A stretch of DNA of 64,000 nucleotides from an uncultured Clostridium sp. (GTDB lineage: Bacteria > Bacillota > Clostridia > TANB77 > CAG-508): assembly GCA_947384775.1 (NCBI GenBank), contig CANDIF010000002.1, positions 123,967 through 187,966 on the forward strand, in the 5' to 3' direction. Positions 1-64,000 of this stretch are shown here, in pieces (the stretch's first letter is position 1; each line of letters opens with the position of its first letter). Both the position numbers and the translations under genes were made by a program. The notes under the pieces are model-generated. The model made no database searches, was not told where the DNA came from, and saw only the letters and a list, made by a program, of their open reading frames with translations.

Positions 1-1
1 T

Positions 2-451
2 TTGAAACAGATTAATACTAATTCTGAATATCAAGAATATGTAAATCAGAAGTCTCCTAATTCTCCTATTCTTAAAAATTGTTTTAACAGTTTCTGGGTT
101 GGTGGATTAATTTGCGGAATTGGTCAAATAATAATGGAGCTTTGTAAATACAATGGCTTAACTCCAGAAATTAGTGCAACCATTGTTTCTATTTCTTTGA
201 TTTTCTTAAGTGCATTTTTAACTGCTTTAAATTTATTTAATAAAATTGGTAAATTTGCTGGAGCAGGTTCATTAGTCCCTATTACAGGTTTTGCAAATTC
301 AATTGTTTCACCTGCAATGGAATACAAATCTGAAGGTTATGTAATGGGAGTTGGTGCAAAAATGTTTACTGTTGCAGGTCCAGTACTTGTTTATGGTATT
401 TCTTCTTCTGTTCTTGTTGGAATTATTTATTTTATTTTTAATGGAGGTTAA
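2..451 (+). CDS. spoVAC: Stage V sporulation protein AC (SpoVAC). It may be 5'-truncated by the window edge or start with TTG.
   Basis: 149 aa hydrophobic protein with the SpoVAC/SpoVAEB signature (GxGQ...GAGxxVPxTGFANS). It is the first gene of a spoVAC-spoVAD-spoVAE arrangement. Confidence 0.75.
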   Translation: MKQINTNSEYQEYVNQKSPNSPILKNCFNSFWVGGLICGIGQIIMELCKYNGLTPEISATIVSISLIFLSAFLTALNLFNKIGKFAGAGSLVPITGFANSIVSPAMEYKSEGYVMGVGAKMFTVAGPVLVYGISSSVLVGIIYFIFNGG

Positions 452-456
452 ATTAA

Positions 457-1467
457 ATGAAAAAATTAGGTTCACAAACTTTAAAATTTGATAATCCTAT
501 TACGATTTTAGAAACAGCATCTATTGTAGGTCCTAAAGAATCTCAAGGACCACTTGCATCTTATTTTGATAAATGTTTAGAAGATGAATTTTGGCAAGAA
601 AAAACTTGGGAAAAAGCTGAAAGCAAGATTATTAAAGAAACTGTAAATTCAAATATAACCAAGGCAAAAATCGCTGCGAGTGATGTAGATTACTGTTTTG
701 CTGGTGATTTGCTTAATCAGTGTATTTCTTCCAGCTTTGGTTTAAGAGAACTTGGAATTCCATTATATGGAATATTTGGGGCATGTTCTACATTTGTTGA
801 AGGATTGCAATTAGGTTCTATTTTTATAGATGGCGGTGCTGCTGATAAGTGTATTTGTGCTGCTTCTAGTCATTTTTGTAGTGCTGAAAAGCAATTCAGA
901 TTTCCATTGGAACTTGGTAACCAAAGACCACCATCTTCTCAATGGACTGTAACTGGTTCAGGATCTGCTATTCTTTCCAAAAGTGGTGATGGTCCATACG
1001 TAACTTGTATAACTACTGGAAAAGTAGTTGATATGGGAATTAAAGATGCTAATAATATGGGTGCTGCTATGGCTCCTGCTGCTTTAGATACTTTGATTAC
1101 TCACTTTAAAGATACTGGAAGGAATCCGAGTTATTATGATGTAATTTTAACTGGAGATTTAGGACACATTGGTAAAGAGATTTTAAGTGAAATGTCTCTT
1201 ACAAAAGGATATAATATCAAATCTAATTATAATGATTGTGGTGTTTTAATATTTGATAAGGCAACCCAAGATACTCATTCTGGTGGTAGTGGTTGTGCTT
1301 GTTGTGCCACTGTTTTTTCTGGTTATGTGTTTAATAAATTAAAACAAAAAGAATTAAATAAGGTTCTTTTAATTGCTACTGGAGCCCTAACTAATTCAAC
1401 AACTGCTCAGCAAGGCGAAAGTATTCCTGGAATTGCTCATGCCATTGCTATTGAGACTAGTATATAG
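457..1467 (+). CDS. spoVAD: Stage V sporulation protein AD (SpoVAD), thiolase-like fold
   Basis: 336 aa, with a GGAGG ribosome-binding site upstream and the conserved SpoVAD N-terminus (MKKLG...F.NP..I...A..GPKE). It lies between spoVAC and spoVAE. Confidence 0.85.
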   Translation: MKKLGSQTLKFDNPITILETASIVGPKESQGPLASYFDKCLEDEFWQEKTWEKAESKIIKETVNSNITKAKIAASDVDYCFAGDLLNQCISSSFGLRELGIPLYGIFGACSTFVEGLQLGSIFIDGGAADKCICAASSHFCSAEKQFRFPLELGNQRPPSSQWTVTGSGSAILSKSGDGPYVTCITTGKVVDMGIKDANNMGAAMAPAALDTLITHFKDTGRNPSYYDVILTGDLGHIGKEILSEMSLTKGYNIKSNYNDCGVLIFDKATQDTHSGGSGCACCATVFSGYVFNKLKQKELNKVLLIATGALTNSTTAQQGESIPGIAHAIAIETSI

Positions 1468-1476
1468 GAGGTTTTT

Positions 1477-1872
1477 ATGAATTTTCAAGATTTTATTAGC
1501 AATCTTAATTGGATGATGCTACTTCGTGCATTTTTAGTAGGTGGAGCAATTTGTGTTGTTGGTCAGATTTTAATTGATAAAACCAAACTCACTCCTGCAA
1601 GAATTTTAGTTATATTTGTAACACTGGGTGCTATTCTTGGTGGATTTGGAGTATATCAATATTTAGTTGATTTTGCAGGTGCTGGTGCAACTGTTCCTTT
1701 AACTGGATTTGGAAATCTTTTAGCAAAAGGTGCTATTCAGAAAGTACAAGAACAAGGTATATTAGGTGCTATGATTGGTGGAACTGCTGCCGCTGCAGGT
1801 GGTATAACTGCTGCAATTTTCTTTGGTTACATTGCTTCACTAATATCTAAGCCAAAAATGAAAAAGCAATAA
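1477..1872 (+). CDS. spoVAE: Stage V sporulation protein AE (SpoVAEB-type)
   Basis: 131 aa membrane protein with a GxGAxVPLTGFGN motif paralogous to SpoVAC. A ribosome-binding site (AGGAGG) lies upstream. Confidence 0.8.
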   Translation: MNFQDFISNLNWMMLLRAFLVGGAICVVGQILIDKTKLTPARILVIFVTLGAILGGFGVYQYLVDFAGAGATVPLTGFGNLLAKGAIQKVQEQGILGAMIGGTAAAAGGITAAIFFGYIASLISKPKMKKQ

Positions 1873-1940
1873 TATGCTTTTTCGTTTTTAGTTTCTTTTT
1901 TATTTTTTTATGAATATACTGTTATAAAAGGAGACTGTTT

Positions 1941-2186
1941 ATGAACAATAAAGGTTTAGATTTCAAGCATAAAGAAGTTATTAACATTGTTGATGGTAAG
2001 CGTCTTGGTTATGTTCAAGATGTTACTGCAAATTTAGAATCTGGTATAATTACATCAATAATTGTTCCTGGAAATAGCAAATTATTTAATATGTTTTCCA
2101 ATAATGACATCGTAATACCATGGGAAAATATTAAATGTATTGGAGAAGATATAATATTAGTAGAAGTTTCTCAATACCCTCAATAA
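1941..2186 (+). CDS. YlmC/YmxH-family PRC-barrel sporulation protein
   Basis: 81 aa with an AAGGAG ribosome-binding site. The sequence (KEVINIVDGKRLGYVQDV...IVPG) matches the PRC-barrel YlmC/YmxH family. Confidence 0.7.
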   Translation: MNNKGLDFKHKEVINIVDGKRLGYVQDVTANLESGIITSIIVPGNSKLFNMFSNNDIVIPWENIKCIGEDIILVEVSQYPQ

Positions 2187-2209
2187 ATACTTTTATACAT
2201 ATTAAGGCA

Positions 2210-2244
2210 AAAAAAATCTCATAGCTTTACTATGAGATTTTTTT
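2210..2244. terminator. Bidirectional intrinsic terminator between ylmC-like gene and tRNA-Pro
   Basis: Hairpin tctcatag-ctttac-ctatgaga flanked by an A-run on one side and a T-run on the other. Confidence 0.5.
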
Positions 2245-2319
2245 GGTCGGGGTGACACGAATCGAACGTGCGACCTCATGGTCCCAAACCACGCGCTCTA
2301 CCAACTGAGCCACACCCCG
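2244..2319 (-). tRNA. trnP: tRNA-Pro (anticodon UGG)
   Basis: The reverse complement folds as a cloverleaf with acceptor CGGGGTG/CACCCCG, a T-arm GTTCGATTC and an anticodon loop TTTGGGA, and ends in CCA. Confidence 0.85.
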
Positions 2320-2393
2320 TTTTTAGACACTTAAATATAATAGCATATTTATGAAAAATTTGCAAGTGATTTTAAATATTTTTATAAAAAAAC

Positions 2394-2422
2394 TTGAAAA
2401 TTTAAAGAAAAGCATTTATAAT
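2394..2422 (+). promoter_or_regulatory. Sigma-A-type promoter for tRNA-Arg (TTGAAA, 17 nt spacer, TATAAT)
   Basis: TTGAAA at 2394-2399 and TATAAT at 2417-2422, which is 17 nt upstream of the tRNA 5' end. A divergent TTGCAA/TATTAT pair on the minus strand likely drives tRNA-Pro. Confidence 0.4.
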
Positions 2423-2439
2423 ATATAAGTATTGAACTA

Positions 2440-2516
2440 GCGCCTGTAGTTTAGCTGGATAGAATGCGAGGCTACGAACTTCGAGATCGGGGGTTCGAAT
2501 CCCTCCAGGCGCACCA
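2440..2516 (+). tRNA. trnR: tRNA-Arg (anticodon ACG)
   Basis: Acceptor GCGCCTG/CAGGCGC, anticodon stem CGAGG/CTTCG with loop CTACGAA, T-arm GGGGGTTCGAATCCCTC and a CCA end. Confidence 0.9.
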
Positions 2517-2665
2517 TATGTGCGTTGTTGCACAACGCAGTAATTAATTAATGGTGGATAGTGAATGGTGAATAATGCTTTCAAAAAAAGTATATAAAGC
2601 ACATTTATACTATTCACCATTAACTATTCATTTTTTCGCGATTCACTAATTAATATCTAAAATCA

Positions 2666-2699
2666 AAGAAGAATTATTAAAACTATAATAATTCTTCTT
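2666..2699. terminator. Bidirectional terminator (perfect 14-bp stem) abutting the stop codon of the oxidoreductase gene
   Basis: aagaagaattatta-aaacta-taataattcttctt with T-runs on both strands. Confidence 0.5.
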
Positions 2700-2703
2700 T
2701 ATT

Positions 2704-4194
2704 TTATAATTTCTTTAAATCCTTAACCGTTGGTTCTGTTATAACTTTTCCTTCATATGTGTATCTTGAGCCATGGCATGGGCAATCCCAGGTTTTCTCC
2801 AAATTATTCCATGATAATTCACATCCAAGATGTGCACAATATGGTTCAACTATAAATAATTTACCATTTTCATCTTTATAAGCTCCTATCTTTTTTCCTT
2901 TATATTCCACTACTCCACCTGAGTTTTTTTCTATTTCATCAAATGCTGTATCTGGTATCTTCAGTTTATTTATTGCTAATGAATATACTGTTTGTTTTAA
3001 CATGTTTCCAAATTCTTTATAATTTCCAATTGGTGCAAATCTTGTTGCTTTGTATATTTCTTCATATTCATTTTCTTTTTTCAAAATTTTATCTGAAATT
3101 ATTTTAGCTGCTACATATGATGTTGTCATTCCCCATTTTTTATACCCTGTTGCAACATAAATATTGGGCATTAAATTCGAAAAATCTCCTATATATGGTA
3201 CTTTATCTATTGAAACACAATCTTGCGTTGCCCATCTATATTCTATTTCAGCTTTTGGATAAATTTCTTTTGCATAAGTTTCTAGTTGTTTATAACTTAT
3301 ATCTAAATCTACACTATTTTCTCCTGTTTTGTGTTCTGCTCCACCTATTATTAAGAATTCATCATTTATTGGTCTAAATGATGCTACTGGGCTTTCTGCT
3401 GAAATATACATTTCTTTTGAAAGCTTTTTATTTGGCTTTATTGCTATTGCATATGATCTATCTTGATACATTTTCAAAAAGTGCATCCCAGGAAAATTTT
3501 TTATAGGATAATGAGTTGACATTACTACATATTTGGCAGCTATCGTTTTCTCGTCTTCTGTATTTACATTATATCCTTCTGACTTCTTTTTTATTTCTAC
3601 AACTCTTGAATTTGTAAATATATCTATGTTATTTTTTTTGATAACTTCTACTAATCCATATAAATATTTCAAAGGATGAAATTTAGCTTGATTTGTTAAT
3701 TTTATTCCTGCCTTTATTTCAAATGGTAGATTGCTTTTTTCAACAAATTCAGCATTCCCTCCTATATTTCTTACAGCATCTACTTCATCCTTTATTTTCT
3801 GTATATATTCATCTTTGCATGTATATATATAGTTTTCTACTCTTTCAAAATCACATTCTATATTTTCTTTTTTTATAATTTCCTTTATTCCTTTTATTGC
3901 TTCCTCATTTGATTCAAAGTATTTTTGTGCATATTCTTTTCCAAATGTTTTTATTAGATAATCATATATTAATCCATGTTGGCTTGTAATCTTTGCTGTA
4001 GTATTTTCAGTAACTCCACTACATACTTCTCCTTTATCTATTAAACATATTTTTAAACCTTTATTTAGTAGCATATATGCTGTACTTATTCCTGTTATTC
4101 CAGCTCCTATTATGCACACATCTACCTCTATATCTTTATTCAATTTTTCAAACTGAGGTCTTTTAGTCGTTTCTAACCAATATGAATTATCCAT
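2704..4194 (-). CDS. FAD-dependent oxidoreductase with a C-terminal Rieske [2Fe-2S] domain (YhfW-like)
   Basis: N-terminal GAGITG dinucleotide-binding motif and a C-terminal CAHLGC...CPCHGS Rieske motif. The start is set at the ATG (MDNSYW) that has an AAAGGTGA ribosome-binding site. The GTG at 4203 listed in the ORF track lies inside that site. Confidence 0.7.
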   Translation of the reverse strand: MDNSYWLETTKRPQFEKLNKDIEVDVCIIGAGITGISTAYMLLNKGLKICLIDKGEVCSGVTENTTAKITSQHGLIYDYLIKTFGKEYAQKYFESNEEAIKGIKEIIKKENIECDFERVENYIYTCKDEYIQKIKDEVDAVRNIGGNAEFVEKSNLPFEIKAGIKLTNQAKFHPLKYLYGLVEVIKKNNIDIFTNSRVVEIKKKSEGYNVNTEDEKTIAAKYVVMSTHYPIKNFPGMHFLKMYQDRSYAIAIKPNKKLSKEMYISAESPVASFRPINDEFLIIGGAEHKTGENSVDLDISYKQLETYAKEIYPKAEIEYRWATQDCVSIDKVPYIGDFSNLMPNIYVATGYKKWGMTTSYVAAKIISDKILKKENEYEEIYKATRFAPIGNYKEFGNMLKQTVYSLAINKLKIPDTAFDEIEKNSGGVVEYKGKKIGAYKDENGKLFIVEPYCAHLGCELSWNNLEKTWDCPCHGSRYTYEGKVITEPTVKDLKKL

Positions 4195-4351
4195 TCTAAT
4201 CACCTTTTTTTATTTTTCTCAAAAATGCTAAATTTATGTATTTTTTTGCTTTTATAAGTTCAAAACATTTACAAATTTTTATAAAAATTAGAAGTAGACA
4301 CTTTTTTGTGTCTACTTCCATTTATCATTTTATGCTATATCTTTTATAATA

Positions 4352-5641
4352 TTAATAGTTATATAAGTTATTATATGAAGGATTTGGTACCTGATTAACG
4401 ATTCCTGATGTTGCAGAAACATAATCAATTATTGATTTTAGAATTTCATTTTTTTGTGCATTTTGGTAAATTTCCATAAAGTCTGCTTCTGTCATGCTAT
4501 TTGCATTTATAGAATTTCTTACATTCTTCTTTTCAATATCCTTATTGTATTCAACTTTGTATTTTATATTTACTGTAGCTTCTATTCCTTCTTCTTCAAC
4601 TATAACTGTAAATGATATTTTTCCTTCATTTTCATTTTCTTCTGTAATTACCATTTTCATCATGTCTTTAACATCTTTTGTATCTGTTGAATCTTCATTA
4701 ATTGAAAATACAATTTCCCATGTTTTATCTTCTGTTTTTGTACCACTAATTAAAATTACTTCATCATCGTCTTCATTTACTAAACTAACGTCAACTTTAA
4801 CTATTTTATTTCCAGTTTTTTCTGAATAAATATCAATGTTCATGTAGTTTTCTGTTTCTCCAGGATTTTTTAATTCTTCTTGCATCTCTGTAATCATTTC
4901 TTTTACTTCACTATCTTGTTGTTCCTTTACTTTATCTAAAATATCATAGCATATATCCCCTAGTTCTTTCATTGATAATTTCATAGTAGATTTGTTAACT
5001 TTTTTTGTTTTTCCGTCTATTTCAATTTCAGCTTTTTCTGTCTCAAATTCAGAGTCTTCTATTTTAGATTTAAGTATTTCTTTTATGTCTTTGGTTAAAT
5101 TTGCATTTCCTTTTGATGTTTCAAAAATAGCTGATACATCAATACCTTCTAACTCGCTTGATGGTATTTCAATATATTTTGAATATAAGTCTTTTAAATA
5201 AGCATAAACTTTTCCATCTTGTATTAGTCCTTCAACACTAATCACATCCTTGTTTTGATATTGAGCAGCTAATACTAAGTCTAACAATTTGTTTTCTAAA
5301 TCAACTTGTACTTCAGTATGTAATTTTGCATCTTTTAATATAGTATTTATCATATTTATTTGTGTTGCTACTGTTGATATTCCTGAACTTGTATTTGTTT
5401 CTGTTGCTTTTACTTCTCCTGAAATATCTAATTCCATACTTGCTGTTTTGTATTCTTGTACTTTTTCTGTTTCTTCAAACATCTGATCTACAGCTTTTTC
5501 AAATACCTTATCTGGTTTAGAGTTAACTTTGTTTAATGCAAAAAATGTTACAGCACCAGCTATCGCTAGTATTAATAGTATTAATAAAACTATTTTTAGC
5601 GTTTTCTTTGAAGATTTTTTTTCAAAATTTTCTTCGTCCAT
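4352..5641 (-). CDS. Hypothetical membrane-anchored, highly acidic/lysine-rich secreted protein
   Basis: A single N-terminal TM helix (LKIVLLILLILAIAGAVTFFAL) followed by a charged, low-complexity ectodomain. The start is set at MDEENF, which has a GGGGGA ribosome-binding site. The upstream ATG at 5683 has none. Confidence 0.5.
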   Translation of the reverse strand: MDEENFEKKSSKKTLKIVLLILLILAIAGAVTFFALNKVNSKPDKVFEKAVDQMFEETEKVQEYKTASMELDISGEVKATETNTSSGISTVATQINMINTILKDAKLHTEVQVDLENKLLDLVLAAQYQNKDVISVEGLIQDGKVYAYLKDLYSKYIEIPSSELEGIDVSAIFETSKGNANLTKDIKEILKSKIEDSEFETEKAEIEIDGKTKKVNKSTMKLSMKELGDICYDILDKVKEQQDSEVKEMITEMQEELKNPGETENYMNIDIYSEKTGNKIVKVDVSLVNEDDDEVILISGTKTEDKTWEIVFSINEDSTDTKDVKDMMKMVITEENENEGKISFTVIVEEEGIEATVNIKYKVEYNKDIEKKNVRNSINANSMTEADFMEIYQNAQKNEILKSIIDYVSATSGIVNQVPNPSYNNLYNY

Positions 5642-5799
5642 TTTATATCCCCCTTTACTATTATGAATATTTTTTATATTCATTGGCTATATAGTATCAT
5701 ATTAGGCTTGTTTAAGTCAATATGGATAAAGAAATTCTCTCATCATTTTATTTAAAATGCCATATAATCAAATTCGATTATATGGCAAACTTATTTTAA

Positions 5800-6393
5800 T
5801 TATACTATTCTTACTGCTAACATCAAGCTAAAAAAAGCATATGCATATTTGTAAATCTTTCTGTTTCTTAATTTAGATAGATAATATGTATATATTTCTC
5901 TAATAGCACTATATTTATCTGTAAGTGTTACTATATATGATTCTTTGTATTTTGGAAGCACTACTGTCATCGGCCACATATGTTTTACAATGATATCTTG
6001 TTCTTTAACATTTAGTTCAAATTGTTCTAATGCATTTCTTAAAGCAATTTTAGGATGAACAAATCCATGTAATCCATAATTTTTTGGATCTCTGTATTTC
6101 ATTCTCCAATCATATAAAAATAAATCATGTAGCATTGCTGCGCGTGCAGTTGATTTATAATCTAAACCTAATTTTTTTGCGATAATATAACTATAATACG
6201 CAACATGCATACAGTGTGTATAGCAAGATGTATCGCAATGTTGCCTATAATCTTTCATCTTTCTTACAGTTTCATTATTAATAATTTCTGATATAATATT
6301 AAAAAATTCAATCCTATCATCATTAATTATTGTTTTCTTCGTCTTTTCTTCGATTTCATTATTTTTTACTATTTTCTTTAACATGTTTTTCAT
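5800..6393 (-). CDS. HD-domain phosphohydrolase
   Basis: H...HD...D metal-binding pattern (HCMHVAYYS...MLHDLFLYD). Start is at the ATG 6 nt after the GGAG. Confidence 0.6.
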   Translation of the reverse strand: MKNMLKKIVKNNEIEEKTKKTIINDDRIEFFNIISEIINNETVRKMKDYRQHCDTSCYTHCMHVAYYSYIIAKKLGLDYKSTARAAMLHDLFLYDWRMKYRDPKNYGLHGFVHPKIALRNALEQFELNVKEQDIIVKHMWPMTVVLPKYKESYIVTLTDKYSAIREIYTYYLSKLRNRKIYKYAYAFFSLMLAVRIV

Positions 6394-6652
6394 TCGCATC
6401 TCCTACTTTCATTATATTACTGTAATCTTAAAATAGTAATATTTTTTCTATTGAAAGTGTTTTATCCTTTTGTTTCGTTTCACTTTTAATCATATATTTA
6501 TTATATCACAGTTTTATGTTAATTTGCAATTTATAATACATATATCACAGTTCTCTTAACTAATATGTATAAAAATATTTTTGCCTATTTTGTTACTTTT
6601 GCAATAAAATGCAAGTACTAATTTATTATTAGTACTTGCTATATATTTTTTA

Positions 6653-7564
6653 TTAATCTAATACTTCTACTTCTAGATATCTAACTCCCCATTGAAGTGC
6701 TTCACTATGCGAATTCATATATATATCTATTCTATTTCCTTGGATTGCTCCACCTCTATCTTCTACTGTGTAAGTCACTCCATTTATTACCACTTTTGTT
6801 CCAAATGCAAATGTTTTTGGTGCTGCAATTGTACGGTTAGCTGTTGCATGTGTTCCTGATGCTGTTATTCCATTTGTTTTTCCACAACATTGCATACATG
6901 CACAGTATGCTGTTACTTTATACACTCCTGATTTTCCTGAGGTTCCTATTTCCCTAGAGAATGAGCTTCTGGCTGTTATTAATGATTTTGTTTGAACTTG
7001 AACAATTTTATCAACTGGTTCTTTTATTATTTCTGAAGATAATTCTTCTCTTGATATTTCAATATCATCTTTATATGTTACTTTGTAAGTAACTTTTCTT
7101 TCACCATTTTTACCTTGTTGAATTATTGCATTTCTTGTACTTGCAGAACCATTAGATACGTCCTTTGTTACTGTTGCAAAAGGTATTTCAACAATTTCAA
7201 CAACGATTTCTTCTTTAATATTAGAATATTCTTCTTTTACATCTTCCGCTTTTATCTCAGTTTGTACATTTGTTGCAATTTCTGCTGGTGCTTCACCACG
7301 TACACTTATTATTATTGTTTTTTTATCTGTTATCTCAGAATCCATTCCTGGAGTTACTACTTCGTTTTCTTCTAGTACTATGTGATTTTCTTCTAATATT
7401 TCAGATACTTTTGTTTTTGCTGTTAACACTGTTATTTCATGGTTGTTAGAAAATTTTATATTTACACTATTTAATTTAATATTTCCACCTAATACTACTG
7501 CTCCTAATATTACTACGAATATTATACTAAAAAATATTATCTTTCTTATGTTATTTTTTAAAAT
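6653..7564 (-). CDS. 3D-domain cell-wall protein (YabE/YuiC-like) with an N-terminal TM anchor. The start codon appears to be non-ATG.
   Basis: C-terminal 3D domain (YKVTAYCACMQCCGKTNG...VEDRGGAIQGNRIDIYM). The reading frame stays open upstream of the GTG listed at 7429, through a TM segment (IRKIIFFSIIFVVILGAVVLGG) up to TAAGGAGGG at 7571-7579. There is no in-frame ATG, so the likely start is an ATT or TTA near 7559-7567. Confidence 0.6.
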   Translation of the reverse strand: MLKNNIRKIIFFSIIFVVILGAVVLGGNIKLNSVNIKFSNNHEITVLTAKTKVSEILEENHIVLEENEVVTPGMDSEITDKKTIIISVRGEAPAEIATNVQTEIKAEDVKEEYSNIKEEIVVEIVEIPFATVTKDVSNGSASTRNAIIQQGKNGERKVTYKVTYKDDIEISREELSSEIIKEPVDKIVQVQTKSLITARSSFSREIGTSGKSGVYKVTAYCACMQCCGKTNGITASGTHATANRTIAAPKTFAFGTKVVINGVTYTVEDRGGAIQGNRIDIYMNSHSEALQWGVRYLEVEVLD

Positions 7565-7698
7565 AATAATCCCTCCTTAAAGCGACCAACTTCATTATAC
7601 TATTATTTTCCAAACTTGTCAAATTTTTGTAATATTTTTTGTAACATAATTGTAATATTTATTATATGCAGCTTGTACCAATATATTCCTCTATTTTA

Positions 7699-9048
7699 TT
7701 AATTTAAAACATTTTTTTTAAAAATTTCTCCTCTTTCTTTAAAGTTTTTAAAGAATCCATAGCTTGCTGCTGCTGGTGATAGCAAACAAATTTTACTTTT
7801 TTCAGTAACTCTTTTTGCCATATCTACTGCTTCTTCCATTGTTGAAACTAAAATTACATTTTTATTTGATTTTTTTAGTCCTTCTGCTATATATTCACCA
7901 GTTTTTGGCATGCAAATTACATTTCTTATTTCACTATTATTTAGAAATTCTACTAGATTATCTAATTTTACTCCTCGATCCTTTCCACCTACAATAAGTG
8001 TATTAACTTTTTTTAGTGCCTTTATTGAGCATATTGTTGATTCTGGAATTGTTGCTATAGAATCATTATAGTACTCCACATCATCTACTGTTCCAACATA
8101 TTCTAAGCGATGTTCTAATGGCTTAAAATGTTTTATTGTTTGAAATGCCTTTTCAATATTTAAATTCATTATTTTTACTACTGCTAGTACAAACATAATA
8201 TTATTTATATTATGTTTTCCTTTCAAATTTATTTCATCTTCATTTATCGTAATAATTTTTTTATCATTATAATATATATCATTTTGTTTTAATTCTATTG
8301 TGTTTTTATTCAAACAATTTCCCATAGTTGTTATTCCATAATCATTTTGTTTGTAATTATATTTTATATTCTCATTATCACTATTAAATATAGCAATATC
8401 AGTATTTTTCTGACATTTCAAGATATTTAGTTTAGCATCTATGTATTCATTAAAATCTTTATAATGATCTAAGTGTTCCTCGTATATATTTAATAATACT
8501 GCAATATTGGTAGATCTCTTTACATATTGCAAAGCATGTGAAGATAATTCTAATACAACTACTGAATTTTCAGTTATCTCTTCTACTTTATCAAATATAG
8601 GAATACCAATATTTCCTAATAAATAGCAATCTTTTCCCTGGTCTTTAATCACACTATAAATCAATGAGCTTGTTGTGCTTTTTCCTTTTGTACCAGTTAC
8701 TCCTATTGTTAAGCAATTATTATATTCTAAAAAAAGTTCTAACTGAGACGTTATTTTATTTGCAAATTTATTAATTTCTATATTTTTAAAAGAAACTCCA
8801 GGAGCTTTTAAAATCACATCATATTTATCTAGATTATCTAAATATCCTTTACCTACTACAAATTTAGCAAACTCATCTTTCTTCAATATATCACTTTTTT
8901 CTGCTTCATCTTCTTCGCTGCAAAGTATTGTAATTTCAGCATTTTTAAGGTATTTTCTCACGAATCTATATGTAGACTTTCCCTCCACTCCAAAACCTAA
9001 AATAGCTATTTTTTTATCTCTTAAATTATCTATAATTTTATTTACCAC
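7699..9048 (-). CDS. murD: UDP-N-acetylmuramoylalanine--D-glutamate ligase MurD
   Basis: ILGFGVEGKS and GVTGTKGKSTT Mur-ligase motifs. The start is set at the GTG (VVNKIIDNL) that follows an AGAGGTGA ribosome-binding site. The 43-codon upstream extension in the ORF track is a read-through of the palindromic repeat. Confidence 0.85.
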   Translation of the reverse strand: MVNKIIDNLRDKKIAILGFGVEGKSTYRFVRKYLKNAEITILCSEEDEAEKSDILKKDEFAKFVVGKGYLDNLDKYDVILKAPGVSFKNIEINKFANKITSQLELFLEYNNCLTIGVTGTKGKSTTSSLIYSVIKDQGKDCYLLGNIGIPIFDKVEEITENSVVVLELSSHALQYVKRSTNIAVLLNIYEEHLDHYKDFNEYIDAKLNILKCQKNTDIAIFNSDNENIKYNYKQNDYGITTMGNCLNKNTIELKQNDIYYNDKKIITINEDEINLKGKHNINNIMFVLAVVKIMNLNIEKAFQTIKHFKPLEHRLEYVGTVDDVEYYNDSIATIPESTICSIKALKKVNTLIVGGKDRGVKLDNLVEFLNNSEIRNVICMPKTGEYIAEGLKKSNKNVILVSTMEEAVDMAKRVTEKSKICLLSPAAASYGFFKNFKERGEIFKKNVLN

Positions 9049-9079
9049 GATAAAATCACCTCTATTGCTTTTTCTTAAT

Positions 9080-9166
9080 AGCTCCACATGAAAGTTTATT
9101 TTTAAAATTTTAAACAACTGTATTAAAATTTTAAAAATCGAACTTTCAGCAAGGTGGAGCGGACTT
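9080..9166 (+). repeat. Palindromic intergenic repeat, copy 1 (type A core). It lies in the murD 5' leader.
   Basis: agctccacatgaaagtt...aactttcagcaaggtggagcgg. The arms carry compensatory changes relative to other copies (tgaaagtt/aactttca versus tggatgtt/aacatcca). Confidence 0.8.
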
Positions 9167-9212
9167 AATAATTTCAAAATACGAATTTCATTCTATCACT
9201 AATATATGCTTT

Positions 9213-9255
9213 TTGCAATAAATTATTGCAATTCCATAATCAATTGTGATATAAT
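9213..9255. promoter_or_regulatory. Divergent murD/lemA promoter region with a perfect 19-bp palindrome TTGCAATAAATTATTGCAA that supplies a -35 box on both strands
   Basis: lemA side: TTGCAA, 18 nt spacer, TGaTATAAT. murD side: TTGCAA, 17 nt spacer, TAGAAT on the minus strand. Confidence 0.4.
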
Positions 9256-9291
9256 TCATAATGTTAAAATATTAATTTAGGAGGTAATATT

Positions 9292-9852
9292 ATGGGACCA
9301 CTTGTAATCGTTTTAATAGTAATTGCCGTATTAGTTTTAATAGTAATTAAATTATATAATGACTTAGTAAAACTACGTCAAAAAGTAAGAAATGGATGGA
9401 GCCAAATTGATGTACAACTACAAAGAAGATTTGATTTAATCCCAAACTTAGTAGATACAGTAAAAGGATATATGGCTCATGAAAGTAGTGTTCTTGAAAA
9501 AGTAACTGAACTTAGATCATCATGGGCAAATGCAACTTCTATAAAAGAAAAATCTAATTTGGATAACGAACTTTCAGGAGCATTAAAAACAATCATGGCA
9601 GTTTCTGAAAACTATCCTGATTTAAAAGCTAATCAAAACTTTTCACAATTACAAGAAGAATTACAAAATACAGAAAACAAAATAGCATTTTCTAGACAAT
9701 TCTATAATGATGTTGCTACAAAATACAACACAAAAATAGAAGTAGTTCCTTCAAATATCATTGCAAATATGTTCGGTTTCAAACCAGAAGAACTATTCCA
9801 AGTAGATACAGCAGAAGCTAGAAAAAATGTTAAAGTTGATTTTAATAATTAA
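9292..9852 (+). CDS. lemA: LemA family membrane protein
   Basis: N-terminal TM helix followed by NDLVKLRQKVRNGWSQIDVQLQRRFDLIPNLV, which is the LemA signature. An AGGAGG ribosome-binding site is present. Confidence 0.8.
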   Translation: MGPLVIVLIVIAVLVLIVIKLYNDLVKLRQKVRNGWSQIDVQLQRRFDLIPNLVDTVKGYMAHESSVLEKVTELRSSWANATSIKEKSNLDNELSGALKTIMAVSENYPDLKANQNFSQLQEELQNTENKIAFSRQFYNDVATKYNTKIEVVPSNIIANMFGFKPEELFQVDTAEARKNVKVDFNN

Positions 9853-9905
9853 TCAAACAAAAAGAACTTTGGATTTCCAAAGTTCTTTTTGTTGTTAATT
9901 GTTTA

Positions 9906-10664
9906 TTATTCTATATTGAATACTTTTTTTGCATTTTCATATGTTATTCGTGCTACTTCTTCTAGTGGAATATTCTTCACATCTGCAATTTTTTGTGCTA
10001 TATATTTTACATTTCTTGAATCGTTTCGTGTTCCTCTTAGTGGTTCTGGGCTTAAATATGGGGAGTCAGTCTCTATTAGCATCTTTTCTAGCGGTACATA
10101 TTCTATAACTTGATTAGCATTTTTGGAATTTTTAAAAGTAATTGGTCCTGCAAATGATATATAAAACCCTAATTTCAAACCTTCTTTTATTAGTTCAATG
10201 TTAAGTGGGCAACAATGAAATACTCCCCTCGTTTTATGTGTTTTCAAGATTTCCAAAGTATCTTGTACAGCTTCTCTTGTATGTATTACTATTGGCAAAT
10301 CTAATTCATTTGCTATTTTTATTTGTTGGATAAATGCATGTTTTTGAATATCCTTGTTTTCTTTATTCCAGTAATAATCCAATCCAATTTCTCCTATTGC
10401 TATTACTTTTTCATCTTTGGCAAGTGTTTTTATTTTTTCAAAATATTCTTCTTTTAAATCATCAATATCATTTGGAGAAATACCTGCCGTCGCATATACA
10501 AAATCATAAATATTGGCTATTTCTATTGCTTTTTTAGTTGTTTCTAAGTTATATCCTGCAGTTATTAATTTTGTTACTCCTGCTTTATATATTTCCTCTA
10601 CAATTTCTGTTTCATTTGCAAATTTCTCATCATTATAATGAGCATGACTATCAAATAATTCCAT
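9906..10664 (-). CDS. tatD: TatD-family metal-dependent DNase/hydrolase
   Basis: MELFDSHAHYNDEKF N-terminus, TatD HxH motif and a conserved C-terminus. Confidence 0.85.
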   Translation of the reverse strand: MELFDSHAHYNDEKFANETEIVEEIYKAGVTKLITAGYNLETTKKAIEIANIYDFVYATAGISPNDIDDLKEEYFEKIKTLAKDEKVIAIGEIGLDYYWNKENKDIQKHAFIQQIKIANELDLPIVIHTREAVQDTLEILKTHKTRGVFHCCPLNIELIKEGLKLGFYISFAGPITFKNSKNANQVIEYVPLEKMLIETDSPYLSPEPLRGTRNDSRNVKYIAQKIADVKNIPLEEVARITYENAKKVFNIE

Positions 10665-10689
10665 CTTAGTCTCCTTTTATTCTCAAACT

Positions 10690-10779
10690 AGCTCCATGTG
10701 GATGCCCCGATTTTTCTTTTTTGAGCAACTGCTACACCAAAAGAAAATGTCCAACATCCAACAAGATGGAGTGGATTTT
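10690..10779 (+). repeat. Palindromic intergenic repeat, copy 2 (type B core). It begins 26 nt upstream of the tatD start codon.
   Basis: agctccatgtggatg...catccaacaagatggagtggatttt. Confidence 0.8.
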
Positions 10780-10789
10780 AAAGTGCACA

Positions 10790-11164
10790 TTATTCTACTA
10801 ATATTACAACATTAGCCACTGCATATTCATGGCAATGCGAAATACTTATATCAATATTCTTTATATTCTCAAATTTAATCCCGACAAACTCTACTGCTGG
10901 ATTTCCATTTTCATCATTTATTACTTGTGCATTATGCCAGCTTATATCAAACTTATTTTTAAGCAATGCTGATACTGCCTTGAAAATTGCCTCTTTTGCT
11001 GCAAATCTTCCTGCATAATGATAATATTTTGCTGCTCTTCTGCTTTCGCAGTATTCCTTTTCAGCTGGTGTATATACCAAATTGGTAAATCTCTCCCCTG
11101 AATGTTCTATTGATTTTTTTATTCTTTCTATTTCAATTATATCTGTGCCACATAATACTCTCAT
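10790..11164 (-). CDS. acpS: Holo-[acyl-carrier-protein] synthase AcpS
   Basis: MRVLCGTDIIEIERI...RFAAKEAIFKA matches the AcpS family (GxD...RFAAKEA). The start is at the internal ATG that has an AAAGGAAGGG ribosome-binding site. The longer ORF in the track has no such site. Confidence 0.8.
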   Translation of the reverse strand: MRVLCGTDIIEIERIKKSIEHSGERFTNLVYTPAEKEYCESRRAAKYYHYAGRFAAKEAIFKAVSALLKNKFDISWHNAQVINDENGNPAVEFVGIKFENIKNIDISISHCHEYAVANVVILVE

Positions 11165-11237
11165 ATTGATTGCCCTTCCTTTTATACATTTAAAGTTATA
11201 TATTCTAGATTTGCTAAAATATATAACTTCATTTTCA

Positions 11238-12740
11238 TTATTTTGTATAATAAATTCCTTCATTTGATAAGTGCCATTGTCCAATAAAATCGGTATATAA
11301 ATTACTGTCTAAATTCACAGTTGGTTCTAGTATAAGCTTTCCTGCTCTATCTATGCAACCCCATTTTCCATCTTTTTTTACTGCTGAATATCCCACTTCA
11401 TTTTGTTCTTTAGCATCATCATAAATATAATCTACAACTACATCTCCTGACACATTCACAAAACCATATTTTCCATTTTTTTCACTTACAAATAATGTAT
11501 TTTTGGTTAGTAAATCTCTATTTGATTTTTCTTCAAATCTATAATTATAGTATTTATTTTGTCCATCTATTCTTGCCTTTATATATTCTTCTTCAAATAC
11601 AAATATTCCTTTTAATTTTTGAGCTAAATTACTATCAAAAATAACTGTCTCCGTTTCTGTTAAATCTCCTACTAAAATACTCTTATCTTCTACATAATAC
11701 ATATTTGTATATTCAAATGGAATAATTACTTCGTTATCTATATTTATAATTCCTGTTTTGCCTTCTTGTTTTGCTATATAGTAAACTGAGAATGCATATT
11801 CTAAATTTTCATATGTTAGTCCTACTTTTTCTTCGCCCTTTGTTGTTATAATCCCGTATTTTCCATTTTTTTCAACTACTACATTTTCTCCTTTTGCTGA
11901 AATATAATTATATGTATTGTTTATCACTTCTCCATTTTTCTTTATCAATGTCCATACATTATCCACCATTACTGCATATGTTTCTGTATTTCCTAAATAT
12001 TTTATTTCTTTATATGCAGGTGTTACTATTATTGTTCCACTTGTACTAATAACTCCTGAATTATCATTTTCATCTACTATTATGTACTCGTTTTTATATC
12101 CTTCTTTTAATGTCTTTATTTCTTTATATTCTATTTTTATAATTTCTTGCCCTTTGCTGTTTACTAAGCCTACTTTGCCATCTTTCTTTACTATAAAATT
12201 TTCTTTAACGCTTTTCAATGTTGTTATTTCATCATAATCACAGTTTAATAAAATATTTCCTTCTAAATCTATCAAACCATATTTTCCATTTTTATAAACT
12301 CTTAAAATATTGTTTTCATACCATATGTTTTGTTTTGAGTCGAAATTTTCTAGCACTTCTACTCTTTCATAATCAGTAAATAATCTCTCATTTTTTTCAT
12401 TCATTACTGATGTTTTATACTCTCCTGTTTGTTCATTTACATCATATACACTAACAAATATTGCTTTTTCTTTATTTGGAACTACTATAATTTCATCTTT
12501 CATTGCTGCAATTATTTCTTGTCCCTGGCTATTTATTACTCCCCATTTTCCATTTGAATAAACTGTGTAATATTTGTTTTTAATCTCAACAACAGGAGCA
12601 ATTTCACTTTTTAAAATTTTCTTTATAGATATTATAATCATTACTATAACTGCTATTGTAATTATAACGCCAAAAACTTTTTTCATATTCAACTTTGGTT
12701 CGTCATATCTTTTTCCTTTTCCCATATCTATCACCATCAA
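11238..12740 (-). CDS. WG-repeat containing membrane-anchored protein
   Basis: N-terminal TM helix followed by many K(W/Y)G(V/L/F)I(D/N)..G repeats (KWGVINSQG, KYGLIDLEG, KYGFVNVSG, KWGCIDRAG). Confidence 0.55.
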   Translation of the reverse strand: MMVIDMGKGKRYDEPKLNMKKVFGVIITIAVIVMIIISIKKILKSEIAPVVEIKNKYYTVYSNGKWGVINSQGQEIIAAMKDEIIVVPNKEKAIFVSVYDVNEQTGEYKTSVMNEKNERLFTDYERVEVLENFDSKQNIWYENNILRVYKNGKYGLIDLEGNILLNCDYDEITTLKSVKENFIVKKDGKVGLVNSKGQEIIKIEYKEIKTLKEGYKNEYIIVDENDNSGVISTSGTIIVTPAYKEIKYLGNTETYAVMVDNVWTLIKKNGEVINNTYNYISAKGENVVVEKNGKYGIITTKGEEKVGLTYENLEYAFSVYYIAKQEGKTGIINIDNEVIIPFEYTNMYYVEDKSILVGDLTETETVIFDSNLAQKLKGIFVFEEEYIKARIDGQNKYYNYRFEEKSNRDLLTKNTLFVSEKNGKYGFVNVSGDVVVDYIYDDAKEQNEVGYSAVKKDGKWGCIDRAGKLILEPTVNLDSNLYTDFIGQWHLSNEGIYYTK

Positions 12741-12772
12741 TACTATATCATATGTACTACCTATTTTTCAAG

Positions 12773-13888
12773 TTATTCCGACATTATTTTTCTTATAATT
12801 CTATTGGATATTGTACTTAAAATTTCATAATTTATTGTTCCACATTTTTTTGCTATATCTTCTATTTTTATATTCTTATTATCCCAAATATAAACATCAT
12901 CATCTATTTTTACATTTTCTATATCTGTAACATCTATCATAAAACTATCCATGCATATAGTACCAACTATTGGAGCTAGATTTCCGTTTATTACAACTTT
13001 TCCTTTGCCACTTAGACTTCTTCTAATTCCATCTGCATATCCTATTGGAACATTTGCAATTTTCGACTTTCGTTTAGTTATAAATTTTCTGCCATAACTT
13101 ATACTTGTTCCTTCTTCAACAGTTTTCATAAATGATATTTTAGATTTTAAAACACATGCTGGCTCTAATTTAACCGTTGTTTCTATATGTTCGTCTGGGA
13201 AATATCCATATAACATGATTCCTGGTCGTATCATATTACCAGGGAAGTCTCCTAATTGCATAATTGCTGCACTGTTTGCACAATGTACATATTTTATGGT
13301 AGATATTTTACCTTTTACATATTCTACTGCTTTATCAAATGTTTCCATCTGTTTTCGGGTATATTCTAAATCTGTATCGCTTGTTGCAAAATGCGTATAT
13401 ATACCTGTTATTTTGATATTTTCTAGTTTTTTACTTTTCTCAATAAAATCATTTAGATTTTCTATTTGTATTCCTGTTCTCCCCATCCCTGTTTCAATTT
13501 CTATATGTACATTTATAATTTCATTTGCTCTTACTGCCTCATAATTTAGTTCTTGTAAAAATTCAATATAGCATACTCCTGGTGTAATATGGTACTTAAT
13601 AATGTTTGGGACTTCTTCTTTTGCAGGTTGATTTAAAACTACTATTTCCCCCTCATATTCTAAATACTCTCTTTGTGTGATTCCTTCATCAACAAAAGCA
13701 GTTCCTATAATATCTATGCCTAATTTATCAATAAAAGCTTTTACATTTCTAGCTCCTATTCCATATCCACTAGCCTTTAATACTGGTAATATTTTTTTAT
13801 CTGGATGCAATTTCTGAATTTCTTTGTAATTATGCTCCATAGCATCTAAGTTTATCAATAATTCTGATTGTCTATTTTTCTCATACAT
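12773..13888 (-). CDS. alr: Alanine racemase
   Basis: 371 aa with the PLP-binding motif (PVLKASGYGIG) and a racemase C-terminal domain. Confidence 0.85.
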   Translation of the reverse strand: MYEKNRQSELLINLDAMEHNYKEIQKLHPDKKILPVLKASGYGIGARNVKAFIDKLGIDIIGTAFVDEGITQREYLEYEGEIVVLNQPAKEEVPNIIKYHITPGVCYIEFLQELNYEAVRANEIINVHIEIETGMGRTGIQIENLNDFIEKSKKLENIKITGIYTHFATSDTDLEYTRKQMETFDKAVEYVKGKISTIKYVHCANSAAIMQLGDFPGNMIRPGIMLYGYFPDEHIETTVKLEPACVLKSKISFMKTVEEGTSISYGRKFITKRKSKIANVPIGYADGIRRSLSGKGKVVINGNLAPIVGTICMDSFMIDVTDIENVKIDDDVYIWDNKNIKIEDIAKKCGTINYEILSTISNRIIRKIMSE

Positions 13889-13935
13889 ATAAAAACCTCC
13901 TATAAAAAAAGAGCAGGGGTTGTCTGCTCCATATA

Positions 13936-14286
13936 TTAAGCTTTGCTTGCTGTTTTTACTAATTCTGCAAATGCTTTGCTATCTGTAATTGCAAGGTCTG
14001 CCAACATCTTTCTATTTATTGATATATTAGCCTTTTTTAATCCTGCCATTAATTTGCTATATGTTGTTCCGTTTTGTCTTGCTGCTGCATTTATTCTTGT
14101 TATCCATAATTTTCTGAAATTACTTTTTTTATCTTTTCTTCCTACATATGCATAAGACATTGATTTTAATACTGCTTGATTTGCATTTCTAAATCTAATG
14201 CTCTTTGCTCCAAAATATCCTTTTGCTTGTTTTAATACTTTTTTATGTTTCTTTTTTGTGATTCTTGCTGTTTTTACTCTTGCCAT
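13936..14286 (-). CDS. rplT: 50S ribosomal protein L20
   Basis: [26 protein letters not shown]... is the canonical L20 sequence. Confidence 0.9.
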
Positions 14287-14303
14287 TTTATTTTCCTCCT
14301 TCT

Positions 14304-14510
14304 TTATTTAGTTCCATATGGTAATAATTTTTTGATTCCTGCTTCGCATGTTTTATCTGCATAAGCATCTTGTATTTTTCCAGATTTTTTTTGTCTTGTT
14401 GTTTTATTTGCTAATAAATGTCTTCTGTTTGATTTTGTTCTTTTTACTTTTCCTGTTGCTGTATAAGAATATCTCTTTTTTGCTGCTTTGTTTGTTTTTA
14501 GTTTTGGCAT
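14304..14510 (-). CDS. rpmI: 50S ribosomal protein L35
   Basis: [14 protein letters not shown]... Confidence 0.9.
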
Positions 14511-14537
14511 AATTTTCTTCCTCCCTTATATTTTTCT

Positions 14538-15050
14538 TTATTTAATAGGTGCTAATATTATAAACATGTTTTTACCTTCTAATAATGGTTTTTTCTCAAC
14601 TGTTGAAACATCTTTTAATTCTTCTATAAACTTGTTTAATACGTCTTCACCCATTTTTACGTAGTTTAATTCTCTTCCTCTAAACCTAACTGTTATTCTT
14701 ACTTTATTTCCATCACTTAAGAATTTTTTTGCATTTTTAGCTTTAAAGGTAAAGTCATGGATTTCAATGTTTGGTGTTACTCTTAGTTCTTTGCATTCTA
14801 TAGTTTTTTGTTTTTTTCTAGATTCCTTTTCCCTTTTTGCTTGTTCAAATTTATGTTTTCCATAATTCATTATTTTACAAACTGGGTTTTCTGGATTTTG
14901 TCCTGATACTAGAACCAAGTCTAAATCTTTACTTGCTGCTAATTCTAAAGCTTCATTAATTGATAATTTTCCTAATTTTTGTCCTTGGTCATCAATTACT
15001 TGAACTTCCTTATAACGTATTTGCTCGTTTATTAATAAATCTTGTTTTAT
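14538..15050 (-). CDS. infC: Translation initiation factor IF-3, probably with a non-canonical start codon
   Basis: Conserved IF-3 body (RVTPNIEIHDFTFK, RFRGRE). The GTG in the ORF track directly abuts GGAGGTG. An ATA lying 6 nt downstream of the ribosome-binding site is the better-spaced start and fits the known AUU/AUA autoregulated infC starts. Confidence 0.8.
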   Translation of the reverse strand: MKQDLLINEQIRYKEVQVIDDQGQKLGKLSINEALELAASKDLDLVLVSGQNPENPVCKIMNYGKHKFEQAKREKESRKKQKTIECKELRVTPNIEIHDFTFKAKNAKKFLSDGNKVRITVRFRGRELNYVKMGEDVLNKFIEELKDVSTVEKKPLLEGKNMFIILAPIK

Positions 15051-15059
15051 ATCTTTCAC

Positions 15060-15215
15060 CTCCGAAAAAAAACTTGTTCTTAAAGAACAAGTAATCCACG
15101 CAATCTATATATTAAACTTATATTTAAAATAGATAACCTTTTCCTCTAAAGTAAAGGTGAGAAGTGGATGCTTCTTCTTTAACCTTATATATATTACTAC
15201 TTTTTTACATAAATG
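15060..15215 (-). promoter_or_regulatory. Candidate L20-responsive leader of the infC-rpmI-rplT operon
   Basis: Long structured 5' region. It contains the perfect hairpin acttgttcttTAAAgaacaagt immediately upstream of the infC ribosome-binding site. The position matches the L20 autoregulatory leader of Firmicutes. No alignment was made. Confidence 0.3.
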
Positions 15216-15227
15216 TCAATACTTTGC

Positions 15228-15256
15228 TTGACATTTTTCAAATTTTGTATTAAAAT
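15228..15256 (+). promoter_or_regulatory. rplM-rpsI promoter (TTGACA, 17 nt spacer, TAAAAT)
   Basis: Consensus -35 TTGACA at 15228-15233 and -10 box TAAAAT at 15251-15256. Confidence 0.5.
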
Positions 15257-15373
15257 AGTTTAGTATGAAATTTAAAAATATTATTTTTAATATAAACCCT
15301 CGCCCGGTAGTTTATATTTAAGAATATATTTATATAAATTATTTTTAAATTATGAATGGAGGAAACATTTACC

Positions 15374-15811
15374 ATGAACAATATTACTTATTCAGCTAAA
15401 AGTAGCGATATTCAAAGAAAATGGTATATAATTGATGCTAGCGGTAAACCACTAGGAAGAGTAGCTGCTGAAGCCGCAAAATTATTAAGAGGAAAACATA
15501 AGCCAACATTTACACCAAACGTAGATACTGGTGATCATGTAATTATTTTAAATTGTAAAGATGTTGTATTAACAGGAAGAAAATTAGATCAAAAAATTTA
15601 TAGACATCATACAGGATATATTGGAAATATGAAAGAAATTTCTGCAAAAGATATGTTACAAAACAATCCTGAAAAAGCTATGATGCTTGCAATAAAAGGA
15701 ATGCTTCCAAAAAATAGATTAGGAAGACAAACTTTAAATAAACTTAGAGTTTATGCAGGTAGCGAGCATGAAAATCAAGCACAAAAACCAGAAGTTTGGG
15801 AGGTAAAATAA
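15374..15811 (+). CDS. rplM: 50S ribosomal protein L13
   Basis: [22 protein letters not shown]... The start is set at the second ATG. The first ATG lies inside the GGAGG ribosome-binding site. Confidence 0.9.
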
Positions 15812-15812
15812 T

Positions 15813-16208
15813 ATGGCAGAAAAAACATCATTATTAGGAACAGGTAGAAGAAAGAATTCTATTGCAAGAGTTAGATTAGTTAATGGTAATGGTAAAATTA
15901 CTATTAACTCTAAAGATATAAATGAATACTTTGGTGTTGAAACACTTAAAGTTATAGTAAAACAACCTTTAACAGCAACTAATACATTAGATAAATTCGA
16001 TGTTATTTGTACTGTAAAAGGTGGAGGAATTAGTGGTCAAGCAGGTGCTATTCGTCATGGTATAGCAAGATCTTTATTACAAGCAAATTCAGAATACAGA
16101 CCAATTTTAAAATCTAGTGGATTCTTAACAAGAGATGCTAGAATGAAAGAAAGAAAGAAATATGGTATGAAGAAAGCTAGAAAAGCACCACAATTCTCTA
16201 AAAGATAA
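15813..16208 (+). CDS. rpsI: 30S ribosomal protein S9
   Basis: Ends with ...[12 protein letters not shown], the canonical S9 C-terminus. Confidence 0.9.
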
Positions 16209-16250
16209 TTACAAGCCTATTTGGGCAAGAGGTCAAAACATATATACAAA

Positions 16251-16284
16251 GCGGTAATCTATTTAGATTACTGCTTTTCTTTTG
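16251..16284 (+). terminator. Intrinsic terminator of the rplM-rpsI operon
   Basis: gcggtaatctatttagattactgc followed by ttttctttt. Confidence 0.6.
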
Positions 16285-16380
16285 TTAATGCAATTTTACT
16301 CCAAGCCAAATTTATGGTATAATTATATTATGTAAATATCCTTAGCAAATTTCAAACTAAAAATTTAGGAGGAATCCGCA

Positions 16381-16905
16381 ATGAAAACCAAGCACGAAAG
16401 TTCTACCCAGAAGGCCCCTACCGCCAAGAAGCTCCAGATTTTCCGCTTCAGCATCATCCCGACCATCATCAGATCTGTACTCTTGCTTCTTTTCTTACTG
16501 TTCATCCGTTTCGTGACGCTCCCGCAGTTCTTCTTCTACTTCATCATTTATGAGGATCAGACGCCCATCATTTTCATCACCCTCAAAATCGTCCGTCTGC
16601 TCTTCCTGATGCTGGTCCTTCTCACCATCATCTTCTGCGTCCGTACCGCATGCAAGAAGCTCCGCATCAGAAAAGGAACGCTCATGTATCGGCATGGACT
16701 TCTCATCAAGAAAACCAAGGTGTTCCCTCTTCCGAGCGAAGTGGAATATTCCTTTAAGCAGTCCTTGATTCAGAAGATTGTCGGAGTTTCGACTCTGACC
16801 ATTACCCTACCAAAAGGAGGAAAGAAGAAGGAGAAAACGCTTGTTTTCAGGAATCTCAAAAACGAGGAGCAGTTCGTTAAGCTTCTCACTCAGAACTACA
16901 CTTGA
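16381..16905 (+). CDS. Membrane protein with a bacterial PH (bPH_2/YdbT-like) domain, carried on a GC-rich foreign segment
   Basis: Two N-terminal TM helices followed by a PH-like beta-rich domain. About 48% GC with strong GC3 codon bias (CTC, CCG, GTC, ACG), unlike the roughly 27% GC host. It has its own AGGAGG ribosome-binding site and a TGgTATAAT-like promoter upstream. Confidence 0.6.
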   Translation: MKTKHESSTQKAPTAKKLQIFRFSIIPTIIRSVLLLLFLLFIRFVTLPQFFFYFIIYEDQTPIIFITLKIVRLLFLMLVLLTIIFCVRTACKKLRIRKGTLMYRHGLLIKKTKVFPLPSEVEYSFKQSLIQKIVGVSTLTITLPKGGKKKEKTLVFRNLKNEEQFVKLLTQNYT

Positions 16906-16977
16906 TCAATAGCGCCTATGCCATCTGATGTACAATAATTTGTTGAATTCCATTTTTGTTTAAGAACTTTTCGAAAT

Positions 16978-17027
16978 AGCACCCGAGCCATCTGCTTACA
17001 AAGCAGGTGGCTCGGGTGCTATTTTTA
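16978..17027. terminator. GC-rich 20-bp-stem terminator that closes the foreign segment and abuts the holA stop codon
   Basis: AGCACCCGAGCCATCTGCTT-ACAA-AGCAGGTGGCTCGGGTGCT followed by ATTTTT. The loop core CATCTGCTTACAAAGCA is shared with two other hairpins in the window. Confidence 0.7.
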
Positions 17028-18065
17028 CATTAAACATAATATTGATTCTAACCCAATATTAACATCTATTTTACCTTGTTTTGAATTATAATCTAAATCT
17101 ATTAATTTCTTTAATATTTCCTTTAATTCTGATTTCTTGAAATATCTAGCTTGTCCTTTGTATTTTGTGGTCAAAAACATCTGATTTGGCTTTAAATCTA
17201 AACTTTCAGCAATGTTCATGTTATATTCTTCTGCCAAAATTACCATATATATCTTTTTTAAATGATTATACAAAGTTATTAATATTTTTTGTATTGGTTC
17301 TTTGTTATATAGAAGCTCTTTTAATATTTGTAATGATTTAGTTGTATCTTTCTTTCCTATACTATCTGTTAAATCAAATATTACACTATCTAATTCTTTT
17401 ATTGATAACTTATCTATATCTTTTTTGGTTATTGTTCCATTTTCTCCTGTATATTCTATTAGTTTTCTTATCTCATTTATTAAAACTAGCATGCTTGTTC
17501 CACATGTTTCTATAAAATATTGCAATGTACTTTCATCTATATTCACCTTATATCCATTGCAAATTGCTTTAATTCTTTTTGATATTTGTACTGGTTTTAA
17601 TTTAGTAAATTCACAGGAAATACCTAAATTATCAATTGTCTTTTGCAATTCATTTTTATCTACTTCTTGTTCTATAAATAGCAAAATTACTGTTTCTTTT
17701 ATAATTTCAATATTTTCTTTGATATATTTTGCAATTTTTTCTTGTAAAGTTTTTTCTTTATTTGTACTTTTGGTTTTTGTAGTATCTTTTTTCTTAGATC
17801 TTCCCTCTTTTTTTAATAATCCTGATTTCTTAATTATTATTAGTTTTTTCTCATATCCAAATGCTGGAGTTTCTATGTCTGATATAAGATTTTGAACATT
17901 TTTATCATCTATTTGTATATAATTTATACCTGGCAATAATTCACCAAATAACCTTTTTATTTTCTTTACACAAGTTTCTAACAAAAACTCTTCTTCTCCA
18001 TATAGCAAGTATAAACTTGCTAATTCTCCTTTTTTTAATTTCTGTTCTAATTCTTCTTGTAACAT
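17025..18065 (-). CDS. holA: DNA polymerase III subunit delta (HolA)
   Basis: 346 aa. N-terminus ...LYLLYGEEEFLLE... and the overall length fit HolA. Confidence 0.75.
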   Translation of the reverse strand: MLQEELEQKLKKGELASLYLLYGEEEFLLETCVKKIKRLFGELLPGINYIQIDDKNVQNLISDIETPAFGYEKKLIIIKKSGLLKKEGRSKKKDTTKTKSTNKEKTLQEKIAKYIKENIEIIKETVILLFIEQEVDKNELQKTIDNLGISCEFTKLKPVQISKRIKAICNGYKVNIDESTLQYFIETCGTSMLVLINEIRKLIEYTGENGTITKKDIDKLSIKELDSVIFDLTDSIGKKDTTKSLQILKELLYNKEPIQKILITLYNHLKKIYMVILAEEYNMNIAESLDLKPNQMFLTTKYKGQARYFKKSELKEILKKLIDLDYNSKQGKIDVNIGLESILCLM

Positions 18066-18077
18066 ATCTCCTCCATT

Positions 18078-18563
18078 TTATAATTTCTGTGAAAATTTTG
18101 CTGAGTGTGCATGGCATATTGCTGCTGCCATACTATCTGTTGTGTCATCCAATTTTGGTAATTTTTCAACATTTAATATTGTCTTTACCATTTTTTGTAC
18201 TTGAATCTTATCAGCTCTTCCATAACCTGCTACCGCTTGTTTTATTTGTAAAGGAGTATATTCAAATGTCGGTATATTTTTTTTGCAGCCTACTGTTAAC
18301 ACTATACCTCTTGCTTGTGCAACATTTATAGCAGTTTTAGCATTATTATTGAAAAACAACTCTTCTATTGATATTGCATCAGGTTTATATTTATCTATTA
18401 TTTCTTCTACATCATCATATATTTTCACAAGTCTTAGTGGAAATGATACTCCTGCTTTTGTTGTAACAGCTCCTGAATCTATTAATTTGAATTTATTTCC
18501 TACATAATCTATTATGCTATACCCTGTTATTGCATATCCTGGGTCAATTCCTAATATTCTCAT
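18078..18563 (-). CDS. ruvC: Crossover junction endodeoxyribonuclease RuvC
   Basis: MRILGIDPGYAITGYSII... and the catalytic acidic residues of the RuvC family. Confidence 0.85.
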   Translation of the reverse strand: MRILGIDPGYAITGYSIIDYVGNKFKLIDSGAVTTKAGVSFPLRLVKIYDDVEEIIDKYKPDAISIEELFFNNNAKTAINVAQARGIVLTVGCKKNIPTFEYTPLQIKQAVAGYGRADKIQVQKMVKTILNVEKLPKLDDTTDSMAAAICHAHSAKFSQKL

Positions 18564-18574
18564 ATTTATTCCTT

Positions 18575-20626
18575 CTATTTTTCATAAATTATTCTAAATA
18601 TTTCTGATACACTACAAGCCTTTGCTATTGCACCATTTGGTAAATTTGGAATTTTAGAATCATATATCTCTGATATATTCCCTATTGTCCCTCGTTCTAA
18701 TAATTCTTTTTCAAATGTTTTTTTCGTTTTATCTTTAAATTCTTGTATTTTATTTTGTAATTCTTTTTGCTTTGTTTTGTCTTCTTCTGCTTTTTCCATA
18801 TTTTTTAAAGAATCATAATATAGTCCCAATAACCAGACCCATGTTATACCCTGATGATAGCTTGAATCTCTCCTAAAGCTATTTCCTTCGTATGTATCTA
18901 TATATCCTTTTTCGCCCTTTGCTAGTGTTTTTAGTCCGTATTTATTTAGCAATTTTTTCTCTATTGTTTCTACTATATTTCTAGCAGTCTCTGAATTTGG
19001 ATTTATTACTGGATTGCTTAAAGATAGTGCAAATAGTTGGTTTGGTCTTGTCTTAGTATCTCCTAAAACATCATATAAACTTTTTTTCTTAGTATTGTAA
19101 AATTTTTGAGTAAATGATTCTTTGCATTTAGTAGCCATTTCTATATATTTTTGAGTATTTTTCTTATCTCCGAATTTTTTACTTAATGTTTCCATTATTC
19201 TCAATGCATTATACCATAAACTATTTATTTCTACAGTTTTTCCATTTCTTGGTGTAAAATATGTATTGGCATATTTTGAATTCATCCATGTATTTTGCAC
19301 ATTTTCTGTCCCTGAAGATATTAATCCATCTTTATCAAGGAATATATTATTACCTTCATAATCTATTCCATCTGTATAATTTTCTATTATTGATTTTAAT
19401 TTCTTATATATTTTCTTTTCTATAAATTCATAATCTTCTGTATATTTTAAATATTTATTTACTTGTTCAAATAGTAGCAGTGATGCATCTGCACTATTAT
19501 ATATTGGTTTGTCTGTATATTCATCATATCCATTTGGAACTAATCCTAATTTTAAATCTTTCACACTTGTTAATAAAATATCTTGTGCATATGTAATTCT
19601 ATTTGTTAATAATAAAAGTCCTTCAAATGAAATTAGTGCATCTCTCATTTTATCTGTAAACCATGGATATCCTGCAATAATTGTATGATATCCTGATGAT
19701 TGTCTATATACTATAAAATTATCTATTGCTGAAATAAAATATTTTAAAATTTTATCTTCTTCTACTTTTTCTACTTTTTTCGTAGTTTTCTTCTTTTCTT
19801 TAATTTTAAGATTCTCTAGCTTTTCATTTAATCTCATTATTTCTTTATTTATAACAGTTTTCGGATTGAAATTTTCTGTATCTTCTTCTAAAGAGCATAC
19901 AAATCCTATTTCTTTTTCACTATTTTCTTTTATTTCTATTTCATATCTGCCTGGTACAAAAAGATCTTCTTCTGGGAAAAATCCTCTTTTTTCTTCTTCA
20001 ATATAATACATATTTTTAAAAATATCATTTTCATGTTTTATATATTTCCCATGTGATATATCAAAATATATTGGATTATTAGCATTTTCATCTAGTTCTA
20101 CTTTTACTTTTCTATCTCTAATCTCTTGTTTTACATTAAAGTTATGATTTGTATTCATTGCATGAAAATCTCTAAAGTTTAAAACTGGAGTTATTGTTAA
20201 TTTTGCATTTGCTCCATTATTTTCTATATGATATAATACACATACTATATTTCTTCCATGCTTCATACATATTGATTTTGTTATAGTTACATCCGCCACC
20301 TTATATGTAAAAATTGGTATATACTCTTTTTCAAATTTTTCTAAATATTTGTATCCATCTGATATATAATTTTTACACATATTAGAGTATAGATTGTATC
20401 TTTTTCCATCTATTTCTATGCTTTCATCTAACTTAGATAATATTAAAAATCTTCTTGCTGGAGGTGTGAGTGGTGCTACTAATAGTCCATGATATTTCCT
20501 TGTATTCATTCCAATTACTGTTGAAGAACTATATCCTCCTATACCATTTGTTATAATCCATTCTCTAGTTATTCCATCTTTTAAATCTAGTTGTTTTTTA
20601 TCTAATATCATTTGTATTTCCTCCAT
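18575..20626 (-). CDS. Glycogen debranching enzyme / amylo-alpha-1,6-glucosidase family protein
   Basis: 683 aa. An N-terminal GDE_N-like region is followed by a six-hairpin glycosidase domain (…GYHTIIAGYPWFTDKMRDALISFEGLLL…). Confidence 0.65.
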   Translation of the reverse strand: MEEIQMILDKKQLDLKDGITREWIITNGIGGYSSSTVIGMNTRKYHGLLVAPLTPPARRFLILSKLDESIEIDGKRYNLYSNMCKNYISDGYKYLEKFEKEYIPIFTYKVADVTITKSICMKHGRNIVCVLYHIENNGANAKLTITPVLNFRDFHAMNTNHNFNVKQEIRDRKVKVELDENANNPIYFDISHGKYIKHENDIFKNMYYIEEEKRGFFPEEDLFVPGRYEIEIKENSEKEIGFVCSLEEDTENFNPKTVINKEIMRLNEKLENLKIKEKKKTTKKVEKVEEDKILKYFISAIDNFIVYRQSSGYHTIIAGYPWFTDKMRDALISFEGLLLLTNRITYAQDILLTSVKDLKLGLVPNGYDEYTDKPIYNSADASLLLFEQVNKYLKYTEDYEFIEKKIYKKLKSIIENYTDGIDYEGNNIFLDKDGLISSGTENVQNTWMNSKYANTYFTPRNGKTVEINSLWYNALRIMETLSKKFGDKKNTQKYIEMATKCKESFTQKFYNTKKKSLYDVLGDTKTRPNQLFALSLSNPVINPNSETARNIVETIEKKLLNKYGLKTLAKGEKGYIDTYEGNSFRRDSSYHQGITWVWLLGLYYDSLKNMEKAEEDKTKQKELQNKIQEFKDKTKKTFEKELLERGTIGNISEIYDSKIPNLPNGAIAKACSVSEIFRIIYEK

Positions 20627-20644
20627 TTTTAATTTTATCTGTTG

Positions 20645-22456
20645 TTATTTTTTTGTTGTTTTCTTTGTCCCTGTTGAAGATTTCTTTGTTGCAGTTGTTT
20701 TCTTTGATGCAGTTTTCTTACTTTCACTATGTTTACTAGTTTTTTTATTACTCTTTACTGGTTGTTTAATTTCTTCTATATTTGCACTAGTTTTATTTGT
20801 TGAATTTGATACTGTTTGTTTTTGTGTAGTACTCTTCTTTTTAGGCGCTTGCTTTGAAGCTGTCACTTTATTTTGCAACTGATTATAAATTTCCATTTCT
20901 TTACTTATTCCATTTGGTTCTTCTTTAATTGGTATTCTTTGTTCTATCTTGTTCTTAGTTTTTTTAGCTTGTATTTTTTCTGCCTTCTTTGCTGCTTTTT
21001 TTTCTTTATTTTCTCTTTTTATTTTTTCTTCTCTTTTTCTATTTCTTTCTGTATTTTCTTCACTTTCTTTTATTGATAATATTCTATCTTTATATTTATT
21101 GCTAAATTTACTCTTTAATTTATATCTTGGTTTTTTCACTTTTACATGTTGTTTTTTTCTTTCTTTTACTTTTTTCTTAGTTTCTTTTAATTTTTGGTTT
21201 AATAAAGCAAATTGTTCATCTTTTTGTCTATCTTTAAATTTCAATTCATTAACAATTAAATCTATTATCACTCTTGCTGTTAAATCACTATCATGTCTTA
21301 TGTATTCTCCTTCAACTGTTGATACATCTGCTCTAATTATTTTTACTCCTTTAATATTTTGTTTATCTAAATCTACCAAATTTGCACCCATATTTATGTA
21401 TTTTCTTAATATCTCTGGTATTATATCTCCATTATCACATACACAATAGTTTATAATTCCTTTTCCTGCATGTTCTGTAATAGCATTTATATGATCTGAT
21501 ACTGCATAATCATCTGTATGACCTGGCTCAGTCATTATATTTGATATATATATTTTAAATGCTTTTGTCTCTCTAATAGTTTTTGCTACATTTCTTATTA
21601 ATAAATTTGGAATTACACCTGTGTATAATTCTCCAGGTCCCATTACTATTGCATCTGCTGATTGTATAGCTTCTATTACTCCTGGAGCTACTCTGCAATT
21701 CGTAGGATTTATATATACTCTATTTATTTGTGTTGCTTTGTTTGAAGTTATCTCTGCTATTTTTTCTCTATCTTCAATAACTGTACCATCTTCTAATTCT
21801 ACGCAAATTTTCATTTCATCTAATGTTACTGGTAATACTTTACCTGTTATTGCTAATAAACTATTGCTTTTTTCTACTCCTACATTCAAGTTCTTATTTG
21901 CTTTTTCTATAACTGATAAATAGATATCTCCAAATTTTGTATTTCCCATTTGACAATCAAGTAATGTTTTCATTTCTTCTTCATTTTTAGCTAATGCAAC
22001 CAAGCTACTTCTCATATCATCTGTAGGTCTTCTCTTATTTTCGTTTCCATATGATGATACTGTTACTATCGCAGTCAAATTGTTTGTATAATTTTTTAAT
22101 CCTTTAAGTACTCTTGTTAATCCTATTCCTCCACCTATAACAACAATGTTAGGTCCTTTATCTTTCAAATCAAGTGATTTTTCTTCTGCTACATCATCTG
22201 AAACAGCAGAATCTAATAATCTCTTTTGCATAAAAGCTACACCCAATATAAAACATACAAATCCTGCTACGAATGTTGCTACGATTTTTATAATATCTGC
22301 AACTTCTAATCTTTCTAGTACTATTACTTGGGCAAAACCATAACATGCAAGTACCATTCCTATAATTGCTAAGCCCAGCCAAAATGCTATTTTTAACCTT
22401 CTTTTTAGTTTTCTTAAAAATTTCTTCATATCTTTAAGTCCTCTCCTATTCTCCAA
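20645..22456 (-). CDS. YvcK/CofD-family (gluconeogenesis factor, UPF0052) protein with an N-terminal TM segment and a lysine-rich C-terminal tail of about 200 aa
   Basis: Core NIVVIGGGIGLTRVLKGLK...LTAIVTVSS aligns to YvcK. The canonical DDGGSSG stretch is replaced by SYGNENK. The C-terminal K/E/T low-complexity extension is atypical for the family. Confidence 0.6.
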   Translation of the reverse strand: MENRRGLKDMKKFLRKLKRRLKIAFWLGLAIIGMVLACYGFAQVIVLERLEVADIIKIVATFVAGFVCFILGVAFMQKRLLDSAVSDDVAEEKSLDLKDKGPNIVVIGGGIGLTRVLKGLKNYTNNLTAIVTVSSYGNENKRRPTDDMRSSLVALAKNEEEMKTLLDCQMGNTKFGDIYLSVIEKANKNLNVGVEKSNSLLAITGKVLPVTLDEMKICVELEDGTVIEDREKIAEITSNKATQINRVYINPTNCRVAPGVIEAIQSADAIVMGPGELYTGVIPNLLIRNVAKTIRETKAFKIYISNIMTEPGHTDDYAVSDHINAITEHAGKGIINYCVCDNGDIIPEILRKYINMGANLVDLDKQNIKGVKIIRADVSTVEGEYIRHDSDLTARVIIDLIVNELKFKDRQKDEQFALLNQKLKETKKKVKERKKQHVKVKKPRYKLKSKFSNKYKDRILSIKESEENTERNRKREEKIKRENKEKKAAKKAEKIQAKKTKNKIEQRIPIKEEPNGISKEMEIYNQLQNKVTASKQAPKKKSTTQKQTVSNSTNKTSANIEEIKQPVKSNKKTSKHSESKKTASKKTTATKKSSTGTKKTTKK

Positions 22457-23351
22457 TTATTTTAATTTCTGTTTCTATTTTTATTTTATATTTTTCATAT
22501 ATTATTTTCTTAATGTACTCTATTAAATCTATTACATCTTTTGCTGTTGCCTCTCCTTTATTGACAATAAATCCTGCATGTTTTTCTGAAACATAAGCAT
22601 CCCTAATATTATACCCCTTTAATCCACATTTGTCTATAGCCTCTGCAGTTATAAATCCATTTTCTCTTTTAAATATACTTCCTGCATTTGGATATTCTAT
22701 AGGTTGACTTTTTTTTCTTTTCTCTGAATTTTGTTTCATTCTTGCTTCGATATTCTCTTTTATATCTTCTTTTAATTTTAGTTTTGAATTTAATATGATG
22801 AAATTGTTATCTTTAAAAATACTATTTCGATATTCAAAATTATGTTCTTTATTAGCTATTGTATGTATATTTAAATTGTTATCAATGTACGTTGTAGATA
22901 CTACAATATCTTTAAACTCTCCACCATATGCTCCTGCATTCATGGTAATTGCTCCACCTACTGTACCAGGTATTCCTGATGCAAATTCTAATCCTGTTAA
23001 TGAATTTTCACATGCTGTTTTTGACAACTTTGATAATAACGTTCCTGCTCCAACCTCTATTTCCGTAGCATTTACAGTTACATCTTCTATCCTAATTTGT
23101 AAAACAATTCCTCTTATTCCTTTATCTCTTACTAACAAATTAGTTCCATTTCCAATCACTGTCACTGGAATATTTTCTTCTTTTGCAATTCTTAAAACGT
23201 ATTTTAACTCTTCTATATTTTTTATTTTTATAAATATGTCTGCAGGTCCACCTATTTTTATAGATGTATGTTTAGACATATCTTCATTTAACTTTATATT
23301 CTCTTTTGGTATCTTTGTTAATAATTTGTTATACACTTCTTCCATAATCAC
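22446..23351 (-). CDS. murB: UDP-N-acetylenolpyruvoylglucosamine reductase MurB
   Basis: FAD-binding domain (IGGPADIFIKI...VIGNGTNLLV) and MurB C-terminal domain. Confidence 0.85.
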   Translation of the reverse strand: MIMEEVYNKLLTKIPKENIKLNEDMSKHTSIKIGGPADIFIKIKNIEELKYVLRIAKEENIPVTVIGNGTNLLVRDKGIRGIVLQIRIEDVTVNATEIEVGAGTLLSKLSKTACENSLTGLEFASGIPGTVGGAITMNAGAYGGEFKDIVVSTTYIDNNLNIHTIANKEHNFEYRNSIFKDNNFIILNSKLKLKEDIKENIEARMKQNSEKRKKSQPIEYPNAGSIFKRENGFITAEAIDKCGLKGYNIRDAYVSEKHAGFIVNKGEATAKDVIDLIEYIKKIIYEKYKIKIETEIKIIGE

Positions 23352-23427
23352 ATTCCTTTTCTAAATAACTCATTATTAATGTATATTCAAACATATTAGA
23401 TTTTACCATTTTTTTTACAAAAAGTAA

Positions 23428-23448
23428 AGCAGGAACAGTTTTTAGCTG
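23428..23448. terminator. Hairpin terminator ggaacag-ttttta-gctgttcc downstream of the ATP-grasp gene
   Basis: Perfect 7-bp GC-containing stem with flanking T-runs. Confidence 0.45.
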
Positions 23449-23459
23449 TTCCCCTATTT

Positions 23460-24458
23460 TTATATATTTAAAAACTTTGGCATCATACCTATTTTATCTG
23501 GTGTATGCTCTGGTAATTGGTAAATGTCATGTCCTGGGAATTCATTTGCCTCTACAAATAATGGTCCATCTGGAGTAAATCCTACGTCCCAGCCCACATA
23601 TGCCATTTGTGGAACTACTTTTGCAGCCTCTTTACACATCTCTAATGCTTCGTTCCAATATGGGAATTTGAATCCTTTTATTGGTGTACCTGTTGCAGGG
23701 TGATTCTCATAAAGTATTTTATTTTTATCTATTGCTCTATCTTGTACTATTCCTGTTTCTACATCAATTGGTGCAACCATTCCGCCACTATTAAAGTTAT
23801 CTACAAATTTTCCATTTCCAATTCTAAAATATGCACATATTACATGTGGCACATTGTCTTTTAATATTGTAACTACTCTTACTGTATTTATCGCACCTGG
23901 ATAAATTTTACTTACTTCTTCATTTTGTTTTATAACTTCTTCTAATTCAAAATTTGCATTTGATGTATTTAGGTAATTATATAATTCTTCAGTTGAATTG
24001 TAATCTGAAACGTTTATTTTTTCTATCCCTTTGCCACATCCACCATCTATTGGTTTTGCCATAAATATGCTATGTTTCTCTATAAAGTTTAATACCTTTT
24101 CCTTGTCTGTTCCTTTTACTTTTACCCAATCTCTTTTTATATATTTATCAAATTTTTCATTGAATTCATCTTTATTTTCAAATATATGAAAATATGCTTT
24201 ATTATTATATTTTGATATTAATGCGTTATTTCTTCCTCTTGTAATATAAGTGTCTCTTTGTTCATCTGTAAGATTATACATCTCAAATAAATCATAATCC
24301 ATATATCCCGCACCATATCGCTTTGCACATTTTGTCATATCTAAAAATATTGATATTCTATTTTTGTTAGTTTTTTCATGAACTGTATTTACTTTATCAA
24401 ACATTGCCTTGTAATCCATTTTTGATAATCTACTTAAGATATATTTTATATTTCCCAT
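23460..24458 (-). CDS. ATP-grasp protein, TupA-like (sugar-transfer-associated ATP-grasp)
   Basis: 332 aa. A C-terminal ATP-grasp core (GGCGKGI...VRVVT...FNSGGMV) typical of the TupA-like family. Confidence 0.5.
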   Translation of the reverse strand: MGNIKYILSRLSKMDYKAMFDKVNTVHEKTNKNRISIFLDMTKCAKRYGAGYMDYDLFEMYNLTDEQRDTYITRGRNNALISKYNNKAYFHIFENKDEFNEKFDKYIKRDWVKVKGTDKEKVLNFIEKHSIFMAKPIDGGCGKGIEKINVSDYNSTEELYNYLNTSNANFELEEVIKQNEEVSKIYPGAINTVRVVTILKDNVPHVICAYFRIGNGKFVDNFNSGGMVAPIDVETGIVQDRAIDKNKILYENHPATGTPIKGFKFPYWNEALEMCKEAAKVVPQMAYVGWDVGFTPDGPLFVEANEFPGHDIYQLPEHTPDKIGMMPKFLNI

Positions 24459-24489
24459 ATCTTATTTTCTCCTCCTATTTGCTACAACC

Positions 24490-24572
24490 AATCCGCTCCA
24501 TTTTACTGGATGTTTTAATTTTTCGTTTTGTCAGGACATGTACAGATAAATCAAAACATTCACATAGAGCTA
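24490..24572 (-). repeat. Palindromic intergenic repeat, copy 3 (reverse orientation, type C core). It lies 31 nt upstream of the ATP-grasp gene start.
   Basis: aatccgctccattttactggatgtttt...aaaacattcacatagagct. Confidence 0.8.
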
Positions 24573-24593
24573 GTTTGCAATTAATAAAAATAT

Positions 24594-25304
24594 TTACTCT
24601 TTTCTCTTCATATCCTTATATTCTGCTAATCGTTTTTCATATGCTTCCATTGTATCTTTTTCATACGCAATTTCTGCATTTTCTACCTTTAGTATATTGT
24701 GCAAATAATATTTCGTAAATAATGGATTTAGCGGTAATAACGGACCTAAAATGCTTGTACCTATGAAATTTTTAATCTTTATTCCTTCTAGCTTACTGTT
24801 TCTATTTAAACCTGCTCCTCTAATTGCTTTTGAAAAAAATATATCAGAGTTGTTTCCATATTGATGTGCAAATTGATCTTTAAATCCAACTAATTCAATA
24901 CCTTCAAACTCTCCTAAAAAAATTGAATTATACCTGTTAAACATTTCTCTTTTTGAATATATATCAATTATTCCTAATCCTTCTATTTGACTTTTATCTT
25001 CATTTTCAATATATCTACCAAATATTTCAAAACTATTTCCTGTTAATAAAAATGCTTTTTCTAAATCGATTTGCTCTTTTATAGTTTCTGTATATGGCAT
25101 CAATTTTTTTATTATCTTTTCTTGCACTTTTTCTGTCATTGAACCCATATATACTAAGTCTACATCACCTTTAATAAATTGTGGTTCTTCATTTAAGCTG
25201 GTTTCTATGAATTCTGCCTCTGGCAAACATTTTTTTAAATAAATTATGTTTCCGTAATCTCCATATATGTTACAAAATTCTGGAAATAAAATCTCTATTT
25301 TCAT
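24594..25304 (-). CDS. gatD: Lipid II isoglutaminyl synthase glutaminase subunit GatD-like (CobB/CobQ-type GATase)
   Basis: 236 aa type-1 glutamine-amidotransferase-like protein lying immediately downstream of murT. The gene order murT-gatD is conserved in Firmicutes. Confidence 0.6.
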   Translation of the reverse strand: MKIEILFPEFCNIYGDYGNIIYLKKCLPEAEFIETSLNEEPQFIKGDVDLVYMGSMTEKVQEKIIKKLMPYTETIKEQIDLEKAFLLTGNSFEIFGRYIENEDKSQIEGLGIIDIYSKREMFNRYNSIFLGEFEGIELVGFKDQFAHQYGNNSDIFFSKAIRGAGLNRNSKLEGIKIKNFIGTSILGPLLPLNPLFTKYYLHNILKVENAEIAYEKDTMEAYEKRLAEYKDMKRKE

Positions 25305-25349
25305 TTATACAATCCTTCCTGATATAAAATTTCCAAATTATTACTTTAA

Positions 25350-25435
25350 TTTCCGCTCCATCTTACTGAATGTTGGATATTTTCATTTTTGTGCAGTTGC
25401 TCAAAAATGAAAAGTACAACATTCACATGGAGCTA
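25350..25435 (-). repeat. Palindromic intergenic repeat, copy 4 (reverse orientation, type B core). It lies between murT and gatD.
   Basis: tccgctccatcttactgaatgttgg...acaacattcacatggagct. Confidence 0.8.
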
Positions 25436-25465
25436 TTTTATACAAATTTTAAATATCACTATTTT

Positions 25466-26818
25466 TTAATTGTTTCTCAATAATTCTTTTAATTTTGATG
25501 CTACGTCGAATTTGTAAATGTCGTGTAAAATGAATATTGTTTCCACATTTTCTTGGTTTATAAGATTTACTGTTTTTAGTTCATCTTCGATTTTTGACAA
25601 TTTTTCTTCTGGTACCCCTGCAAGTAAGAGTCTTAAATAATAATCGTTTGCTCTTACTCCTCCTATTATTATTTGTTTTATGCTTTCATCATTAAGAAGT
25701 TCAAAGTCAGCATCATATAACCAGGTTAAATTTTCTGATGAATTCTTTGCATCATCGCAGTCATCTATTATTAATATAACTGCTTTGTTTCCTTCTACTG
25801 ATTTTACATAGTCAAATACTCTTGATGCTGCAACTGGATTTTGACCTTTTGAAAGATGTGTTATAACTTTTTTATCATTGATAACTTCTTCTGATAAACG
25901 TGTTTCTACTATTTTTATTTTCTTAATTGAATTATTAATCTCCGTTGCTGATAATCCTATTACTCTTAATATAGATATTGCTGCTAATTCGTTATATATA
26001 TTGAAAATACTGTCTGATAGCATATTGTATTTATAGCTTTTTACATCTTCTTTGATTATAATTTCTTTACGTTCTTTATCTATGTTTCTTACTAGAAAAT
26101 TGCTTTCTGGAGATTTGAAATCACAATTTGGGCAATATGCTTTTCCTAAGTGATGATATCTTGCATATTCATATTTTAATTTTGTATCACATACTGGACA
26201 TGTTTTTATATCTTTAATAATATTTGTTGTCTCTTCTACATCTGTATCTAGCTTATCTATTCCAAAATATATATGTTGATTTTGCTTTCCTATACTACAA
26301 GAAATCAAATCATCTGCATTTGCTAAAACTACTGTTTCTTCTGGCAAAGCTGAATTTATAATATCTACTATATAATCTGTATGAGCATTTCTTTTTATTG
26401 AATCTCTAAATAAATTTGTACATACTAAATAATCTGGTTTAATGTATTTATATATTAATATTGAACTTCTTTCATCAACCTCAAAAACTGCTAAATCTTT
26501 TTTTGTCTTATTTATCAAACTTGCATGTTCTATTAAACTACTAGCAATTCCTGAATTTATATTTGATCCTAATCTATTGTTTAAAACATTATATCCATTA
26601 TCTATCAATATATCATTTATCATATTACATACTGTTGTTTTACCATTCGTTCCAGTTACTGCAATTATTTTTGTTGGTCTATCAATATATTTTAAAAATT
26701 GTGGGCATATTTTTATTGCAACTTTTCCAGGAAAATATGTTGCATTTCTTTTTAATAATCTTAAAAATGCTTGTCCTATTTTTGCCACATAAAATGCTAT
26801 CCAAAATCTAAATTTCAT
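25466..26818 (-). CDS. murT: Lipid II isoglutaminyl synthase subunit MurT (Mur-ligase family with a zinc ribbon and DUF1727)
   Basis: Mur ligase P-loop VTGTNGKTT and a Cys4 ribbon (CPVCDTKLKYEY...CPNCDF). Confidence 0.75.
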   Translation of the reverse strand: MKFRFWIAFYVAKIGQAFLRLLKRNATYFPGKVAIKICPQFLKYIDRPTKIIAVTGTNGKTTVCNMINDILIDNGYNVLNNRLGSNINSGIASSLIEHASLINKTKKDLAVFEVDERSSILIYKYIKPDYLVCTNLFRDSIKRNAHTDYIVDIINSALPEETVVLANADDLISCSIGKQNQHIYFGIDKLDTDVEETTNIIKDIKTCPVCDTKLKYEYARYHHLGKAYCPNCDFKSPESNFLVRNIDKERKEIIIKEDVKSYKYNMLSDSIFNIYNELAAISILRVIGLSATEINNSIKKIKIVETRLSEEVINDKKVITHLSKGQNPVAASRVFDYVKSVEGNKAVILIIDDCDDAKNSSENLTWLYDADFELLNDESIKQIIIGGVRANDYYLRLLLAGVPEEKLSKIEDELKTVNLINQENVETIFILHDIYKFDVASKLKELLRNN

Positions 26819-26862
26819 TCCTAGCCTCCTCTTTTTAGATGTTTAATTTTATTTTGATATTT

Positions 26863-26950
26863 AGCTCCACGTGGATGTTCATTTTTAAATTTTTAAGCAA
26901 CTGTATTAAAAATTTAAAAATCGAACATCCAGCAAGATGGAGCGGATTTT
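26863..26950 (+). repeat. Palindromic intergenic repeat, copy 5 (type A core, closest to consensus). It lies 45 nt upstream of the murT start.
   Basis: agctccacgtggatgttcatttttaaatttttaagcaactgtattaaaaatttaaaaatcgaacatccagcaagatggagcggatttt. Confidence 0.85.
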
Positions 26951-26963
26951 ATACTCCATGCAA

Positions 26964-28055
26964 TTACACATTAAATCTGAAAAGTACTATGTCTCCGTCC
27001 TGCATAATATACTCTTTGCCTTCTGAGCGAACCAATCCTTTTTCTTTTGCTGTAACCATTGAACCTTCTCTCATTAAATCATCATATGAAACTATTTCTG
27101 CTTTTATAAATCCCCTTTGAATATCTGAATGTATCTTTCCTGCTGCTTCTGGTGCCTTAGTTCCTTTTTTTATTGTCCATGCTCTTACTTCTGGTTCACC
27201 TGCTGTTAAGAATGACATTAGCCCTAATAAATCATAACTTTCTCTTATTACTGTATCTAATCCTGATTCTTTTAATCCTAATGCTTCTAGCATTTCTTGT
27301 TTGTCTGAATCATCTAATGTGCTTAATTCCTCTTCTATTTTTGCACAAAGTGGGATGCACTTTGTATGCTCTTGTTTAGCTAATTCTCTTACTTTGTTTA
27401 TATTTTCGTCATTATCTGTGTTTGATAATTGATCTTCATTTACATTTGCAATATATATTATTGGTTTTGATGTAAGTAAAAATAAGTCTTTTAGCATATC
27501 TTTTTCTTCATCTGTTAGTTCCACACTTCTTGCAGATTTTCCTTGTTCTAAAGCTTCTGATAATTTGTCCAAAGCATCTAATTCTGCTTGATATTTTTTA
27601 TCTGCTTTTAACATTTTTATTGTTTTATCTTTTCTTTTTTGTACTGTTTCAATATCTGCAAATATTAGTTCTAAGTTTATTGTTTCGATATCTCTTAGTG
27701 GATTAATATTCCCATCAACATGTACAATATTACTATCTTCAAAACATCTTACAACTTCACATATTGCATCTACTTCTCTTATATGTGAAAGGAATTTATT
27801 TCCTAAGCCTTCTCCTTTACTTGCCCCTTTTACCAATCCTGCAATATCAACAAATTCAATTACTGCATGTGTTACTTTTTCTGGGTTGTATAGTTTTGCT
27901 AGATTATCTAATCTTTCATCTGGAACTGCCACCATTCCAACATTTGGTTCTATTGTACAAAAAGGATAGTTTGCACATTCTGCTCCTGCTTTTGTTATAC
28001 TATTAAACATTGTACTTTTACCTACATTTGGTAATCCTACTATACCTATTTTCAT
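26964..28055 (-). CDS. ychF: Ribosome-binding ATPase YchF
   Basis: MKIGIVGLPNVGKSTMFN, an Obg-like G domain and a C-terminal TGS domain. Confidence 0.9.
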   Translation of the reverse strand: MKIGIVGLPNVGKSTMFNSITKAGAECANYPFCTIEPNVGMVAVPDERLDNLAKLYNPEKVTHAVIEFVDIAGLVKGASKGEGLGNKFLSHIREVDAICEVVRCFEDSNIVHVDGNINPLRDIETINLELIFADIETVQKRKDKTIKMLKADKKYQAELDALDKLSEALEQGKSARSVELTDEEKDMLKDLFLLTSKPIIYIANVNEDQLSNTDNDENINKVRELAKQEHTKCIPLCAKIEEELSTLDDSDKQEMLEALGLKESGLDTVIRESYDLLGLMSFLTAGEPEVRAWTIKKGTKAPEAAGKIHSDIQRGFIKAEIVSYDDLMREGSMVTAKEKGLVRSEGKEYIMQDGDIVLFRFNV

Positions 28056-28216
28056 TTATATCATTCCTTTTATTCATTTTATCTTCAACATTATATATCA
28101 TTTTTGTTAGTATTTCAATATTTTTATTTGTTTTCCTGTTGATTTAATGAAATATTATGGATTATAAAAATTAATAACTTTTTAAATTGGATTTTTTAAT
28201 TTAGATATTTTTAAGA

Positions 28217-28558
28217 TTAAATAAAATTTCGATAAAAAAAATTAAATATTTCTTTTTTATGAACTTCAAAAAATAAATTAGAATTTTGCTTTCCACTAAT
28301 TATGTATCTTATAAAAACTGTATTAAGCTTTTCTGAAGCAACGTAAATTATTCGATAGTTCTCACAGATTCGTTCTCGGTAATATTTGTTTGGTATCTCA
28401 TGGACATATCTTCCAATATATGGTGCATATTTTATTAAATCAATCAATTTATATATATTGTTTATAACCCTATTTGCATAATTATCAGAAATCTTTGATG
28501 TAAACTCTGTAATATCTTCTATATTACCTTGAGCCTTATCCGATATTGAGATTTTCAT
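28217..28558 (-). CDS. Type II toxin-antitoxin system toxin, ParE/RelE family
   Basis: 113 aa with a ParE-like pattern (...LIDLIKYAPYIGRYV...ENYRIIYVASEKLNTVFIRYI...). It overlaps the upstream small gene by 23 nt. Confidence 0.6.
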   Translation of the reverse strand: MKISISDKAQGNIEDITEFTSKISDNYANRVINNIYKLIDLIKYAPYIGRYVHEIPNKYYRERICENYRIIYVASEKLNTVFIRYIISGKQNSNLFFEVHKKEIFNFFYRNFI

Positions 28559-28727
28559 ATTTTCGCATTAAGTCCTCTTTTGACTCTTCTAATGTACATA
28601 CTCTACCATTTTTTATATTTTCTTCGCTTTCCTCTAACATCATGAAAAAAACTAAGTTATATATAAAATCGTATAATGTATTTTCTTCTGTTTCCACTTC
28701 ATTTAAAGTTCTTTTTATAAATTCCAT
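28536..28727 (-). CDS. Putative cognate antitoxin (small acidic protein)
   Basis: 63 aa acidic protein translationally coupled to the toxin. Its ...NGRVCTLEESKEDL... C-terminus resembles antitoxin C-termini. The family assignment is uncertain. Confidence 0.45.
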   Translation of the reverse strand: MEFIKRTLNEVETEENTLYDFIYNLVFFMMLEESEENIKNGRVCTLEESKEDLMRKYENLNIG

Positions 28728-28729
28728 TT

Positions 28730-47500: not shown

Positions 47501-47976
47501 CCTAATGCTACTAGTTTTTCCTTTATTTCTTCTAAATCAAAATTATCTCCTGTTTTTAGTGTTATTATATTTTTGTATAAAACATCTTGTGATATTATTT
47601 TTTGACTAACAGCTTCTATTGTCGTAACTATTATTTTAGCTTTTCCATCATAAATATTATTTAAACATGAAATTCTATTGTATGCTATATCTTTACTCTC
47701 TGCTAAAAAATTATATGCCATAATTTCTTTTTTTGGAAAGAACTCTATATCTTTTGTGAAATATGTTAAATTTTTTATTATCTTTTTAGCTTGCATTTCA
47801 TTATATGTTATTATGCAAATTGGTTTTTCTGTATAAAAGTAAGTGGAATAGGCAAAATGCACCTTTCCACTATCGGTTAATCCTGAAAGCATAATCGGAT
47901 TTGTTCCAGTCTTTACATTTTCAATATAGTCATTAAACTTTTTATAGTTTGGCAATACCTTTATAATATCGTTCAT
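44575..47976 (-). CDS. mfd: Transcription-repair coupling factor Mfd
   Basis: 1133 aa with a UvrB-homology region, an RNAP-interacting domain and SF2 helicase motifs (GDVGYGKTEVA, DEEHRFG), plus the C-terminal TRG/D7 region. Confidence 0.9.
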   Translation of the reverse strand: MNDIIKVLPNYKKFNDYIENVKTGTNPIMLSGLTDSGKVHFAYSTYFYTEKPICIITYNEMQAKKIIKNLTYFTKDIEFFPKKEIMAYNFLAESKDIAYNRISCLNNIYDGKAKIIVTTIEAVSQKIISQDVLYKNIITLKTGDNFDLEEIKEKLVALGYERADVVETKAEFSVRGGIIDIALTEKDGIRIELWGDEIDSIRTFDISSQRSKSKLETTKIYPAHEYILEKSLEEIIENIEDEQDREEIEEGNYISKIDKYWNIFYENSNNTFMDYIKEDYLVFLDEVGKLKARSENIIKDTQNLIKNLIEKKRQVPQVLEKTEDYIQFIERLKRLQTIYLESKDIGFVDKQSMHAKRNGYSFSYREVNFFRSSMDLLFKEVQEGIGAGTTIAILCGTQENVKRVRELLKEKITNEAHLEKVLITEGTLTEGFECYDFNLLVISVSELFNVQKKRRKSPEQFKQGETIIFSELKQGDYIVHRTNGIGQFIGINTIKTDGITKDYIKIKYKDDGILYIPTSSLDNIKKYIGSADKAPTLNKLGSKEWSKAKAKVKSNLQEVAKDLIELYAQREKAKGYMFSPDTEWQKEFENKFPYIETDDQLRSIEEMKKDMESEKPMDRLLCGDVGYGKTEVAMRGAFKACMDQKQVVYLVPTTILATQQYETFKERMKDYPINIELLNRFVKPSKQKEIIEGLKLGEVDIVVGTHKLLNDNIEYKNLGMLIIDEEHRFGVKHKEKIKKLKKNVDVLTMTATPIPRTLHMSIVGIRDMSCLYEPPQDRRPVKTYVLEYDEEVVKEAITKELERDGQIFYLYNNVEGISSKADKISKLVPEAKVAYAHGRMSGEEIEDIMIRFINKEINVLACTTILESGIDIPNANTIIVENADRLGLAQLYQIRGRVGRADKQAYAYITYKRDKLINEVASKRLKAIKEFTEFGSGFKIAMRDLEIRGAGSLLGEIQHGHIDEVGYDTYCKILDEVIKENKGIKVEEDIDVVIDINVSSYIPDSYIENNSQKLETYRNIALCRTEEDIENISNEITDRYGKMPKEVRNLINIARIKEMCKELGINKVMQKQNNIVFYIEQDKLEIDIPRLVEKYKNNIKFSNGMIPYITYKIQDMQNIILEIKEVLASDNNK

Positions 47977-48087
47977 AATGTCCCCTTTTTTATTTACGTT
48001 TTGCTATTTATTATACCATAGTTTAGTAAGTTTGGAAAGATATTACTTAAATTTCTACAACTTATGAATGTTTGTTTGTGTCTTGTA

Positions 48088-48232
48088 TTGACTTTTTGAA
48101 AAAACTAATTGTATAATATGTAATGAAAATAGGGCAAAGCAGAGTATGGTTATCATTTCATCTTCTATATAGAAAGTGAGGTGATACATATAAACCAAAA
48201 CGAGGACTGAGCTTAAAGCTCTCTCTTTTTTT
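48088..48232 (+). ncRNA. Candidate small RNA or transcription attenuator upstream of the U32 peptidase gene, with a strong promoter and an intrinsic terminator about 110 nt apart
   Basis: TTGACT at 48088-48093, an 18 nt spacer and TGTATAAT at 48110-48117. The terminator is gagcttaaagctc followed by tctttttttat at 48209-48232. Only a 9-codon ORF lies between them. Confidence 0.35.
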
Positions 48233-48342
48233 ATGTTTATATAATAACATATTTTTTTCATAATAGTATGTTTTTTTCTAAAATTGACCTATATTTCAAT
48301 TTATAATATAATATATGTAAAGTTTAATAGATGGAGATGTTT

Positions 48343-50790
48343 ATGGAAAAACCTGAATTACTTGCTCCCTGTGGAGATTTCGAATGTTTAAAAGCTGCTG
48401 TTCAAAATGGTGCTGATAGTGTATACCTTGGTACAAGCGACTTTAATGCCCGTGCCAGAGCTAAAAACTTCAATGATGAGACTTTAAAAAAAGCTATTAG
48501 ATATGCAAAGCTTAGAAACGTTAAAGTTCATGTTACTTTAAATATATTAATTAAAAATGAAGAATTTGAAGATGCTGTAAAACTTGCTATCAAAGTATAT
48601 AACTTTGGAGCAGATGCTCTAATTATTCAAGATTTAGGGCTTTTAGAATATCTTATTAAAAATTACCCTGAAATTCCAGTTCATGCAAGTACTCAAATGA
48701 CTACTCATAATTTATCTGGAGTTAAGCAATTAGAAAATATTGGAGTTCAAAGAGTCGTACTTTCTCGTGAACTTTCTATAAATGAAATTAAGAATATTTG
48801 TAAGAATACAAATGTAGAAATTGAAACATTTATACATGGAGCGCTTTGTATTTGTTATTCTGGTCAATGTTTATTTTCTAGCATAATTGGTGGAAGGTCT
48901 GGAAATCGTGGTCTTTGTGCACAGCCTTGTAGACTTCCATATACCCTAATTGATCAAGATGACAATATTTTAGATAAGGGGCATTTATTAAGTCCTCGTG
49001 ATTTAAATGCTGTAAGATATTTACCAGATTTAATTCGTACTGGAGTTAAATGTTTTAAAATTGAAGGTCGTTTAAAATCGCCAGAATATGTTGGAATTAT
49101 TACAAAGTTTTACCGCAAATATATAGATATTGTGTTGAACAATCAAAACCTTTCTAATGAACAAATTTTAGATATTATCTTTAAAGAACTAGAAAAGAAA
49201 AATGAAAATACTGATATGTCTGACTTAGAAGAAACAACTCAAGTTTTTAACCGTGGTGGCTTTTCAACTGGTCATCTTGGAAATACTGAAAACAAAGAAT
49301 TAATATTCAAAGATAAACCAAATAATATAGGTTTTTATCTTGGAAAAATAGAAAGATTTAATCCTAATAAAGGATATATTACCTTGAAAGCTTCCACTTC
49401 TCTTGAAATTGGAGATAAAGTCGGTGTAAATTCAGATACTTACACAGTCTCTGAACTTATGATTAATAATCAAAATATTAAAAAGGCTAATGTTGGAGAT
49501 ACTATTACAATTGGAAGAATGAAAGGAAATATTAAATCTGGTTTAGGCATTTACAAGCTTCAAAGCAAAATTTTAAATGACTCTATCTCCCCTACTTTTA
49601 AAGAAGATAAAGAATTTAAAAAGCAAAATCTTTCCGTAAAATTATATATTTTAAAAAATACTCCTATGAAATTAGAAGTTTATTGTAATGATATTAACTC
49701 TGTATATTATAATGAAGTTGTAACTGTTACATCTGAGGCAATTCCAAGTGAAGCAAAAAATTCGCCAACTACAAAAGAAAAAATCATTACTCAAATTTCT
49801 AAGACTGGAAATACTCCATTTGAATTTGAAAATATAGAATTAGAACTAGATGATAATTTATTTGTGCCTGTGAGTAGCTTAAATGAGCTTAGACGAAATG
49901 CATTAGAAGAATTAATGTCAAAAATTATAGAAAAAGAAATTACACATAGAAGCTTAGAATTTAAGAATATTCCAAATTCTTCTTTGGTAATAAATAGCAA
50001 CTCAAATTCTCATCCTAAAGTCAATTTGTTATTAAATATCTTTGATAAAGATTTTAATTATTGTAACTTAACTGGATTTGATAGGTTGTTCATCCCGTTA
50101 AAATATTTTATACTTCCAGAATATTCTGAAGAATTAACAGCAATCTGTAAAACATTTAATACATACATCTACATGCCAAATGTATTACGAGATACTATTA
50201 AAGTTAACTTTGATAATATAGTTAAATCTTTTAAAATAAATGGCTTTGTTGTATCTTCTATTAATCAATTAGATGTTGTAAGTAAATACAATTTAGAAAT
50301 AATTGGAAACTATACTTTAAATGTGTATAATATTCACACTTTAAAATCTTTGCAAAATAGAGGAATTATTGAAACATGTATAACACCTGAACTAAATGAT
50401 TTTGATACCAAAACTTTGATAGAGACATCTTCTTTACCTTTAGAATTAATAGTATATGGAAGAATTCCATTTATGACTATGAATTACTGTCTTCTTGGTA
50501 AATCAAATAAATGTTATAAAGAATGTACTAGGTTGTGTAAATTAAATAAAAAATTCTATATAAAAGATAGATTAGGTTTGAGTTTTAGAATTGTACCAGA
50601 TAATACTTCTACACTAACTACCATATACAACTCAAAAATCACATCGTTTGATTATTCAGACTTTAATGTAGCTTCTGTTAGAATTTCAATCTTGGATGAA
50701 AATCAAAAACAAATTCAAGAAATAATAAATACAGTTAAATCTTCAAAAAGATTAGAAGGGCAAGAATATTGTGGACATTTTAATAAGTAA
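48343..50790 (+). CDS. Peptidase U32 family protein (collagenase-like, with a C-terminal DUF3656-type extension)
   Basis: MEKPELLAPCGDFECLKAAVQNGADSVYLG and ...E.RLKSPEYV... U32 signatures. The start is set at the ATG 6 nt after the GGAG. Confidence 0.8.
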   Translation: MEKPELLAPCGDFECLKAAVQNGADSVYLGTSDFNARARAKNFNDETLKKAIRYAKLRNVKVHVTLNILIKNEEFEDAVKLAIKVYNFGADALIIQDLGLLEYLIKNYPEIPVHASTQMTTHNLSGVKQLENIGVQRVVLSRELSINEIKNICKNTNVEIETFIHGALCICYSGQCLFSSIIGGRSGNRGLCAQPCRLPYTLIDQDDNILDKGHLLSPRDLNAVRYLPDLIRTGVKCFKIEGRLKSPEYVGIITKFYRKYIDIVLNNQNLSNEQILDIIFKELEKKNENTDMSDLEETTQVFNRGGFSTGHLGNTENKELIFKDKPNNIGFYLGKIERFNPNKGYITLKASTSLEIGDKVGVNSDTYTVSELMINNQNIKKANVGDTITIGRMKGNIKSGLGIYKLQSKILNDSISPTFKEDKEFKKQNLSVKLYILKNTPMKLEVYCNDINSVYYNEVVTVTSEAIPSEAKNSPTTKEKIITQISKTGNTPFEFENIELELDDNLFVPVSSLNELRRNALEELMSKIIEKEITHRSLEFKNIPNSSLVINSNSNSHPKVNLLLNIFDKDFNYCNLTGFDRLFIPLKYFILPEYSEELTAICKTFNTYIYMPNVLRDTIKVNFDNIVKSFKINGFVVSSINQLDVVSKYNLEIIGNYTLNVYNIHTLKSLQNRGIIETCITPELNDFDTKTLIETSSLPLELIVYGRIPFMTMNYCLLGKSNKCYKECTRLCKLNKKFYIKDRLGLSFRIVPDNTSTLTTIYNSKITSFDYSDFNVASVRISILDENQKQIQEIINTVKSSKRLEGQEYCGHFNK

Positions 50791-50800
50791 AAAACTTTAA

Positions 50801-50822
50801 GCGACCTCTCGGTCGCCTTTAT
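50801..50822 (+). terminator. Intrinsic terminator of the U32 peptidase gene
   Basis: gcgacctctcggtcgc followed by ctttatctt. Confidence 0.55.
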
Positions 50823-51103
50823 CTTATGTTTAATTTTTTCTATCTCATAAAAGAAATGATCCACTTATTTTCTCCTGTTTTTCTGATGGTTAAAATTTTC
50901 CTCGGTCCTACAATAATTAGCAGGACAATCAGAAATTCGAGAAGTTTAGACCATGAGGAGTAGTCTGTCCCAATCCATTCTGTACAAAATTGCACTAGGG
51001 TTGATAACATAGATAGAAGCCTCCTTCAACATAGAGATATTTTAATTTTAACATGTTTTATGTAAATTTGCAAACATCCCTCTATTTATAGTATAATTTC
51101 TTT

Positions 51104-51964
51104 ATGAAAACTTTAATTGTAAATGAAAAATATGATAATAAAAAATTAATAAATTTTATAAAAGACTCTTTCCCAGAGCTTTCTTTAAATGTTTTAAATA
51201 AAGCTCTTCGTAATAAAGATATAAAAATTAACAACATTCGCACAAAAGAAAATGTTGTTATTCATAATGGTGATAGCATTGCAGTTTATATCTCTGATGA
51301 ATTCTTATACAAAAATATTAGTCTTGAAAAAATCTACGAAGATGATAATATTTTAGTGATTAATAAGCCTTCTAATATAGAAGTAGTTAGTCTAACTTCT
51401 AATGAAAAAACACTAACTACTTTATTAAAAAAGGATTACGAATTTATAGAACCTTGTCATAGATTAGATAGAAACACTACTGGATTAGTTCTTTTTGCTA
51501 AAAATCAAATTGCTTTAGATATACTTTTGCAAAAATTTAAAAATAAAGAAATCAAAAAATTCTATAAATGTATGGTTTATGGTATTCCTAAAAAAGGCTC
51601 TGCAACTTTAGAATCTTATTTATTTAAAGATACAAAGAAATCTATGGTTTATATTTCTGATATTCCAAAATCTGGTTATAAAAAAATTATCACATCTTAT
51701 AACGTTTTAGAAAAAGATATAAAAAATAATACTAGTATACTTAGCGTAACGCTTGAATTTTCCGGTAGAACACATCAAATTAGAGCTCACCTAGCTCACA
51801 TTGGTCTACCTATTGTTGGTGATGGAAAATATGGTATAAACTCTATCAACAAAAAATTCAATAAAAAAATCCAAGAACTTTGTTCTTACAAAATTATTTT
51901 CAATTTTTCAACAGATGCAAATGTTTTAAATTATTTAAATCAAAAAGAAATTTCATTATTTTAA
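51104..51964 (+). CDS. RluA-family pseudouridine synthase
   Basis: An S4-like N-terminus and the catalytic HRLDRNTTGLVLFAKN motif. Confidence 0.8.
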   Translation: MKTLIVNEKYDNKKLINFIKDSFPELSLNVLNKALRNKDIKINNIRTKENVVIHNGDSIAVYISDEFLYKNISLEKIYEDDNILVINKPSNIEVVSLTSNEKTLTTLLKKDYEFIEPCHRLDRNTTGLVLFAKNQIALDILLQKFKNKEIKKFYKCMVYGIPKKGSATLESYLFKDTKKSMVYISDIPKSGYKKIITSYNVLEKDIKNNTSILSVTLEFSGRTHQIRAHLAHIGLPIVGDGKYGINSINKKFNKKIQELCSYKIIFNFSTDANVLNYLNQKEISLF

Positions 51965-52052
51965 GTTGTACAAACTGCAATTTATCTTTCCTAAAATTAC
52001 CTTTGATTTCGTCTTCAAATTATGTTAATATAATTTTAGGAGGCACAGAGTT

Positions 52053-52295
52053 ATGGGTGTTATTAAAGATTTTAAAAACATAGATTCTTCAGTTATTAAA
52101 ATTATGAAAAATGGTTATAAATTTTCTTTTTTACTTGCAATTTTCTCAAGTTATATCTTATTTTTATATACATATAATCCAATATCTCACATTTGGTTTG
52201 AAAGTGGCATATTATTATTAAAAGTAAGTATCACTGCTTTTGTAAGCTTTTTGTCTTTCGGTTTTGTATTTGATAAGATAAAAAAAGGCTGGTAA
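52053..52295 (+). CDS. Small hypothetical membrane protein (80 aa, two TM helices)
   Basis: Strong AGGAGG ribosome-binding site. AT-rich, host-like codon usage. Confidence 0.45.
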   Translation: MGVIKDFKNIDSSVIKIMKNGYKFSFLLAIFSSYILFLYTYNPISHIWFESGILLLKVSITAFVSFLSFGFVFDKIKKGW

Positions 52296-52356
52296 ATTTG
52301 ATTTTTGCTCCTAAGTATGTTATTATATATAAATACTACTTATAGGAGGTTTCGAT

Positions 52357-52572
52357 ATGCCAAACGGATGTAAATGTAGTGAATGTGAGCTCAGAGCCGA
52401 GTGTCCTCGGCTCAAGCAGCTGATCGACAGTGGTGCACTCGCTGCCGCACCGCCTCCGCAGACTGTTTCTGCGGAAAGTGACATCAAGCGTGCTGCCCCC
52501 ACTGCTGAGGACTGGGAGGACTTCTGGTACAACTTCAACGACCCCTATTCTCCCGACCACTCTCAGAGGTAA
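52357..52572 (+). CDS. Small Cys-rich protein (71 aa; CxCxxC...C N-terminus, Pro/Ala-rich middle, acidic aromatic C-terminus) on a GC-rich foreign segment
   Basis: TAGGAGG ribosome-binding site. About 55% GC with GC3-rich codons. It is followed by a GC-rich terminator that abuts the gatB stop codon. Confidence 0.45.
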   Translation: MPNGCKCSECELRAECPRLKQLIDSGALAAAPPPQTVSAESDIKRAAPTAEDWEDFWYNFNDPYSPDHSQR

Positions 52573-52619
52573 CCATTCCAAATTCCAGCCGGCACAGCAT
52601 TTTAAGTAGCACAAAACCT

Positions 52620-52656
52620 ACACCCCACTTGCTTACTGCGAGTGGGGTGTTTCAAT
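52620..52656. terminator. GC-rich hairpin terminator ACACCCCAC-N13-GTGGGGTGT shared by the foreign small gene and convergent gatB
   Basis: 9-bp GC-rich stem with a T-run after it. Confidence 0.55.
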
Positions 52657-54096
52657 TTACTTATTCAATTCTTCTAAAAACATTTTATTTAACATTTGTG
52701 GATTTGCTTTTCCTTTAGTCTCTTTCATAGCTTGTCCTACTAAAAATCCTAATGCTCTATCTTTTCCTGCTTTATAGTCTACTATTGAATTTGGATTTGC
52801 TTCCAATATTTTTTGTACTACTTCTTTTATTGCTCCTTCATCAGAAATCTGAATCCATCCTTTTTCTTTTATTATTTGCTCTGGGCTTCTTGGATTTTCA
52901 AATAGCTCATCTAATACTTTTTTTGCTATGCTAGAACTAATAGTTCCTTTATCTATAAGTATTACTAACTCGCCTAGTTCTTCTGCAGTAAAAGGTATTT
53001 CATTTGGGTCTTTTTCTTGTTCATTTAATATTTTTGTTATATCTGTCATTATCCAGTTACTTACTGCTTTTGGATTGTTACATACTTTTGTTGCACCTTC
53101 AAATAAATCTGAAAAATATTTTGAAGAAATCAATATATTACTATCATATTCTGGTAACTTGAATTCTTGCATATATCTTTCTTTTCTACTTTCTGGCATT
53201 TCTGGTAATGTTTTTCTAATATCTTCTATCATTTCTTCTGATATCCTTATTACTGCCAAATCTGGTTCTGGGAAATATCTATAATCTTGTGCATCTTCTT
53301 TATCTCTCATTGAAAAAGTTTTTCCTGATACTTCATCCCATCTTAATGTTTCTTGCTCTATTTTTCCACCTTGCTCTAAAATATCAATTTGTCTTTCTGC
53401 TTCATATTCTATAGCTCTAGTTATTGATCTAAAAGAATTCATATTTTTCATTTCTGTTCTTGTTCCTAATTTTGTGTCTCCTTTTTTTCTTACAGAAACA
53501 TTAACATCTGCTCTTAATGATCCTTGCTGCATCTTACAATCTGAAACTTCTATATATTCTAATATTGATTTTAACTTCTTTAAATAGCTATCTACTTCCT
53601 CTGTACTTCTTAAATCTGGCTCTGATACTATTTCTATTAGTGGAACTCCTGCTCTATTTAAGTCTACTAGACTTCCGCTTCCATATTCATCATGATTTAA
53701 TTTTCCTGCATCTTCCTCAATATGAATTCTAACCAATCTTATTTTCTTAGTTCCATTTTCTGTTTCAATTTCTACATAACCATGTTCACAAAGTGGCATA
53801 TCAAATTGTGATATCTGATATGATTTTGGTAAATCAGGATAGAAGTAGTTTTTTCTATCATTTTTGCTGTTTCTTGCTATTTCACAATTTGTTGCTAGTC
53901 CTGCTTTTATAGCATATTCAACAACCTTTTTATTAAGCACAGGTAACGTCCCTGGCATTGCCATACATATTGGACAACAATGTGTATTTGGTTCTCCACC
54001 AAATTCTGTAGGGCAAGAACAAAATATTTTTGTTTTTGTTGAAAGCTCACTATGAACTTCTAAACCTATTATCATTTCATAATCTTCTCTTGACAT
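52657..54096 (-). CDS. gatB: Asp-tRNA(Asn)/Glu-tRNA(Gln) amidotransferase subunit B
   Basis: IIGLEVHSELSTKTKIFC... and a GatB/YqeY C-terminal domain. The start is set at the internal ATG (MSREDYEMIIGLEVH). Confidence 0.9.
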   Translation of the reverse strand: MSREDYEMIIGLEVHSELSTKTKIFCSCPTEFGGEPNTHCCPICMAMPGTLPVLNKKVVEYAIKAGLATNCEIARNSKNDRKNYFYPDLPKSYQISQFDMPLCEHGYVEIETENGTKKIRLVRIHIEEDAGKLNHDEYGSGSLVDLNRAGVPLIEIVSEPDLRSTEEVDSYLKKLKSILEYIEVSDCKMQQGSLRADVNVSVRKKGDTKLGTRTEMKNMNSFRSITRAIEYEAERQIDILEQGGKIEQETLRWDEVSGKTFSMRDKEDAQDYRYFPEPDLAVIRISEEMIEDIRKTLPEMPESRKERYMQEFKLPEYDSNILISSKYFSDLFEGATKVCNNPKAVSNWIMTDITKILNEQEKDPNEIPFTAEELGELVILIDKGTISSSIAKKVLDELFENPRSPEQIIKEKGWIQISDEGAIKEVVQKILEANPNSIVDYKAGKDRALGFLVGQAMKETKGKANPQMLNKMFLEELNK

Positions 54097-54134
54097 ATTT
54101 ATTATCATTCCTTTCAAAAATCTCAATCAAAGTT

Positions 54135-55586
54135 CTATTTCTTAAATGTTGGCTTATTTCTATCTCTAAACTTTGTTTCTTGCTCATATGTATATGCTGC
54201 CCTAAGTAAAGTTTCTTCACTAAAAGCTTTTCCTATTAATTGCATTCCTATTGGCATTCCATTTTTATCTACACCACATGGAATTGATATTCCTGGAAGT
54301 CCTGCTATATTTATAGATACTGTACATAAATCTGCTAAATACATTTCTAATGGATTTTTTGATTTTGTTCCTATTTCATAGGCAACGGTTGGAGATGTTG
54401 GTGTTATCAATATATCATAAGAATCAAATAATTTTTTAAATTCTTGTTTTATAATTGTTCTTACTTTTTGTGCTTTTTTATAATAAGCGTCATAATAACC
54501 AGATGAAAGCACATATGTTCCTAAAATTATTCTTCTTTTTACTTCTGCTCCAAATCCTTCACTTCTTGAATTTTTATAGATATCTTTTAAGTTGCTAAAG
54601 TTTTTAGTTCTATATCCATATCTTATTCCATCAAATCTTCCTAAATTTGAACTTGCTTCTGCACAACATGTAATATAATATACTGCCAATGCTTCATTTG
54701 CAATATCTAAAGTACATTCTTCAACTATCGCACCTTGTTTTTTATATTCTTCAATAGCCTCTTCTACTTTTTGTTTTACTTCTTCATTTATTCCTTCTCC
54801 AAAGAATTCTTTAGGTACACCTATTTTTAATCCTTTAACATCTTTTACTAAACTCTTTGTATAATCTTTTTCTTCTAATTTAACAGAAGTTGAATCCTTC
54901 TCATCATGACCAGCTATAATATTAAGTAACATTGCACTATCCTCTACATCTTTTGTTATTGGTCCTATTTGATCTAATGATGATGCAAATGCAACTAATC
55001 CATATCTTGAAACTAGTCCATATGTTGGTTTAAGTCCTACAATTCCACAAAGTGAAGCTGGTTGACGTATTGAACCACCTGTATCTGACCCTAATGCCCA
55101 TGGAACCATGTCACTTGCTACTGCTGCTGCACTTCCTCCACTAGATCCTCCTGGCACTGTATTTAAGTTCCATGGATTCTTTGTTGTTTTAAATGCAGAA
55201 TATTCAGTTGATGCCCCCATTGCAAACTCGTCCATATTCAATTTTCCTAAACTAATAATTCCTTCATTATTCAGTTTCTCTATAACTGTTGCATCATAAG
55301 GTGAAACAAAATTCTCTAACATTTTTGAACTACATGTTGTATTTACACCCTTTGTACACATGTTATCTTTTATACCTATTGGAATACCTGCAAACTTTGA
55401 CTTTGCTCTATCTACACTTTTTGCAGCTTCCAAAGCCTCTTTATCTGTCCTAGTAACAAAAGCTCCAATTTCGTTTTCTTTCTCATCTATTCTTTTTGAA
55501 TAGCTTTTAACAATTTCCTCTGGAGTTATCTCATTTTTATCTAACTTCTCTATCAACTCATGAACCGTTAATTCATATAATTCCAT
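54135..55586 (-). CDS. gatA: Glutamyl-tRNA(Gln) amidotransferase subunit A
   Basis: Amidase signature ([12 protein letters not shown]) and a Ser-cisSer-Lys triad context. Confidence 0.9.
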
Positions 55587-55776
55587 AGCTTATCTCCTTC
55601 CTTTATTATCTATTTAATGTTTGAAAATCCGGACGATTAAAATCGCCCCTACGAAATGTTAAAAAGAATTGTATTTTGGCTAGGCACATGAGTTTTAAAT
55701 TTATGAGGCGTATATAGATACGTTGATTAAATTTAAAACGAAATGTAACAACGCCAAAATCAATTATCTTTAACAT

Positions 55777-56058
55777 TTATATTACTTTTGGAATAACAAA
55801 CATATTCTCATCCTTCTCTGGTGCATTTTGCAATAATAAATCTTTATCAGCAAATTCTTTAATTTCATCTTCTCTAAACACATTAACATTATCTGTGCTT
55901 GTTACTGTCTCACTTACATTATCAGTATTTACTCCATCAATTATATTTGCAAAATTTAATATATCTTGAAGATTTTTTCTATATTCTTCAATTTCTTCTT
56001 TAATATTTAAACATGCTAATTTTGCAATATGTAAAATTACTTCTCTATCAACTTGCAT
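55777..56058 (-). CDS. gatC: Glutamyl-tRNA(Gln) amidotransferase subunit C
   Basis: 93 aa (MQVDREVILHIAKLACLNIKEEIEEY...). A 190-nt gap separates it from gatA. Confidence 0.8.
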   Translation of the reverse strand: MQVDREVILHIAKLACLNIKEEIEEYRKNLQDILNFANIIDGVNTDNVSETVTSTDNVNVFREDEIKEFADKDLLLQNAPEKDENMFVIPKVI

Positions 56059-56117
56059 ACATACCTCCTATAACTTTCAATTATTAAATTACACTTTATA
56101 TTATATAGTCACTTGTT

Positions 56118-56204
56118 AGCTCCACATAGATGTTCATTTTTAAATTTTTAAACAACTGTATTAAAAATTTAAAAATCGAACATCCAGCAAGATGGAGCGG
56201 ATTT
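56118..56204 (+). repeat. Palindromic intergenic repeat, copy 10 (type A core). It lies 60 nt upstream of the gatC start.
   Basis: agctccacatagatgttcatttttaaatttttaaacaactgtattaaaaatttaaaaatcgaacatccagcaagatggagcggattt. Confidence 0.85.
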
Positions 56205-56329
56205 AATAACGCAATCATGAATAGTAATTATTATATAACTATTTTGCTCAAAAAACAATAGAAAAGTATTGATTTTTAAGATTTGATAATATACAATAAT
56301 GTTGTTAATTAGCACATAGGAGGAATGTT

Positions 56330-64000: not shown

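Follow-up and report, generated by a model that had tools for sequence, protein, structure and literature searches.

A GC-rich gene for a small bPH_2 membrane protein resident beside holA in AT-rich gut Clostridia

The bPH cassette between rpsI and holA

The window analysed here, a 64,000-nt stretch of DNA from an uncultured Clostridium sp., carries between rpsI and the convergent holA gene a single open reading frame for a small membrane protein with a bPH_2 domain, hereafter the bPH gene (Table 1). The unit is a self-contained accessory cassette, in which its own extended −10 promoter and an AT-rich leader precede the GC-rich ORF and a long terminator is shared with holA. The TATAAT hexamer is invariant and the −35 region conserved in all 11 copies of the alignment, among which are deeply diverged types and both members of a tandem pair. 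The rplM-rpsI terminator is also kept in the relatives L019, L020 and L052, and the AT-rich element of the 3' UTR is conserved in the window, L011, L012 and L020, and partly in L059. The downstream hairpin has 24-nt arms that are 96% complementary (23 bp) with a folding energy of −45.3 kcal/mol (z = −13.6); the sequence of its stem varies between species, with a long GC-rich stem in each. A preliminary description of this DNA had pointed to a promoter and a ribosome-binding sequence specific to the gene and to a GC-rich hairpin abutting the holA stop codon, all of which are recovered here. A riboswitch in the leader was considered and discarded, the leader RNA folding no better than shuffled sequences (z = +1.1) and matching no Rfam family.

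Table 1. Features of the bPH locus and of the other hairpin-bearing units, in positions of the window
Feature	Position	Strand	Remarks
rplM-rpsI intrinsic terminator	16248..16277	+	AT-rich host-type stem, from terminator scan; upstream border of the unit
Extended −10 promoter	16295..16323	+	TTTACT-17-TATAAT with upstream TG; 10/12 consensus matches; predicted transcription start ~16330
AT-rich 5' leader	16324..16380	+	26% GC counted together with the promoter
Ribosome-binding site	16367..16372	+	AGGAGG within the leader, 8 nt upstream of the bPH ATG
bPH CDS	16381..16905	+	525 nt, 174 aa; YdbS-like protein
3' UTR	16906..16973	+	32% GC; conserved AT-rich element CAATAATTTGTWGAATTCCATTTTTGTTTAAGAACTTT
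Long GC-rich hairpin terminator	16974..17024	.	T-run after the stem; abuts the holA stop codon
holA (DNA polymerase III delta)	17025..18065	-	Convergent neighbour anchoring the locus across the clade; stop codon 17025-17027, directly after the hairpin
Solo hairpin	29088..29117	+	Same hairpin family; no GC-rich ORF adjoining
GNAT cassette	31384..31990	-	Promoter and leader, GNAT ORF 31433-31918, hairpin 31384-31417
Third cassette	52300..52650	+	71-aa ORF 52357-52572 (GC 0.56), own ribosome-binding site, hairpin 52620-52650

In base composition, segment 16376-17027 (45.4% GC, compared with 28.7% for the whole window) ranks first among 2534 overlapping 652-nt windows, those away from it having a mean of 28.6% GC, a standard deviation of 3.2% and a maximum of 40.8%. 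The segment had been announced at about 48% GC: it is strongly GC-rich, but that value is attained by 300-nt windows, which top out at 47.7-49%. The bPH ORF has a GC content of 0.465 and a GC3 of 0.674, against a GC3 of 0.153 ± 0.032 across the window's remaining long ORFs (z = 16.4) and of 0.09 and 0.15 in its neighbours rpsI and holA. It favours CTC, TTC, ATC, ACC, CAG, AAG and CGN codons, where host genes favour TTA, TTT, ATA, ACA, CAA, AAA and AGA. The GC3-rich, non-host codon usage reported at the outset thus stands, and the windowed GC and GC3 analysis proposed with it places the segment at the top with a significant shift. Structured non-coding RNAs are the usual reason for GC-rich islands in AT-rich genomes. 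Such a cause was rejected here: Rfam returned nothing on the segment at gathering or E-value level except chance hairpin matches, the three-base periodicity of the ORF is strong (GC1 0.42, GC2 0.30, GC3 0.67), and dN/dS is well below 1.

The encoded protein and its putative function

The product is a YdbS-type inner-membrane protein, predicted to have both ends in the cytoplasm, one transmembrane (TM) hairpin and a C-terminal bPH_2 domain. Pfam bPH_2 matches residues 94-167 with 31.2 bits for a cut-off of 22 (E = 2.7e-7), and it matches 12 of the 19 family members, with a best E of 1.2e-10. Two hydrophobic segments show as hydropathy maxima at residues ~20-57 and ~60-94. In an AlphaFold model built from 19 sequences (an earlier input of five sequences gave a pLDDT of 55), helices at ~26-55 and ~58-91 form the TM hairpin, followed by the bPH_2 domain at 92-174, which is predicted to adopt the PH superfold, a beta-sandwich capped by a C-terminal helix. 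Basic residues flank the TM hairpin on both cytoplasmic sides, the connecting loop (YEDQTP) is acidic, and the predicted part exposed outside is a loop of ~5-7 residues only. The N-terminus is a basic tail with a short strand and a conserved MKTKxESS...IFRFSI motif. The initial reading of two TM helices and a bacterial PH fold is upheld by these results, and the HMM search that it recommended against PF03703 is the above-cut-off match given here. Searching the PDB with the family profile gave no match, Foldseek of the model against the PDB gave no significant E-value, and NCBIfam yielded no match above its cut-offs. By region, dN/dS is 0.40 for the TM hairpin and 0.11 for the PH domain.

The closest known systems are YdbS of Bacillus subtilis, DdE of the Enterococcus faecalis EntDD14 cluster, LnqC of lacticin Q and Orf7 of aureocin A53, all of them membrane proteins of small size that carry a single PHb2/bPH_2 domain (COG3402, PF03703; PMC8657885). 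The bPH protein shares with them the size class of 141-174 aa and a TM hairpin placed before a single cytoplasmic bPH_2 domain. It differs by its extra basic N-terminal tail and motif, and the similarity is at the domain level only, the nearest non-family matches having E-values of 1e-6 to 1e-4. Unlike the genes of this group, the bPH gene has no adjoining three-domain YdbT-like partner, bacteriocin structural gene or ABC transporter; it is solitary or in tandem with its own paralogue, and it is hypervariable and compositionally aberrant.

In these systems, DdE/DdF are required for leaderless bacteriocin export and self-protection, Orf7/Orf8 and LnqC/LnqD are YdbS/YdbT-like (PMC8657885), and ydbST is part of the sigma-W envelope-stress regulon (PMC3498285). 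By analogy, we tentatively suggest that the bPH protein might handle membrane-active peptides, in bacteriocin export, self-protection or orphan immunity, a function that would explain its diversifying evolution. The neighbours infC, rpmI, rplT, rplM, rpsI, holA and ruvC are all housekeeping genes. No YdbT-type partner with three bPH_2 domains, as found in ydbST, ddEF and lnqCD, is present in the rpsI-holA interval, which holds one or two small bPH genes, and YdbT-like proteins (467-533 aa) appear as remote database matches only. Among the neighbours, neither a bacteriocin structural gene nor a dedicated transporter was found, and the PADLOC defence models gave zero matches for the GC-rich ORFs of the window. 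The proposed function therefore relies on distant family analogy.

The locus among relatives and the fate of its composition

The preliminary description took the bPH gene for a recently acquired single-gene insertion and proposed a comparison of the rpsI-holA region in close relatives, which was performed. The rpsI-X-holA arrangement is found in 22 contigs of the window's own species and in species whose bPH proteins are 77, 72 and 69% identical, and each of the diverged homologues P0012, P0018, P0023, P0009, P0005 and P0010 is oriented convergently to holA. All relatives in which the rpsI-holA junction was detected carry, convergent with holA, a homologous GC-rich gene preceded by a homologous AT-rich promoter and leader, and none of them has an empty site. 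More distant relatives lack the bPH gene but have a different gene order, so that they provide no empty site. The dS of the bPH gene (0.67-0.99) compares with that of holA (0.74-1.1) and ruvC (0.5-1.05), and its dN/dS of 0.13-0.30 indicates purifying selection. A HolA-based scan of JGI metagenomes gave one short close locus only. Across the gut Clostridia MAGs examined (holA at least 73% identical), the site 3' of holA has the bPH gene as its resident, and this gene belongs to a very small family, seen beside holA wherever the context is readable.

Searches for a donor gave 14 matches among 1.84 billion cluster representatives (~15 billion proteins), the full-length ones being in the clade only, and no relatives in IMG/VR, INPHARED or PLSDB. 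The window has neither direct repeats nor mobility genes, and the nearest tRNAs lie 14 kb from the bPH gene. The L054 allele, which lies beside GC-rich genes, was dropped as a donor hint, the assembly being a chimera joined inside rpsI. A recent horizontal insertion of a single gene into the rpsI-holA spacer, its GC being an un-ameliorated donor signature, would fit the extreme compositional contrast with its sharp borders, the self-contained unit with its own promoter and terminator, and a codon usage resembling that of a genome of ~45-55% GC. We consider it almost certainly wrong, given the gene at the same site in every junction-bearing relative with a dS equal to that of the flanks, the AT-rich promoter and leader homologous across all deep types, the lack of repeats and mobility genes, and the absence of a donor from the protein, phage and plasmid collections. 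The comparison thus did not confirm an insertion, and "recently acquired" does not hold. Note that the relatives' copies are themselves non-host in composition and that the GC shift is significant; since these copies keep their non-host composition, it is to be read as old and maintained rather than as a fresh import.

The locus is also hypervariable. Between hosts, bPH proteins are 17-81% identical, versus 73-88% for HolA, and tandem bPH pairs are found in L050 and L074. In one species, represented by L052/L053 and L055/L019 with flanks 99.7-100% identical, two mosaic alleles occur, in which 100%-identical blocks alternate with 59-62%-identical ones of dS 1.7-2.6 and dN/dS ~0.2, each mosaic allele having been recovered in two independent assemblies. 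The 100%-identical middle block has a GC3 of 0.63, and the gene ends of L019-type alleles are less GC-rich. Ten contigs of the window's species, 99.3-100% identical, have zero SNPs in the bPH gene and thus yield no within-species spectrum. No region of the gene with dN/dS > 1 was detected, and across the whole diverse family there is no stretch sufficiently conserved for profile-based locus searches. A diversity-generating retroelement or targeted hypermutation was rejected on the presence of all 12 substitution classes between mosaic alleles, the saturated dS and low dN/dS of the variable blocks and the lack of repeats. The family evolves by birth and death together with recombination: it has four or more deep sequence types, its members stand alone or in tandem, and mosaic alleles occur within one species, with promoter, leader and N-terminus homologous in all. 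Hypervariable loci under diversifying or balancing selection with mosaic recombination include bacteriocin-immunity loci and surface or receptor genes. The bPH locus resembles them in its deep types in close hosts, tandem paralogues and mosaic alleles; it differs from them in having no region with dN/dS > 1, a predicted outside loop of so few residues and a persistent compositional anomaly, which is not known as a feature of such loci.

The amelioration model of Lawrence and Ochman holds that the composition of recently transferred genes ameliorates. Here, GC3 is 0.43-0.77 in 12 of 12 bPH copies versus 0.06-0.20 in their neighbours. Host four-fold sites have 6-10% GC and a strong/weak base (S/W) memory between species of 0.09-0.29, i.e. 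71-91% of it is lost, whereas the four-fold GC of the bPH gene lies at 0.54-0.61 in each of the four window-type lineages. The bPH four-fold sites have reached 68% of their own saturation with S>W and W>S changes of 14 and 10, respectively. Host-like decay, even from 100% GC, would leave at most 0.37-0.57, although for the closest species pair modelled decay from this start almost reaches the observed value. These figures come from ~50 four-fold sites per gene pair, a two-state model and parsimony polarisation at dS ~1, and the host four-fold estimates may include some shadow ORFs. Parsimony polarisation on holA gives W>S 68 versus S>W 6, an artefact; as this polarisation is biased at dS ~1, the host-gene result is used qualitatively only. 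Overall, the bPH copies display no compositional decay. The bPH gene is similar to classical genomic islets by its atypical GC and codon usage and its accessory function, but unlike them it has kept its composition while host synonymous sites were nearly randomised, and it has neither mobility signatures nor a patchy presence in junction-bearing relatives.

One ancient transfer of bPH paralogue(s) from a GC-rich Firmicute to the clade ancestor, followed by slow and unfinished amelioration with no maintaining force, is in our view unlikely. Unopposed S>W change predicts a bPH dS about threefold that of host genes, and the observed one is equal or lower; bPH four-fold sites are still at 54-61% GC, their S>W and W>S changes being in balance, where host sites have lost most of their S/W memory; and the AT-rich promoter, homologous throughout the types, suggests that these diversified within AT-rich genomes. 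Such a transfer would nevertheless be consistent with the absence of the gene from more distant relatives, with the range of GC3 between copies, as if these were at different stages of decay, with the less GC-rich ends of the L019-type allele, and with the widespread occurrence of bPH_2/YdbS-like proteins in Firmicutes (PMC8657885).

The GC enrichment is limited to the CDS and the hairpin, the promoter and leader having 26% GC and the tandem-copy spacers 23-24%. GC-biased gene conversion, in which biased mismatch repair at a recombination hot spot (divergent alleles, tandem paralogues) lifts GC, should as a regional bias also lift the poorly conserved array spacers and UTRs, which stay at 23-32% GC, and blocks shared at 100% identity by the alleles, the middle one for instance, are no less GC-rich. 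The effect needed, a GC3 shift from ~0.1 to 0.7, is to our knowledge far beyond any reported in bacteria. We therefore hold this process to be very improbable, even though recombination and tandem paralogues are demonstrated at the locus, W>S changes are inferred to be raised and S>W changes lowered, as a conversion bias would have it, and recombining bacterial genes tend towards higher GC3 (Lassalle et al, 2015; PMC4450053).

We infer that the GC-rich codon usage is a stationary and actively maintained trait of the CDS and hairpin stems, and no remnant of a recent transfer. Directional pressure towards G/C would amount to roughly S = 2-3.5 at each synonymous site. As the array-internal spacers are host-like, selection at the codon or mRNA level is preferred to regional biased gene conversion as the probable cause. 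No established mechanism accounts for S = 2-3 at each synonymous site in an accessory gene whose expression is probably low, and the literature provided nothing directly comparable on persistently GC-rich genes in AT-rich genomes. To the full explanation, an old resident accessory cassette that evolves by birth and death and recombination and whose GC is maintained, we assign a probability of roughly 0.6.

Atypical GC is routinely taken as a sign of recent horizontal transfer, an inference that fails at the bPH locus: a gene can retain a foreign look over the whole time in which the synonymous sites of its neighbours are nearly randomised. If maintenance is real, particular genes of an AT-rich bacterium are under a strong force on codon or GC content, which bears on whether selection or biased conversion sets bacterial GC content and on the reliability of amelioration clocks. 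The locus besides offers a compact natural example of a hypervariable YdbS-like gene in uncultured gut Clostridia, and it could be a lead to a peptide-immunity or envelope function not yet described.

The hairpin family and the other cassettes of the window

The hairpin behind the bPH gene belongs to a family that shares the apical motif CAYYTGC...GCARRTG. Only four long GC-rich hairpins of this kind occur in the 64 kb, and the motif is present in all four (0.01 expected in shuffles). The bPH segment had been counted as one of four similar segments: three cassettes made of an ORF plus a hairpin are retained, but the fourth segment, at 58745-59200, is GC-rich only as the 3' part of a longer gene and is no cassette. 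The ORF of the third cassette has no family match. The GNAT cassette (ORF with GC 0.41 and GC3 0.39) behaves like the bPH cassette: its orthologue in L078 is 67% identical versus 89-99% for the flanking proteins, its dS between the window and L078 is 1.06 versus 0.34-0.92 for the flanks, and its promoter, leader and hairpin are nearly identical in both.

Integron gene cassettes consist of a promoterless ORF and an attC site with R/L core sites (GTTRRRY), in an array beside intI. The cassettes of the window are comparable in that an ORF is followed by a conserved-type imperfect palindrome, one hairpin family lies behind unrelated ORFs, and a solo copy exists. In contrast to integron cassettes, every ORF comes with a promoter of its own, the hairpins are near-perfect with a T-run, as in terminators, and the cassettes are dispersed, with no integrase or array in the window. 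No R/L core sites were seen on reading the hairpin sequences by eye, and a transposon or integron origin was discarded on the lack of repeats, integrase and core sites. The "morons" of lambdoid phage genomics are promoter-gene-terminator units with a composition unlike that of their neighbours. The bPH unit is likewise a single ORF, with a promoter of its own on one side and a strong intrinsic terminator on the other, and contrasts sharply in composition, but it lies between the core genes rpsI and holA at a position conserved across species, and it has no phage homologue.

The shared hairpins bear on another possible source of the GC content, recurrent allele replacement, in which homologous recombination would repeatedly bring in the CDS plus hairpin from an unsampled reservoir of higher GC (another taxon, a phage or a plasmid); the conserved promoter and N-terminus on one side and the terminator and holA on the other would serve as anchors, and the composition would be refreshed, not maintained in place. 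Both the replacement itself and this refreshment between anchors we judge improbable. Sharp switches between 100% and ~60% identity in the single-species mosaics, the restriction of GC enrichment to CDS and hairpin, the hairpin family common to unrelated cassettes together with its solo copy, and the second context of a GNAT homologue (L079) would all agree with it. However, the family members with a readable context are all in the clade beside holA, IMG/VR, INPHARED and PLSDB gave nothing, the only apparent GC-rich context is the chimeric L054 assembly, and the dS of window-type genes follows that of the host flanks.

Returning to maintenance in place, it is conceivable, though doubtful, that these AT-rich gut Clostridia harbour a class of small accessory cassettes with a native AT-rich promoter and leader, a GC-rich ORF and a characteristic long GC-rich hairpin, whose GC dialect is actively maintained over long evolutionary spans. 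In such a class, S of ~2-3.5 per synonymous site would hold against a ~10:1 AT mutation and selection regime, and the GC dialect could uncouple cassette expression or mRNA survival from host genes; alternatively, conversion targeted to the CDS, or cassette exchange via the shared hairpin, might be at work. Such a class would have the bPH gene beside holA as its hypervariable flagship. Two further observations concern the GNAT unit: the 22-nt core of the solo hairpin is identical to that of the GNAT hairpin, and L079 carries a GNAT homologue in another genomic setting.

The GC-rich unit between rpsI and holA

Segment 16376-17027 has a GC content of 45.4%, peaking at 47.7-49% in 300-nt windows, against 28.7% for the whole window, and ranks first among 2534 windows of equal length (maximum elsewhere, 40.8%). 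It carries the bPH gene, encoding a YdbS-like membrane protein, whose ORF displays GC1, GC2 and GC3 values of 0.42, 0.30 and 0.67, respectively, the last at z = 16.4 relative to the window's remaining long ORFs (0.153 ± 0.032). Codon choice is opposite to that of the host, as seen for TTC (94% versus 13%), ATC (68% versus 3%), CTC (41% versus 0%) and CAG (100% versus 13%). The gene has its own promoter, ribosome-binding site and hairpin, with the holA stop codon immediately beyond the hairpin and its T-run. This composition and these signals indicate that the self-contained GC-rich unit noted in the preliminary description is real, but the true unit begins at the promoter near 16295 and not at 16376. 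We found no direct repeats flanking the unit, no tRNA near it and no Rfam match within it.

Features of the window and, in the last three rows, of relatives' loci (own coordinates)
Feature	Coordinates	Strand	Remarks
acpS and alr	10790-13888		~3-5 kb upstream of bPH gene
rpsI	15813-16208	+	5' neighbour of bPH ORF
rpsI terminator	16248-16277		AT-rich hairpin, distinct from bPH hairpin
Extended -10 promoter of bPH unit	16295-16323	+	sequence signal
bPH ribosome-binding site	16367-16372	+	AGGAGG
bPH ORF	16381-16905	+	525 nt, 174 aa
3' UTR element	16921-16960		CAATAATTTGTWGAATTCCATTTTTGTTTAAGAACTTT
bPH hairpin	16974-17024		24-nt arms, -45.3 kcal/mol, z = -13.6; T-run next
holA	17025-18065	-	convergent 3' neighbour of bPH ORF
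Three small ORFs	28217-28954	-	overlapping/adjacent; 113, 63, 74 aa
Solo hairpin	29088-29117		GGCACATCTGCTTTACAAAGCAAATGTGCC
XRE-like gene	29302-29586		94 aa
GNAT acetyltransferase cassette	31384-31990 (ORF 31433-31918)	-	ORF GC 0.41; own extended -10 promoter, GC-rich hairpin
71-aa ORF cassette	52300-52650 (ORF 52357-52572)	+	GC 0.56; own AGGAGG; GC-rich hairpin 52620-52650
Gene convergent with 71-aa ORF	52657-54126		
415-aa protein gene	58745-59992	-	prepilin-type N-terminus, AT-rich repeat domains, Cys-rich ~150-aa end
102-aa ORF	61504-61812	-	basic; GC 0.395, GC3 0.34
zf_Tbcl gene region, L020	5730-6500		
zf_Tbcl gene, L057	959-1126		
zf_Tbcl gene, L074	55-222		

The AT-rich element that follows the bPH stop codon and precedes the hairpin is also present in four relatives' loci (L011, L012, L020 and, in part, L059), where its conservation exceeds that of much of the bPH coding sequence.

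Age and variability of the holA-adjacent locus

All genomes compared are metagenome assemblies. The exact bPH protein is present in 65 index blocks of the assembly collection, with an infC-rplM-rpsI-X-holA-ruvC context in all 22 contigs read. Only four sequence-word homologues occur among 5.8 billion proteins (99, 77, 72 and 69% identical), at the identical site in other species, and HMMER, run in full over 1.84 billion cluster representatives, returned only 14 matches, seven of them full-length small proteins and the remainder domain-level, to YdbT-like proteins. All family members with a readable context (P0012, P0018, P0023, P0009, P0005 and the pair P0007 and P0010) run convergently towards holA, and their hosts are uncultured gut Clostridia with AT-rich genomes. 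Every copy, even of the most diverged types and in either position of a tandem pair, is preceded by a homologous AT-rich promoter, in which TATAAT is invariant, and by a homologous leader and ribosome-binding site. Relatives whose HolA is at most ~75% identical have another gene order after holA and no bPH-type gene, and no empty rpsI-holA junction was found among relatives. Given the same holA context in other species and no empty junction, the gene is a long-standing resident of this site, and we reject the recent insertion initially proposed. Recurrent import from an unsampled reservoir remains a rival explanation of the composition, weakened in that no outside copy was found among the cluster representatives or in the viral and plasmid collections IMG/VR, INPHARED and PLSDB.

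The locus is hypervariable. Among ten genomes, HolA pairs are 73-88% identical versus 17-81% for the best bPH pairs, and at least four deep bPH sequence types are present. Tandem bPH pairs occur at two loci (L050 and L074), with a separate promoter and hairpin for each copy. In one species, represented by L052/L053 and L055/L019 (flanks 99.7-100% identical over >3 kb), there are two alleles, each in two independent assemblies. They are identical over the first 45 nt, over 80 nt in the centre and over the final 42 nt together with the terminator, and diverge in two blocks (59-62% identical, dS 1.7-2.6, dN/dS ~0.2), a mosaic that points to recombination between functional alleles or paralogues of ancient divergence. 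Hypermutation as its source was discarded since all substitution classes are present.

Several relatives have a zf_Tbcl zinc-ribbon gene (55 aa, AT-rich) immediately 5' of the bPH promoter, within an ~800-nt extra block between rpsI and the cassette in L020 and close to an IS30-like transposase (rve) in L057, so that the region upstream of the cassette is itself plastic. One metagenome contig, L054 (ERZ16268058 scaffold_55623), could pass for a donor context: it switches mid-rpsI from GC-rich genes (GC3 0.73-0.84) to the AT-rich locus, and was discarded as an assembly chimera.

Probable maintenance of the GC-rich codon usage

GC3 is 0.43-0.77 in 12 of 12 bPH copies examined and 0.06-0.20 in their neighbours. 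Across four window-type species, synonymous divergence of bPH equals that of holA and ruvC (dS 0.67-0.99, 0.74-1.1 and 0.5-1.05, respectively). Four-fold-site GC is 54-61% in every lineage for bPH and 6-10% for host genes, an estimate that may contain a few shadow ORFs; the between-species memory of the G/C (S) or A/T (W) state is 0.32 for bPH, which has covered 68% of the distance to its own saturation, and 0.09-0.29 for host genes. Substitutions in bPH are balanced (S>W 14, W>S 10); sites per gene are few, and dS near 1 limits the polarisation of changes. Had bPH decayed as host genes do, its four-fold GC would be at or below 0.37-0.57 even from an initial 100% GC. From four-fold GC, memory and decay we infer that W>S substitutions are ~4-8 times commoner, and S>W ~2-4 times rarer, in bPH than in host genes; in a two-state model with few sites, this translates into a directional force per synonymous site of about S = 2-3.5. 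Plain slow amelioration remains a rival weakened by this saturation argument; a composition maintained rather than fading is best supported.

The enrichment is limited to translated sequence and hairpin stems, GC being 26% in promoter and leader, 32% in the 3' UTR and 23-24% in tandem-copy spacers, which speaks against a mutational or conversion bias acting on the region as a whole. GC-biased gene conversion remains a contender weakened by the host-like spacers, and the pattern favours a codon- or mRNA-level effect, or exchange of coding sequence and hairpin as a unit.

Overall, the best-supported reading is that bPH is a resident, clade-restricted YdbS-like family anchored at the holA 3' end, with actively maintained GC-rich codon usage. 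In this reading it evolves by duplication, loss and recombination, under purifying but relaxed selection (dN/dS among the four window-type species 0.13-0.30 overall; by region, TM hairpin 0.40 and PH domain 0.11).

The bPH protein and other GC-rich cassettes

Residues 94-167 match Pfam bPH_2 (31.2 bits; gathering cut-off 22), as do 12 of 19 family members. Judging by hydropathy and charge, both termini are cytoplasmic and only a ~7-residue loop (YEDQTP) is exposed outside, an architecture of the YdbS type; the structure is a predicted one. YdbS/YdbT-like pairs (DdE/DdF, LnqC/LnqD, Orf7/Orf8) are required for leaderless bacteriocin export and self-protection (PMC8657885), and the sigma-W envelope-stress regulon includes ydbST (PMC3498285). 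Neither a YdbT-like partner nor a bacteriocin gene lies near bPH, and PADLOC gave no match to it. By analogy only, a peptide-immunity-like role might be envisaged, which would fit the diversification. In B. subtilis, acpS is co-transcribed with ydbS-ydbT (PMC3498285); the nearby acpS faintly recalls this arrangement, probably by coincidence.

The GNAT cassette has the same anatomy and behaviour as the bPH cassette. Its orthologue in a relative's locus (L078) lies in the same neighbourhood, the protein being 67% identical versus 89-99% for flanking proteins (dS 1.06, flanks 0.34-0.92; GC3 0.41 versus 0.10-0.17), with promoter, leader, first codons and hairpin almost unchanged. A remoter homologue with other neighbours (L079) is GC-rich too (GC3 0.45). 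The 71-aa ORF, whose product is rich in Cys, Pro and acidic residues and has no match in Pfam, NCBIfam or PADLOC, lies just before the end of a convergent gene. The 415-aa protein gene is a compositional chimera within a single ORF (GC 0.45 in the part for the Cys-rich end versus 0.28 in the 5' part) with an AT-rich terminator of host type. The 102-aa ORF has no family match; it may count as a fifth compositional outlier, though a weaker one, or be no gene at all.

The whole window contains only four long GC-rich hairpins, three ending GC-rich ORFs and one solo, and all four share the apical motif CAYYTGC...GCARRTG (0.01 expected from shuffles). The solo hairpin shares an identical 22-nt core with the GNAT hairpin 2.3 kb away and may be left over from a lost cassette or be a hairpin element that is mobile. 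It lies in AT-rich intergenic DNA between the XRE-like gene and three small ORFs that look like a toxin-antitoxin-type module.

What the first reader, a model, noticed from the sequence alone, without database searches (positions are those of the whole stretch)
52340..52656. GC-rich single-gene insert between a native small membrane protein gene and gatB, encoding a 71-aa Cys-rich protein
MPNGCKCSECELRAECPRLKQLID... has a 4-Cys zinc-ribbon-like N-terminus, a Pro/Ala linker and an acidic aromatic tail (EDWEDFWYNFNDPYSPD). The DNA is about 55% GC with non-host codons. It has its own ribosome-binding site and a GC-rich terminator fused to the gatB stop codon. It lies directly downstream of a native AT-rich 80-aa two-TM protein, with a 60-nt gap. 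The function is unknown. Pairing a small Cys-rich protein with a tiny membrane protein resembles small anti-sigma, regulator or immunity pairs.
Basis: partly seen in the sequence, partly recalled or inferred. Interest (0 to 1): 0.5.

Follow-up and report, generated by a model that had tools for sequence, protein, structure and literature searches.

The report
Orphan GC-rich small protein gene
The GC-rich patch next to gatB is a real, fast-evolving gene for a 71-residue cysteine-containing protein with its own promoter, found only in a small group of uncultured gut-type Clostridium species; its function and its persistently odd base composition are still unexplained.

Summary
Window 52357-52572 (+) is a 71-aa ORF at 56% GC (GC3 0.58), while long ORFs in the window average GC3 0.17. 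It has an AGGAGG ribosome-binding site and a hairpin terminator 6 nt from the gatB stop.

It is not a chimera or a recent insert. The identical protein occurs in many independent assemblies. Divergent versions (20-77% identity) fill the same slot in 12 related lineages, all after an 80-aa two-TM gene ("TM80") and before gatB.

It is protein-coding:
- Only this frame is open in all ten lineages checked.
- Length differences keep the frame.
- pN is well below pS (Fisher p 1e-3 to 3e-15).

Each copy has its own conserved sigma-A-type promoter and a terminator that looks bidirectional.

Only the CxxCE pair is invariant, not four cysteines. No Pfam, NCBIfam, PADLOC, Rfam or credible PDB relative exists, and AlphaFold confidence is low.

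One lineage has lost the gene cleanly and kept TM80, and alleles reassort relative to TM80, so the pair is not obligate.

The GC richness persists across the clade. Either slow amelioration of an old foreign gene or selection on the transcript fits the data.

My inferred mechanism is a small metal- or thiol-binding protein that acts by binding a partner protein.

The parts
52003..52031 (+). Weak candidate promoter of the 80-aa membrane gene (TTGATT, 17-nt spacer, TAATAT, preceded by TATGT)
   Evidence: Read from the sequence. It is conserved in L008 and L013. It falls below the threshold of the consensus scan, so it is only a candidate.
52053..52295 (+). TM80: an 80-aa protein with two predicted transmembrane segments, host-like composition, detected only in this clade
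   Evidence: ORF. GC is 0.23 and GC3 is 0.19. There is no Pfam hit. The word-indexed search found only 11 relatives, all 60-100% identical. dN/dS is 0.08-0.33.
52298..52326 (+). Own promoter of the small gene: TTGATT, 17-nt spacer, TATTAT, with TG just upstream (extended -10)
   Evidence: Found by the consensus scan. The same TTGnnT-N17-TATnAT architecture with the upstream TG is kept in all 10 aligned lineages and is visible by eye in L042 and L043.
52344..52349 (+). Shine-Dalgarno sequence AGGAGG, 7 nt before the ATG
   Evidence: Read from the sequence. It is invariant in all lineages.
52357..52572 (+). Small ORF of 71 aa. It has an N-terminal Cys cluster (C5, C7, C10, C16, with CxxCE invariant), a short helix (PRLKQLIDSG), a variable linker, the acidic-aromatic motif DWEDFWY and a C-terminal HSxR
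   Evidence: This is the only frame open in all 10 lineages checked. pN is below pS in six pairs, with Fisher p from 9e-4 to 3e-15. Lengths range from 61 to 71 aa with the frame kept. Homologues are P0002, P0003, P0015, P0016, P0019 and P0020.
52388..52421 (+). Local RNA hairpin inside codons 11-22 (8-bp inner stem GAGCCGAG/CUCGGCUC in this allele), closed by GAG...CUC in most alleles
   Evidence: It appears in the fold and in the consensus structures. E11 is GAG in 11 of 12 alleles, and the conserved Leu of the RL motif is CTC in 9 of 11 full-length alleles. The hairpin is more stable than synonymous resampling in 10 of 11 alleles, with mean z -1.55. Support is moderate and the alleles are not independent.
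52573..52619 (+). 3' UTR at 45% GC, better conserved among the close lineages than the middle of the ORF. AAAACC at 52613-52618 would give the U-tract for termination of gatB on the other strand
   Evidence: Alignments. The bidirectional role is an inference from the sequence.
52620..52650 (.). Hairpin terminator with 13 pairs, apparently shared by TM80 and the small gene (+) and gatB (-)
   Evidence: Found by the scan. The stem shows compensatory changes across lineages, with 6 pairs changed on both sides. A similar hairpin is all that remains in the empty-site lineage L020.

Best explanation
Shown:
- This is a genuine small-protein gene, detected only in a narrow clade of uncultured Clostridium, and it looks like its own transcription unit.
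- The unit consists of a sigma-A-type promoter with an extended -10, a strong ribosome-binding site, a 61-71-codon ORF, a short conserved 3' UTR and a hairpin terminator that appears to be shared with the convergent gatB.
- The gene is old within the clade. It evolves about 2-10 times faster at the protein level than its neighbours, and it is dispensable, because one lineage has lost it.

Inferred from the anatomy:
- No terminator-like hairpin lies between TM80 and the small gene, so it is probably also transcribed by read-through from TM80.
- The product is a soluble, mostly disordered protein.
- Its N-terminal CxxC-centred cysteine cluster, with a third Cys and possibly the C-terminal His, binds a metal or acts as a thiol switch.
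- The short amphipathic helix and the acidic-aromatic motif (DWEDFWY) dock onto a partner protein. This would make it a small regulatory or inhibitory binder. The co-located TM80 membrane protein is the most obvious candidate partner, but not a required one.

Unresolved:
- The GC-rich composition may be an incompletely ameliorated legacy of an old high-GC acquisition, a result of selection on the transcript, or both.
For: Real and widespread:
- The exact protein is in 79 collection blocks and the 77% homologue in 246, always with the same gene order.
- Twelve lineages carry an allele in the same slot.

Coding:
- It is the only frame open in all ten lineages checked.
- pS/pN is 0.37/0.12 for window vs L008 and 0.82/0.15 for L014 vs L029. 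Fisher p ranges from 9e-4 to 3e-15 over six pairs.
- Synonymous changes occur at conserved Cys, Gly, Asp, Ser, His and Arg codons.

Own expression signals:
- The promoter, SD and terminator are conserved, and the terminator stem shows compensatory changes.
- No terminator-like hairpin was found between TM80 and the small gene.

Fast evolution and dispensability:
- dN is 0.13-0.38 in the four closest lineage pairs, against 0.02-0.07 for TM80 and gatB. Omega is 0.18-0.35 there, against 0.04-0.18.
- L020 to L022 have an empty site, while TM80 is 99% identical to the L036 allele that carries the gene.

Protein features:
- Invariant positions in the alignments are M1, C7, C10, E11, D52 and S69.
- The two alleles that lack C16 both have a Cys at position 57 instead, and no allele with C16 has it. 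This hints that the two ends of the protein meet.
- Helices at roughly residues 8-24 and 50-60 were predicted twice, at low confidence.
Against: - No homology to any characterised family supports the binding or metal model.
- AlphaFold confidence is low (pLDDT 58-62).
- The C16/C57 swap may be a single evolutionary event.
- Metal binding, expression and any partner are untested.
- The codon usage is very unfavourable for this host (z = -4.8), which is odd for a simple constitutive gene.
- A conserved local RNA hairpin inside the ORF shows that the protein is not the only thing under selection.
Confidence: 0.55

Rival explanations
1. Dual-function transcript. The roughly 330-nt GC-rich RNA acts as a riboregulator, or needs particular stability or structure, and also encodes the small protein, as SR1/SR1P does in Bacillus subtilis.
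For: - The GC enrichment covers synonymous sites (GC3 0.35-0.63 in all alleles, against 0.12-0.20 next door) and also the non-coding 3' UTR, which is about 45% GC.
- The 3' UTR is more conserved than the middle of the ORF among close lineages.
- A hairpin in codons 11-22 is kept through synonymous choice: GAG in 11 of 12 alleles and CTC in 9 of 11. It is more stable than synonymous resampling (mean z -1.55).
- Polarised third-position changes run about 1.7:1 from GC to AT. I estimate roughly 7:1 for host mutation bias alone.
- The architecture of promoter, short ORF and terminator resembles that of known dual-function sRNAs (PMC12612679).
Against: - There is no globally conserved structure. 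The structure conservation index is 0.37, 0.17 and 0.03 for 4, 7 and 10 alleles.
- The covariation term is only -1.2 kcal/mol and comes mostly from the terminator.
- The excess folding energy of the whole transcript (z about -3.3) is about the size of the terminator hairpin.
- Synonymous-shuffle z-scores for the ORF are mixed, from +0.8 to -4.4.
- dS equals that of the neighbours.
- Allele L030 has dropped to 36% GC with the ORF intact.
- In the cleanest comparison the ratio of GC-to-AT to AT-to-GC changes is 10:3, which is not distinguishable from neutral amelioration.
- No Rfam family matches and no target is known.
Confidence: 0.15
2. Obligate two-gene module with TM80, such as a toxin or effector with an immunity protein, a membrane anchor with a soluble regulator, or a strain-specific recognition cassette.
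For: - The two genes are adjacent in all 12 lineages.
- Both were detected only in this clade.
- No terminator-like hairpin lies between them, so a bicistronic read-through transcript is expected.
- L020 and L016 are 98-100% identical over most of about 3 kb upstream and about 0.75 kb of gatB. TM80 is only 78-83% identical and the small gene is absent in one and present in the other. The pair therefore behaves as one divergent block.
- Keeping the membrane gene while losing the soluble gene would fit an orphan immunity gene.
Against: - The small gene has its own conserved promoter.
- TM80 alleles and small-gene alleles reassort. L024 and L030 are sisters for TM80 (distance 0.12) but not for the small ORF (0.54), and L020 carries the L036-type TM80 with no small gene.
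- TM80 is under ordinary purifying selection and has host-like composition.
- The small protein has no signal peptide or double-glycine leader, and it is acidic and probably disordered, unlike known toxins.
- Neither protein has a meaningful PADLOC hit.
Confidence: 0.2
3. A non-coding structured RNA, or a decaying remnant of foreign DNA, in which the ORF is incidental.
For: GC-rich intergenic islands in AT-rich genomes are a classic signature of structured RNAs (PMC6429828). Several frames of a GC-rich stretch stay open by chance, and the antisense -0 frame is open in 6 of 10 alleles.
Against: - The start codon, SD spacing, stop position and reading frame are kept in all full-length lineages despite up to 60% nucleotide divergence and several indels.
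- pN is well below pS.
- Protein motifs are conserved through synonymous changes.
- No Rfam family matches and there is no conserved global fold.
Confidence: 0.03
4. A precursor of a ribosomally made, post-translationally modified peptide or bacteriocin, with TM80 as the immunity or export protein.
For: It is a small Cys-containing peptide next to a small membrane protein. The sequence varies strongly between lineages around conserved motifs. One allele (L024) reads LIDGG, which resembles a double-glycine site.
Against: - No maturase, radical-SAM enzyme, C39 peptidase or ABC transporter is among the called genes within about 6 kb on either side. The neighbours are housekeeping genes: mfd, a U32 peptidase, a pseudouridine synthase, gatCAB and a PBP.
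- The Cys cluster is at the extreme N-terminus, where a leader peptide would be.
- The Gly-Gly is not conserved; only G26 is nearly invariant.
Confidence: 0.05

Closest known systems
SR1 / SR1P of Bacillus subtilis (dual-function sRNA encoding a 39-aa protein that binds GapA; PMC5013986, PMC12612679)
   Same: Both are short independent transcripts with their own promoter and terminator, and both encode a small soluble protein. In SR1 the peptide is better conserved than the base-pairing region, and here too the protein motifs are the best-conserved part.
   Different: I did not test sequence relatedness, and no Rfam family, SR1 included, matches. This transcript is longer (about 330 nt, 61-71 codons), no base-pairing target is known, and it sits in an unrelated genomic context. 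The GC-rich composition in an AT-rich host is not a described feature of SR1.
Small zinc-binding regulators of Firmicutes such as CsfB/Gin and Fin (anti-sigma proteins of 48-76 aa with CxxC pairs; recalled from general knowledge, not tested by sequence here)
   Same: They are similar in size, soluble, carry a CxxC motif, and are presumed to act by binding a larger protein.
   Different: Those proteins have two CxxC pairs forming a C4 site. Here only one CxxC is invariant, and the other candidate ligands move (C16 or C57, His near the C-terminus). No family-level match exists in Pfam or NCBIfam, and the promoter looks sigma-A-type, not sporulation-specific.
   Same: The overall layout is alike: an N-terminal Cys cluster, a C...QLID-G stretch (43% identity over 21 aligned columns) and an acidic tail containing Trp.
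   Different: The profile comparison gives only 6% probability. Pfam YacG does not match any family member, and the PDB profile search did not return YacG. The resemblance is a lead about mode of action only.
Short ORFs (sORFs) found in GC-rich intergenic regions of AT-rich bacterial genomes (GC-IGR surveys; PMC6429828)
   Same: That survey reports that roughly a quarter of the high-GC intergenic regions analysed in one genome turned out to carry short protein-coding regions rather than structured RNAs. This case is of that kind.
   Different: The surveyed sORFs are mostly tiny regulatory upstream ORFs or uncharacterised peptides. This one is a 71-aa protein with its own promoter, and its GC3 is 3-4 times the host value across a whole clade.

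Membership tests
Zinc-ribbon / C4 zinc-finger small proteins | Four conserved metal ligands arranged as two CxxC (or CxxH) knuckles | tested here: not met
   Only C7 and C10 are invariant. C5 is missing in 3 alleles, and C16 is Tyr in L016 and L024.
Zinc-ribbon / C4 zinc-finger small proteins | Significant match to a zinc-ribbon family profile or to a solved structure | tested here: not met
   Pfam and NCBIfam give no credible family for any member. The PDB profile search gives only augmin dgt4 at E = 0.005, which I judge spurious.
Zinc-ribbon / C4 zinc-finger small proteins | Beta-hairpin knuckle fold | tested here: inconclusive
   AlphaFold models have pLDDT 58-62 and show helices only. This is too uncertain to decide.
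YacG (PF03884) | Profile-level sequence similarity to YacG | tested here: not met
   hhalign gives 6.4% probability over 21 columns, and Pfam gives no hit.
Known regulatory RNA families (Rfam 15, including VR-RNA of C. perfringens and SR1) | Covariance-model match at or near the gathering score | tested here: not met
   The whole window at gathering threshold gives only two tRNAs. A permissive scan of 51900-52800 gives only chance-level hits, all below half of their gathering scores.
Dual-function sRNA (as a functional class) | A translated small ORF within the transcript | tested here: met
   Coding selection is shown. Translation itself was not measured.
Dual-function sRNA (as a functional class) | A base-pairing regulatory activity on another RNA | not testable with these tools
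   There is no transcriptome or interactome data. The only indirect hints are the GC-rich UTR and the conserved local hairpin.
Toxin-antitoxin or bacteriocin-immunity pair with TM80 | The two genes are strictly co-inherited and co-vary | tested here: not met
   The small gene is lost while TM80 stays 99% intact (L020 vs L036). Allele trees are discordant for L024, L030 and L016.
Toxin-antitoxin or bacteriocin-immunity pair with TM80 | Match to known defence or toxin families, or a secretion leader on the peptide | tested here: not met
   PADLOC gives no hit for the small protein and only E = 0.028 for TM80. No conserved Gly-Gly leader is present.
Recently acquired genomic islet (horizontal transfer) | Present in one lineage and absent from close relatives, or bounded by mobility signatures | tested here: not met
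   It is present in 12 lineages, including the most divergent (L014, L029). There are no flanking repeats or mobility genes, and no match in the phage or plasmid collections.

The most novel reading that the evidence does not exclude
The GC-rich composition is actively maintained by selection on the transcript in a 29%-GC genome. On this reading, the small gene is a dual-function RNA and protein locus that circulates as deeply divergent alleles and null alleles among closely related Clostridium populations by homologous recombination. That would make it a strain-specific recognition, immunity or regulatory cassette, in the manner of pherotype or immunity loci.
Probability: 0.12. Interest if true: 0.7.

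Novelty: new member of a known kind. Interest (0 to 1): 0.35.

Why it matters
Small proteins are badly under-annotated. At least four of the twelve alleles found here (L014, L016, L033, L042) were not called as genes on the contigs examined. This case gives a clean, checkable example of a clade-restricted small-protein family with complete expression signals.

It also shows how a GC island in an AT-rich genome can be a protein gene rather than a structured RNA or an assembly error.

The open point with wider interest is why a gene can hold a GC3 three to four times the host value across a whole clade. If selection on the RNA is responsible, the locus would be a natural test case for composition-level selection on a bacterial transcript.

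As it stands it is a solid but functionally unassigned orphan gene.

Tried and rejected
- Rfam, at gathering threshold on the whole window and permissively on 51900-52800, gave nothing credible.
- Pfam, NCBIfam and PADLOC on the window protein and on family members gave nothing credible.
- PHROGs gave phrog_4744 (unknown function) at E = 8e-5, but only over residues 42-59, the acidic-aromatic motif. It was weak or absent for the other alleles tested. I treat it as a motif coincidence.
- The PDB profile search returned only augmin dgt4 at E = 0.005. I rejected it as spurious.
- DNA searches of the phage and plasmid collections found no match. tblastn against phages gave only Gordonia phage hits at E = 5.
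- A scan of viral contigs returned L041. It is a methyltransferase-like protein that happens to contain TEDWEDYY, not a relative.
- The exhaustive HMM search of 1.84 billion representatives found only family members plus two repetitive proteins.
- The metagenome-contig scan with TM80 added only one contig of the window's own lineage.
- The YacG resemblance was not supported.
- A relationship to the GC-rich, Cys-rich C-terminus of the 415-aa pilin-like protein in the same window was rejected (hhalign probability 0.1%).
- The antisense ORFs (92 and 71 aa) were rejected, because stops appear in other lineages.
- A globally conserved RNA structure is not supported.
- A 5'-3' pairing that would sequester the RBS was predicted. 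It rests only on invariant pairs and weakens in L029, so I did not adopt it.
- Fold searches were not run, because both AlphaFold models had pLDDT near 60 and matches would be meaningless.
- The first two folding scripts timed out. One search gave no output, and one search gave results for six lineages only.

Full report
**1. The observation**

- AGGAGG lies 7 nt upstream of the ATG.
- The ORF follows an 80-aa two-TM gene, here called TM80 (52053-52295), after a 61-nt gap.
- A hairpin with 13 pairs at 52620-52650 ends 6 nt before the stop codon of the convergent gatB.

The composition is clearly unusual.
- GC peaks at 0.58-0.61, against a window mean of 0.287.
- ORF GC is 0.56 and GC3 is 0.58. 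TM80 has GC3 0.19, and the 44 long ORFs of the window have GC3 0.166 +/- 0.09.
- The codon-usage score is 4.8 sd below the host mean. Many codons each make up only 1-4% of their family in this host, for example CTC, CGG, CCC, CCG and GCC.

**2. Not an artefact and not a recent insert**

The identical protein is indexed in 79 blocks of the assembly collection. A 77%-identical homologue (P0002) is in 246 blocks. On every contig read, the gene order is the same: mfd, U32 peptidase, pseudouridine synthase, TM80, small ORF, then the convergent gatB-gatA-gatC, then a PBP.

Looking up the relatives of TM80 and reading the slot behind each one showed that more divergent versions of the small ORF occupy the same position. 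Several of them were not called as genes. I found 12 lineages in all: the window, L008, L013, L036, L033, L042, L016, L024, L030, L014, L029 and the partial L043.

Protein identity to the window allele falls to 20-37% in the distant lineages. The only named genomes are MAGs labelled uncultured Clostridium or Clostridia.

One lineage (L020-L022, with L023 ending too soon to judge) has an empty site. TM80 is followed after 45 nt by gatB, with only a hairpin that resembles the terminator of the L033 allele. The most divergent lineages (L014, L029) carry the gene, so presence is ancestral and the empty site is a loss.

**3. It is protein-coding**

- The + frame is the only one free of stops in all ten lineages checked. 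The antisense frame that looks open in the window has stops elsewhere.
- ORF lengths vary from 61 to 71 codons with the frame intact.
- Nei-Gojobori counts give pS/pN of 0.37/0.12 for window vs L008 and 0.82/0.15 for L014 vs L029. Fisher p ranges from 9e-4 to 3e-15 over six pairs.
- The codon alignment shows synonymous variation at conserved Cys, Gly, Asp, Ser, His, Leu and Arg positions, including AGA/AGG/CGG.
- dS matches that of the neighbours (about 0.5 for window vs L008). dN is 2-10 times higher. Omega is 0.18-0.35 in the closest pairs, against 0.04-0.18 for TM80 and gatB.

The gene is therefore under purifying selection but evolves fast. Most change and all indels fall in the central linker.

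**4. Anatomy of the unit**

All ten aligned lineages keep a sigma-A-type promoter directly after the TM80 stop. It reads TTGnnT, a 17-nt spacer, TATnAT, with TG just upstream of the -10. In the window it lies at 52298-52326. The same architecture is visible in L042 and L043.

The SD sequence is invariant.

The terminator stem shows compensatory changes, with six pairs changed on both sides. The AAAACC just upstream of the stem would give the U-tract for gatB termination on the other strand, so the terminator looks bidirectional. This is an inference.

No terminator-like hairpin was found between TM80 and the small gene. TM80 transcripts should therefore read through it. The small gene would then be expressed both from a bicistronic and from a monocistronic RNA. 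This too is an inference.

**5. The protein**

- Invariant positions in the alignments are M1, C7, C10, E11, D52 and S69. L22 and G26 are nearly invariant.
- The conserved pattern is CxxCE, followed by an aromatic or aliphatic residue and R/K, usually then C-P-R/K. Next come a short amphipathic helix (LKxLIDxG), a variable linker of about 25 residues, an acidic-aromatic motif (DWEDFWY and variants) and a C-terminal [H/V/T]-S-x-[R/K].
- The '4-Cys zinc ribbon' is not a family feature.
- The two alleles that lack C16 (L016, L024) both carry Cys at position 57 instead, and no allele with C16 does. This suggests that the N-terminal cluster and the C-terminal helix meet, possibly around a metal. 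It may be a single evolutionary event.

Two AlphaFold runs gave pLDDT 62 and 58, with helices at about residues 8-24 and 50-60. That is too weak to justify fold searches.

No characterised relative was found.
- Pfam, NCBIfam and PADLOC gave no credible match, and the PDB profile search gave only a spurious one.
- The exhaustive HMM search of 1.84 billion representatives found only family members.
- A resemblance to YacG (C...QLID-G plus an acidic Trp tail) scores only 6% by profile comparison.
- A PHROG of unknown function matches the acidic-aromatic motif only.

**6. The GC anomaly**

GC3 is 0.35-0.63 in all eleven measured alleles. In the ten TM80 genes measured it is 0.12-0.20. The non-coding 3' UTR is also about 45% GC. 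Synonymous sites between distant alleles are saturated.

Two readings fit the data.

(a) Incomplete amelioration of an old acquisition from a very GC-rich donor.
- Polarised third-position changes show an excess of GC-to-AT, 10:3 in the cleanest trio and about 1.7:1 overall.
- Allele L030 has fallen to 36% GC with the ORF intact.
- A rough two-state decay model allows the present values only if the ancestor had GC3 of about 0.9 and flank dS is at the low end of the observed range.

(b) Selection on the transcript.
- The observed ratio is well below the roughly 7:1 I estimate for host bias alone. Saturation blurs this, and the 10:3 count alone is not distinguishable from neutral amelioration.
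- A local hairpin over codons 11-22 is kept by synonymous choice. E11 is GAG in 11 of 12 alleles, the conserved Leu is CTC in 9 of 11, and the inner stems vary.
- That hairpin is more stable than synonymous resampling in 10 of 11 alleles, with mean z -1.55. The alleles are not independent.

Against a classical structured RNA:
- The structure conservation index is low: 0.37, 0.17 and 0.03 for 4, 7 and 10 alleles.
- The covariation term is -1.2 kcal/mol and comes mainly from the terminator.
- The transcript-wide z of about -3.3 is roughly the contribution of the terminator.
- No Rfam family matches.

I leave this question unresolved.

**7. Relation to TM80**

Both genes were detected only in this clade. 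They are always adjacent.

L020 and L016 are 98-100% identical over most of about 3 kb upstream and about 0.75 kb of gatB. From about 60 nt before the TM80 start to the gatB stop they differ sharply. TM80 is 78-83% identical, and the small gene is absent in one and present in the other. In this comparison the pair behaves as one divergent, recombining block.

Other observations point the other way.
- L020 and L036 share a 99%-identical TM80 and differ only by the presence of the small gene.
- TM80 and small-ORF distances are discordant. L024 and L030 are at 0.12 for TM80 but 0.54 for the small ORF.

The small gene is therefore separable and dispensable. TM80 is not a toxin that needs it. A looser functional link remains possible.

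**8. Verdict**

This is a real small-protein gene, found only in this clade, with complete expression signals. It is old within the clade, fast-evolving and occasionally lost.

The most likely mode of action is inferred, not shown. It is a small soluble protein with a CxxC-centred metal or thiol site that binds a partner through its amphipathic helix and its acidic-aromatic motif. An RNA-level role is a secondary possibility.

It belongs to the known kind 'independently transcribed bacterial small ORF' and is a new family within that kind. Interest is moderate. The persistent GC3 anomaly and the allele and null-allele polymorphism are the unusual features, but neither has been shown to be adaptive.

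Noticed in passing
window 58745-59992 (-), especially 58745-59140: A 415-aa protein has a prepilin-like hydrophobic N-terminus. Its C-terminal ~130 residues are very Cys-rich (about 20 Cys) and are encoded by a GC-enriched stretch (0.42-0.50, against about 0.30 for the rest of the gene). hhalign finds no relation to the small ORF (probability 0.1%).
   Followed up: partly
window 16331-16930: A second GC island (up to 0.52) coincides with a 174-aa membrane protein that has a bacterial PH domain (bPH_2, E = 2.7e-7). It lies between rpsI and holA-like genes. It may be another compositionally foreign gene.
   Followed up: partly
window 31361-31920 (-): A GC-enriched stretch (up to 0.49) encodes a 160-aa GNAT acetyltransferase-like ORF (Acetyltransf_1, E = 1.2e-5).
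   Followed up: partly
window 50880-51030: A 36%-GC intergenic patch lies between the U32 peptidase terminator and the pseudouridine synthase gene. A permissive Rfam scan found nothing credible. Some assemblies-56-aa ORFs here on the minus strand.
   Followed up: partly
L030 about 3570-3800: In one lineage, two similar ~55-nt hairpin-forming repeats (MITE/REP-like, ...CCTCATCCACATGCTTTGCCTGTGAGG... and ...CCTTACCCATAAGCTTTGCTTGTGAGG...) are inserted between the small gene's terminator and gatB. This lengthens the spacer to 321 nt.
   Followed up: no
L016, L020 and L036 (slot between the pseudouridine synthase gene and gatB): The locus is mosaic. gatB and the pseudouridine synthase gene of L020 are 99-100% identical to those of L016. 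Its TM80 is 99% identical to that of L036 and only about 81% identical to that of L016. This indicates homologous recombination between related Clostridium populations, with breakpoints at the edges of the TM80 and small-gene block.
   Followed up: yes
L005 4482-5608 and L006 4763-5608: In some assemblies of the window's own lineage, the 5' part of the pseudouridine synthase gene differs strongly. In L005 the gene is split into two called ORFs of 146 and 171 aa. This suggests an indel, frameshift or recombinant segment there.
   Followed up: no
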